Shown piece after piece: positions 1-64,000 of a stretch of DNA of 64,000 nt; the stretch's first letter is position 1, and each line of letters opens with the position of its first letter. The stretch lies in assembly GCA_965113315.1 (NCBI GenBank), contig OZ220368.1. One strand, 5' to 3'. The translations under genes were made by a program, and so were the position numbers. The DNA comes from Podarcis vaucheri (lineage: Eukaryota). The notes beneath the pieces were generated by a model that was not told where the DNA came from, did not search any database, and saw nothing but the letters and a program-made list of their open reading frames with translations.

Positions 1-2792
1 TCCCATGTAAATAAAGCACTGATCCACGGTTTAAGGACGAGTTCCAACAAAATCATTGGAGGAAGGCAGTAGGTTGCCCTCTTCTGGAGGGTATGATATG
101 CTGTACTCTGAATTAATTTTGACACTTGCGTTCCCCACCCTTTTAGTCACATAAAAGTTGAATCGGGTTGATCTTTAGTTTTACCATAGGCAGGTAAGGG
201 AGGAGAATACTGGCTGCTGAGCAGATCTGTACTGGTTGGGGACACAGAGGGTCACTATCTGCTGTGCTTCTTCCTTACCTAAACCTAAGATTTAATCGTG
301 ATAGCCACTAACGATAATTTCAGTCTGAAACACACAGTGGTAGCATTGCTGCTCATCTCGTTTCTCCCTCATCATTGACTTGTCTGTCTTCATTCTAGAA
401 GACACAAGAGGGAAAAATAATCACCATCACCTCATACTTAGTGTGTTCTTGCTCTTCCCATTCAGTGCCTGACAGTTGCCTCGTGAGCCTAAGATGTCCA
501 GTCCCTGCCCTCCTGGCATCCTATGGGCTTTTCGTATGCAGCATAGGACATAATGAGCACAGTAACGGAGATTTCCAGATCTTTTGTTGTTAATTATTGA
601 GATGTAATAACATGATTAGCACACTATAAAAAAATCACTGATATGATTACCATGGATTTAATATCACATGATATATCATTACGTCGTTATGTGTTGACAG
701 ATGTAATTGAAATACGCTTATTGGAGCTGAGGGTTGTATTTCATTCAATCACCTGAGGCACCTCAGGGGAGAAGCAGAGATGGCTAAAAATCAGCAGAGG
801 AAGAAGAAATTGTAGTGTCAACAAAGATTTTTGCAACCTTGTTTGTGTCCTGGGCAACTGGTTCTTTGGTCTCTTTCATTTCCCCCATTTCTCTTAGCTC
901 TGTTAAGAAATTATGAGTAGAGATAGTGCGCTCCGCTTGTGCATTTAGGTGAGCTGCAACTAAACAGGTGAAATATTGTCTCCCCCACCCTTGCAAAAAT
1001 TGCCCTTAGAGCAATGCTAACTGCCACAGGTAATATTGGCAGAAATACTGAGCCAGACTAGATAACTTGGCAGAAAAAAACAGGACTATGATACCCCTGC
1101 ATGAATGATAGGTGCATTTTCTGGCTGGGCTGAATTATGTATTTCAATGTTTGTTTAATGATTACAGCTTCATGTTGAATGTTAGAATTCTACGTGTTTT
1201 ATTTTTGCTGCGTTTTTATGTGAGAGGATGGGGCAGATAAGGGGGAGACAATTATTTCCTCTGTTCACAAATTGGAGGGATGTTTTTTGGCATGCTCATA
1301 ATTCACAAAGAAGCTGGCAAAATGTCCTTCATGTTATTGTTCAACCCAAAGGCAATTTCAGAATGATTCAGAACATAAAAGTTAAAGGAGCACATTGATA
1401 AAAGAAAAGGGAATAAAAGTAAGCACGTTTCAGCCTTTCACTTCTGAGAAGAGTGGTAGCTGTGGGTATTTAAAATAACTGAACCTCCATGTGTCCACTC
1501 CTTTAAATAAACTGCAAATCACAACCTTAATCACTTTCTTTGCCAAGTAGTAGTTGGCGAAGTGAACGTGTGAGACCACTTCAAATATAGAGATCAGAAC
1601 GCAACGTTGTGTAACTTGTTGAAGCTGCTGGAAACTGGGTACAGACCTTCATTCATTGGAATGCCAAACCCAAATTTAGCAAATTAACTGAATGAACTGG
1701 GCAAATTAGGCTTGTCTGTCGTTTTGGGGAACATTCCACGGAAAAAACCAACAGGTCAGATATTGCAACCTAATTGCAAAATATGGCATAGTGGAACAAA
1801 GAAGGAGGAGACATTCAAATTGTGGGATATTGATTAGCATTGGTAAGGAGGAGGTGGCAGATTGAGGCTATGATTCAAGTGAAGCATCTGGGAGCTTTGA
1901 AGAAGCTACTGTACCTGGCCTCCTACCTACTTGCCAGTCCCAACCCACACACCCACATCACCATCATCATCCACATTGAAAATCGGGTTTTAATATGTGA
2001 GTCACCTTTTCCAGTTTGGGTCTCATCTGACTCACTGGTCATTAGATACAACTGAAACTGGGCTTTCGCCTATGATAAAAGGTATGAATCTATATCTTGG
2101 GAAACAGCATTTTGGAGGATATTTATTTTGAATTTTCCTAATCCATTGCTATGAATAGAAGACTTGCTTTGCTCTCTCTGATGGTGGAAATATTTACCTG
2201 CCAATTGATTACTCACTCTATTTTAGCTCTGCTAACTCAGAATTTTGTCTTGACATAATGTTTTCTATCTCTGAGTTGGTATTCGAACTCAGTTTCCATG
2301 CAGTTATTGTGTGATGTGCACCTCATTTTGTATTCTATTTCCCCCCTAAATAAACCTTTTTAGCATTTACTCATATGCCTAGTGCAGTTCAAGAACTCTT
2401 GCCAGCTAGTGAACTTTATTACCGCCTGTAGATTATTGCAAATTGCCCTTTTCCATATTTTGTTTGGCCCACAAGGCTTCCCAACAGTAGAATTTGGAGT
2501 ACGTACTTTAATGTAGATAAGGAGAGGACAATGGGGGTGTTTTTTTGTGTTTTTTTTGCTATTGGTGGCCACATGGCCTCACAGGTGATATTTCAAGAGC
2601 CACATGGTGGTATGAAGCCAGAAACTAGTAGTGATTGCAGGCAGGGGCACCCCTTAACATTCACTTCCTGCCACCCTTTGTCTCTCTCCTTGCTGCTTGT
2701 GTTCCTTGTCTGTCAGCTGCTCTTGCCAGAGGTTCAAACTGATTGCTTGAAAAGGGCTTTTAAAGTTAGGCTAAGGGCTGCATGTGATTCCA

Positions 2793-2921
2793 NNNNNNNN
2801 NNNNNNNNNNNNNNNNNNNNNNNNNNNNNNNNNNNNNNNNNNNNNNNNNNNNNNNNNNNNNNNNNNNNNNNNNNNNNNNNNNNNNNNNNNNNNNNNNNNN
2901 NNNNNNNNNNNNNNNNNNNNN
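2793..2921. other. Assembly gap (129 N)
   Basis: Run of N. Confidence 1.
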
Positions 2922-3820
2922 ATTACAAACTTATGTTTTTCCAATGAAACCTTTTCCTCTGGTGAGAATAGAACTTTCTGGAGTCAGGAAGACTTTCTCG
3001 TAAGGTTAAAATACAATTTTCTCCTGACCCTGTCTTCGTTGTTGGTCACCCCCCCCCCCCCAGACCTGAATGTGCATTGTATGACTTTCTAAACAGCCTC
3101 ATTTTCTCCCTCCCTCTCTCTGTCTCTGAAGCTTGTGAATGCATCTGCTCCTCATCCAAGGATTGTTGTGTTTTATTAATGCTGTTATTATTCCATTACT
3201 GTCATTGTGCTCTTTTATAGCGAATGGCCTAATTTAGTTGAAATGTGCAGATGTTGAGAGTTTAAGTGAAATCTTCATCACTGTGCAAGTGGAGAACACA
3301 CAGCAATTGCTCTATAAACACTGCCGGCATTTGATTCAGATAAAGTATCCAGGCAGAAGCTAGATGGTAACACAAGGTGGGGCAATTGAGATTTTAAACC
3401 TGCAGGGCTCAGGTTTGAGTGCACATACATATTGTGTGCAATAAAGATGCAATTGTTACCTATTTGTAGTGTGGGATCCAGACTTCCCTCACTGTTTTCA
3501 GTATTAGAATTTCATTTTTGTACACAGGAAAATAAGGCTCCCACTACTCTTAAACTAAAGCAAATCTTTCTATTGCAATTCCTGTATCAAATGTGATCAT
3601 ACAAGTGTTCCCAGCACCTATTGAATATTTCTTAAGATTTGATTGGTTTTTAAAATATTTTTTCTTGAAGTAAGTCAAACAAAGAAATGGAATAAAAATA
3701 ACAGAAGTACAAATTCAAAAAACCAGCACACTATATCTGGAATACTTAAGACCATTAGGAAAGCCAGATTTCATGTTGTACTGTTGGGAGGGAGTCCTGT
3801 ACGTCTGTATTTGTCATTCT

Positions 3821-3823
<3 letters not shown>

Positions 3824-3854
<31 letters not shown>
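3824..3854. repeat. (CA)n microsatellite
   Basis: Read directly. Confidence 0.95.
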
Positions 3855-3858
<4 letters not shown>

Positions 3859-6129
3859 TATGATAAAACCCCACTAAACAGCATAGAATTTTTTAGCGAC
3901 ACTTTAGCCTTTAGCCTTTAGCGACACTTAATTCATGCATTCTTTTTTCAGCTAGTGCTAAAATCCACATATTTTTATACCACAGCAAGAGTTGCAAGTA
4001 CCTTAAGGTTTTCCATTTTGAGGCAGTTGACATTCTGGCAGCCACCAGTATCCATGCCAATAGGTCAGTTCTGCCATGCCATTTGGTGAACCTGGTTCTT
4101 CTTCCATACCGTGTGACTATTGCGTGAGGGTGCTTGTCTAGCTGAAAAATAAAAGAGACAAAAGTCCAGCAAGGTTCCTCACTCCACTTTGCTCATCTCC
4201 CTACATTATTATTTCCCCCCTTTTTATTACTTACGAGGCTTGTTCTCCCCATCTCCTCTGCTGGAGTGCTGTTCTATCAGATTATGTATTTTTGCTACCC
4301 CAGCAAGGCTGCTTCTTTAGCAGAGCTGTGATAGAGAGAGTTGAAAACCTGCTTTGGATTGTTTAAAAGATCCAAGCTGCCCTATATAATGCAAAGGTGT
4401 TGGCAACTGACGTTTTAGATTAGGCAACACTATAAAAGTGCTGTGTACACTAATGATATTATATAAATTATAGAAATAGAATGTGGTTCATTTGTCTAAA
4501 GATATTTAAGAAGGAAACTAAAGCCAAGCAGACTTAATCGGTTGGACTGATGCATTTATTCTAGTAATATGATGTTGACTTTGGCCAGTACTAGGGGCTA
4601 TACAAGACATGTATTCCGGTCTTAATATAAATTTCCAATGATTAGAGACACCCTTCATTAAGAAGCCACCACTGACAAGGACAGAAGCATCTCCTTTGCT
4701 AGCTCCTAGATATAAGTTGATGAACTCCTTTCCTTTCACTTTGGGAATGAGACATTAGAGATGAAATGGTGAGGGTGGTTTTGGAATTTCCACACGATGA
4801 TATATAGGGCACTGTGAGGAGTTGGGCTCTTTTTTATCCCAGCTTTATTCAGAAGCTTCATGGCTTGCAGCCTTACAATGGCAACACAAGAGTAACTAAC
4901 AGCTCTTGCTTGCTGTCCTCTGAGGATTGACCGGGTGGCAGAATTTTTCTTGAGGTCTGTTTTATCACTTATGAGAAGTGAGTTAACCTCCCTTTGATCT
5001 CAGTTCACAACAAACCCTTTAACAAAGTTCTGCATGTGCGAGGAAATCAATACTCAAGGCATTGAATTTAACACCGAGCTTCAGCTCAAGCGGAACATGA
5101 ATGCACACACACAGACACTGGCTCGCTCTAGTTACAGGGAGCAGATTGGCCGCAGGCCCATTTGCCCGCTTCCCTAGGCTGCAGGGAAGACGTCCGTAGC
5201 TTGTTACCAGCTGTGCTGGATTCTGTTTGGAACTTGGCATGACAAGGCCATGCCATTGGTCTCCTCTCACTCCTGTTTCCTCTTAATGCCTTCCGCTAAT
5301 GCACCTTTGCTCTCTCTGTTCACACTTGTGAATTGGAGGCTCTGCAAGTGCTCTGAATCCTTACATACTGTTGCATCTTTAAGCTAGTTTCTCAGTCTTT
5401 CATGCTACATTGTCTCTGCAAGCACATAATGAGCCAACAGTGGCTCCTTATTTTTAGCACCTTTTGTCATTGTCACATGCCACTCTCTAATTGTTTTCCT
5501 GGTCCTGCTTAGTGTTGTACGACACCTTTGATTCTGTCTTGATTCAGTTTTATATTCTTATGTCTCATTGTTTGAAGTTCGCTTTTTACTGGATGTTCTA
5601 TACTCGCATCAAATATTGAATCCCCAAATTCTTGGAAATAGCTTCCTGCTGCTCAGATCTTGGAAACATTTACCAGAGGCCAACACCAACTAAAAGGAAA
5701 AAGGTAGAGGCTGCTGGTCAACCTTCCTGCTTAGAGCTTCCTTGCCATCCCTTGAACCTTCTTGCTAGCTCTTTTGTGTTCCTTAGTCTTACTCTACCTT
5801 GCTTTTGCCTGATTGATGTGCCTGTTCCCTGTCAGGTTATCCTAGACTCTCTCCTGGACTTGCTATGGTGAAAGGATCCACACACCCCTTCTTTCTCTCT
5901 CCCTCTCCCTCTCCTACTCTCTCTCTCTCTGTGTTTAAATAGCTGCTTTTCTTAACTGGCAAAGGTGTGTGTCTCTTGGCCTTTGGTATCCATACCAGAC
6001 TAGAAAAAATATGAAGTCTCTCAAGTTGATATTCTGCTTCCTTAATTAGCAGCATTTCAATTTCCTCTGTGCATTGTAAGTTTCTTGCTCCATGCTTGCA
6101 GCATGTTATCATCTCTTGACCTCACCTAT

Positions 6130-6566
6130 TGTCAGGATCCCACTCCACCCAGATCTCAGAAAGACCTCCTCTGAGGAAGAGGTATAGGACCCTGCGGAGA
6201 ACCCCAATACAACTGAGGCTCTGGAGGAACCCACAAAAGTCCCAAAGCAGCTGAAAGTGCCTCAGCTCATGGATGTTTTGTCAGACCACAGCCCAGTCTA
6301 GCCTTGATCCTGATTCTTCCCCCTTGTCACCCAGCCCTTAAAAATAAAGGTGGCATGAACCCAATAGGAATCCTAGAGTTGGTATATGTGTGTCTGGCTT
6401 CCTGAAGGCTTTATCACCAGTGAACTCATTTGAGTACAAGATTGTATGTGGGAGAAGGAAGAAGACTCGACTATGAATCATAACCCAGAAGGTGACCAGT
6501 TAAAGGAGGAATTGGTAGTGAGAATGTAAGCCTCGTGGTCTTCTCTGGACCTTTGCTGGGTTAACC
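6130..6566 (+). mobile_element. Possible degenerate LTR fragment with a TGTCAGG start, abutting or interrupted by the L2
   Basis: Starts TGTCAGGA, like the solo LTR at 60229-60695, with a similar purine-rich body. No matching 3' end or TSD found. Confidence 0.3.
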
Positions 6567-7462
6567 TGGGGGCGCAGGTTACAGCAACAGCCAAGGCGAC
6601 ATTTTTCCACCTTCACCGCATCAAGCAGTTGGTCCCTTACCTTTCCCGCCCTGACCTGGCCACAGTGATCCATGTGACAGTCACATCCAGGCTTGACTAC
6701 TGTAATTCACTCTACGCGGGGCTGCCCTTGAAGCTGTCCCAGAAACTCCAGCGGGTGCAGAATGCTGCAGCGAGGCTCCTCACAGGGTCTCTGCCATGGG
6801 AGCATATTCACCCAGTGCTTTTCTAGCTGCACTGGCTCCCGGTGGAGTACAGGGTCAGATTTAAGGTGCTGGTTTTGACCTTTAAAGCCCTTCACGGCCT
6901 AGGACCATTGTACCTATAAGACTGCCTCTCCTGATATGCCCCACAGAGGACCTTATGGACCACAAGAGGTCCATAAATAGCAACACCCTAGAGGTCCGGG
7001 CCCTAAGGAAGTCAGATTAGCCTCAACCAGAGCCAGGGCCTTTTCAATACTGGCCTGGTGGAACGCTCTGTCTCATGAGACCAGGACCCTGCAGGATCTG
7101 ATTTCTTTCCGCAGGCCTGTAAGACAGAGTTGTTCCACCTGGCCTTTGGCTTGGAATCAATTTGATTCCATCCCCCTCTTTCTTCTTTCTTCTTTCTTCT
7201 TTCTTTTTTCCTTTCTCCTTCTGTGTTGGACTTCCCTGGCTTTTTTCTGGCCCATGTAGGACCAGTCTGGATAGTTAGCCTTGGTGAAGACTTGACGTTT
7301 TCATCTCTAAAAGAGTTTTTGATTGAGTTTCCACTGAAATGAGGCTGTATTTTAATGTTTTAATGTTGTATTTTAATCTTGTTTTTAAGCTGTATTTCAA
7401 TCAATTGTTTTTTTATTTGGTGTTAGCCTCCCTGAGCCCAGTCTTGGCTGGGGAGGGCAGGG
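6567..7462 (+). mobile_element. L2 LINE, 5'-truncated (ORF2 C-terminus plus 3' UTR), inactivated
   Basis: Translates as ...LATVIHVTVTSRLDYCNSLYAGLPLKLSQKLQRVQNAAARLLTG...LHWLPVEYRVRFKVLVLTFKALHGLGP, the typical L2 post-RT motifs (SRLDYCN, QNAAAR, LHWLP), with in-frame stops. Ends in an (ATT)n tail. Confidence 0.92.
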
Positions 7463-7470
7463 TATTATTA

Positions 7471-7541
<71 letters not shown>
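7463..7541. repeat. Compound (ATT)n(ATC)n microsatellite, the tail of the L2
   Basis: Read directly. It produces the poly-I and poly-D/N ORFs in the track. Confidence 0.95.
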
Positions 7542-7544
<3 letters not shown>

Positions 7545-8375
7545 TGCTCATCTTTTGCTCCAGCTCTGATTCAATCTCTAGCTTCCTCATGTAGTACTGC
7601 TCATGGACACGTATCCAAATTTTGGCTTGAATCAACAATTGCAGAAAAGCACATAGCAAGGTAGCCCAGTGTAAATGTCACCGGCACAGGTTGCGTGTGC
7701 TCTTCAGGCTACTTCAGTTTCTATCTGTTTCATGTGACATCAGTTCAGGTGCTCTGGAAACTAGATAGGAAATGACATGAAACACTGCTCTGATTATCCA
7801 TATTGAACTTGGTTCTTTGCCCTTGTTTCCCCTCCCTCTATTTTCTGCCCTTTCCTTCTTTCATGAATATGTTGCTGCTAGCTCTGAAAGGCTCTTAATG
7901 AATATTCCAGAATTTCCAGCTAATTTTGACAGGCCACATGTCTGATTTAGTCTCTGGCCTGCAGAGAAAAACAACCCAAGCTCTCAGGACCAATCTCTTG
8001 ATATCTTGCAAGGCTACTTCAATGGGTCCTCCTGGTACCTAGATGCCTATTTCATTCTGTTTTGTTGGTGCAGACAGCAGGATGCAATGGACTCCTGACC
8101 CCAAAAGAGCACAAGCCTCATGCTCAAAGTGACCACGTATTAATTGTCATATTTGTGCTAATGGCTTGTTGTAATGAGTGACACTTGTTTGTGACCAGTC
8201 TATAAAACACACACACACAAAAACCTATTACCCAGTTTTTCATGATTCTACTGTAAACTGTTAATCATTGATTTTGCCCTCTCTCTGAATAATTTTGCAT
8301 TGGCCTCAAATCTTAGCCAATGTGGTGTTTTTCTGTTGAAAGTAGTCCCACTAGTTCACTGGGAGGACTCCACTG

Positions 8376-8508
8376 CAGGGATCAGCAGTGTGGTACTCTC
8401 CCAATGATGTTAGATTCCAGCTCCTTTCAGTTCCAGTATGGCTAATGGTCATGGGTTATGGGAGTGATAGTACAAAAACACCTGGAGGGTACCACAGTGG
8501 GGCCACTG
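8376..8508. mobile_element. Degenerate short hAT-type MITE (squamate 'cagctccc...gggagttgtagt' family)
   Basis: gtggtactctcc...ggagggtaccac inverted ends. Body resembles the copies at 9406 and 28602. Confidence 0.5.
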
Positions 8509-8511
8509 AAC

Positions 8512-8750
8512 CATTGTTGTGTAGTCGTTAGAGTGTTGAACTAGAATCTGGGAGATCAGGGCTTGAACCATGAACTCAACCATGATGCTCACTGGGTGAT
8601 TTTAGGCCATTCATTGCTTATCAGCCTAACATACTTCATGGGGTTGTTGTGGGGTTTACATGAGGAGGAGGAGGAGAACCATGTGTGCCACCTTGAGCTC
8701 CTTGGAGAAAAAGGTGAGATACAAAAGCAATCAATAAATCATAAATAAAA
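8512..8750 (+). mobile_element. Old tRNA-derived CORE (MIR/Squam3-like) SINE with L2-type tail
   Basis: A-box-like tgtgtagtcgttagag, CORE-like ctgggtgattttaggcc...ggggttgttgtgggg, tail caccttgagctcc...aaggtgagatacaaa...aataaa. Confidence 0.75.
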
Positions 8751-9405
8751 CTCACCATATGTTTCTTCCCTTCCTAGTTGTTAACCTGTGGCTGATACAG
8801 GAAAAGTAATTTGTTTCTAATCCACGATTACCTAACATCCTTTTCTTGGGTGGAAAAATGTGACAAAAGCTTTTTGAAAGCGCCACATTATTATCTGGAT
8901 CACCTATTTGTTGCCATCCTCAATGCACTGTAATAGATTGGTGAGGCATGACTTCCTGGCATAGCAATTGTGCTGCCTCTCAGCATGTTTTGTCTCTGTT
9001 ACTAATAATCACAGTCTTTGTGATCATTTCTACCATTTTTTGTTTGATGCTCAATCCTGTTGCACTGCCTTCTCATTTTTCAGGGTTGCCTGAAGAGCCA
9101 TTTGAGGATTTATTTGTTCGCTTTAAATTTGGGATTTCAGTTCCTGACTCTTTAGCATGGGTGCTACATCTAATTAATAATCTAATGGATATTTGTGGGT
9201 TGGGTGAGGCTGATCAATATGAAAAATGCCCTGAAGGTAACAGTGTGCAATGGGAGTAATGCAGCTGATGTCCCTTGGTGTGTTCAAACAGAGACTTAGG
9301 TAGCCTCAGATGTTATCTTTTTCTACCAGAGCATATGCTATATAATGTATAAATGGCAGTCTTACATTTCTGACTTCCCAATATGTAAATCACATGCTTG
9401 TAGAC

Positions 9406-9923
9406 CAGGGATGGGGAACTTACGGCCCTCCAGATGTAGTTTGATTCAAACTCCTGTCATCTCTATCTAGCAGAGCCAATTCAGGAATGGTAAGAGTTGT
9501 AGTAGGGGACGCGGGTGGCGCTGTGGGCTAAAGCCTCAGCGCCTAGGGCTTGCCGATCGAAAGGTCGGCGGTTCGAATCCCCGCGGCGGGGTGCGCTCCC
9601 GCTGCTCGGTCCCAGCGCCTGCCAACCTAGCAGTTCGAAAGCACCCCCGGGGGCGAGTAGATAAATAGGTACCGCTTACCAGCGGGAAGGTAAACGGCGT
9701 TCCGTGTGCGGCTCTGGCTCGCCAGAGCAGCGTTGTCACGCTGGCCACGTGACCCGGAAGTGTCTCCGGACAGCGCTGGCCCCCGGCCTCTAGATGTGAG
9801 ATGGGCGCACAAACCCCAGAGTCTGTCAAGACTGGCCCGTTCGGGCAGGGGTACCTTTACCTTTACCTACTTAAGAGTTGTAGTATAGTAGCCTATGGGG
9901 GAGGCACAAATTTCCTATTCCTA
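9406..9923. mobile_element. hAT-type MITE interrupted by a Sauria SINE
   Basis: Left end CAGGGATGGGGAAC..., degenerate right end. 8-bp flanks ttgtagac/ttgtggat (6/8). Confidence 0.7.
9505..9871 (+). mobile_element. Young full-length Sauria SINE (POM/Squam1 type)
   Basis: tRNA-like head (GGTGGCGCTGTGG A box, GGTTCGAATCC B box), CpG-rich, (ACCTTT)n tail. Perfect 14-bp TSD TAAGAGTTGTAGTA at 9491-9504 and 9872-9885. Confidence 0.95.
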
Positions 9924-9967
9924 TTGTGGATAAGAAAGAAATATTTTTTGACCTGATTGTTGGTGCA

Positions 9968-10133
9968 TTTACTTATTTTCTTAAGTTTATATCCCACCTT
10001 TCTTCCATCATGGAACCCAAAAAAGGATACATGTGGTTCCCAGGTGATCTTCTGTCCAGGTGCAAGACACAGACTGACTTAGCTTCATCAAGGTGGTGGC
10101 CCCATGTGCCTTCAAGTACGGTAATACCTTGGG
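9968..10133 (-). mobile_element. Short 5S-rRNA-derived SINE with L2-type tail
   Basis: Minus strand gaagctaagtcag...cctggacagaagatcacctgggaacc resembles the 5S A box and C box region (GAAGCTAAGCAG...TGGATGGGAGACCGCCTGGGAA). It is followed by the tail ttgggttccatgatggaagaaaggtgggatataaa. Confidence 0.6.
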
Positions 10134-10853
10134 AACATCCCTTTACTTGTGTGGAGAGAGAGCAATGTATACAGTGGGACTTAGTGTTCTGTAACTGTGG
10201 TATCTTAGGCATACCAGTTAGAAAAGATGGTCCCAGGAATACCTTCAACCTTAGAATCTGAAACTGGGCTGGCCAACTTCTGGGGGCTGAACCCTCCACA
10301 ACAAAGTTGTTTGGAGAACCAGCCTTTCCCACTTCTGTAACAGAATTGCTAGATTTAGTGTACAGTGGAGAGATGATCCAAGAGCAAAGGAACTTTGATT
10401 CCTATTCTAGCTTCCATACAGGCAGAGGTGCCTCTATTCTTCCCTTTCCTGTGAGCCTTGCTATTAATAGGGCTCTTGGAGTAGTGACCACATATGATGG
10501 AAGAAGCATCAAAGCCGCTTTTCCCTTTGGATTTCCCTCTTTCGCACTCCAGGCCTAGTAGAGCAGTCAAGAACCAGTATGGTAATGGGTTGGAGGAGCC
10601 TGTCAATATCATGCCTATGACCATCAATTGGCTGTGTCCCTGCATTAGGCGATGGACTCTTGTTTGGATTCACTATGATGTATTTGTGCTGGGTCTCATT
10701 GGTCTTCCATAGCTTTAGTTTAATTTTAATGTCCTTGACAATGAGAGAACTATTATTCTATGAATTTTAACATTTAACTAGCAGTCATGGACAAATGATC
10801 ACCAAATTGCTTGAGGCACTAGTGATTTCCCGGTTAATTGTTTTTACGATGGT

Positions 10854-11295
10854 CATAGAATCATAGAATCATAGAATCATAGAGTTGGAAGAGACCACAA
10901 GGGCCATCGAGTCCAACCCCCTGCCAAGCAGGAAACACCATCAGAGCACTCCTGACATATGGTTGTCAAGCCTCTGCTTAAAGACCTCCAAAGTAGGAGA
11001 CTCCACCACACTCCTTGGCAGCAAATTCCACTGTCGAACAGCTCTTACTGTCAGGAAGTTCTTCCTAATGTTTAGGTGGAATCTTCTTTCTTGTAGTTTG
11101 GATCCATTGCTCCGTGTCCGCTTCTCCGGAGCAGCAGAAAACAACCTTTCTCCCTCCTCTATGTGACATCCTTTTATATATTTGAACATGGCTATCATAT
11201 CACCCCTTAACCTCCTCTTCTCCAGGCTAAACATGCCCAGCTCCCTTAGCCGTTCCTCATAAGGCATTGTTTCCAGGCCTTTGACCATTTTGGTT
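10854..11295 (-). mobile_element. Young 5'-truncated CR1 LINE (ORF2 C-terminus plus 3' UTR)
   Basis: [40 protein letters not shown]...[27 protein letters not shown] is a canonical CR1 ORF2 end. (ATTCTATG)n octamer tail. 6-bp TSD GATGGT at 10848-53 and 11296-301. Confidence 0.96.
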
Positions 11296-12499
11296 GATGG
11301 TGGAAGTTTACCTGTTGAATTTGCAGGAAGTTATTCTCTACCTTGGGCTCTTGTATCCAGTACTTAAGGCTGATATTCTGCCTAGCCACCCACAATCTGA
11401 ATATCCTTTATTCTTCCCATAACCCCAAAGATACAGTGCTATCCTTCTCTAAGCTTCTTCCTGAACTACATGGAATGCCTTTTCATGAATAAACAATTCT
11501 GGGATGTTTTTGGTAAATCTACTTATGTGTGCCCTGATGACACATGCAAATGTGCAGTAGTACTATTAGCAGGCAGTATGCACTGGTCTTTACAAACCAG
11601 ATTCTTGTAAAGAAACACCACATTGTATGTTAGCATCTGAGCAAGACACCTGTGAGATCGCCCCAGACTCCCTCCTCCTTGGAGTAAATAATGGGGCTTT
11701 TTATTTAGCTATTAATTCCTGGTGGCACATATCTCACTGGCTGTCTGTTTAACTACCTTTATCTCTCCCTCCTCCTCGCTGTGTATGTGATATAGTTATA
11801 GATAAACAGATAGCCCCGTAGTAAATAACAGTTTTTTAAGAGACCTGAGGTATTGGTAACACAGTGACGCAGCTTTTGATTTGTCTTTCCACCGTGTGTA
11901 TGTGTGCGTTCCCCCTTCTTCTTAAGGAAATGCTTTTAAATAAGGGATACTTCATCTATTAAAAAAATACACTTGTAGCAGCTGCTAAGCCCATCCATAA
12001 GCCTGCTTTGCGTTGTATTTGTGATGGGACTGACAGCGCATGGAGCAGCCTGATTATACCCAATTCCATTTTAGCAAGCCTGGCAATGTAATTTCACAGG
12101 GCGATCCGTGTTTGAATGTAATAGCAGCCTGTGCTAAGGTGTCAGAATATTAAAGGCGCTAATGGAAAAGCTCCCTGATACACAGGGGGGAGAGCATTAC
12201 AGGAGACGTCGCAGATGGCTGGGCACTAAACTAATGGGGCAGGATCCAAGGAGGGTGGCGGAGGCAGGGGGGGGAAATGAGAGATGGGAGTGCTTACGGG
12301 AATGTGGGCACCTGCTTCCCTCTTGCATGGAAATTAGAAAGTGTGTGTGTGTACGTATTTGCCTCTGCATGTGTGGTATAAAATAGAACTTGGCTTGAGA
12401 GCTCAGTGTTTTAAATGGTGACCCCCGTCTTAACACAGATTAAGTGAAAATGTGTGCATGCTGAGGGAAGGGAAGTATCAGGTTTAAACTGTGAAGGGG

Positions 12500-12570
12500 A
12501 CAAAGAATATTGTGGCACCTTTAAGGAGTAACAGATTTTGGGGACCAGACTTCCCTTCATGAATGTAATG
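12500..12570. mobile_element. Penelope-like element terminal fragment
   Basis: ttgtggcacctttaaggagtaacagattt resembles the recalled reptile Penelope terminal motif (ttgtggcaccttaaagactaac). Confidence 0.5.
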
Positions 12571-12712
12571 AAAGAGATCAATCTCCGGCTGACCAGTTTC
12601 CTTCTTGAGAAACAAAACCAGAGGCAGGCCTGGAAAACGTAAGGGAATTACAGTGCTGCTGCTCCACAGTGAGAAAATTGTACCTGCCTCACTCCTCTGC
12701 TGCTCCTAAGAG

Positions 12713-12912
12713 CTAAGCCATGGTTTGGCTTAGCATTGCGCTTGAACCCCAGGTTGTGGTTTGTCTCATTCCAAATGAACTGCGTACCGTAAGCCAGGAA
12801 CAAACCTTGGCTACAGCTCATTGTTTATTTGGAGCAAGACATACCATGAACCCAGTCTTGGACATAGCGTTAACCCAAAGTAGTGTGGTGACAGTTAAGC
12901 CATAGTTTGACT
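12713..12912. mobile_element. Palindromic non-autonomous DNA element ('aagccatggttt' type)
   Basis: Imperfect hairpin: ggttgtggtttgtctcattccaaatgaac...agccagg / ccttggct...gtttatttggagcaagacataccatgaacc around an aacaaa loop. Terminal ctaagccatggtttggcttag palindrome. Confidence 0.6.
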
Positions 12913-12934
12913 TAAATACATGCAAAAGTGGCTT

Positions 12935-13000
12935 AAGAGGCTTGTGACACCTTTAAGACTAATGGATTGTGGTGTAAGCTTTCATGAACTTGAGTTTATT
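12935..13000. mobile_element. Penelope-like element terminal fragment
   Basis: cttgtgacacctttaagactaatggattgtggtgtaagctttcatg, the same motif as at 12500. Confidence 0.5.
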
Positions 13001-13436
13001 CTATTTTACAGACTATGACTGCAGCAACAGTGGAATGAAAGCAATTGGCATGGAAGCATTCTTGTTTAGTGACTGTTGACAGCATGGGCTTGGTTTCTCA
13101 GGTCTCTGTCCTTTGTTTCTTTCATGCGTTTTTTATATCAAGCAGCACCCACTAGTATCAAATAATCTTTCTTAGTCTATATTATGCGGTGTGTGTGCTC
13201 GCGCATGTGCCATTGTGCCCCGTCACCTCTCTGTTAATTATAATTTGTGCTCAATGTTAGGAATTACGTTTAGTTTATAATCCTGGACATACTACAGATT
13301 CCAGGTTCCTGGATTTTTCTACTAACTATAAAACTTTATAACACAAACATATTGAATATTAAATATGTGTGCATATGTAAATGAGGTACAACTTGCTGTA
13401 CTTAGGGCTAGCCCAGGGTATTTCCCCCCCCCCACA

Positions 13437-13570
13437 ATTATAACCTGCCTATTTTTCATCAAGAAACTCAAGGAAACTAACATGGTTTCCAAATGGTCAG
13501 CTATGCAGGCAAGGTTTCCTTAGCTTCCCCACATTGGTGGCCTTATGTGCCTTCTGATCATCCCTTGGGT
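13437..13570 (-). mobile_element. Second, more degenerate 5S-derived SINE copy
   Basis: Collinear with 9968-10133 (ttagcttc...ggtggcc..atgtgccttc; gaagctaag on the minus strand; same tail). Confidence 0.5.
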
Positions 13571-14479
13571 GCACAACAGTAGCTGAGGCATGGATGCTGA
13601 AGTACCAAAATCAAAGGCTAGCACATAATATTGCAGTCTTAACAACACAAGCATTAGATTCTTCTTTTGAACCAAGGTGAATTGCAGCCAGAATGAGGTG
13701 CTGTTTTAGGTGATACGTCTACTGATATTCATTTGCCTTGCTAAATCATAGTTAAAACTTTGGTGTTGAATTGGTAGCCCTGCACTACTGGTGGTATTTT
13801 AGTGGCATTTGGTCCTGTGCCAGAGTACATGCTCAGTTTAAAACAATTCTACACTTTACACAGAACGAGATAGTAGAGTCTGGAATTCCACCAGGCTACA
13901 GATAGGGGAACACTTTTTAATGCTTTCCCATGTAAAAACCTCCCTGCCTGTAGTAACCTAGCGCATCAGGATTTGGGCTATACTGAACCTTTCTCCCTAT
14001 AGTTCCAGTTTTTTGGCTGATGTACACTCTGAAAGTGCACAGTTGCCATCTATTCAGTGCCCGGTTAAAGAAGATGATGATGTGAAGAGAGAATTTGACA
14101 TGTATGTCTCCAAACATATACCCACAGAAGCACATTGGCCAGAAGGTATCCTACCCAGGCCAAGAAAGCTGACACCAATTTTTCTTTTTCAGATTACAGG
14201 TTTTTTCCATTATTTGAAATTCTTTGGCAACTAGAGATCTTGTGCAGGGGAGGGGGAGGGTATAAAAGAAAATAGAAGAAAATGCATGTAGCCACATGGA
14301 TTAATAGGGAGGGACAGGCAAGTGTGTCCAGATTCTGTTGTGCTTTAAGAACACAAAAAGTGGTGATGTGTTATAACATGTTTCTCTGCAGTTATAAATG
14401 ATTTTAAATTTGTGTTTACAATGATTATGATGATGAAGAAGAAAGCAGGTGTTGTTCTGATGTAGACAAAAGCACAATA

Positions 14480-14722
14480 CAGTGGTACGTCGGGTTAAGA
14501 ACTTAATTCGTTCTGGAGGTCTGTTCTTACCCTGAAACTGTTCTTAACCTGAGGTACCACTTTAGGTAATGGGGCCTGCCGCTCCCGCTGCGCCGCCGCC
14601 ACACAATTTCTGTTCTCATCCTGAAGCAAAGTTCTTAACCCGAGGTACTATTTCTGGGTTAGTGGAGTCTGTAACCTGAAGCGTCTGTAACCTGAAGCAT
14701 CTGTAACCCTGAGGTACCACTG
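14480..14722. mobile_element. Tc1/mariner-pogo (Tigger-like) MITE, family A
   Basis: TIRs CAGTGGTAC.TCGGGTTA / TAACCCTGAGGTACCACTG, TA on both sides, subterminal (ctgtaacctgaagc) repeats. Near-identical to 48784-49020. Confidence 0.9.
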
Positions 14723-15649
14723 TATTTTGTTGTAGAAAGCTAGATTCTGCAAATAACAATTAAATTGCAATGTAACCAGTGTTCTAGATCGCTAACCAGA
14801 CTCACATATTTTATAGTTCCCTGAACCAGTTCTTAGACTCAGTGCATTAGTCCAGATTGTCGGCTAACTCTTAATAAGGAATGATTCTAATTCAATGAAC
14901 TGTTGAGAACCCATAGACCTAGAGAGAATTCTCTTTGGAGTGTGTTTTGATCCGATGTATCGTCATGGTAGTGCCTAAATTACTTGACAGGGTGTCTTGT
15001 GAATGGAATTCGTAACTCAGGCTAATGCACTTTTAGAATATTCCATGGAGCCTATTTACACCCTCAGGCCGACAGGGTTCTTAATATTTTAATGTAGCAC
15101 TTTAATTGTAGGCTGTTAAAAGTATATGCTGTTCTGAGATACTGCAATTGTTTACTTTAATAGCACATATGGTAATTGAATTAATGACATATACATTAAA
15201 ATTGGCATTTTCCAGGTAGGCACTTTTTATTTTTATTTTTAAAACAGATGAAAGGCAATGCTGAACATTATTTTGGTTAAATCCCAAACAGCATATTGTT
15301 GTTGGTCTTTTTCAAAAATGGGTAAGTCTTAGCCCTGGAGTCAATCCCCTACCTCCCCCTATGAAGAAAAGTTTTAAAACATACCTCCAGAACTCAGGAG
15401 AGAGATAAAGACTTTTTAAGCATTTTAGAATCTTAATTAATCCATTAGCCTCTTTATGCATGGTTAGTGGGTTGAAGGAATGACTCGTAATTTTTAAGTA
15501 CTTGATACTAGGAATGCTACAGGGGGATATTGAGGGGTGACCAAGTCAACCTGCGGTGAGTTGTCATTTTCTATATAGTACCCTTTCCCAGCCTTTCATA
15601 TGAAATAGATGCTGCCGATGATTCCATTTCTTTCTGGTGTGGCTGTATT

Positions 15650-15843
15650 CAGTGGCGGAGGAACCCTCTCTGGCACCTGGGGCGGGATGCTGAGGGGCAT
15701 GCGTGGCATCCCATACTGACTGTGCGTGCCCTTGGCCGCTCTACAGCTGGGGGGAACTAGGGGCCATCTTGTCGTCATCGTCCCCCCAGAGTGGCACCCT
15801 GAGCGGACCGCCCCCTCCGCCCTCCCCACTTCATACGCCCCTG
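15650..15843. mobile_element. GC-rich hAT-type MITE
   Basis: Ends CAGTGGCGG / ACGCCCCTG. 8-bp TSD GCTGTATT (15642-49) / GCTGTGTT (15844-51). Confidence 0.75.
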
Positions 15844-16793
15844 GCTGTGTTAGTCTTAACAGGTTGGGTCAATATGTTTTAGAGAAATTTTTTTTACCCC
15901 AATACTCTGGGACAGGTATGTCCAGTGACAGAGGATGCTGCATCCACCAATACAGCAAGACATGTAAATTCAGGATGCATGGGGTGGTTCTCCATCTCTT
16001 TCTACACCTTTTGTCCCACCTCACCCCAGTGTCCCTCTTTTTTAAGCAGGGTTATGCTGTGGAGGTAACACTCTGAGATCTCTGCCTTCCAGCTGTAAAA
16101 CTGCAGGTTATATGATTGGAAGAGGAACAATGACAGTCCCAAATACAACTGCAGAGCACAGGTTACATAGACTTGTGCTGTGGAAGCTGGCCGTGGGAAG
16201 TTCTTTGTCTTTCTCTTGGCTCTTTGAGCCTAGAAGGTAGAAGGAGAGAGGCATGTTTGTATCTATTAATTTATTTTAAAGCATTAATATACTGCTTAAT
16301 ATTTTAAAAAATCTCTAAATTCTGAATGGTGCATTGCCATCGTGCAGCCCCATGCTCTTTAGTGGCTATATATGTGGTTCCATTCATGCATCTTTGGGAA
16401 GTCACCTGTTCATGTTGAGGCCTCCCCCCCCCCTCATCAGAGCAACCAAGTGATTCCACCCCTCCCCCAATAATCACCATCAGTTTATTTATATACCATG
16501 TTTTTGCAGATGTTTCTGCTGAAAGTGGTTCATTGAAAATAGACAGTCTAAATACAGTAGTACAATGACCATAATACATATTTAAAGATATAGCACTACA
16601 TCCTAACACTAACAATTCAACAATTAACAATTAATTTAAAAGATATCAAAAGAAAATTAAGAGAACATAATATTTACCAATAAGAATGGGTAATTTCGGC
16701 ATGGCATGGCAAGTGGAAACAGCCATCCTCTGATGGGAAACACAGTCTCTCTCTTTTATCAGAGTTCGCCTGACAACAAAATTAATTCAATTA

Positions 16794-16958
16794 CCGTATT
16801 TTTCTGTGTATAAGACTAGGTTTTTTCCCTAAAAAATAATGTCAAAAAATTGGGGGCGTCTTATACATGGATACATCTCCCCCCATTTTCTTAAACCGGA
16901 GTCCCCAAAATAGTGGGCGTCTTATACATGGTGGCGTCTTATGGACAGGAAAATACGG
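16794..16958. mobile_element. Tc1/mariner-pogo MITE, family C
   Basis: 23-bp TIRs CCGTATTTTTCTGTGTATAAGAC / GTCTTATGGACAGGAAAATACGG (3 mismatches). TA on the left, CA on the right. Internal ggcgtcttatacatgg repeats. Confidence 0.85.
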
Positions 16959-19900
16959 CAATTAACACAGTACAGGTGGGAGGGTGGATTAACCCCTTCT
17001 CCCCCATGCTGCTTTCTGGATATAAATTCTCCCAATTGATATATGTGCCCTGTGGAGGAATTGGTAGAGGCTCCTATGTGTTTCCACTTGGGCAAATGGC
17101 AGCTTCAGGGGGATTTAGAATGGTGTGAGGGAAGTTTAACATTCCCTCAAGGGCTGTGGCCCCAATCCCCTCCCCATGGATGCTTTTTAGGCTTACAAAA
17201 GAAAGCATGGGAGGGTATAGTCATGGAACTCCCACCATCTTGTCTAGTTTTGCCATAGAAGAAAAGGCTCTGATATCTATTGACAGCTGGTATCTTTCCC
17301 CACCTGAGGAAGACCCAGCCATCGTTTTGTCTCTTTACAGTAGCTGCTTTAGGGATTCTAGCTGGCCTGTGTTCTTGTTTTTGCCCACCACCTCCTCCTC
17401 TGTCTGTTCCCCAGAACCTTCCACTTCTGCTGGGTCATGCTCTGAATCTGGCAGGTCTAATTCTGCTCAAATTCTGTCCCTTGAATCAGCAGGCATTTCC
17501 ACCCAAAGCTATTTCTGCTGTTCTGTGTCTGTACCACTCTGAGTGCTTTGCATGCGTGCCCCATGCCTGCTTAGCATGAAGTGCACATTGGAAGGAAAGT
17601 AATTAAACATTAACTGTTTTAATAGTGTTTTGCTGTGGGTTTCTGTGTGTGTTTGGGGAGTTTCTGGGATGTTTCCAGGTACTTTTTTACCTAGGCATTT
17701 GAAAATAGCAGAGTGCCGCTTATTAGCAGCTGAGCGGAGGGATGTGGTGCACACTCATGTGCTCAGGAAGGCAAGGGGTGGATGGAGCTGGTGTCAGGGC
17801 AGCAATTGCTTATCATGCCTTATCTTGGAATATGAAACTGTATTGCATGACATCCAGAGGCAGGCTGAATAGATATGCCAATTCATCTCCAGCCTGGGCT
17901 TTGACAAGCTAGACTGCCCTTGTTGAAAGGCATCCGTCAAACGAGAGCTGCTGGCTGCTTTTTCCCTTTCTTAGACTTTCTCTCGCTCTCCTGCTCCAGC
18001 TCTTTTCCCCACCCCCCTTTTCCCCTCCCTTCCCAGCTTCCTCTTAAGCTTTTTCCACACAAAATTGAAAAGCTTTTGGAAATCAGAATAATACAGCTCC
18101 CCACAACTAATACCATTTTAAGTACCCCTCCCTCCCCCAAATAGAATTGATAAGGAGCCTAGTGTATGAAGGCATGTTTAGATAACATTGAGAATATTAT
18201 AGTGAGTGAAGGGAAGAAGGGTCCCCCCCTTTTTTCCCTCCCCCTCCTACGCCGTGTCTCTAAGCCGGGGAAGGCGACAGCACCCTGGCTAATACGAGTG
18301 TTTAATATTTGATGTGTTGGGATAAAGCAGGATCACCTTCGAATTGAATTGAGTGTCAGAATGAGAATCTATTACTGAAATTTTTGTGTGATTTGACAGC
18401 AAAGCAGACGATGTTATTCTTCACTAGTTACTGCAATCTTCTCTCCTACATCACTTAAATATTTTTTTCTTTGCTTGAGTAAACACACATTATGCTTTTT
18501 TTTTATCCCTCTCTTCCTTTTTTCTGATCCTTTTTTTAAAATCAAACCTGCCTTCCTGGGTCTGATGGAGTTTATTGTTATTTCTTTATTTGTCCTATTA
18601 AATGGAATTTCTGATAGTTTAATCCTGCTTTTGTAAGTGATTTAAAAAATACTCGAATAGTTGTGAATGTAGCAGCACCTCTGTTTAAAGTGCTTAAAAG
18701 GGAACATACTTGGTGTATGTAGAGCTGGGCATGGAAGGCTGTACATGCCTTTCTGACTGAGATGGGTAGGCTGTGTGAGAAATCTTGTTTATGTACAAAG
18801 TTTGCTAGCATCCTAGAGAGTGGGCAGAGAGGGCATTGTAGAATTTTCTTTTCAGCTGGCTTTGTTGCAAGGCTTATATTATACAGCCCCAGAGTTACCT
18901 GAACATGGGAATCTTGATGATTGGAATTGTTACTTGGATGTACTTAGTGCCTTCTTAGCTACATTATTTATTGGAGAATGGGTTGATGAGCCCCATACAC
19001 CAAACCTCTGAGCTGCTGGTTCTTTTTAAGACATTTCTTTGTTTGCAACCAGATTTTTCAGTTTGTGCAGTAGGGAATGTTTCTCACAAGAGCAGAACCT
19101 TAAGGGTCCTAACCTGGGATCAGTCTCTTTGAAAGATGTGAGAAATTTAGAATAAGGGGCATTAAATGAATAATTACCATTTAAGTGAAAATGTACACAT
19201 ATCTTTGAAGTGTTCTAGCTGCTTGCTTTCTTATGAACGCTGTTCTCTTCCATTCAGAATGTTTTACTTGTTTTATATTTGTAATAGTTCGATCTGTTTT
19301 TATAAATGTTTACTGTATTATGTTGTTGTATCATTTCCTAAGACTTTACGTTGAAAGGCAGGTAAGAAATCTTATAAATAAATATACATACACGTGTCAA
19401 AATAAAAGACCTGTGCCATTATGTTGATGATACTACTTAAATGGTTGTTTTTGAGGCATTAAGCAAAGATGATTAGTTGTAAGGAATATCTGCAGACCTT
19501 TCCACAATCATTTGCATGATCTAAATGTTCATGTCATATCCTCTGTCTTTGTAATGAAGCTCCCACTTCATAACACTAAGTCCTACACTAAGGTTGTAGG
19601 TTTGAACAAGTGCCTGATGGCCAGCGTGGCCCATCCTCATCCATTGAGGTGTGACCTAATATATCCCTTAACACAGTGCTAGCCATACATTTTCAGATTT
19701 AAGACCACAGCAAAGTGAAATTCTTCCATGTTTTTTTCTATTGTACTATATTCAGCTGTTCTTCTCAATTATCACACTTGCATACAGTTTCTAGTTCAGA
19801 GCAAGGTCTTGGAGACTATATTCAAAGTCCCTTGTATGTGTCTGCAGTTCCCAAGAAAAAATTACTACCTAAACAGTAGCAGATGGCATGATAGGGTTAT

Positions 19901-20029
19901 GGTGCTTACCTAACCTCCCAACAGCTGAGTTGCTGCAGTTTATTGGGAGGATAGAGTGGAGGTTGTTGTGATGCAAATGCACCAAGGAGCCAACACAGCA
20001 CTCCTGCTGGTGTTTGCACCACGTGACTT

Positions 20030-20140
20030 AGTCATGCTGGCCACATGACCCGGAAGCTGTCTGCGGACAAACGCCGGCTTCCTTGGCCTATAGAGTGAGA
20101 TGAGCGCCGCAATCTCAGAGTCGTCCGTGACTGGACCTAA
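20030..20140 (+). mobile_element. 3' fragment of a Sauria SINE (or related RTE 3' end)
   Basis: gtcatgctggccacatgacccggaagctgtct...gagatgagcgc...gactggacc aligns to the 3' half of 9505-9871. Confidence 0.8.
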
Positions 20141-23100
20141 CCTTCTAACTACCTTGCCTCTCCTCTGTCCTTCCTTGTAAGCAGCAGCAACCCAGCTGTT
20201 GGTGGTCAGGTGAGTGCCATTGTCCCACCATGCAGTCCGCTACTGCACCTGACCTTGGAACCAGTTTGCTTCTCTTTGCAGGTCCTGTTGTTTGCCATGT
20301 AGCCTCTTCTCAACTGGAAGTTCTAAGCTTCTTGAGAAGAAGACTGCATAGATATATTTTGTTTATGACTGATTTGAAGGAATTTTCTTCCAAAACATAT
20401 TGGCTAGCAATTTCCCAAGAAAGTGGAAGTTGCCTATCTGTTTCATATATGGGATCTTAATTTCCTGCAGCTGTTTGCTTTACATGCACTTTTAATTAGC
20501 CAACTCTTTGATTGTGTCATGCTGTGCTCTATGTATCGTGTGTGATGGTGGTTGGGAGAGTGCTTGCCCTCCTTTGCAATAGGACAGAGGACATGCTGCT
20601 TTTGGGTACCTTTCACTGAACTGAGTGTTGAATAAATTCAACAATGCACTTCATTATAGAAGGCAAAGGGAGAGAAAATGTGGATCGGCCCCCTTTCCAG
20701 ATTAGAAATGTGATGGAGGTGATAGGGAGCTGTAGTACTAGGATGCAAAGTTGTGGGGAGGGCTAGACAACTAAATGGTGATGAGAATTTGATGTTGTTT
20801 GCATCTTGAGCTCTTTTATTTTGGATAGATCAGTCTGGCTCCTGTTTTTTCTTTCTTTCTTGCTATCACATGGATTAGAATTACCACGTCACATGCTAAG
20901 CTGTTTTTGGAAGAGTGGTGAAAAGGCTATGATTTCCATGAGTCAAGACACCTAGTCTGTCTTGCACCCATTTTTTACCAGTTTACCACAGAAAGTTAGA
21001 TTTGAGCTCTCACTCCCAGATAACAGCACTGCTGGATTGGGTCCAAATTGTTCAAATATTGTAAATAGCTTGAATAGTAGACTATATCCTTAACAGGTCA
21101 CTTGTAAAGAAAATTGCAAGCATACCTGAAATGTGCAGATATGTCTTTTGTAAATAGTCTTGTCAACATCATACAAGATTTGGGGAGGATGCAGAGAATG
21201 CATTTTCTATTGAAAATGAAATGCCTGTTCCTTAGGCAAGTCAAAAGGCACACTGGACATAAGATTCAGTTTGAAATGTATTTGCAGCTGGGCTGTCTTA
21301 TGAAGGGCTGGGTGCCCAAAACCAGATACTCATTTTGTAGAGTGCCGAATCCTTCCTGTGCCTCAATTTTCCTCTGTGTCTGCCCCTATGATGGGGCTTT
21401 CACTAATAACAAGGCTTGGTTTGCATTTGGTGTGGTTATGCTGCCTCCCAGAGCTGTTGAGAAAATATTGGACAATGCCTACCATTTGTGCAGAGGAACT
21501 TTCCTGATGGCATGTGCACAAACATATTAACTAACATCTCCATTTCTGGACAGGGGGCACAATCTCACACTTTGGAAGAAGGAATGAAAGAACTGCAGCA
21601 TGCAAATGTACAATGGTCACAAGTGTCCTTTGGAGAGAGTACTGTACCCAGGAAAATATCCCCTTAGCTAACCTGGAGGCTCTGCTACATCCTAATAGGA
21701 TTCTACAATGGATAAATGAGTTCATAAAATAAAGAGGTCCTGTTAAAATCTAATATTAATTGAGGTGTTTACATGACAATAAAAATAGAATCAAGGGAGA
21801 CCCGTGTTGTGCTTGCACTTCTCCACTGCCATGTGCAAGTGGAGGGCAGACCAGACTATTTTCCCTTTTATGTTTTTAAGCCTTTCCTGATACCACTGTG
21901 GGCTGGTAGCATTAATTTAAATAGGGCTCCAGGAAATATATAGAAATCTAGTATATTTTGAAATTTGCAGTAAAATCGTGAGATCTATTTCTCTAAAGCT
22001 GAAATTCCTTTCATTATTAATGGCTGTGGGTGAAACTAAGCAAACTACAGGCACTGGGGTATACCTGTTCCTTTCTGTGCCTCCCTGCCCCAGTCCTTTT
22101 CTGAAGCCTGGATGATGAATCGTTAGTTGGGTTATTTGACTCTGTCTCTCCTCCACTCACAGTACATGGGATTTCCTGTTACGGGGTGTATACCCAGAGA
22201 GAGCGCTTTCTTTTTACATCTCCCCCTTTCATCCGTCTTGCCCCTTAGATGGTCTGGGAAGCCCCAGTGGCAGCCGCTGTGAAGCCCTTTCCATCCTGCT
22301 TTAATAGAGGCTTTAACAGTCAGAAGAAGAACTTTCCTGTTTAAAGATTAAACGTTGTGTTTAAATATTAAACAGCCATGCTCCTGTCTCCTGATTGCTT
22401 GGCCGCTGCCAGCAGGCGGCTCAGAATTGCCCATTTTAATTAAAAACTTTATTTTCAAATACAATTCACTGGTCACACATCTCCGCGCGCAGCTCCTGCC
22501 TCCCCTCCCTGTTTTCTACTCGGCGCAGACTGGGGCAGCATCCCCTTCTCAAGTGGCATGTTTTGCTTTCTGTCTCTCATTCTTAGCTCCTTCGTTTCCG
22601 TCTGCCTGTACCAAAGTGACAGCCTATGTGAGGCCCCAAGTGTGAGTGGCTTCGTCAAGGGCTGATCAATGCCCCTGGCACTTCCTTCCAAAACCCCAGG
22701 AAAAACAATTAAAACCCAATCGATCCTGCAGGCAGCTGTGAATATGCATAAGGGCACACTTGACCTTCAGTGCTCAGGCCACCTTCCATGCTGCCTCTTT
22801 AACAAGTTTGCTCAGGTATTCCTGCCGTTCTCAACGACCTTGATGAGCAAAGCAGAATGTGATGCAAAGAAAAGCCCAGTTGTGGTCTTGATCCTGACTT
22901 CGGGGCTCAGATGTAAGCCTTAGAAGACTGGCTCTTCCATATAAGCTGATAGACCTAGAGAATGTGAAGTGGGGCTGTATTGTACATGCTTTATCTATCT
23001 GAGGATCCAGGCCCAACACCCAGCAATTCCTGTTATGGGACCTGGGGGGAAATCTTGACCTGGAGCCTCAGTGAGCTGCTATCAACAGGCTTTGACACCC

Positions 23101-23297
23101 TCTGATGTCAGCCTGGATTTTGTTTAGGTGACAATTTCTGTTCATTAAGGTTCAGGGTCATTTAATGCACGTGTTTCTTAGGCCACATAAGTGTGAATAT
23201 GCACACACGTGTGTAGGACACAACTGAACAAGGTGTTAGAATCCTGAGGTGGCAGAGGGTACTTGCAGTATGTCAAGCCACAATTAGGAGATTCAAG

Positions 23298-23445
23298 TTT
23301 TGAATGCTCTTTCACATGAGCAAAAGCACCTCTTCATTTAACTAAAGGAACTAGCACATCAGGGAAAACTACTTTTCCTGATTTGCTACTTTTCTGCTCG
23401 CAGGGAGGTGGTGCTTTTACACAGATCACATTTTTGAATGCTCCC
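23298..23445. mobile_element. Degenerate palindromic element
   Basis: Inner arms tagcacatcagggaaaa / ttttcctgatttgcta, outer arms aaaagcacc / ggtgctttt, bracketed by ttttgaatgctc direct repeats. Confidence 0.45.
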
Positions 23446-24061
23446 CTATCTACAGCTTGAAGTGGGATAGTCCATTTTACCTCTTCTTTACTGCATTATT
23501 CTATGCAATGTAGAGATGAGGCTTCCATTTCAGATTAGCACAATTTCCCATGCATCATATTGATACCACTTCTTTTTTCATATGATGCAATTAGTCCAGC
23601 AAAGTATTGATGCACCCATGCCGTACAGAGAGTGAGGCAATTTGCCTTTATGTGTAAGGAAGAAGTATTATTATAAAACATCTATATGATCATTTGTGAA
23701 GAACATGCATGAAGGAAACATGCAGTGAAATAGACACTTGTATTCTTTATAGTGTATACATTTTGTGTGTGATATTCCATGCACAGAAGTATGCAGAACT
23801 ATATAAGCAAAGTGTAATGTGTGAAGTGCTTCTGAGTCTCAAATTCTTGGTAACTTTTGCACAGTACTTAGCAAGTGGAGCCTAATTTTGCTGGCTGCTT
23901 CTTGGATGAGGCTGAGAGAGTTCTGAGAGTTCTACCATTTCACCTTCTTGGCTAAGCTTTCTGTCCCTTTGTTGAAGATTACATTTTCCAATGTACCGGT
24001 ATCTTCCACTAACTTGCTTGCACGACTTTCCTTTCTGGCACCTTCCAAATATAAGTTAAAG

Positions 24062-24075
24062 CCAGGAGGGGGCAC
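24062..24075 (+). promoter_or_regulatory. Possible CTCF site
   Basis: CCAGGAGGGGGCAC, one mismatch to CCASYAGRKGGCRS. Motif match only. Confidence 0.3.
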
Positions 24076-24829
24076 CACTGTGCCTATTTAAAAAGAGCTG
24101 AGCTGCTTTTCCCTCCTGGTATTATGGTGGAACAGCTCCCCCCATCCAAATAATAAAAAAGAGAAGTTTCTTGCTGCATGGCAGGGGATGGAGGGATGAA
24201 GTACAGCTCAACAGAAGAGGAAGAAAACCAGAAGTTCAGTCTCCCTTGTGGGTAATAGACCAGATCCTGGGCCAGAGTGATTTGAATGAGTAATAAAGAT
24301 ATCACTGCGTATTTGTCAAAGGCGAAGGAAACCTCTCTATTGTGTACACAGGGATGTAATTTCAGTGAATTATGCATAGACTTAATTAGGAGTTTTAATT
24401 GCTAATCATCTCCCAATAGGATTAGCAGTGTTGTCTATTAATTACCTGTGGAGCCCCTGTGTTTTGCTAAGGCAGGAGTAACAAAGCAGCATAAATGGCT
24501 ACATACGTGGCAATAAATTAACTACCCAAAACCCTGTGATGGAACTCCAGGGACATCTCAGCAGTGGCACTGATTGGTGGGGAGGGGCCTTAAATACACT
24601 GGCTTTGAAAGAGAGAGTTTGCTAGTCAGGAGAGCTGTAGGTGGTACAGCAGGAGTCTCCTAGCTCTGTATCTGTGTGGCTATTGGGACTGTAAATGCTT
24701 TCCTTGGGGTGTTCACTCCTTGCTTCCCTTGCAGTGACTGCCTCATAAAGGATGCTTTTCCAAAAACTTCTGTGAGTAGAATACTTGAGTGCCAAAGCAG
24801 TCAGCTTTGCATGCCCTTAAAATGGGAAT

Positions 24830-25700
24830 AAGATAATTAGAAATGATCTGCTAGATCAGACCAAGAGCCTATCAAAGCCAGCATCTTAGTAAGGATCTGC
24901 CCCACCCAATAAGGGCTGACTTCTGTGTTTCTGACTCACTGCTGGGCTTATTTGTAAGGGGTCACCACTGGCGGCTAGTCATCAAAGGAATGACACCAAA
25001 TGGAGGTTCGCCTTCAGGGGACCCACTAGGAGGGTGATAAATGGGCAAGGGTCACTTTAGCCATATTTAATAATTGTACTGAGACAGTTTTATTTTTATT
25101 TTATTGTGTGTGTGTGTGTGTGTGTGTGTGTTTTAACTGGTCAATAGTCTAGATGATATTAATAGTGACCTTCCAGAGGACTCTGGGAAGCCCCCTAGAA
25201 GTCATGAGTCTTCCCACACTGTATGCCTTCCAAGGTACCCTGCCTCTAAACATTGAGATTCCACTTAGCTACCATGACAAATAGCTTTTGATAGACCTGT
25301 TCTTCCACTGAATTTATCTAGTCCTTTTAAAAAGCCATGTATGGTAGTGGCCATTGCTACATACCATGCCAGTAAATTGCCTAAGGTAGTTTTGTTTTAG
25401 GTGAAATAGTACTTCGTTTTGTCTGCTCTGAATCTGCTGCTGATCAATTTCATTTGGCAACCCTGAGTCCTAATATTAAGAGAGAAAGAGAAAAATCTCT
25501 ATCCATCCTCTCTGTGTCATTAGTAATCTTATAAAGCTCCTATCATGGCTCCCTTTAGTTGTCTTTTTTCTGAACTAAAAAGCTCCAAAGGCTTTACTAA
25601 TAGAGAATGTGCTCCAGCACTTGATCATTTTTGTTGCAGTTTTTTCTGTGTTTTTCAGATGGGATGTACAGAACTCTACACATTCCATTTGGATGTGTAG
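24830..25700 (-). mobile_element. Old CR1 LINE 3' fragment, with its 3' UTR interrupted by about 270 bp of unrelated sequence including (TG)n
   Basis: ctgctagatcagaccaagagcc..gccagcatc 3' UTR motif, followed by gaatttatctagtccttttaaaaagcc...ggccattgctacat and ttgatcatttttgttgc...cagaactctacacattcc, typical antisense CR1 ORF2-end text. Confidence 0.7.
25105..25130. repeat. (TG)n microsatellite
   Basis: Read directly. Confidence 0.95.
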
Positions 25701-25767
25701 AGTTCTCCACTCTGCACTGCATGTGGAGTTGGAGTTTTCAGTGAACTGTGTACAGTGGAGATTAATT

Positions 25768-26135
25768 TTGTTGCCATCCGTCTGTCTTGCAAGAGTGGGC
25801 CATTGGGGGTTAAGTCAAACCATTGGCGAATTACAGGAACTACTGTGGCTGTAGAGACCAATAAGGGAGAGACATGTTTTACTGCAGCTGGGGCAGATGA
25901 AGGCTTCCACCATGACATTTCTTGTCTCTGTGCTCATCCCAGCAGTCATTCCTCCTCTGGTCACTGCTGTGGATATGCAACCTGACGGATTGCTTCCAAG
26001 CACTGTGGTCATCTGCAAGGAATTGCCACATGGTGGGGTTAATGTTGCTAGCTTTCATGTCACATTTGGAGACATCTTTATAATGCAGCAGTTGTCTGCC
26101 ACCAGGCCTAGTGCCCAAAGCCAGCTCCCCATAGA
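25768..26135 (-). mobile_element. RTE-clade LINE 3' fragment
   Basis: LYGELALGTRPGGRQLLHYKDVSKCDMK...WQFLADDHSAWKQSV, then after a frameshift FICPSCSKTCLSLIGLYSHS (C-terminal Cys/His knuckle). Both are typical of RTE ORF ends. Confidence 0.88.
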
Positions 26136-28130
26136 GCACATTAAGCTCTGTCACTGCTTGACAGGGGGCAGAATTGTACACTAAGGCTTGTTCTTCTGTG
26201 TGTTCAGCAGTCCTAGGCTAAGAAATCTTAAGTTCCCAGATAGTACCTTGGATCCCTTTTGTAAGGAAATCAGTGTTACCAGAAGATTTGAGGATACCAA
26301 ATGTAAGGAGGTTGATTTTAATGATGTTGCACTCTTTGTTCGCTTTTATTTTGATCTAAAGTTTCTCTGAAGGCTTAGAAAAAGCTAATAGAAGAAAATG
26401 AAATACAGTACATACTATGCTGAAAGATATCTGAAAGCAAATATTAAATGAAATTGGTCCCTCTGTGTCCCTCTTAGAAAAATGTAATTCTCTGCATATC
26501 AGAAAGGTGGATATTGTGCGTATTTGGGCACCAGCAGATAGAGGAGCATCTTGAACTAGTGTGAGACCGTTTTGTATTAGATGAAGATTCCCCAGTGAGT
26601 AATTTTCAAACACTTAACAGTATAGTAGGTATGGGTTCCCCCACAAGCTGACCCAGTAAATACTTTAGTGATTACAGGAGCAAAGTTGGGCTTGATTCCC
26701 CCCTTCCAGTGTAACAGTCCTCAGACACTACCGTGGCTGTTATCTTCTCCAAGTTGTGGTTAGCCAGGTAAGGAAAAGGATAGCTGCTAACTCTGTTAAG
26801 ATCCCTGTTCTGCCTATTTCTGGGGTAGCTGAGATAAAGTGGACCTGGCGGTGATATATTCTGTGGATTGACATGATCTTGTCTGGGAACAATGGCTCAC
26901 ATGGCAGCCCAGCACTTAAGTATAGCTAAGCCTTGCACCATTAATATCTCACAATGACACAGCTTCTGTAATACCTTGTGATGGAGAAGTTATGCTGCTG
27001 TCAGATCATAATTATTGTGGTGTTTTAAGGCCCCGAGGCTTTGTGCAGCTGTTAGTGCACTTTTCCACATTGCACGCTTAAATTTGCTCATTTATTTTAT
27101 ACCATGTCCCTCTGCGAACTAGTCTAGGATCCTCTTCCATCAAGTTTGTTCCAGTAAGGTGTTTCCCTTGCTCCAGATAAACCCTGGGTATTCAAGCTTC
27201 TGCTCATGAACAAATATTCCTCTATAATTATGTAGGGTTAGCTGAAATATAACCTTGGAGTAGCACATGGTTCCCAAGCTATTCAAGTATAGCACCTGGA
27301 CAGTTCAGTGATGTGAACAGTGAATGCCTTGCCTTGTGGTCTAATATGTGCTAGAAGTGCTGTTGACAATCGCTGCATGATGAGACAGAGTGAGTTGGAA
27401 AGAGCAGGTGGCAAACAGCAGTGTTATCTCCTGGGCCTCAAAGAAGGGACTCTTGGAATCTCAGTTCAGGAATGAAGGAAGGAACAGTGGCTGCCAAGAG
27501 CCAGTTACCCAAACTAGACTTGCACAAGCTGGTTGAGAGTCAAAATGGAGCCCTAAATGGAACTCTACTCACAAGTTGTTATGCTGGACCCTTCTTTCCA
27601 AAAGAACATTGTCCCTGTCATCTATTAATTAGAAACTTTGCCTTAATGGATACCTGGAAAAATAATGAGCATTTGGTTTAAACCTTATTTTCTTTAACAG
27701 TATTTAGCTGAGGACATGATCAGTTTCCTCACCCAACTGCTTAGATTCATATTATAGCACTAAGCATTGTTTATTTTTAGGCATAATTAAACTTAGAATA
27801 GCTGAGCCAAAAATAATATCTTTATAACAAAAACCTGCAATCCCTAAAGTTGTTTGAGGGATTCAAGCAAATGGAAAAATAACTATTGCTTAACTAATGC
27901 ATTCAAATATCTCCTTAAATATGTTAAGCTCAAGGCAGAGCGCGGCGGCGGGGGCGGGGGGGGAATGACTGATGACGAGTTCCAGAGTTTATTGTTCTTA
28001 CTATGTTTCTATCCAACCTTCTTCAAAGTGGTTACAGTGCATAGTATGGAGTGGTCTCTCAACTGAGCTGTTGAAATGGAAATCCACATAGCATCTTTGG
28101 ATAGCTCTTGTAGACTGCAATACAAAAGTA

Positions 28131-28523
28131 CAGTGGTGCCTCGCAAGACAAAATGAATTCGTTCTGCGAGTTTTTTCGTCTAGCGAAGTTTTCGTCTTGC
28201 GAAGCACAGTGTCGGAAAAGTTTTGGAAAAGCTTCAAAAATCATCAAAAAAGGCTACCACACCACGTTCTATGAGTTGCTCCTCGAAATCAAGTCACAAC
28301 TGTATTAACGGTGTTAAGAAAAAGGAAACAAACTTGCAAAAAACGCTAGACGTTTTCGTCTTGCGAAGCAAGCCCATAGGGAAATTTGTCTTGCGAAGCA
28401 GCTCAAAAACCGCAAAACCCTTTCGTCTAGCGAGTTTTTCGTCTTGCGAGGCATTCGTCTTGCGAGTTTTTCGTCTTGTGAGGCATTCGTCTTGCGAGGC
28501 ATTTGTCTTGCGGGGCACCACTG
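28131..28523. mobile_element. Tc1/mariner-pogo MITE, family B (AT-rich core)
   Basis: TIRs CAGTGGTGCCTCGCAAGACAAA / TTTGTCTTGCGGGGCACCACTG, TA flanks, many ttcgtcttgcga subterminal repeats. Confidence 0.92.
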
Positions 28524-28601
28524 TAATCAGGTTCGGACAGAGCTGCAAGTCCCTAAACATTATGGCTAGAGATCAAACATATAGGAGCATCAGAAAGAGT
28601 G

Positions 28602-28738
28602 CAAAGTTTCCTCAGCCTGGTGCCCTTCAGATATACTGGACTGCAGCTCCCATAATCCCTGACCATTGCTCATGCTTGCTGGGGCTGGTGGGAGTTGCAG
28701 TCCATGACATTTGGAAGGCATCAGGTTGAGAAAGGCTG
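28602..28738. mobile_element. Short hAT-type MITE
   Basis: Inverted arms cctggtgcccttcagat..ggactgcagctccca / tgggagttgcagtcc..atttggaaggcatcagg. Confidence 0.7.
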
Positions 28739-29858
28739 GCTTTAGAGGCTCCGGGGCAGAATCCCTTTGTATTGGTAGAACATCAATTACATTGTTTAGT
28801 CAGAAACGTTTGTGGGTGCCTTTGAGATCTAGGACTAACAATGTCATAGTTGGTTCGGGAGTCAAAAGCTTATTCTCATTATTGGAAAACAAATAATTGG
28901 GGTTTCTTCTAGGTGGCTTCCACCAGCAGGCAAATTCTCTCTCCCAGCTCCCCACCCAATTTAATAATGGACTTTAGAACCTAACCTGACTATATTTTGA
29001 TTAGTAAAATTTCACATGGTTGTAAATTAATAAGAAAAAGGCTTTCATCTGTCTCTGGAGCAGAAGGAATGAGGTGACACAGGAGGTATGTCAGATAGAC
29101 TCTGAGGTTTAATTTTAAAATGTGTGTTGCCCTCATGGTGCAGAGAAAAATCTGAAAAGATGCAAGAGTGACTGATAAAGATTTCAGAGGGTTCTGAGAG
29201 GGATACTCCATGCAGCTTAGGGGAATGTCATATTTAATCTCTGCATACCTCGTCACCTGCTTTATGCGTTTGCTTTTTTTTTCTATGACTGTTGCTTGGC
29301 ATTATATTTTTCTACTTTCCTGTTGGCATCTGCTAAGGCTAGAGTACTTTAATCAGTGTGGGTGGCACAGTTCTGAATGAGTTATTGGCAATGTTGCTGA
29401 TGGTAAATGGTGTTTATGTACAACAAATCAAATCTGATTGATTTATTAGTGGAAATGGTCAATGAAAATTTGCTTAATTCAATTTTCAACATTCTGTTTG
29501 CAGAAACTGTGGAGAACCTGACATTTTGTGTTGTGGGACCTGGAATAAACTAAGACAGCAAGTCAACAATATCTCCACTAAAACAGATTTAAGTTGTGAG
29601 AGATAGAAGGAAAGCTTGAGACAAGAGAGTAAGAATTTATATTTGCAGAATTATGTGGAGATGAAAAGCCCAAAGTAAAAGCACTGGGCAGATCATATTG
29701 TGTGTTCTGTCTGAGTAATCAGCCAAATATCAGCAAGAAAGGGCCTAAAGGTACTATGTAACTTTTTACAATGCTTCAGTAGGGTCTGGCCTTGTGATAC
29801 TCAGCCATCCTCTTGTTGTACAATTATCTAAAATGTCTTTTTCCTTTTTCTTTTGCAG

Positions 29859-29958
29859 GCATACAGCTTTGCCATGGGGAGCTGGCCAAAGAATGGACTC
29901 TTAGACATGAACAAAGGCCTGAACCTACAGCACATAGGAAGGCCTCACAGTGGGATAG
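29859..29958 (+). CDS. ERI3: Internal (penultimate) coding exon of ERI1 exoribonuclease family member 3, a DEDDh exonuclease; carries the ExoIII His
   Basis: Strong acceptor (tctttttcctttttcttttgcag, AG at 29857-58) and donor AG|GTCAGT at 29959. The 100 nt read in phase 0 as AYSFAMGSWPKNGLLDMNKGLNLQHIGRPHSGI plus a split codon G|. This matches the recalled vertebrate ERI3 C-terminal region (human AYSFAMGCWPKNGLLDMNKGLSLQHIGRPHSGIDD). Confidence 0.95.
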
Positions 29959-32010
29959 GTCAGTAGCATGACTTCCTTCTCTCGCTCCAGTCCAGGTGTA
30001 TTTTTCTCTGTTTGTGGAATAGTGTATAGTGGCAGGCTCATCTGCAGTTCCCAAGGATGTCTGGCTCTTATCTGTGGAAGGCAGCTTATCACTGTCTTTG
30101 GTGTGGCAAAAACTTGAGCATATAGGTTTAGGGCTGCCACTACCTCTGGAATACAAAAGGATGCTGGATCCCGAAGGAGCTGGTAGTAGAGAAATAAGCA
30201 TGCTCCACTTTGATATTGTTTATCTTTTGTCAGTCTAGCATCCAGATCCATTACCTCTATATATGTTTCTAAGCCACTTGACACTTGCTGCTGCATTTGA
30301 GTGGCAACGGTGAACATGATGCCTCAGAAGTGCAATGCCTTTGTCTTCCTTCCCCCATAGTGGGGCTTTGCCAGATCATCATGGTAGGGTCCTTCCTGAG
30401 GTCATGCCAAACCACCCCTCACTTGGCCACTGATTTTAGAATCCATTTTTCTATTCAAGTGTGTGTGTTTTAGCCATGATCATCCCACCTTCTGGATCCA
30501 ACAAGTTTTGGAGAGCTGGCTGTTTGTCAGTCCTGCTAGCATACATCTAGGAGAGTATATACTGTACTTCTCTTCAGCTTTTGCTGTACTTCTCTGAGCC
30601 TTTGCCCAAAAGTCCTAAAATCTCTAATGTGACAGTCCTAGCTGGTATGGGCCAATATATATCTTGTGCTTCCTTGTCCTGTGCGCGGGAGAATTACTAG
30701 AGGGTTTGTTCTTTAGGAACCTGTGTGTCGTGCCAGTCCAGGAAAATATGAAAAGCTCTCAGATTGAGGGATATTGATACAACCTGTTCATTGTTTCCTG
30801 TTCTTTATGTAAAACCCTTCAAATGTCTGACCTTTTAATCCGACTAGCTGTATTTCTCCTTTCCTTTGCCCCTGCCTAGGCGTGTCCACCTCTGTCTGCT
30901 TCTTGCTGTTGTGCATTTACATTTCCTAGGGTGAGAGACTTATGTGAGAAAGCTACCCACCACCCGAGCCTGGAGGAAGCTGTTTAATATTGTTTCAAGA
31001 TCCTAACCACTAAACTACCAAATCAATATGAGTTAAGGAGATGAATTATTTAAAGCTTACCAGCTTTTAATTAGCAAGCTCCTTTTGAACTATGGATCTG
31101 GTTGCTTCATTGATAGGATGTAGCATTGAAATTTTGCTTCTGTGCCTGAGTGTAAATTCATTTCAGCAATATATGTATGCTGTAGGAAAAGCCCACAAAT
31201 TGGGCTGGAGGGGGAGCCTGATGCAAAACCAGTTTCATGTTGTTGCTAGGGACCCCTTAGAACCATTCATCTCCTCTCTGTGTTTTATAGGAGTGTTTAT
31301 AGTGTCTCCTCTTACCACACTAAAGCAACAAACATCCCTAGAATATAATCTGTCACTTCCTTTAATTACCTTGTACATTTATCGGACTGTCATTAGTTGG
31401 CTTTGCCCTGCTGGATAGCAGTGCACAATAGTGGTTTATTTTCCCCAATCTTCTTGACTGACTTTTCTTTCCAGGGGCTCTTGCTTCTTCATTTCAGTTA
31501 AACAGCCTTGAGGTGGGAGCACATGCTGCTACTGCTGCTTCTTTTGGTGTGATGCACTTGCATGCCATCTGAGGTTGTAGCGCTGAGGTTAAACACTGCG
31601 CCATATCTGCTCTGAGCCCAGCAGTTAGCCCTTGAGTAAGGTTGTCGAGCCTGACTTCTCATTTTAACAAGGGAAGTTTTCCTTCTCACTGTAGTATTGT
31701 GCCAAGTATGTCTCCCTACTCTCCCAAACATACTCCATTTTGCAAACAATGGTAAAGCAGCTTTCGGAGTTGTGATTCGTTCAAGCTTGTCGTGGCTCTT
31801 TTACAGTTTGTGTAGACCCTAACAATGTGTGTCAAGTGTAGTTTTAAAATTAATAAATATTTTCCGTTACTGGAAGACAGTAATGTGTTTTTTTCTCTGG
31901 ACCTATTCAGGAACTATTGCACATTTATATAGAAAAATATTCCTAAAATATGTGATTTCCAAATGCTTGACAGTGACCTTAGTAAGTGTTACTTGCCATA
32001 AATGGTGTAA

Positions 32011-32439
32011 TGTCATGTGAGTTTGGTCTAGAACATTTCAGTTCAAAAGCAAGCACTTCAGTTGGGGAGGCCAGGAGCCCCGATAGAAATAGTGAAAGAG
32101 GGGTTGACTGGCAGGTAGTCTCACTAGAGATGAAGCAAACTTCAAATCAGATATTCTGATGAGATTCAGCTCTGTTGTTGCTCTTCTTCATCAGATCAAG
32201 GAGCAGCAGCACATTCTGGGCTGGATGAATGCTAGACTGAATCTTGACAACAGGTGTGATGGTTGGCAGTCTGTTGTAGTGGAGGATCACATGTTCTGGA
32301 TGCAATCTCTCACTTTCTTCCTCTGATACAGTGGCTGAGGGAGCCTGGGAGACATACCTGTCCTCACTCTGCTCCATTCTTTGGTAACCTCTCAGATAAA
32401 GTATTGTAATGTTCAGTCTACACAGGACTGTCCTTGACA
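32011..32439 (-). mobile_element. Possible old solo LTR (TGTCA...TGACA)
   Basis: Minus strand begins TGTCAAGGACAG. Size and composition resemble 60229-60695. TSD not recovered. Confidence 0.3.
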
Positions 32440-33379
32440 ATGATTTGGAAACTCTTATCACGCACAGAATTCTTTGGTGAGCTTTCTGAGAAATGGGCAC
32501 AGAGAATATATTAAGGCAATTCTTCCTCAGTTTCTTGGCTGCAAATTATCTTTCAGGCCTGATTTAAAGTGGTGGCTATAAAAGCCCAAATGGTTTGTGC
32601 CTAGCGTATCTTGGGGAGCAGCTTCTCCCATACAAGTCACCTCAAGCTTTATCGCTTCTGGCTGTGCATGGTTTACTTAGCATCCCTGTAGTGGCATGGA
32701 GTTCCTTTGCTTTCCCTTCCTTGGTAAAGGATCGAAGAAGGACCCTGCAGTTATAGTTGTATGCTGGCCTCTAGGCCGAGTTGCCATGAAGTAGCAGTTT
32801 TGTTTGTTTGTTTTTGCTTTACACACCCTACAATGGAGTGGGCTGAGATCTGAGGGAGCCTCTTCGCCTTCATTGTTCAGCAAGTGCTGAACACTGGTTA
32901 GACAACTCTACTGATGATTTGCCAAGGACTACCTGTTTTCCTTGCTTTCTGTCTTGACTTCCTTCCCAGCAAACCCATAGTTAGTGCATTTGCAGTAGCC
33001 TAATCTACTCATTGCTGCATTAATCAAAAAGCTAGCACCCATGAACTGACTGTGGGGCTGTTTTGAGTGTGGGAAGGAATTGAGAACTGCATGTGTGCAC
33101 ACATATACCCTAGCATGCAGAACAATTTTGGAAATCGAATGTAGATGCCTTACAAGCTGCCCAACCAAAGCATGTAGTGCAAATGGCAGCCTGATTACAC
33201 TGCCCTGGCTATGCACAGGCCATCTCCCTTAACTCACGAAAGCCTCATGGGAAAGCCTACCTATTTGAAAGGGTCAACCACCAATATGGTGTGAAGTGCA
33301 GGTGATGCATCTGTATCTTTCTGGCTTCCCCTCTCTCTTTTCATTTACTGATTGGAAATCTAGGAAGGTTAGGGTGTTA

Positions 33380-33720
33380 TATTGTTCCTGATCCTGAGCA
33401 TTAATTAGGCCTGCAGAAGAAGAAGAGGGATTGCGTGTTTTTAACAGGGAGGTTAATGGGATGCTCACAGAGTAGACAGTTTTAATGAGCTTCAACTTGC
33501 TGTGCAGTGAGTTTACTCTTTGTGTTAAAAGGGTCATCCTGCAGTAGCTTGATGTGGATTGTCTCCTGGCCCCCAGTGTCAGAGGGGAGCATCTGTCATA
33601 GTCCAGGCAGGGCGCATTCACTTAGTGACAAGATTCTAATTAACTCCCACCAAGCTGGCCACCCGCCTGCCCCATGGGGAGCTGCCATGGTGCAGCCTCT
33701 TATCTTTACAAACTCCTCAT
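33380..33720. promoter_or_regulatory. Candidate conserved non-coding enhancer containing copy 1 of the 54-bp duplicated element
   Basis: Repeat-free; TTAATTAG, TGTCA/TGACA and CTAATTAA motifs. Conservation not verified. Confidence 0.5.
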
Positions 33721-33949
33721 TCTGTATATAGAGTTTGTGTTTGGAGAGAGACAGGCAGGCTTTCATGTCTAATGTAAAAGGACAGGTGTGATTGTGCCTG
33801 TGTGGGTGTGTTCATGCACTTGCCGGGTGTGCCAGCAAGCTAGGGCTGTTTACTGTAGGAATGACATATCTTGTCATGCAATGTTCTTTGTTCTGGAAGC
33901 TAGTACGTTGGGCTGCCCTTTGGTAGTCCATAACAACCTCTTAGAAATC

Positions 33950-34415
33950 TAGTTTCTTAGCGCATTTAGTCCAATGCCCTCCTTGATTCTGAAAATCCTG
34001 AGCTTAAACCACCCCCAACAGATTGCAGTCCAACCTCTGCTTGAAGATCTTAGGATTAGTTCGTTTCATTGTTGAACTGCTCACAGATTGTAGAGTTGTA
34101 AGGTACCTTGAGGGTCATCTAGTCCAACCCCTGCAATGATCTCAACTAGATCATCCATGACAGATGGCCACCCAACCTCTGCTGAGAAACCTCCAAGGAA
34201 GGAGAGCCCACTACCACTCATAGGTATCCATTCCACTGCCGAACAGCTCTTACTGTCTGAAAGTTATTCTTGATGTTTAGTCAGAATCTCCTTTATTGTA
34301 ACTTGAAGCCATTAGTTTGGGTCCTAGCCTCTGGAGCAGGAGAAAAGAAGCTTGTTACATGTGACAACCCATTAGATATTTGAAGATTGCTATTATGCCT
34401 CCTTACAATCTCCAC
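33950..34415 (-). mobile_element. CR1 3' fragments (an older piece at about 33950-34085 and a younger one at about 34087-34415)
   Basis: gtagagttg..gggtcatctagtccaacccc..caacctctgct..acctccaaggaaggagag..ttccactgccgaacagctcttactgtc aligns with the CR1 at 10854-11295. Confidence 0.85.
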
Positions 34416-34489
34416 TCAACTGCTTTGATCAGTGGAATTGGCACTACTACAGCTACCACATAATGCCTCTTCCGCATTTGTAAGAACTC

Positions 34490-34765
34490 TTATCATTTAG
34501 TTTGGCATCAGCTGCACTTCGGAACTCCCTGCCTATTGAGATCAAGCAGGTGCCTTCACCATATTCTTTTTGGTATAAACATTCTTGTTTATACAAGCCC
34601 ATCCATATGTTTAGAAAGTTGAAGTAATTAAATCTGTTTTAGTATTTTTAATTTTGTATGTTTTAAGGTATGGTTGTGAATTTTCTCTGTTTTATCTGTT
34701 TGTAAACTGCTTTGGGGTGGGCCCCCCACATCAAGCAGAGTAGAAATTGTAATTAATAAATAAAC
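34490..34765 (+). mobile_element. Old L2 3' end
   Basis: cggaactccctgcctattgagatcaagcagg (WNSLP-like) followed by the tgtaaactgctttggg...aagcag...aataaataaa tail. Confidence 0.6.
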
Positions 34766-35691
34766 AGCGGAGTTTGCCCCACAGCAGATACCAAGGTAGT
34801 GCCCCATTACTACTAATTCCTCCTTTCCTGAAACATCTGTAATGTGTTACTTATCACATTGCTGTGGAGTCTGTAGCAGACTTCATCACTGTATTATTTT
34901 TGCTAATTTCCCACTTCATTCTACCCATATAATCTCCATAGACCCACTGTATTCACTTTCTTGCTTTTCTGTGCAGGTGCAGACACAAACTGCTACTCGT
35001 CCTCCCTTTTGGTTGTGCCAGTCCTCTTTTAACAAGCTGTATCTTTCAGTTGCTACATCTCAGTCATGGGAGCCATCCCACTAAGTCCTATTAATACCTA
35101 TTGTCGTAGTTCCCTTGCTTTACAAGCAGTTCAAGCTCATCTTGTTTATTTCCTACTACTGCTGTGTGCAGCAGTGTATAGACATAAAAAACCTTAAATA
35201 ATCTGCTGCAATGTGTCTCCTGCTGTTTTATTGTGTGTGTTTTGCTATACACCCAGATCGGCCATCTCCTCCTGCAGTTTCTCCTATAATATATAAATCT
35301 CTTTCTCTAATGCTTACCTTTATATTGAATATTTGCAGCCGTCCCTTTATCAGTAGTGGTACCAGGATGGGGTACTTAACTTCAGGCTTTAGTTTAAAAC
35401 CTTCCTGATCAGGCTTACCTGCTACTTTCCAGTAGTCCTTTACTGAGGAAAATTAAGCTGGTGACCCTAAAAACCAACCTTTCTTCTCAACAGCATTTGC
35501 ATTGCTAGTTATTCACCTGATGTATTCATCCCCCCCCCCCACTCTTTGTGTCATCTGCCTTTTGCAGCCAAAATAATATTTTTTTTAGCCCAAGAACCAA
35601 TTCCTTCCCAGGGACTGTGCTACACGAGCAGTCAGGCCAGACCTAAAATAGGGAAGGAGTGGAGCCAAAAGAGGAATATGTGATTAGTGGA

Positions 35692-35790
35692 GCATAGGAA
35701 CAGCCCTGTTGGACCAGACCAAAGGCCTGTGTAGTCTATTATGCTGTCCCCACAATGGCCAAACTGTTAGGGAAGCTTATAGGAGCACAA
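35692..35790 (-). mobile_element. CR1 3' UTR fragment
   Basis: cataggaacagccctgttggaccagaccaaaggcc...cacaatggcc. Confidence 0.6.
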
Positions 35791-36074
35791 CATCCCAGAA
35801 GGCAAAATCATAAGCATGTTTTTCACAATGAAGGGCACATTCTGCCCAGGAAGGTGGACTTCCCTTGTATATTTTCTGTTACCACAGCTTAGGGACACAT
35901 TGCAGCAATGCGCAAGGGGGGAAAATGGTCTGCACTTTTATCTACAGGATTTTTCAGCGCTTGTGGTTCCTGAGAGACATACTCCAGTGAGTCAGTGAGG
36001 GGAAAGGGGGCATAGCCTGGGGAGAGAGTCAGGAGCCACATGGAGAGGATTGGTGGGTTGAAGATTCCCCATTC

Positions 36075-36312
36075 CTGTTTTACAGGAAGAATTGACAAGG
36101 ACATCACCTGAGCCCCAAGGTCCTTCACCTCCCCCCTCAGAGTTTTGTAGTCGAATGTGATACGTTCATAGTTGTCTCTGGTGTAATTCATTCCCTTGGG
36201 GAAAAGCAAAAAAGGATAATGATCGGTGAACTTGATAAGAGTTGACAACTTGTTCATCACATCCTGGATCTGCTCACCTAGGAGACAGCATATTCATTTG
36301 TTAACAGATTCA
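36075..36312 (-). mobile_element. CR1 ORF1 (SGNH esterase domain) relic
   Basis: ICCLLGEQIQDVMNKLSTLIKFTDHYPFLLFPKGMNYTRDNYERITFDYKTLRGEVKDLGAQVMSLSILPV matches the recalled amniote CR1 ORF1 pattern VCCLPGARIRDV..L..LI.P.D.YP.LL.HVGTND.....I..DY..LG..VK..GAQVVFSSILPV. Confidence 0.85.
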
Positions 36313-37699
36313 GTCAGCACACAACCAACTCCATACCACTCAGCAAGGGAGCCCTGGCTTCACTTCATCCACTGTTTTAGTCTTTTTGGACTTTATTTAC
36401 TGTGCATGTTCTTTCTTGTTTCTGTGCACTCTCTTGGCCTCTCTGCATTTCAGGGTATATACTCTTCTCATTAATACTTGTCTTGGGTATCAAACAGTGA
36501 ATGTGGATACTGTGGAAAATTTTGAATTGGAATATATTCTGCTGCCCTAAATAGTTTGTTTCATTTGTGCTTAGTGTGCCTTGATAATTTTAGATATAAA
36601 TATTTCAAAGTTTTTCTAATAGCCAAAAAAAGCACATTGAATTGAATTGAAAAATGTGATTATGGGGGGGGGGATTAAAGACATGATCTAATAGCATATC
36701 TTTCCTTCATACTGTTTGACTTCAAGGTAGAGAGAACCAAGGCACTGAAAACATACTAATTTTAGCATGCCTGAAGACCTGTGTGCCATGTGCTTCTATG
36801 GATAAGTTACCTGGCAGAAGCTCCAGACAAACTGTAGCGAAATCCTCTTAGACGGTTGAATCCAGTGAAATTGTCGGGTTCATACAAGGAACTTCCCCTC
36901 CCTCTCTTTTCCCCGCATGCCCCCCACTCCTCAAATTTGCCCTGGTGGTTTGGGGAAAACTTGAGAGCAGATTGGTACATGAGGTGAGGAGAGGGAGAGG
37001 AAGTTCTATTGTGCAAGCAGAATTCCTTACATGAACAGAACAACTTTATTAGATGCAGCTCAGTCTTGAAGTGTGCATGGCCATGATGAAGTTGGTAGCT
37101 GCTCAGATTCTTCAGAATCTGATTGTATTTAAAAAGAAAGTGCCTTTCTAACTCTGAGGAAATTCTGATCCCTTGATAGCTTTCCAAGCAATGGTTTTCT
37201 GACATAAGTGGGAGATCTTGCGACTGATATGGCCCAGTTCCCAGTTTTAAGGTTTCTCAAACTACATCACATCAGTCTGTTTTGAGCATCTTGCTCTACG
37301 ATTGATTCACTGTGGTGCCCCTTACTCACAGAGAATGGGCAGGAGTGGGGTGTGGCCCTAGACCAGATTTATGGTAGGGGGCCAACTGTCTCACAGCCTA
37401 AGGGATAGGGCCAAAGACTCCAGAGTTAAATAATTAAAAGAGACTAAAATAAAAATCATCAGAAATGTCATCAAATGAGCAGTGTCATTTTGAATTAGTG
37501 CTGCTAAAGGTCAGGAAGCTCAAAACAGGTGAAGCGGATGCTCTGTGAGTGAGGCAATATGGCAGATATTTCTGGCAAGGAGAGAGTATGGGCTGGCAGG
37601 CGGGTGGACGAGACAAGGCCCTTTCTGCCCAGGATGTGAGGAGAGGTTTTTGGAAGCAGAGAGGTGCTTTGCGTAGGTACTGTTGGCCTGGGAGGAGGG

Positions 37700-38110
37700 G
37701 GTTTGGGCAGGATACAGGCCGAATGTCTGTCAGTGTCCAGTCAGAGCGCATTAACGTGGTGACATGATTCTAATTAACTACTGTGAGAGGTGTCACAGTG
37801 GGAAAGCCAGTAAGCGCAGACACGCTTTTAGAAAGAGAAAAAAGCAAAGTGACAGTCCTTTTTGTGTGTGTGCTCTCTCCCCTCCGAGTGGGAGTGTGTG
37901 TAAAGCTAATTAGGATGTCTGGGCTGGCTGGGAACCTTGAGCTGGTGCTCTTTTGCTTTCAGTCATTTAAGTTTTCAAAATCCCTCTGATGGGACTCAGT
38001 GGCACAGTGGATTACTGTGCGCAAAAGTGACAGAACACTCTTGCCAGCGTTCAGCCCTTTTTAGCAAAGATTCAGCGCTTCTTTTTTCCTTGCAGCGGCA
38101 GGGGGCATGT
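37700..38110. promoter_or_regulatory. Candidate conserved non-coding enhancer containing copy 2 of the 54-bp element
   Basis: Multiple TGACA/TGTCA, two TAATTA, retained CpGs. Conservation not verified. Confidence 0.5.
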
Positions 38111-41100
38111 TCTTATCACTGCTGCTCTATTCCTATGCATGTTACAATGGAGGACTCAAGGCCTTTCAACTGTTTCCTATGGTTAACAAAGAAACTGGGT
38201 TGCCCGGGGGTGGGGGTGGGATGATGGAATATGATTGGGTGTTTGTGTTGACTTCTTGTCTTTCTATGTCATTCTGTTATTCACTGCAACATACTTTCCA
38301 CACCCAGCAATGGCAAAGGTAGACCCATAATATTTTGGGTAGGCTATCCATGATGGTCCCTGCCAAGTGAGCTGCAGTGGCCATTTTAGCTTGATTGCTA
38401 GTGATATAGTCCAGACCATACAGGTTTGTTTGTTTTTTTTTTTTTGCTGCATGCAGTAATTAGTGCAGCTTCTTTCTTCAAAACTATTGGGGAGGAATGC
38501 TGCAGAGAAACTTACTCATTCATGTGTATGTTGTTTAAACCACACAAATACATGCATATTCAAGTGCTTCTCCTTTTAGAAGAAAAACCCCCCAGCAGTT
38601 AGCCGGATTAAATGGTGGATTTTGGTGAGGGCATGGAACAGCCTTGTCTAAATGTGCTCACTCATGTCACTGAATGTCTGGACCTCAGGCTCTGACTAGT
38701 GTTAGGAGAGGGTCATCCTAGCCTGTGTCTGGATTTTCACAAGCTGGATCTGCAACACATCAAACACATATCCTGTACCTGCCTTCCCTGAAGTTGAGGA
38801 CTGAGGTGATGTCAGTACATTAGAAAAGGCTAGGAACAGAGTTTGTGAAGCTGTTTTGTACAGCTTCACACATGTACACAAAGAGCATGGGACTTTGGAA
38901 AAACTCATTTTTTAATATTCCTCCTCCTCCTCCTCCTCTTCTTAAAACAGCTCTTCATCCAAATCAGGAAGCAGGTTGTGCAGATTCCATAGCTGATGCT
39001 GGTCTGGGAGACACTCATAAGTGAATCCTGTGCAAGATGCTAGAATGATCCCTTCTCTCCCCAATCTTCTTTAGAGCTTGGGGGAAAGAGATTTAGTTTG
39101 CTTGCACCATGATCTGGAGACTTTTTCAAGTGGATAGAAACATTTCCCAGTACTGTTTCTGAAAGGGTTCAAGCCTAGTATGTGGTGAGAGACTGAATTC
39201 TTCTCCCAAGTCTTCTGTGTGGGAGAGACAGGGGACTTGGGGAAGAGGAGATATTGGGGCCTACTTCAAATGCTGGCTGACTACCAACATGTTGAAATTT
39301 GATGCTTTGGGAAATGGGCAGGCAAAAGATCGTGCAAAGTGCATAAAAATGAGTGTAAATGGAATGTTTTGAATAGGTGTATCTAACAGAGCTTTGCTTA
39401 AAGTAGGAGAGTATTTATAGCATGCTTGACCCCTGCCACATTTTTTCTGTCTATCAAAGGCCCTCAAGTTGGTTGACATTAAAGTTGAATATTAAATGCA
39501 TAAAACAATGTGAAAACATAATCAAAGCAGAAAGCATCCTGCATTGTGGCTGGGCACTGATGATGCTGGGGAGAGGGGCTGGACTTTCCCCATTACATTC
39601 CAAACCATGGGTGTGTGGCAGGGAGATTGCTCATTGCCAGCTTTTTGAGCTGGCACCTGGCTGCATTATGGAGCGGCCTTGTTTTTGTCTTTAATGAGAC
39701 ATTCTGGAGAGGTATGGAGGTGAGGATGTGCTGGTGGATGATTCTGGCTTTTAGCAGCCCGGCATTTACCTAATGAGAAACCACTGAGAGGTGTGGCATG
39801 GGGGTGGGCTGTGGGGGTGTGTGGATAGCAGCCAACTGGAGGCACTCCATTGCAATTTAACAAGTTTCCTTTCCTGCAAGTTCCATGACAAGACCCCCCT
39901 CTAAGTCTGTACAAGAATCCCTAAGAACAAGGTAATTAGGATGTCTCTGAGCTTCGACCCTCAGCGGAGTCCTTGGCTTAATCTTTTTCTTTCCTTAAAG
40001 ACATCTGTAACTACAATCTTTGTTTCTCTCCTTGCCTCCCCCCACTTGCCTCTCTCCCCCCCACCTTGCCTGTCTCCATATCTCCTGTCAAACTGCTGCA
40101 GACATAAATGACAAAGAAATCAGAAAGAGAGATCAATGCAGTCCAAATTAGCACTCGGAGATAGACTGTGCTGGAGATGTCAGAGCCTGACCCCTGTTGA
40201 TCCTGCAGCCTCTGCTGGTGATATTATGCAAATTGCATCCATCTGGCAGAGCTGGCTCAGAGGAGTGAGGGTGCTGGGCGGGCAGAGAACGATCCAAAGA
40301 GGGAGGTGTTTTGGAGCGCTGGCTCTATGCGTTTGGGAAGGGGACAGGGTGATGGGAGATTGGAAGTGATAGGAAGGAGAAAGGGTGCATCAGATTAATT
40401 TGTATTCTCCAGGAGGTATAAGACCAAACTCTAGATTGGAGATAAACAAACTTTATTTTGATTTGGCTTATATTTTATTTCTTATTATCTGCTTCCACCC
40501 AGAACAAAAAAAAGCCAACATCCCCCTCTCGGTAGTCTTGTTTAATCAATATTCACAAGTCATCATTATCACTGGGAGCAGTTTGAGAGGGTGGTGAACA
40601 GAGGCAACTGCACCCCCCCAGCCCCCAAAGAGCACACTGCTTCTCGATCCAACTGAAATAGGACAGGGATAATAGAAACCTCAAATTACGGTGATCGCCT
40701 TGTTAAGAAGTTTGGAAATACAGTCAGATTGCCTTTTAATGAGAGAAATATGGCTGTTAGTTAGTGAAGGAGGAGGGAATGGACCTTGTTTCAAGATCTG
40801 TAGTTCCTGCATCAAAGGGGAACTGGCTGTTTCATTTCAAAATCCAGCTCCTCAGCCTGATATTAAAAATAGTTGTTAAAGGCTTTGAGTAGCAAGACAA
40901 TTCTCTTTAACTTCCTACTATCCCTCCCCTTTTCCTCTAGCAAAAAAGGGTTGGCAAGGATTGAAATAGGCCTTTAAAGAAGTTTCCCTTTGGACAAGGG
41001 GACAGTAAGGGGTGTCTTGCTACCCAGCATGTGTGAGGTATAGCGTGATCTTTTAAACATAGTTCTCCCACCTAAAGCCAATTGACTAATGGACAGCTAA

Positions 41101-42354
41101 TAATGGGATGTTGACTTACCGTAGCCATTGTGCTAAATGGGCATAAGTTTAGTTTGCTCTGTTTGGAACTAGTTATCAGGACTTTCAAACTGGAGACAGG
41201 TGGATGTCGTCACAAAATGTTCTGGATTTTAAGGCCAAAAAATGGTTTCATTCAAAATTGATCACCCTTGACTATCTCTGCCGTGATGTTTTGTCTCTTT
41301 CAGGGTTTACCTATGAGTGTTTTGATTGTGTATTACTGAATTTTTAATCATTAATCTATTGGAAGTTTTGAAGCCCAGAACAACTACCAGCTTCTCCTCT
41401 TGTCTTACCTGGCTTGAGATGAGGAAAGGAGAGCAGTTTAAAAACTGGGCTCAGAGATTTTTTTATAATTAGAGATGCCAAATACTTCTCAAATTGGAAT
41501 TCGTCTTTGGAATTCATAACACATCCTGTTTTTGTTCTGCACACCTACTAGGCCCTTCCTTGCCTTTGGTTTCTGGTTCTATGTAACTTCACTCAGAAGC
41601 AAGATACGAAGCTGGGTGGTATGATAATATTAATTTTATAATTAGAATAAGTGTTTTTCCTTTGACACCATTTGTTTCTGAAAGAGGGTCTTTCATGTTG
41701 AGCATTTTCTTCTTAAGTGTTCATGGTCAGGACAAAATAATCTCTTTAACCATCCATTTATGTATTTATTTCTGTTAGCCTAACAGAAAGAGCTGTCCTA
41801 GTTAAAACTAAGTCCAGGGTTTTTTTGTTTAATCCTTTTGATTCATTTTTGTTATTTTCATCTGTTTGTTTTCTTTTCACTAAAATCAGAGGTGAAATTC
41901 CTGCATACGTTCACCAGGTATTTTGTTTAGGGACTACATGAGATTTTTGCCAGTATATGAGGAGCTTGATCATTCACTTTTGCACTGTGCTGCTTGCAGG
42001 ATTCCTGTTTTCTGGGGGATCTGGCTGACTTCTATATTGCTCTTGAAAACTTCAAGTTTTCTTTCTTTGGAAGCATTCTGTGGCAGAGCCCAGACTTGGC
42101 AACAGCACTATCTGACCTGAGTTGACCAGCTTTTCCCAACCATCGTTAAGATCTAACAGGCCCCTCTGTTCAGAGTTGCTGTGACCCGTGACATGTTTCT
42201 TCCTGTTGCATTGACATCCCTCTCTTGAAGACCTGACTCACAGCTTCTTCTTGCTTAAAAACTGAAGTGTTCTGTTAATTGGTTTAAGCCTCACTGCCCC
42301 ATGTCCTGGCTGGTCTTTGCAAGATAATGAACTTGGAATGTTTTTAATAGCTGA

Positions 42355-42490
42355 TCACAGCCGTATTAGTCCCAGGATGCAAGCAAGAGACTGACAAGGT
42401 GGGTCAAGTAGAATCTCTTATTGGACTACCATTTCTTGGAAGAAGAGACAAGCTTTAAAACATCACAGAGCTCTTTTGCAGGCCTGGGAA
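42355..42490. mobile_element. Penelope-like element terminal fragment
   Basis: agccgtattagtc..gacaaggtgggtc..tcttattggac..agagacaagcttt..cacagagctcttt resembles recalled reptile Penelope ends. Confidence 0.55.
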
Positions 42491-42734
42491 AGATTGTCCA
42501 ACTTTCAAGCTCAAATACATGGCTTCTGGTATATATCAGTATAGAATGTTAGTAACGTGACCAAAACCATGCATTTCTGCAACAAGTAGCTGCCCCGATT
42601 TAAGAAAAAACCCAAACTTTTCACTTGTTATTTTGCAACATGTTTTTTTTTTAAATAATAATAATAAACCCTACAATGAGGTACAATTAATAATTCAGAG
42701 AATTTTAACAATGCAGAAAAAGTACAAAATTTGG

Positions 42735-42885
42735 AAGCAGTATATTTCTGAATTACCAGTTGCTGGAAACTGCAGCTGTGGAGCAAGTGGGCTTCCAATA
42801 GATATCTGGTTGGCCACTGTGAACACAGGTTGGCAGACTAGATGTGCCCTTGGCCTGATCCAGCAAGCTCTTCTTGTGTTCTTAA
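42735..42885 (+). mobile_element. CR1 3' UTR fragment
   Basis: tctggttggccactgtgaacacagg..gactagatg..ccttggcctgatccagcaagctcttcttgtgttctta. Confidence 0.75.
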
Positions 42886-45500
42886 TAAAAAGAACAACAT
42901 GGTAAACTTGAAGTAGGCATTAAAAAAACAAAAACCCCAAGCCCTTGTAAATAAAAAGCAGGCCTGTAAAGTAAGGTTTTAAAGGGGCAAGTTCTTGAGT
43001 CTGCTGCACTGTGTTAGGAGGTGGAGTTCAAAGAATAGGTGTCACCACCCAAAAGACATGTTCTGTGGTAGGCCACCAGCTTTTAGGAAGAAGTAAGCCC
43101 CCCCCCCCAAGCTCGGGTTCTCATCATCAGAAAAGGAGGAAAACCTAATTAACTGATCTACATCTTTGTCTCATATAACTTCCATCACTTTGGGGCAGCT
43201 GGTTTTATTTCAATTGATACTTATTATATTATTTACTGATAGGTCTCTACCAAAGAAACACACCTACATGTATTGGAGTAAGGAAATGAACCAGTTCTTC
43301 CACTGATGTATTTCTGAAAATCTATTTATACAGTTAAGTACCTTAACATGGTGTCAGTATAGGATGGGAAAGGCTGAACATTGTCTTAATATAATTTCAT
43401 TTCAATAGCTCTCAAAGCTATACTTGAGGTTCTATCCTTCAACAATGTAAAATCTCGAGCCTGGTGTTTGGATGGTACATGGAAGCCCTGTATTTCCTGT
43501 GACCTGAAAACTAAGTAATAGATATTGGCCAATGAATGGTTACTGATATATAGTCTGCAGAAGACTGGTGTATTCCATTCTCAATTTTTCATGTTGGGCT
43601 TCCAAAAATTTCTGGAACAACAGGAGCATAACAGTTGATATACTTTGGCTTGGGTGATGCTGATTTATCATGTCAGAGGTCCTGGTCACTGTGCTGAAGA
43701 GAATCTTTCTACTTTCTATGCCCGATAGTTGACAGCTACAATACAGCAAATACAGAGCTAGTGGAATGGTACATAAGAGAATAGGTGTGTGTATATAATA
43801 GCATATGGATGCTTCATTGGTGGAATAGACTACAGAAGGATTGGGGATATTTTGTTTGGCATAGTGATACTTGGGTTTTTCTGGATTCTGAGTGACCCAT
43901 AAGACTGAGAAGTTTAAATGTGAACCTCTCAGGCAGAGGATGAGTACACAGAATGAATAATTAACCCAACTTCACTCAGCATTGCTAGCTGCACTACTGC
44001 AGAGAGGTACAGTTTGCTCTTGAACAAAAAGTCGTAATTTTTCTTGTTCTGGAGAAAGGTACTCCTGATGAACAAAGACTACCCAAGGCTTTGTGAGAGT
44101 GCTTGTCTCTTTACCTTGGAAACATTTTGTCCCACAGTAAGGGCAGCCATTTTGTATAAAGATATACTCTGTGGTGAGTGAACCTCCCTACCACTGCCCC
44201 CCCTTTCCTGATGTTTATTTACTGGAATAAGAGCAAGGTAAATACAGTAATTTTTCTGGTTTATTATTCAGGCTGAGACAGATGCAAGCTGGGCTGTTTT
44301 GTGGGAGACCATGATTGCCTGACCCCCCCCCCCCGTCAAACCCTTTCTATATATAACTGTGTTGAGAGAGACATTACAGATTTGTCTCTACTTGTCTGTA
44401 AAGCAAGAGCAGCCTCTGTCCTAATGAGAAGAATATGGCTGCTAGTTAGCAGAGGGGTGGGTCGCGTAGGCTAAACGAGATAGTTAAACGGCACTGATTG
44501 AAGGTGGGGGTGAAAGGGCAGCACAATTATGTGCTGGAGAATCAAGGGCCCTGTTTGATTTGGGAGTTCTAAGCTCCCAGCCGGTGTCAGTAGTTTAGCT
44601 GAGAATTTTTTTGTAGGCCAAAGACAGGAAGGATAAAAACTATGAGAATGAGGAGTTACTATTATTAAAGTCCACAGAGCCCCATCCCTGTTCATTCTTT
44701 AACTATTTCTAGGCCCATATATTTTACGCGTTCCTAAAGCACGCTCTCGTGAGAGCCAAAACTACCCCTGTCCATGGTACACTCCAGGATTATGTAGCCA
44801 AGGAACAATTGGGGACCTTTATAATGTCCAGGCATTTATTTTTTTAAAGTTAACACAAGCAACACTGGCTGCAGTGAACCTGAGTGATGCTTGTGTGTGG
44901 TAAGCTGTTAGTGTGAAATCTTCTGCCACTCCAGTTTTCACCAGGCCTTGTGCATATCTTCTTTCTTTGTGGTTTTGTGATGATGTGGTGAGTATCACTA
45001 GAAAAACAGGCAGTAAGTTACTTCACAAGATTGGTGTGTCACGTACTGGTTCTCTTTCAAGAAGCTCCACATTTCTATTTGCATAAATCAGACTTTCTTT
45101 CTGGGAAACGTGGATTAAAAGTTGCAGCACCTCACCCCCAATTTCAGTTTGTTTGGAACTTGCTCCAGGTCAGCCTCCCTACTGTTCTGATACTTTACTA
45201 GGAAAGACCCTCCTCAGGTTACCAAAACAGTTAAGAAGCATTTTCAGGTATGGAGGCATTTTTCTTCTTCAGTTGGGTTTGTAGGCAACAGCATTTGGTG
45301 CTTTACTTTGGTGATCCTAATTTGTCTTTCCTCTCCTCTTTCCTTTCTTGCTGGTTTTGCCATCAAATCTATTGGAGCTTATGGCCTTTTACCCCAGCAT
45401 GACACGGTATATGAGGGCATTATTGCATTCTAATCAGACCACTCAACTCAGTAACAGATTTATTTTTTTTGTATGCTAGTTTAAAAGTAATGTAAAGTAA

Positions 45501-45870
45501 AAAGGTATAGGACCCCTGTACAGTTAAGTCCAGTCAAAGGCGACTTTGGGGTGTGGCGCTCATCTTGCTTTCAGGCCGAGGGAGCCGGCATTTGTCCACA
45601 GATGGGTCATGCGGCCAGCATGACTAAACCACTTCTGGCACTACGGAACACCGTGACGGAAGCCAGAGTGCATGGAAACACCGTTTACCTTGCTGACGAA
45701 GTGATACCTATTTATCTACTTGCACTGGTGTGCTTTCAAACTGCTAGGTTGACAGAAGCTGGGATGGAGCAACAGGAGCTCACCCAGTTGCACAGATTCA
45801 AACCGCTGACCTTCTGATCAGCAAGCCCCAGAGGCTCAGTGGTTTAGACCACAATGCCACCCACAACCCT
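45501..45870 (-). mobile_element. Older full-length Sauria SINE
   Basis: The reverse complement aligns to 9505-9871 with CpG decay. Possible TSD tgtaaagtaa / tgcaaaggaa. Confidence 0.9.
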
Positions 45871-46075
45871 TGCAAAGGAAGATATACTGTTGGTCTCAAC
45901 GGTGTCATTCTGTTTAGTGCCCCCATGTCCTGATTATTTTGACCTGATAATTGTGGTAATATTCCTCACCAACCTGCCTAGTCCATTCCAAATCTGCCTC
46001 ATAAGCATGTCCCCTGCCATTCTGCTGCTTTGCCTAGGCTAAATGCACAATGCTCCTGTGTCCAAGTCACTAAAT

Positions 46076-46080
<5 letters not shown>

Positions 46081-46107
<27 letters not shown>
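46081..46107. repeat. (CA)n microsatellite
   Basis: Read directly. Confidence 0.95.
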
Positions 46108-46661
46108 ATGCCAAAGGCTGCCTCCCCCTCCAAATGGCGCATCTCACTAATCAGATTTGTATCTAAGCCTATGGTCTCCATTGCCTCCTGAGCCAAATGA
46201 CAATCGCCTTTATTTACTCTAATAGGTCTCATTTGTAAATGTTAATTCCTCCCTGAAGAAAATGTCTCTTCAAGATGAGTTGGCCGTCACTGAGTTGAAC
46301 ACATCAGAGTGTGTGCAAGGTCCATCTCAACCCCTGTAGTTGAGAACGTAGACAGACATCATGCCTGCCCAGCCAGTTAGCTGCATCTGTGCCCCTTCTC
46401 CACCCCCACCCCTGGGCCATCTTCCCTTCTTGGCCTCTCCTATTGCACCACAGTCATGCCTGCATCTATTTGGATATATAAATGCTGGCAACAGCTCTGA
46501 TAGCCTGACTGGAAACCCATCTCAAGGAAAAGGTTTTATTCTGGGCCTGGCCCATCCAACCCTTCCTGCAATATTGCCCTAGCCCTTAGGATCCCTGGCT
46601 TTTGATGGAATGGTGCATCTACAATTGTTTTTCTCTGTAAACAGCGTGTATGAAAACATTT

Positions 46662-46895
46662 GTGGTGTTGCGGCTAGCATATTGATTTGTATGTGGAAAA
46701 CTTGGGTTTAAATCTCCGCTCAGCCAAGCTCCACGTGGCTTGAACAGTCACTATCTTTCAGTATAGCCTACCACACTGGGTTGGTTGTGAGACAAACATG
46801 GTAAAACAAAGGGGAGCAGAGTTTGATATAAAAGTTAGCTCATTTCTTAACTAATTAGTTCTAAAGGAAGAGTGGGAGATGCATGAAACCAATAA
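46662..46895 (+). mobile_element. Old CORE/MIR-like SINE carrying a foreign 36-bp patch
   Basis: gtggtgttgcggctagc..gggtttaaatctcc..cagtcactatctttcag..ctaccacactgggttggttgtgag. Collinear with 8512-8750. Confidence 0.6.
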
Positions 46896-48179
46896 GCACA
46901 CATTTTGGCAGTTTGTTCTGATTTTGAGCCGAGAGTCCTTTTGGTAATAGCTGTCCTTCTAGGTATTAATTGCTCCATTTAAGAACATTTGTGCAATACA
47001 AATAATACTAATAAAGCACAAATATTATTAGTAAATGACAACATTCTAGAGTTCTTACTTTAAATAATCATGTATCAAGATATTTTGTAATCTGCATCCC
47101 TTTTTAAAAGAAAAGTTCTAACGTGCACACCAACATTCTTCCTGATGTCTCTGCCTTTTAGGCAAATACCATAATATTTTGCACGTCCCTCTCTCACTTT
47201 GAGGATGGGTATGAAGGCTGAGCTCGTTTTAAAACTTGAAATCTAGAACATGCGCACCAAACTTCATTAAAGTACTTCAGTGTTTTTTTAAAAAGTGTTA
47301 CAAGCAAACTAATTTTAAACAGGTAAGTAGGCAAGTTAAACCAAAAGCTTAGCTTTACTCAGTCAGGTAATTTTTTTGTGCGTAGGAAGGGGGTGAATAC
47401 TGTTTGGCGAACAGCTTAGTCTCTGTTGCAACGGTGCAAGAAGACTAGCTTGGCTCCCTATGTGACAGGAATGACCAAATCAGAAGGGAACAGTGGTGTT
47501 GGCTCCAGCCCAAACTGTCGTGGCAGTTAACTCCCCGTCTACGCCTCCCTGGGGAAATAAAAAGAACCATTGATTTTCCTCATTGCTTGTACTGCCTGGT
47601 TCTGGATTATAACAGCACAAATACAAACACATATTTGAGCCCGAGACTGTGACCACTTGGAGGGGAGCAAGTCAGTAAATATTGTGGGGCTGGGCTACTG
47701 GCTTAATGAAGGACAGGGCATAATCACTAACACCTAGAGCAGCGCCTGATGCAAAGCAGTGATTAAGAATAGGGGTCAGAGGCCTTTTTCAGAGGTAAAT
47801 TAGCAATGAATTAGTCTGTTTTCCCCAGATGAAAAATGCTGGTTCCCTTGTATTTTTCTTACTATTATCTGAGGTGAGGTGGGGTGGGGGAGACACATGC
47901 ATCAACTCAACCACCCTCCCTAACAATACTTAGGGCGAGTGCCAAGGTGCTTGCTTCCTCAGCCTTTGTCTGGTGTGTTCGTGACTCTGGTGGTCCCCTG
48001 CAACCTTAGCAGCAATTAGGGACTGATTTATTGTCCTACGACCGAACCCCGCAAAGTGTACTCAGAAGGGGGGCTGCATGGGTTGAGGCTACCAAGGGCC
48101 TCCAGCACCATCTCTGTTGAACAACAATCTAATCTTGATTGCAGAGGGAGTGGGGAGGGGAGATGGATAAAGAAGAGAA

Positions 48180-48660
48180 TTGGAGATAAATGTTAGCTCA
48201 TTTCTTAAGTAATTAGTTACCTCCTCATCCCCGTGTTGTAATTGTGAACAAGCTGTAATGTTTAATTAGTGTGTAAATGAAACCCCAATTTCATAATGGC
48301 TGCAGTGACAGCGCTAAGTGAGACAGGCACAGAAGGGGCCGCATTGTTTCAGCAGGAGATGAAGCTGTCGCCCAGCAAGCCGTGCGTCGCTGAGAGAAAA
48401 TGGAAATGATAAACGAAGTGAGGCTAATTAGCAAAATCATACAGGCCCCACTGATGGTTCTCATCAAGGGGAGGTAATGAAGCGGGCAGGCCAAGCTGAG
48501 AGGGGATTAATTGGAACCGATTCCTGCTCATAGAGCACAGACTCACCACCTCTCTCCGCTGAGACTGGGCCCTTGTCCCACCGGGGCCCTTTGAGGAAAG
48601 TGGAATGATTGGCTCGCATTCAGAATGCAAAGTGAAGTTATTCCTGGCCTCACAAAAGCT
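48180..48660. promoter_or_regulatory. Candidate conserved non-coding enhancer
   Basis: TAATTA x3, TGACAG, GGATTAATTG, CpG-retaining and repeat-free. Conservation not verified. Confidence 0.5.
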
Positions 48661-48783
48661 GGGGTATTTGGGAGTTTGGCCAGCCTCAGAAAACTGTGCA
48701 TTCTTTACTGGTGTCTCTGTAGTGGAGAATGTCTTTCCAGGGGCCAGACTTTTGCCATTCATTTGTTGATACCTTTCCAAGTA

Positions 48784-49020
48784 CAGTAGTAGTTCGAGTT
48801 AAGAATTCGTTCTGGAGGTCTGTTCTTAACCTGAAACTGTTCTTAACCTGAGGTACCACTTTAGCTAATGGGGCCTCCCGCTGCCACCGCACTGCCAGCG
48901 CACAGTTTCTGTTCTCATCCTGAAGCAAAGTTCTTAATCCAAGGTACTATTTCTGGGTTAGAGGAGTCTGTAACATGAAGCATCTGTAACCTGAAGCGTC
49001 TGTAACCCGAGGTACCACTG
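48784..49020. mobile_element. Tc1/mariner-pogo MITE, family A, second copy
   Basis: Collinear with 14480-14722, TA flanks, right TIR ...CCGAGGTACCACTG. Confidence 0.9.
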
Positions 49021-49323
49021 TAGTAGGTTGTAAGTGTCCAGCAAATATACATGACTTTAGTAATTATCTCTGTTAGTTCTTGGTGGGATGGTTGAGAAAG
49101 AACATAACCAAAGACTTGACTTAAACTCAGAAAGGAATAAGGCTCATACTGTGTATGGTTCACATCTAGGGCCAATACAGACCATGCAAGAACAGGAACT
49201 GCAATCTGTATCTGCTTCCAGACTTGGTGCCACAACATTTCCTAAGGGGATCTATGAAATATTAGTATTCAATTGGGATGAGAGATAATATTAACAAGAT
49301 ATTCTTCTAAATTCTATATACAA

Positions 49324-49425
49324 GGCTGTATTCAACTAACCTTTACTCAGCGTAGACCCCACTTAGTTAAGTCATGGTCATTTATCTCAATGGGTCTACT
49401 CTGAGTAGAAGTTAGTTGACTCCAC
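49324..49425. mobile_element. Short palindromic MITE
   Basis: Arms caactaacctttactcagcgtagaccc / gggtctactctgagtagaagttagttg (about 27 bp, 3 mismatches). Confidence 0.75.
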
Positions 49426-50884
49426 CGGCTATGGAATCATCATCTTGGAACTCAATGTGGCAATGGGATGGAAATGGTCTAAGCAGTTGATACTATAAAT
49501 ATGTTTCTCTGGCATGAACATTTAAATCCATTGTCTCAGCCATCGGAAACAAGCTGTTGGACTGTATGGTGAAACATCAGTGTAATGTAAAGTGATCCTA
49601 AGACCCTGGGAAAGACAGTATTTGGAACAACCTTAATGGTGGTCCAAGGAGAAGATAAGTACAAATTCAGAATATAGCTGAGGTGTCTTTCTCAAGTAAG
49701 ATAGGAAGGAAAATGGGTAAAGGAGAATCAGAAGACAGTGAGAATAAGGGCGGCAGCAATCTGAACAGAGGTGCAAGTCAGAACTGTTGAGAAACTTTAT
49801 AAAAAGGTATCCTCTTCACTTTTTTTCTGGAGGTAGAGAGGAAGCTAGAGCAATCCAGAGAGACAAGCCCTCTAAGCTAACAGCCAAGGCCCAAAGAATC
49901 AGATTAATCCTTGCCTCTTAATGACCTTGGAGGATTGTTTTGTCTTTCTAAGCCTGAATGAGGCAGAACTTCCCTTGGGAGTTGCTCTGCTCTACTGGTG
50001 TGCATCTCTCTCTTGTGCTTCCTTTTCTCTCACACCATCTTAGGGGCACCAGACATTCAAGTGCATTTTGCAAAGCTATTTCATTTTTCATCACTATTAA
50101 TGAAATTAGCTATCCTACAGCAATTAGTTAAATAATGTGACTTGGTTTCTCCCATTCCCACTCTCACCATAAGACCTTTGCATGCAGCACTAAAACTGCC
50201 TGTTTTCTATAAGGCAAAATGGTGGTGCAGGGGTTTCAGCCTTGCCCCCCACAGAAGCTGTGTGCTCATGTCCCAGAATAAACCTTTGGTTCCTGTTCCA
50301 TGTTCCCTTGTTAACTATGAATATTATGAACATGTATGCCATATTTCCATCCAGTCTCCTAGACTGGGATGACTAAAAAATTGAATGGGGTGCCTTTCTT
50401 TAAATGATTCAGTAGTAGATGACGAAAAAAGGTGTCAAAATAGAAAGCTCTGGCCTAACGTCCCTTTGGCTCCCCAATACTTGAGCTGTCATGCTGAACA
50501 TTGAAACCACACAGAACAGGTTAAAGAGAGACAGGAATGGCTCTGCTGTAGCAGTGAAAAAAATTGAAGGCTGTTCCAGAGGTGAACTTTATCCTTTAAC
50601 ATCCTGCAAGATATGCCCTTTTTGCAGTTGTTGGCACATAATCCTCATCATGTTACATTACTTATTGACATTTATGCATGCGGAGAGTCTGGCCTCCCTG
50701 CATACCCTCAAACTCTACATGGCCTGAGAAGCAGCCCTGGTGTGTCTCGGGGGATGTCGTTTCATCATACTTGCACCTGCTCCTGAACCTGCCTGTGAGC
50801 AAATTCCTCCTTCTCTTGTCTGCCTCTTTCTCTGTTGTCTTTCAATGTGATCTTTTCATTTACTTAGACAATCATAGACAAGTA

Positions 50885-51653
50885 CAGTGGTGCCTCGCAA
50901 GACGAAATTAATTCGTTCCGCAAGTTTTTTCTTCTTGCGAGTTTTTCGTCTTGCGAAGCACGGTTTCCCATAGGAATGCATTGAAAATCAATTAATGCGT
51001 TCCTAGGGAAACCGCCTTCAGACCAGGTCCGGGGACAGTCTGTCCCCCGACCTCTTCTGAAGGCTGGGGGGGGGGGAACAAGGGCTTTTCTTCCCACTGC
51101 CAGCCTTCAGAAGGCTGTTCTGAAGGCTGGCGGTGGGAAGAAAAGCCCTTCTTCCCACCTCCCGCCCCGCAAGCTCCGGGGACAGGAGGGCTTTGCTGCC
51201 CACCGCCAGCATTTTAAAAGCCCCTGCTGTCCCGGGGCGATTTTAAAATGCTGGCGGGCCGGAGCGAAGCCTCCGCTGTCCCGGGGAGATTTTAAAATGC
51301 TGGGGGTCGGCAGCGAACGCTTCGCTCCCGCCCGCCAGCATTTTAAGATCGCCCGGGGCAGCTGAGAAGTCTCCGCTGTCCCGGGAAGGCAGGCGGGGGG
51401 GAGCAAAACTTTTGCCCCCCGCCGGCCTTCAGAAGAGGTCCAGGACCTCTTCTGAAGGCCGGCTGTGGGCGAAAGTCTTTGCTCCCGACCGCCAGCAATT
51501 TAAAACAGGTCCCCGGAGATTTCCCTATGGGCTTTCGTCTTGCGAAGCAAGCCCATAGGGAAATTCGTCTTGCGAAGCGCCTCCAAAACAGAAAACCCTT
51601 TCGTCTTGCGGGTTTTCCGTCTTGCGAGGCATTCGTCTTGCGGGGTACCACTG
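50885..51653. mobile_element. Tc1/mariner-pogo MITE, family B (GC-rich hairpin core)
   Basis: TIRs CAGTGGTGCCTCGCAAGACGAA / TTCGTCTTGCGGGGTACCACTG, TA flanks. Same subterminal repeats as 28131-28523. Confidence 0.92.
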
Positions 51654-51989
51654 TATAGAAATAATACTTGGCTCAATCCTAGCTGATTATTTCTCAGTTT
51701 CACTGGGCTAGATTTCAGAAGACTAGGTATTCAGTCTGTTCTCTGCCACAGACTTGTGATACAGTCTTCGTCATGCCCCTTCTTCACTGGCTGCTCCTCC
51801 GTAAACAAGTGGAGGTTTTGCGAGCTGTGACTGATAGAGCTTGGTCTTCATAGAGCTTCCACCGCATGCCTGGTGTTGCATTTAATCTAATGACCATCTC
51901 CCCCCACACACACACACTCTCCCCAAGCCCTTAGCTCTTCTACTGTGCAATGAGTGATCTCCCCAGGCCCGCAAGGGCTTCAAAGAGGG

Positions 51990-52300
51990 GATGAGAAATA
52001 TTATTTATTCAGTTGTTTACAGAAGCGTTTGATCGGGAATAGTTCTTCACTGCCAGCCTGTTCTGTATTATTCATTGCAATAATCTCTGCAGATTGTGAT
52101 AAACTGTAACAGCGCCGGGGCAGCGAGCAGCAGGGCTTTGCTGATGCCGACGCAGGCACCCTGCTCTAAAATATCGGCAGCTGCAATCATAAATCTCAAT
52201 TTACAAGTGTGACTATTGCACGGGGAGTTATAGTTATACTAATGATTGCTTCTCTGTCTTATTTTTCATGTTGCAACAGAGTAATAAATTTTTAAGAACA
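51990..52300. promoter_or_regulatory. Candidate conserved non-coding enhancer
   Basis: TGTTTAC (FOX), TTTGAT (TCF-like), ATCATAAA and GTAATAAA (posterior HOX/CDX), several CpGs. Confidence 0.5.
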
Positions 52301-52489
52301 GCCTGGGCAGAGTGTTAGGGAAGGAAGCATGGTGCGTCCGCTTCCAGCCCTCTCTGTGCCTGATAACAGCTCTTCTTCACTCTTCGCAGAAGCGTGGCAG
52401 GTTAGTTAGAGCATATCTACCCACATCCTGGGAAAAACACATGATTTAAATAAAAGGGATGGAGGTCATTGTTCTTTGAGTGCCATCAA

Positions 52490-52612
52490 GAGTGCTGTTG
52501 CACTGATGTCCTGCTTGCAAGCTTCCCCAAGGCAGCTGGCTGGCCACTGTGATAACAGGTTGGACAAGATGGGCCTCTAGACTGAGCCAGCAGGACGATT
52601 CTTACATTCTCA
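52490..52612 (+). mobile_element. CR1 3' UTR fragment
   Basis: cctgcttgcaagcttcccc..ctggctggccactgtg..ggacaagatgggcc..ccagcagg..ttcttacattct. Confidence 0.7.
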
Positions 52613-54849
52613 AGAAGTTCCATTGGACCTTGATGTCTTCACCTTTATGATGAGAGTTGCTTGGGGGAGACGGAATTATGAAAAGTATTTGGAAGGATGC
52701 TGCCAGTGTGATGTCATCCAAAAGTCCCCTTGCACCTGCTTTTGCCTCTCGATGGATGGATAAATAGATGTGGACATGAGTTTCTGTATCTCATCTTTGT
52801 CAGTTTGAGTGATTTCCCCCTCCATCATTGTACATCTTGACTCCATATTTCTGCCAGTATACCTAGTATGATTGGATAAAGCACAAAACAAGATTCTGCT
52901 AACTTCATAGATGCTAAGACTAAAATCCTGTGATGCTGACATCACTTCCTGGATAAAACCAAGGCTCCAGTTACTGAGTCTTATTCTTTGGTGGTGGTGT
53001 GGCTGCAATGCCCTACTTTATTGGCCCAGGCTAAGGTGGCTGCTTTGGACCAGAATGCCTTCTCAGCCAGGATGGTGGGACACAGGCCTCACTAAGCATT
53101 TCTCAAGTGCTCTCCAAGATCTGTGATGCGTGGTAGCTGATGGATGCCTCTGTTCAGAGAGCTGACATGGTGATGTACGCAGAGCCTAGAGACATATAGA
53201 TTTTTCAAAGTGGCCACTCTGAGCATAATTATAAATATCCAGTCCCTTCACATGGTAAATTGCTGCTGAACAGAAACAAAACTCTGCGGGATGAAGGCCT
53301 TCCATCTCTGCCTCTTGTAATATTATTCCAGGAGATCCAACCCATTGCTCCACCTCGATGGGGATGTAACATAAGTGGTGCCCTAATCTGTTCTCTTACC
53401 CATTAGTGCATTACACCCTGATGGTGTAATTCCTTCTGAATGATTGGTTCATATTCCATTAAGCAGTGGGAAAGAAGAAAGGAGGGGACTGGCAGGCACC
53501 ATTGCTGGGCTTGCTATTCAGGACAGAGCATTGAGGACTGGTGTAGAAAATTTCAACTCTTAGTCCTCTCCTAAGTTTGGTGGATCTCTCACAATGCATG
53601 TGTTGTGGAGAGTGAATGGACTCCAGAGAATAGTACTACCTAGTTTGATCAGGACCCAGTACTACCTGCTTTTATTTGGACTATATGCCTACCCTTTGCC
53701 TATGAACTGAAAGTTTGATTTCATGTTTCAGTATGTTAACAGGAAGCTGTTGCCCAATGCCCTTCTCCCATTCCTCAGGCACTCATACCTGTTGCTTAGG
53801 CTGGTTGTGTTTGACAGCAGCCCCACAACACTACTATTATTTTTCTTCCCCTTCCTGGCAGATATTGCAGCATTGGTTGTCACATGATGAATGGAATAGT
53901 AATGAACAGTCTTGGATGGAATCCAGCTTTGTTATCTGTACAATTTAGATTAAAAACAACCATTACTTAGCAGTTGGGCAGTAGCTGTGGTTCATGACCT
54001 TTCCCACTCAAGGGACAAGCAAAATCTTTCCAACACAATTATAAACCATTAGGAACGCCCCTTTGCTTTACATCTGGAAAATGGTACAGTGAAGGCCAGC
54101 CCTGTCCTGAACCCTGATTGGTTATGCTTGGGCACACAGGCACCTCTTGCCAATCTTGAATCAGTCAGGCTTGTTGGAAGAGACCCTGCGTTTACTTTAA
54201 ATGGCCTTCCATTGCTAACCATTTTCTGGCAGTTGAAGAAAAAGGCTTCTGTGCATCGCGCTGCATTTTGGAATCATTCTGATCCACTTGTTTGGCCAAG
54301 GATCGGCAGTGAAGAAGTCTGTGGTTAGACAAATAGACTGTTTTGCCTTTTCATCTTCCTTCTTGGATCATCATTTGAAACCATAACTTGCATGAGCTTT
54401 TGTAGATACAAATTCTGTTAGGGGCTATTTCGCTGCTAAAGTTGAATTGTATATTACTTTCATCAGAATAATATCTTCCTGGCAGCAGAGGAAGCCATAC
54501 TGGAGCTCACAATATTCATTTTGCATCACCACTCAGCCAAAAGGCTTCTACACAGAAACCTGAGGGCTTAAAACAAGCCAAAGCCAGAGGGGTGCTCTTC
54601 TCCCTAGGTGCTCTTATTGTTCACTGGGATTTCTTATAGTTGTTCTCAGACAGAAAACTGCATAAGATTTGTTTGTTGGTTTGGGAGCAAGGGCTGTGGG
54701 GAGAAGGTCAAAGCATAAAATTGGAGTTGAATCGAAATCAATGGCAGAAGCAAAGATTCGTGACTGCTTGAGTTAATTGTACCAGCACTGCACTCATTTC
54801 TTCGGCTTTCCAAAAGGGTTTGGTGGCTCATTAGTTTGCATGTATGTAA

Positions 54850-54999
54850 AGTTATTTCTGTTCAGCTTTTCACCGATTTAATCAAAGTTGCTTTCAGTAT
54901 AAAAAGATAAACTATCGGAAATAATAAAATGAGACTAAAAATACCACAATAAAAGCATTGAGCTTAGAACTGCAAAGATCAAATAGAAAATGCTTGCCA

Positions 55000-55043
<44 letters not shown>

Positions 55044-55190
55044 GGCCTATTTCATGAATGTAAAGAGAGGGTGATTGTTCCCAGGCAGAGAATATCTGTG
55101 GTACCACCACTGAAAAAGCACTGTCTGTAGTACTCATCAATCCAATATTCAGTAAAGATGGACTAGGAGCTGGGCCTCTAAAGCTAACCT
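54850..55190 (-). mobile_element. Old L2 3' fragment containing an (AAT)n tract at 55001-55043
   Basis: Minus-strand TTDSAFSVVVPQI resembles the L2 (G)DRAFSVAAP.LWN motif, followed by an L2-type tail. Confidence 0.6.
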
Positions 55191-58100
55191 TATGCACAGG
55201 CAAGCTCATGCAAATTATTTGATGCAGTTGCTCTTTTGGTGTGGGTAGCCACAGAAGGTTAATAGTGTAGATTTTCTCTCCCTCTCCCTCTCCCTAGCCA
55301 CTGACCCACTGGAATTAATTCCTATGTTAATGTTGGGGGGAAGGCAATATGGGAATCCGAGATTCTTTAAAGGATAATAAGCCATGTTGATTTCTGGATT
55401 CTCTTGTCTTGTCTTATTCCTTACTTGACCCCATCCTCTGGCAAATATTGGCTGTACTCAGTATAGAATTAGAATGAGGGATTGGGTTGCTTCATTTGTC
55501 CATTCTGTATTCCATAGCATTTACAATGCAACATGTTTCATGCCACAAGAGAGAGAGGAAACCACGCTTTTCACAACTTGCAGGAAGAGTGTAGTTTGAG
55601 TGATGAGGTTCTTCCATCATTGAGAAGCCTGGTAATTTCAGTTCTCAGACAGGGAATCCTGTTGGCTTTAAACCAAAATCAGTGACAGATTTGTGACTGC
55701 AGAAATGATGTCATTAAGTCCAGAGTGGTGTGTGCAACTTGAAAGCGATTGAGTGATAGATGCAAGTAATTTTAAAGCTGTTGTCCCAGTCTCCCCTCGC
55801 AAGGCATTTCAAGAAAAGTTGCATATCTACACTTGAGGAGTGTAAATAATTTAAATGAACAATGTCAGGTAAAATTGCAATCACTTACAGCTCAATAATG
55901 TTACAGAGAGGAATGTAAAGCAGAGCCCAGCCTCTTCAGTCATTCAACTATTTCTTCCTCAAAGCTGGAATTAAACAACAATCTGTTTGGTTTTGTGCCA
56001 GCTCTCCTGTGGGCCTCGCTGCTGCTGTGTCCTACAGTGTCACATGCAAGATCACAAATGTGTCTTGTGTTTGGTTATTTCTTGGCCTCAAGGAACATAT
56101 TGTGTGAATGTTAAAAGTTAGTTGCAAACTTGAATTTCTTTGATTTGGGAAGTGGGAGTATCCCCATCCCTTCCTAATGGATAGGCACTAGTGGACAGAC
56201 AGCAAACATATGCATAACATGCACAACAGTATTCTTTCACTATGTTTAGACTGATCACTAAGCTACCATGTGTATCAACTTCCCATTCCATATATATATT
56301 GCCAAAATGGCATTTGTGTCGCTGCCACTTTATTTTTCCTTTTCACCCTGGTTTAGGAACTCTGATTTGTGTGTGGTATCTGGTAGCTATCTCCCCCCCC
56401 CCCATGGCATGTTCAATTCATCCCTATTTACACATGAATGTCACATTAGCCCTTTTTGCCACAAGCTTTGTGTTATTGCAGCCATTTCACCCTCCAAAAA
56501 AGCTCTGTTGTGCTGTGTTCTGTGAATGGGCATTAAATAGCTCAGCCTCTCATGGGTCTGTAATTCCAACTGCAAAATTGGCAATGCTGGTAATGAGCTT
56601 GGGAGTTACTGTGCATTGGACGCAGCCACTGCTTAAACCTCAATATCTTGGCCATTTAATTTAATGGGGCTTTTTAAATACCCAAAGCGATTAAGTTCAC
56701 ATTGTGAGCTAATCGCCTACAAAATTTCATTTCTGAGAGATGCAGCCTGTTTAGGAGAGAATTAGTGGTGAAAATGCCAACTCTGCCTGTTTCTTCCTTC
56801 CACCCAGACAATTTGGAGGGGAATAGCTGGCTATCGTGGCCTACACAAGTAGTTTATTCCATGCCCAGAAGGATTTGTACAGTTGTCAGCATTACCTTGC
56901 AAAGAGGGTTTCATAAATATGTTGGACTAGAAAGTTTGAATTAATTAAGAAAAGTTTGTTTTACCATCTTGAGCGCTCCCACCTGCACTTGTCTGCTCTG
57001 CTTTCCAGCATACTCCCTCCCAACTATTTTCTCCCCACATGGGGCCTGGTTCTGTGATCAGAGAAGGGAGCATTTGTTTCACCCTCAGGTAGTGGCAGCA
57101 ACAGCAGTGGTACCTAGTGGAGCTGCATGGCAGCAGGAACTTTTGCATTGATACTGTGCTCTCCCATGCACACACATTGCCTCCATCAGTTACCACCACA
57201 GAGTAGCTGCAGCCCTCCATGAAAAGTGATTTAATGGGTTAGCCACCACAGTAGCTTTTCAACAAGTTCAGGCAACTGTAGATGTGGGTGTTGGGTAATT
57301 GACCACATGTTTGAATGGGATCTCTGGATCCAAGGCACTGTAAAATCCTGAGGGTCTGGAAGCATGGATATTCCCTCATCCTTGGGCAGCCTCAGACCAG
57401 ACTAGCACTGCAGCTTCCGAATTAGGACAAGCACTCTCCACTCTCCTGGCAGTCAAACCTCTGACCCCCAACTGCCTTATGGCACAAGCAACTTTCTTTC
57501 AGATTTTTTACAGTGGTCTCCATGTCAAACCCAGAGCCCTTCAAGTGTGAGAAGAATTTGAAAAATTGAGAAAGTAGTCACATAGGCTCCTTAATCCCTT
57601 GAAACTTGGAGGGGGAAAATGGGCCTGGTCTGGCCATTGTTGACCCTACCTTAGTGTTCAAGTGGTAACAGCTACCACTACATAGCTCTGATTTGTAGAG
57701 TTTTATATATGTTCTCCTACAGATCCATTGAGCCAAGAGGCCTGAACAGTTGATAACCTATCTCACTTATTAAACTCATTAAAAACCTCCCTAAGGGCTC
57801 ATGAAGCTTGGATCTTGAGCACAGTGCATACAGATATGTTTAATGAGATGTCCACCTGCAGAGTCATCATAAGCTTAACATCCAGTCAGTGTAGGTTTCT
57901 ACGGCATGAAGCCCAAGCTGTAAACAGAGCCATCTGTTTTAATGGGCTGCAGTGTAAAAACTTCCCCAGTCAATAAATCACAAGGGCATAATTTGTATCC
58001 TATGCTGCCTGAGGCATTGGGTAAACCTACTCACACACAAGACTCCCCACAACAGCCAGCTTTAATGACCATTTGACTTAACTTTCTTCCTCCACTACCT

Positions 58101-58622
58101 TTTGGGAGCTCACAGGAAGAACAATTGGATGTGGCAGCTGTTCTGTAAATAGTTTCAATCTCTAATCTAGTGTTGGACTTTCTCAGTCACTCCTCTCTCC
58201 CCTCCTCCAATGTTATTCTGTCTAGACTTGGATTCTTCAGAAAGGAAACATATAGGAGGATACCATTCCATGCCAATAAGAGGAAATGTCTAATGCGATC
58301 TTGTAAGGAGGGAGTCAGAAAAATAGACCTATAAAATTCATTCCTCCTTTTACTCTGGGGCACTCCTTGTTTGGGCTTCAAGGCTAGGGGTGCTCAGGCA
58401 CTGTATTGGATAGCAGGTTGTGCATGGAAATTATAGCTAATCTAAACTGTGAAGAAGATAATTTGGGGCTGGAAGCATGAATCAGAACTGTGGGGCATTA
58501 AAATTTTGAGCAAGGAGTGTGGTTGGACTTGCAAGGGATTCATGGAATTAGAACTGGTGGGCAACTAAAAGACTGGACACAGAGGCTGGGTCTGGGATGA
58601 ATTAGAGTGAGGCTTACTGGTG

Positions 58623-58624
<2 letters not shown>

Positions 58625-58659
<35 letters not shown>
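58625..58659. repeat. (CA)n microsatellite
   Basis: Read directly. Confidence 0.95.
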
Positions 58660-58661
<2 letters not shown>

Positions 58662-60228
58662 TTTGGGTCAGAATTGAGGGGCACCAGAAAATGTATTTGC
58701 TTTCCAGGACTATAGTTCTGGATGGCCAACATTTCAGAGCTTGGGCCCCATCCAGCTTTCTTGCCCTCAGGTTCATTTTGAAAGCCCTCTGTGTGTGAGC
58801 AGAACCTTGGCCTGCTGATCTTCTTTGCATACCTCTGTGACTGAGGCTGCTTGTCTTGTTCCTCACTCTGCATCAACTGGAGAGGGGTCTGCTGCTTGGA
58901 AAAATAATTCCTGCTTGCCTTTTGCAGTAGGCACTCTCAAGTGGGTGATAAATAAGGGCCTTGGGGGCTGCTTGTTTCTCCAGGAGTGACAGGAGCCTGG
59001 GGCTTAGTGGCTGCTTGAGAAAGAGGAGCCCCATTTCCCTTATTTATTTCGAATCCTCCCCTGGCCCTCACTCTCTCCTTCCCCTGGAGGGGAGTTCCAC
59101 TCCAGCCTGTGTGCGAGGCAGGGATATTAGTCCTCATTACTAATTAAAGGAAGCAGGAGTAATTGACGGATGGCGGATGGCGGGGGAGCCAATATGATTA
59201 ACGGCCCCTGTCTCTGTCCTGGGGGCCCACGCTGAGCACTACCTGTTAGCTACAAATAAACAAACCTGATAAATAATAAAGAGTTTGGGGTGAGCAGCAG
59301 CCCAGCATTGCTTAAATTAATAGGGATTAGAGGGAGTGCCCTGACATGCAGCTGGGCAGGCAGTTGTTCAGAGAAGGGGTTGGAGTAAACAAGAAGCAGA
59401 GGAGATTCATCACAAAGGCCTGACTGAGTTTCCTTGGCTTTGCAAGCACAGGTGGATCCTTCCATCTGTTTTGGATCCCCTACCTGTCATTTGCCTTACT
59501 CGAGCCTCTTGGGTTGCTCAGTCAAGGATGAATAGTGAGACTTCTGGTGAGACTGAAAACAGCAGGTGGGGCACCATTTCCTATGATGTTTTTGCATGAC
59601 ACAAATTGGCCCAGTGCTGGGATTCTCTGAATGATGCGAGACAGCAACAATTCCTTGTTATCTCCCCCCCCAACCCATTGTGTAAGCATTTAGAGGGGTT
59701 TCTTCTAGTCTATTTCTTAAGCTTTCTGAGATCCTTGTATGAGACGCTCCACACTTTATATGGCAGTTGCATTTGTTGTAAGGACATAGTATTTCCTGTG
59801 TAGCACAGACATGAAGTGTGAAAGGCACACATGCTTCCTTAAGCACATGTGAAACTGTGATAGGGAGCTACTGTTTGCTCAGGAATCTCTCACACACACA
59901 CACACACACACACGTTTTTAAGAATGTGTGTCTCTTTACACTTTGTTTGGCTCCAACCAGCTGCTACATTTCTAGCCATCTAAGGTTGCAGTGAAAAGTA
60001 GACACTAAAGGTGACAACCTGGGCATACAGTTTGTTAAATAATGCACTTGAAAGGGGAGTAACAAATCTGGGACCCTATATGGGAACCAGCTTTACTTGA
60101 GCTAGGGCTCCATCGGGGCCAGATTAGGCATGCCATTCCTAGAGTGATTGCAATCAATATGCCTAATTTTACAAAATAGAAATAGTAGCCATGTGGTTGA
60201 GGGAAAGAATCAGGATGGGAACTGTCAG

Positions 60229-60695
60229 TGTCAGATGGTGGTGGTGTTTGCTCGTGAGTAATCAGGCAGGACTCCAACCTGGCTTTTACAGGTTTTATTG
60301 TGCAAACTATTTACAGTGCAGATCTACCAAGTTCATGTCCGTCTCAGTCACTTGCAGAATCCGGGAGTGGCCGCTTCCGGTTGCTTCCCCAACATAAGAA
60401 TTTTGGCACCCCAAGCCTCCTCCCCCCCTCCTTGCGTTTCACCCCTCTGCGCAAGCTGGGCGATGGAAGGGGCGTGCCTCCCTCCTGGCCAGCCTGGCTA
60501 GGTGAGGCACTGGGGCTCTCCACAGCATCCTTGAGCCCTTTCCTTGCTTGTCTGGCCCCTTCCCCCTCTTCTCCACTGGAGGTATGGCTTTTCCCACCGC
60601 TGGAAGAGGAACTGCTCCTCAGGAGTTTTGGAGGCTCTCTGTATCCCAAGGGCCCTCCTGCCTCCCTCCCCTGTTTCAGTGGCAGTCCCCTGACA
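60229..60695 (-). mobile_element. Solo LTR (467 bp), probably of a Gypsy/Ty3-type LTR retrotransposon
   Basis: TGTCAG...CTGACA termini. Perfect 5-bp TSD GTCAG at 60224-28 and 60696-700. AATAAA on the minus strand (tttatt near 60294) about 65 bp from the 3' end. CpGs retained. Confidence 0.85.
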
Positions 60696-61002
60696 GTCAG
60701 GATTAACCCTTCCCCCTACTCTGATCTCACTGAAATCCTCCCCTTGCTTTTTAAGCTGTTGCTTGCCTTGAAAAGGAAGCTTCAAGTGACAGCAAATGAA
60801 ACTTCCCTCCTGGAGTAAATAGTGGTTTGTGGGGGCGAGGAGAAGTTTCATCAGGACCAATGTATGGGGAGGGGGAGTAACCAGCCCCCCTCCCTCAGGT
60901 CTCTCAATTGGCAACTATGTTATTTTTTAAGACAATACATGTTAATTTCAATCATGCCATCAACCTCATGTCTATCTAGTTCGGCCTTTAGCAAGCGTGT
61001 TG

Positions 61003-61210
61003 TCAAAGCACTTCACGTGTATTGTCTAATAGTAATCCTTACAACGGCCCCAGTATAATGTCTGTCAGTATTATCATTTTGTAGATTGTTGGGGGTCTGA
61101 GGCTAAGAGAGAGTGGCTAGCCAGAGGCCATCTGGTGAGACCATGGCAGAGGCAAGATTTGAACCAAGGGTATCCTGATTTGTCACTCTCTCTCTTAGCC
61201 ACCATGCTGC
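61003..61210 (-). mobile_element. MIR/CORE-like SINE, old
   Basis: aatccttacaac..gaggctaagagag..ggcagaggcaagatttgaacc..cttagccaccatgc is typical antisense MIR text. Confidence 0.7.
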
Positions 61211-62290
61211 GATGGCTGCTATTAGCAGAAGACTAGGCCACAAGTGTCCCCTGTTGCTAGCATTGTTAGTATAGAAATGCACAGATGGGTGGAACAAACT
61301 GGCTGTTGGTATCTCGTCTTTACTGAATATTGCCCTTAAACAGTAACTGCTCGTCTCTCCTGTCGCCCTGCACCTCTGCCTGTATCATTTTTGCAGCTCC
61401 AGCTACATTTGTGCTAAAAGTGTGAGTGTGTGAAAGTTCCCTGCTGCCCCACAAAGGCCTTGGCAAAACCTAGCTAACTTGCTAACAGCCGCCTCCTTTT
61501 CCCAGGCGTTTGCTGTCATATGCTGTTTGGTCTCAGCCAGTGAATAAGGCAGCCGACGGGCGTATCTTCACCCCCTGATGACATTTGAATAAAGCACTCT
61601 GCCTGTTTGCGGTGCAGGCATGGTGGGTGATGCCGGGCTGGGGGAAGGCAATGAGGTCGGGGGCCTCTGCTGGCTATCACATCGAGTCTATCTTATCGCT
61701 ACAGTAATTTGATGATAAAAAATAATCCCAGGCTGGAGAGGAAACATGTGTAGTGGAGTAAAGATTGAATGTAGGTGGAATGTACCCTGGGGCAGCAGCT
61801 GAGATAGAAGGAAAATGTCCTTCTGTTTGACATACTGCTGCAATGCTGCCCTGCGCCCACCCAGCTTTGTTGAGCATTATTTTACATGGAGGAGGGAGGG
61901 GGAGATGGCGCTTGGGTTAACTGATTGCCTGAAGGCATGAGATCATGGAGAGAAAGATAGCTCTGCACACTCCTGTTCCCTTTCTCTTGTTTCGTAGCCA
62001 CAGAATCAGACATGAAGAGACACCAGAGGGCGTAGCTTTGTGGAGCTCAGATATGGCCTTCCCCGTACACCACACACTCACATTGGAGGATATCAGGAAA
62101 AGTATGCGGTCCCTGGTCTGCCCTTTCCAAACCAGCCCCTGTGCTGACATTTTGCAAATAACTTAGAAATCATTCAGCACCGAGAAAGTAGCCATGACCG
62201 ATCCTCCTCCTCCTATGTGGCTACAACACACAAACATGTGTATGATAAATTACAGGGGCAACATATATGGGACTGCTAGCCTAATATGAA

Positions 62291-62548
62291 GAAGAAGAAG
62301 AAGAAGAAGAGTTTGGATTTGATATCCCGCCTTTCACTCCCCTTCAGGAGTCTCAAAGCGGCTAACATTCTCCTTTCCCTTCCTCCCCCACAACAAACAC
62401 TCTGTGAGGTGAGTGGGGCTGAGAGACTTCACAGAAGTGTGACTGGCCCAAGGTCACCCAGCAGCTGCATGTGGAGGAGTGGAGACGCGAACCCGGTTTC
62501 CCAGATTACGTGACTACCGCTCTTAACCACTACACCACACTGGCTCTC
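62291..62548 (-). mobile_element. Young Squam3-type CORE SINE with (CTT)n tail
   Basis: Minus strand GAGAGCCAGTGTGGTGTAGTGGTTAAGAGC (A box)...GGGTTCGCGTCTCC (B box)...CTGGGTGACCTTGGGCCAGTCAC (CORE). (GAA)n on the + strand. 5-bp TSD ATGAA at 62286-90 and 62549-53. Confidence 0.9.
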
Positions 62549-63603
62549 ATGAATCCTCTCTGTTGAAAGAACATAGTTCAGTATAACTGTATGATGAAAA
62601 AGGTCATCTCAGTTCAAACCTGCCTGTGGAAGCCTTGTCCTCTAAACTGAGTAAAGTGTGTGTGTGTGTGTGTTTGTTTTTGTTTGTGTGAGAAGAGCTT
62701 GAGCATGAGGGATGGCCAGGAAGCCCACCCTGTAAGCTTATCACCATGAGGAAAAAACCTGAGGCTTAATGGTGTTTGAGAATGTCTATGCAAACTTACT
62801 TCTGTCTATCTGTTTTACCTATCTGTGATGTCTAGAACTTCCTTGATGCATTAACCTGCATGAAGGGGACTCCACTTGTTGAAGAGGTAGCAAGGCCTTT
62901 TGTTGGCCCTGTCCTCCAATATCACATGGCTCTGCAGTCCCACTCCCTGGTGTCCACACATTGAATGTGGACATATGCACCAGAGAAACCATGCATGGCT
63001 TGTATGCAGTCTGGAATCCTGTTCTTGTGGAAGCCTTTTTACAATATGTACCTATTGCTTGGCTGGGGTGTGGGAGCTGGGGAGCAGTGTGATGTTCAGG
63101 ACAAGGACAGCAGCAGAGCCTACTGTGTCTTCAAGAGATTGTGTGAGATTGCCTCTGGCAAAGCAGTGTTAGAACAGAGCAGGCAGGATTCCGAATTATT
63201 AGCTTATAGGCCAGGCATCTCCTCCACAACATGCACACACACACACACACACAGCACACACTTGTAGAAGAAACATGGACCTGTAGGCAGAGTGCAAGAG
63301 ACATGAGTGCTTCTGTTGCATGACATGCCCTTTCAATAACTACAGATCTCAGAGTCCCTTTGTTCCTGTCACATTTTCTGTGTACAGGTAATAAGAGCCT
63401 GTAGCAGCCAACTGGCAGCAGGAGGGAAGAAGCACCACCATACCAAACTGGCATTGAGGTCCCAGGGATGGTTCAAGCTAGTGCCCTGCAACTTACATGA
63501 GTGAGTAAGTTAGGTGTCTGGTTCCCAGAGTGCATAGAAGAACTGACACTTGAGCTCAAGGACTGGGAACATTGTCTAAAGGGCATTCAACAAACTTCTA
63601 ATA

Positions 63604-63642
63604 CACACCCACACCCACACCCACACACCCACACCCACACCC
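63604..63642. repeat. (CACACC)n hexamer microsatellite
   Basis: Read directly. Confidence 0.9.
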
Positions 63643-64000
63643 CTACCCCTTTCTGCCATATCAAACTATACATACAAATTAGGTAGCCAGAAACATAAAG
63701 AGGTTTAACTAAGGGAATTGAAAGAAGCTAAAGTATACTAATCCTATTTTTCAACGGTCTTTCTAAGGCAGCCACTCAGGTTCTTTACATGGCAATAGTT
63801 ACTGCTGTAGTGGCATGTCTCTTCCCCCACCTCTTTGGCAGTATGAGGGAGGGTTGTATTTTCCTATCCCCAATCTGCCATGCCTGGGATAATGGGATAC
63901 AGCAGCTCTTGAGGCAGATTTTTCCAAGGTGTCTGTCTACTCTGAGAAAACTGCATATTCTAAGGATTCTGGCATTGTTGTAAACAGCAATCCAGGCACT

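What the first reader, a model, noticed from the sequence alone, without database searches (positions are those of the whole stretch)
33592..37779. Ungapped 54-bp element present twice inside two enhancer-like blocks, 4.1 kb apart
Seen: 33592-33645 TCTGTCATAGTCCAGGCAGGGCGCATTCACTTAGTGACAAGATTCTAATTAACT and 37726-37779 TCTGTCAGTGTCCAGTCAGAGCGCATTAACGTGGTGACATGATTCTAATTAACT match at 46/54 with no gaps, in the same orientation. Similarity stops abruptly on both sides, and I see no TIR, TSD or tail. The identical positions include TGTCA, GTCCAG, GCGCATT, GTGACA and CTAATTAA, with mismatches lying between them. Established: TGACA/TGTCA is the TALE (MEIS/PREP/TGIF) core and TAATTA a homeodomain core. 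Inference: this is an old local duplication in which a fixed-spacing regulatory module was retained while the flanks diverged. That would make it a pair of paralogous (shadow) enhancer cores in one ERI3 intron.
Basis: partly seen in the sequence, partly recalled or inferred. Interest (0 to 1): 0.72.

Follow-up and report, generated by a model that had tools for sequence, protein, structure and literature searches.

The report
Twin enhancer cores in ERI3 intron
A 54-letter DNA stretch occurs twice, 4 kb apart, in an intron of the ERI3 gene, and both copies sit at matching places in a second, likely distant, vertebrate; they are likely docking sites for developmental regulators, probably left when one old gene switch was copied and split in two.

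Summary
The pair is real (46/54, ungapped) and was found only twice in the 1.6-Gb genome. It lies in the 63-kb last intron of ERI3. A host-DNA contig from a metagenome (L131; sauropsid-like, likely bird) carries the ERI3 exon and both copies in the same order, 1,147 bp apart instead of 4,134, with an unalignable spacer. 44 of 54 columns are invariant over the four copies, and four columns separate A copies from B copies. The duplication therefore predates the species split, and both copies are constrained. Copy A is the 3' end of a 318-bp block (92% conserved); copy B is the 5' start of a ~490-bp block; the two arms are unrelated. Best reading: one ancestral enhancer (arm-core-arm) was duplicated or split, and each half kept the TALE/homeodomain core. 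Close rival: a repair-mediated copy of the core was pasted beside another enhancer and co-opted. Short local pairs are common here (10 in 1.26 Mb). Enhancer activity, target gene and age beyond two species are untested. Verdict: a modest, testable variant of duplicated conserved elements.

The parts
33592..33645 (+). Core copy A (54 bp); forms the 3' end of conserved block A
   Evidence: 49/54 identical to L131 copy A; ortholog identity falls from 17/20 to 7/20 right after it
37726..37779 (+). Core copy B (54 bp); forms the 5' start of conserved block B2
   Evidence: 51/54 identical to L131 copy B; ungapped ortholog identity upstream 7-11/20
33331..33648 (.). Conserved non-coding block A = 261-bp left arm + core
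   Evidence: 293/318 (92%), no gaps, vs L131; stops in all six frames, no codon-position bias
37706..38194 (.). Conserved non-coding block B2 = core + about 415-bp right arm
   Evidence: 406/540 (75%, including a 50-column gap) vs L131
37394..37537 (.). Conserved block B1, about 190 bp upstream of copy B; two TGACA-type and one TAATTA word; unrelated to arm of A
   Evidence: 123/145 (85%) vs L131
33649..37393 (.). Spacer, not alignable between species; holds a genome repeat at 34078-34764
   Evidence: up to 33 overlapping hits in the 1.26-Mb pool
29859..29958 (+). Penultimate coding exon of ERI3 (synteny anchor); the last intron runs to about window position 93190
   Evidence: (E 8e-17 to PDB ERI3)

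Best explanation
The two 54-bp copies come from one local duplication older than the split from the second species, both have been kept nearly unchanged, and they likely act as a fixed-spacing binding core for TALE (MEIS/PREP) and other homeodomain factors in two enhancers that probably arose by splitting one ancestral arm-core-arm enhancer. Shown: two copies; orthologous conservation; A/B-diagnostic columns; copy A ends one conserved block and copy B starts another; the arms are unrelated. Inferred: enhancer function (about 0.8); the bound factors; origin by tandem duplication with complementary loss of arms, or by an insertion that duplicated the core (about 0.5, against about 0.4 for copy-and-paste). 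The target is likely a gene of the RNF220-ERI3-DMAP1 block rather than necessarily ERI3 (inferred).
For: Two copies only in five genome searches. A looser pattern gave 14 hits, 12 elsewhere, against 6 for the control; none of the 12 exceeded 31/54. L131 holds exon, block C, A, B1 and B2 in order, with the spacer unalignable and 3 kb shorter. Orthologous core differences are 8 of 108, against 4 of 12 fourfold sites in the exon (Fisher p 0.019). Columns 31 and 33 sort A with A and B with B, and 28 and 40 also separate A from B. None of the 10 variable columns falls in the 17 motif columns (p 0.015, motifs chosen post hoc). TGACA-type words: 10 in 951 bp of blocks against 2.5 expected, all 10 present in L131; 4 of them lie in the cores. 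Both ends of the paralogy coincide with block edges, which a split explains without coincidence. ERI3 and RNF220 are listed among the 100 non-TF genes with most ultraconserved elements (PMC13513235 passage).
Against: No functional data. Only one other species, and its taxon is inferred. No remnant of a second left or right arm was found in either species (flank tests: 2 of 16 at p<0.05, none surviving correction; arm HMMs), so complementary loss is not seen directly. If B1 and B2 are one 800-bp element, copy B is interior and the edge argument weakens. Size and spacing fit repair-mediated duplication (PMC2671141), and short local two-copy pairs are common in this genome (10 in 1.26 Mb). No PBX-HOX TGATNNAT word occurs in any of four blocks. 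The core is not more conserved than the left arm.
Confidence: 0.45

Rival explanations
1. Repair-mediated duplication: during double-strand-break repair the core was copied from one enhancer and pasted at the edge of a neighbouring one, where it was co-opted. Function is as in the best reading; only the origin differs.
For: PMC2671141: 824 of 1,136 human duplicons lie within 5 kb of the donor, at least 50 bp by design, with no poly-A tail in 39 of 39 proximal cases inspected. Here: 54-65 bp, 1.1-4.1 kb apart, sharp ends, no arm remnants. Ten such pairs in 1.26 Mb.
Against: It needs the copied piece to start or end at one block's edge and also land flush with the other block (rough chances 2% and 5%, post hoc; landing flush could be selected). 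Breakpoint hallmarks cannot be read without an empty site.
Confidence: 0.33
2. The blocks are constrained for an RNA-level or splicing role in the ERI3 pre-mRNA rather than as enhancers.
For: They are intronic and in the same orientation as the gene; the core contains a branch-point-like CTAAT word (motif recalled).
Against: Fold z-scores of 8 strands tested run from -1.21 to +0.06. Consensus fold: 0 of 10 pairs compensatory. None of 7 Rfam matches at E<=5 in 30000-42000 overlaps either core or reaches its gathering score. Stops occur in all frames. No pyrimidine tract follows the word.
Confidence: 0.08
3. Both copies are exapted relics of an ancient transposon family inserted twice.
For: Some conserved elements derive from old repeats (established; recalled). 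Dfam and Repbase were not available, and genome searches give lower bounds.
Against: No third copy in the genome searches or by profile over 1.26 Mb. Two independent insertions 4 kb apart with none elsewhere is unlikely. No TIR, TSD or tail.
Confidence: 0.07
4. Gene conversion between the copies, not selection on each, keeps them alike.
For: Copies are close and in direct orientation. L131 copy A matches this genome's copy B as well as its own ortholog (49/54 each).
Against: Four columns keep A and B apart in both species, and the tie is explained by three changes private to this genome's copy A. Conversion would not explain 92% conservation of the arm.
Confidence: 0.04
5. A neutral, lineage-specific doublet with no function.
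For: Such pairs are common (PMC2671141).
Against: Both copies are 91% and 94% conserved in a species whose spacer cannot be aligned.
Confidence: 0.03

Closest known systems
Duplicated conserved non-coding elements (dCNEs; described in PMC2020477 and PMC3595034, passages seen; McEwen 2006 itself not held)
   Same: Short non-coding sequence conserved both between species and between paralogous copies; presumed enhancer.
   Different: Described dCNEs derive from whole-genome duplication and lie next to paralogous genes. Here both copies share one intron, 1-4 kb apart, and only a 54-bp core is shared.
Repair-mediated duplications / doublets (Pace et al. 2009, PMC2671141, parts 1-2 of 8 and passages read; Thomas 2004 seen only as cited there)
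   Same: Two copies, at least 50 bp, under 5 kb apart, no tail.
   Different: Those were mostly recent and were found inside transposons. Here both copies are old and constrained, and donor and acceptor cannot be assigned.
Partial degeneration of overlapping CNEs after teleost genome duplication (Woolfe and Elgar 2007, PMC1896008, passages)
   Same: Duplicated elements keep a shared overlap while the edges degenerate; a minority class (about 8%, passage cut off; figure legend) shortens in both copies.
   Different: There the halves serve two gene copies. Here both would serve the same locus, and the ancestral element has not been seen.
PBX-HOX plus MEIS/PREP hindbrain enhancer syntax (Grice et al. 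2015, PMC4489388, passages)
   Same: Conserved CTGTCA site in every copy.
   Different: No TGATNNAT site in any block.

Membership tests
dCNE (WGD-derived) | Non-coding and conserved across species | tested here: met
   one other species only
dCNE (WGD-derived) | Significant similarity between paralogous copies | tested here: met
   46/54 and 48/54
dCNE (WGD-derived) | Copies beside paralogous genes in different genomic regions | tested here: not met
   both in one intron; no other copy found
dCNE (WGD-derived) | Conserved to fish | not testable with these tools
   no vertebrate genome collection on hand
Repair-mediated duplication | At least 50 bp, one other location, within 5 kb, not tandem | tested here: met
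   54 bp, 4,134 and 1,147 bp apart
Repair-mediated duplication | No poly-A/T tail | tested here: met
Repair-mediated duplication | Empty site with microhomology, filler or deletion at the acceptor | not testable with these tools
   both species carry both copies
PBX-HOX/MEIS hindbrain syntax | Conserved CTGTCA | tested here: met
   4 of 4 cores
PBX-HOX/MEIS hindbrain syntax | TGATNNAT within 100 bp | tested here: not met
   0 in blocks A, B1, B2, C in both species
Shadow enhancers | Overlapping activity on the same target gene | not testable with these tools
   needs reporter and deletion assays
Ancient transposon relic | Dispersed copies in the genome | tested here: not met
   counts are lower bounds
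Ancient transposon relic | Dfam/Repbase match | not testable with these tools
   no such library on hand
Structured ncRNA | Stable or covarying fold, Rfam match | tested here: not met
   (only four similar sequences, so covariation has little power)

The most novel reading that the evidence does not exclude
Enhancer fission caught in the sequence: one ancestral arm-core-arm enhancer split into two enhancers in the same intron, each keeping the indispensable 54-bp core with a different arm. The core would then be a rigid, portable TALE/homeodomain platform whose tissue output is set by the arm, and the further short direct pairs in ERI3 introns may be repeats of the process.
Probability: 0.35. 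Interest if true: 0.65.

Novelty: new variant of a known kind. Interest (0 to 1): 0.47.

Why it matters
How conserved non-coding elements multiply inside one regulatory block, and why they are so rigid, are open questions. This pair is a natural experiment: one 54-bp core with fixed spacing sits in two different conserved contexts, so core and arm can be swapped and mutated separately. Outgroup genomes can decide between splitting and copy-paste in a single alignment. If it is only a co-opted repair duplication it remains a tidy but ordinary example.

Tried and rejected
Sequencing-run search with the library word ATAC: none was listed; this is no evidence either way, and no read data were examined. 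Pattern scans of viral contigs and genome contigs (49, 68) gave 0 hits each. Of the metagenome scan's 5 loci on 4 contigs, L130, L133 and L134 match little beyond the seed and have CpG o/e 0.87-1.11, so they were treated as chance; L131 and L132 are one contig. No genome-wide profile search was obtained, so faint dispersed copies remain possible. RNA structure and Rfam: negative. Coding: negative. Residual paralogy of the arms: negative. Literature: six short core words occur in 0 papers. Ten searches in all listed no paper on this pair, but subscription journals are largely missing. McEwen 2006, the main dCNE catalogue, was not held, the PMC13513235 supplement could not be read, and either may list this pair. 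Ten supplements of PMC4489388 held none of six terms. PMC3480646 passages gave no statement that the Sox21 pair is a duplicate, so it was dropped as an analogue. PMC3436827, PMC5728398 and PMC3599049 passages had nothing on this locus. PMC11704014 names ERI3 only beside chr3 coordinates and was not used. Four look-ups of earlier scan findings returned nothing. My guess that the DNA before 46818 is a SINE got no BLAST support.

Full report
Observation. The two stretches are as stated: 33592-33645 and 37726-37779, same strand, 46 of 54 identical without gaps, and the similarity stops on both sides. Chance is excluded (self-BLAST E 5.9e-10; binomial estimate 2e-10 over all position pairs). An ERI3 exon lies at about 29859-29958 on + (E 8e-17 to PDB ERI3) and the last exon at window position about 93190, so the pair sits 3.6 and 7.8 kb into a 63-kb last intron.

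Copy number. DNA searches with copy A, block A and block B and two half-element patterns with 2-3 mismatches each returned only the two copies. A looser pattern gave 14 hits, 12 of them elsewhere, against 6 for the reversed control. None of the 12 exceeded 31/54 over the whole core. A four-copy profile over 1.26 Mb of fetched DNA found nothing else below E 1.7. These counts are lower bounds.

Background. In six regions totalling 1.264 Mb I counted short pairs (at most 150 bp, within 20 kb, at least 45 bits, no other hit in the pool). There were 10: 3 in the 264-kb ERI3 region, 0 in the 200 kb upstream and 7 in four 200-kb controls. All 3 ERI3 pairs are direct, against 1 of the other 7; with the finding itself removed, this is too few to call an excess. 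So the mere existence of a pair is ordinary and fits repair-mediated duplication as described by Pace et al. (PMC2671141). What matters is conservation.

A second species. A 20-letter pattern scan of metagenome contigs gave 5 loci on 4 contigs. One contig (L131) has two matches 1,147 bp apart. It aligns, in order, to the ERI3 exon (91%), a block at 30910-31148 (82%), block A 33331-33648 (92%, ungapped), B1 37394-37537 (85%) and B2 37706-38194 (75%). Only 16-18% of the span aligns. Its exon peptide equals the window's, including the two residues at which the PDB protein differs (that the PDB protein is human is recalled). It shares no repeat with 1.26 Mb of this genome and has 55% GC. I infer a non-lacertid sauropsid, likely a bird; turtle, crocodilian or a distant squamate are not excluded (4 of 12 fourfold sites differ).

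Four copies. 44 of 54 columns are invariant. Orthologs match at 49 (A) and 51 (B), and paralogs within a species at 46 and 48. Columns 31 and 33 sort A with A and B with B; at 28 and 40 both A copies differ from the shared B state. The duplication therefore predates the split and was not wiped by recent conversion. With 4 pre-split against 8 post-split changes, the age beyond the split cannot be fixed (Poisson interval for 4 is 1.1-10.2). Orthologous core differences (8/108) are fewer than at fourfold exon sites (p 0.019), and the spacer changed by 3 kb.

Anatomy. Conservation of block A ends 3 bp after the core, and conservation of B2 begins within about 20 bp before it. The arms are not paralogous: 2 of 16 flank comparisons reached p<0.05 against shuffles and none survives correction; profiles of the left arm, B1 and the right arm found no convincing second copy (best other local hit E 0.019; two weak pool hits at E 0.002 and 0.011). 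The layout is thus left arm-core, spacer, B1, gap, core-right arm. The core is no more conserved than the left arm (5/54 vs 19/261). B1, 190 bp upstream of copy B, weakens the edge argument if it belongs with B2.

Likely function. CTGTCA is the MEIS/PREP consensus (PMC4489388 passage); TAATTA as a homeodomain core is recalled. Both, and TGACA, are invariant in 4 of 4 cores; none of the 10 variable columns falls in the 17 motif columns (p 0.015, post hoc). The three blocks hold 10 TGACA-type words (2.5 expected) and 5 TAATTA (0.5 expected), all present in L131; 4 and 2 of these lie in the cores. No PBX-HOX TGATNNAT site occurs, so the hindbrain syntax is not met. RNA structure, Rfam and coding explanations failed. 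ERI3 and RNF220 are listed among UCE-rich genes (PMC13513235 passage), and a supplement row of PMC2688929 assigns a regulatory block to DMAP1 (that it spans ERI3 is recalled). Enhancer activity, bound factors and target are inferred, not shown.

Origin. Splitting of one arm-core-arm element explains why both ends of the paralogy meet block edges. Copy-and-paste by break repair explains the size, spacing, sharp ends and missing arm remnants, but needs two alignments with block edges. I put them at about 0.5 and 0.4; one outgroup alignment should decide.

Comparison and verdict. It works like a duplicated CNE but fails the defining feature of the described class, copies beside paralogous genes (PMC2020477 passage). 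It meets the testable features of repair-mediated duplication. It resembles the partial degeneration seen in Fugu duplicates (PMC1896008 passages), but within one locus. Ten paper searches listed no description of this pair; the main dCNE catalogue and one UCE supplement could not be seen and may contain it. The pair is real and constrained, and a new variant of a known kind; interest 0.47.

Noticed in passing
window 46818-46860 and 48176-48218: Second ungapped direct pair in the same intron, 38/43, 1,358 bp apart, also ending in a TAATTA word; only two copies in the genome by pattern. Cross-species status unknown; L131 does not reach it.
   Followed up: partly
G000:C25 about 55872618 and 55874421 (L022 end, L021 start): Third short direct pair in an earlier ERI3 intron, 53 columns, 83%, 1.8 kb apart; genome-wide copy number not checked.
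   Followed up: partly
window 40737-40764 and 44422-44449: Weak 28-bp direct pair, 89%, E 0.4; may be chance.
   Followed up: no
G000:C25 about 55859705 and 55864806: 454-bp direct duplication at 99.8% identity, 5.1 kb apart, in an ERI3 intron: a recent local duplication or a young repeat.
   Followed up: no
window 30910-31148: Further conserved block (82% to L131) with weak inverted self-similarity (E 2e-4).
   Followed up: partly
core columns 4-10 and 15-21: A 7-bp word repeats at 11-bp spacing (one helical turn) inside the core: 7/7 in both L131 copies, 6/7 in copy B, 4/7 in copy A.
   Followed up: partly
window about 48140-48520: Homeodomain-word-rich block that looks like another conserved enhancer by eye; single copy in the 1.26-Mb pool apart from the 43-bp pair.
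   Followed up: no
window 51014-51642 and 28111-28512: GC-rich element with nested long inverted repeats and related termini at two places, probably a non-autonomous DNA transposon.
   Followed up: no
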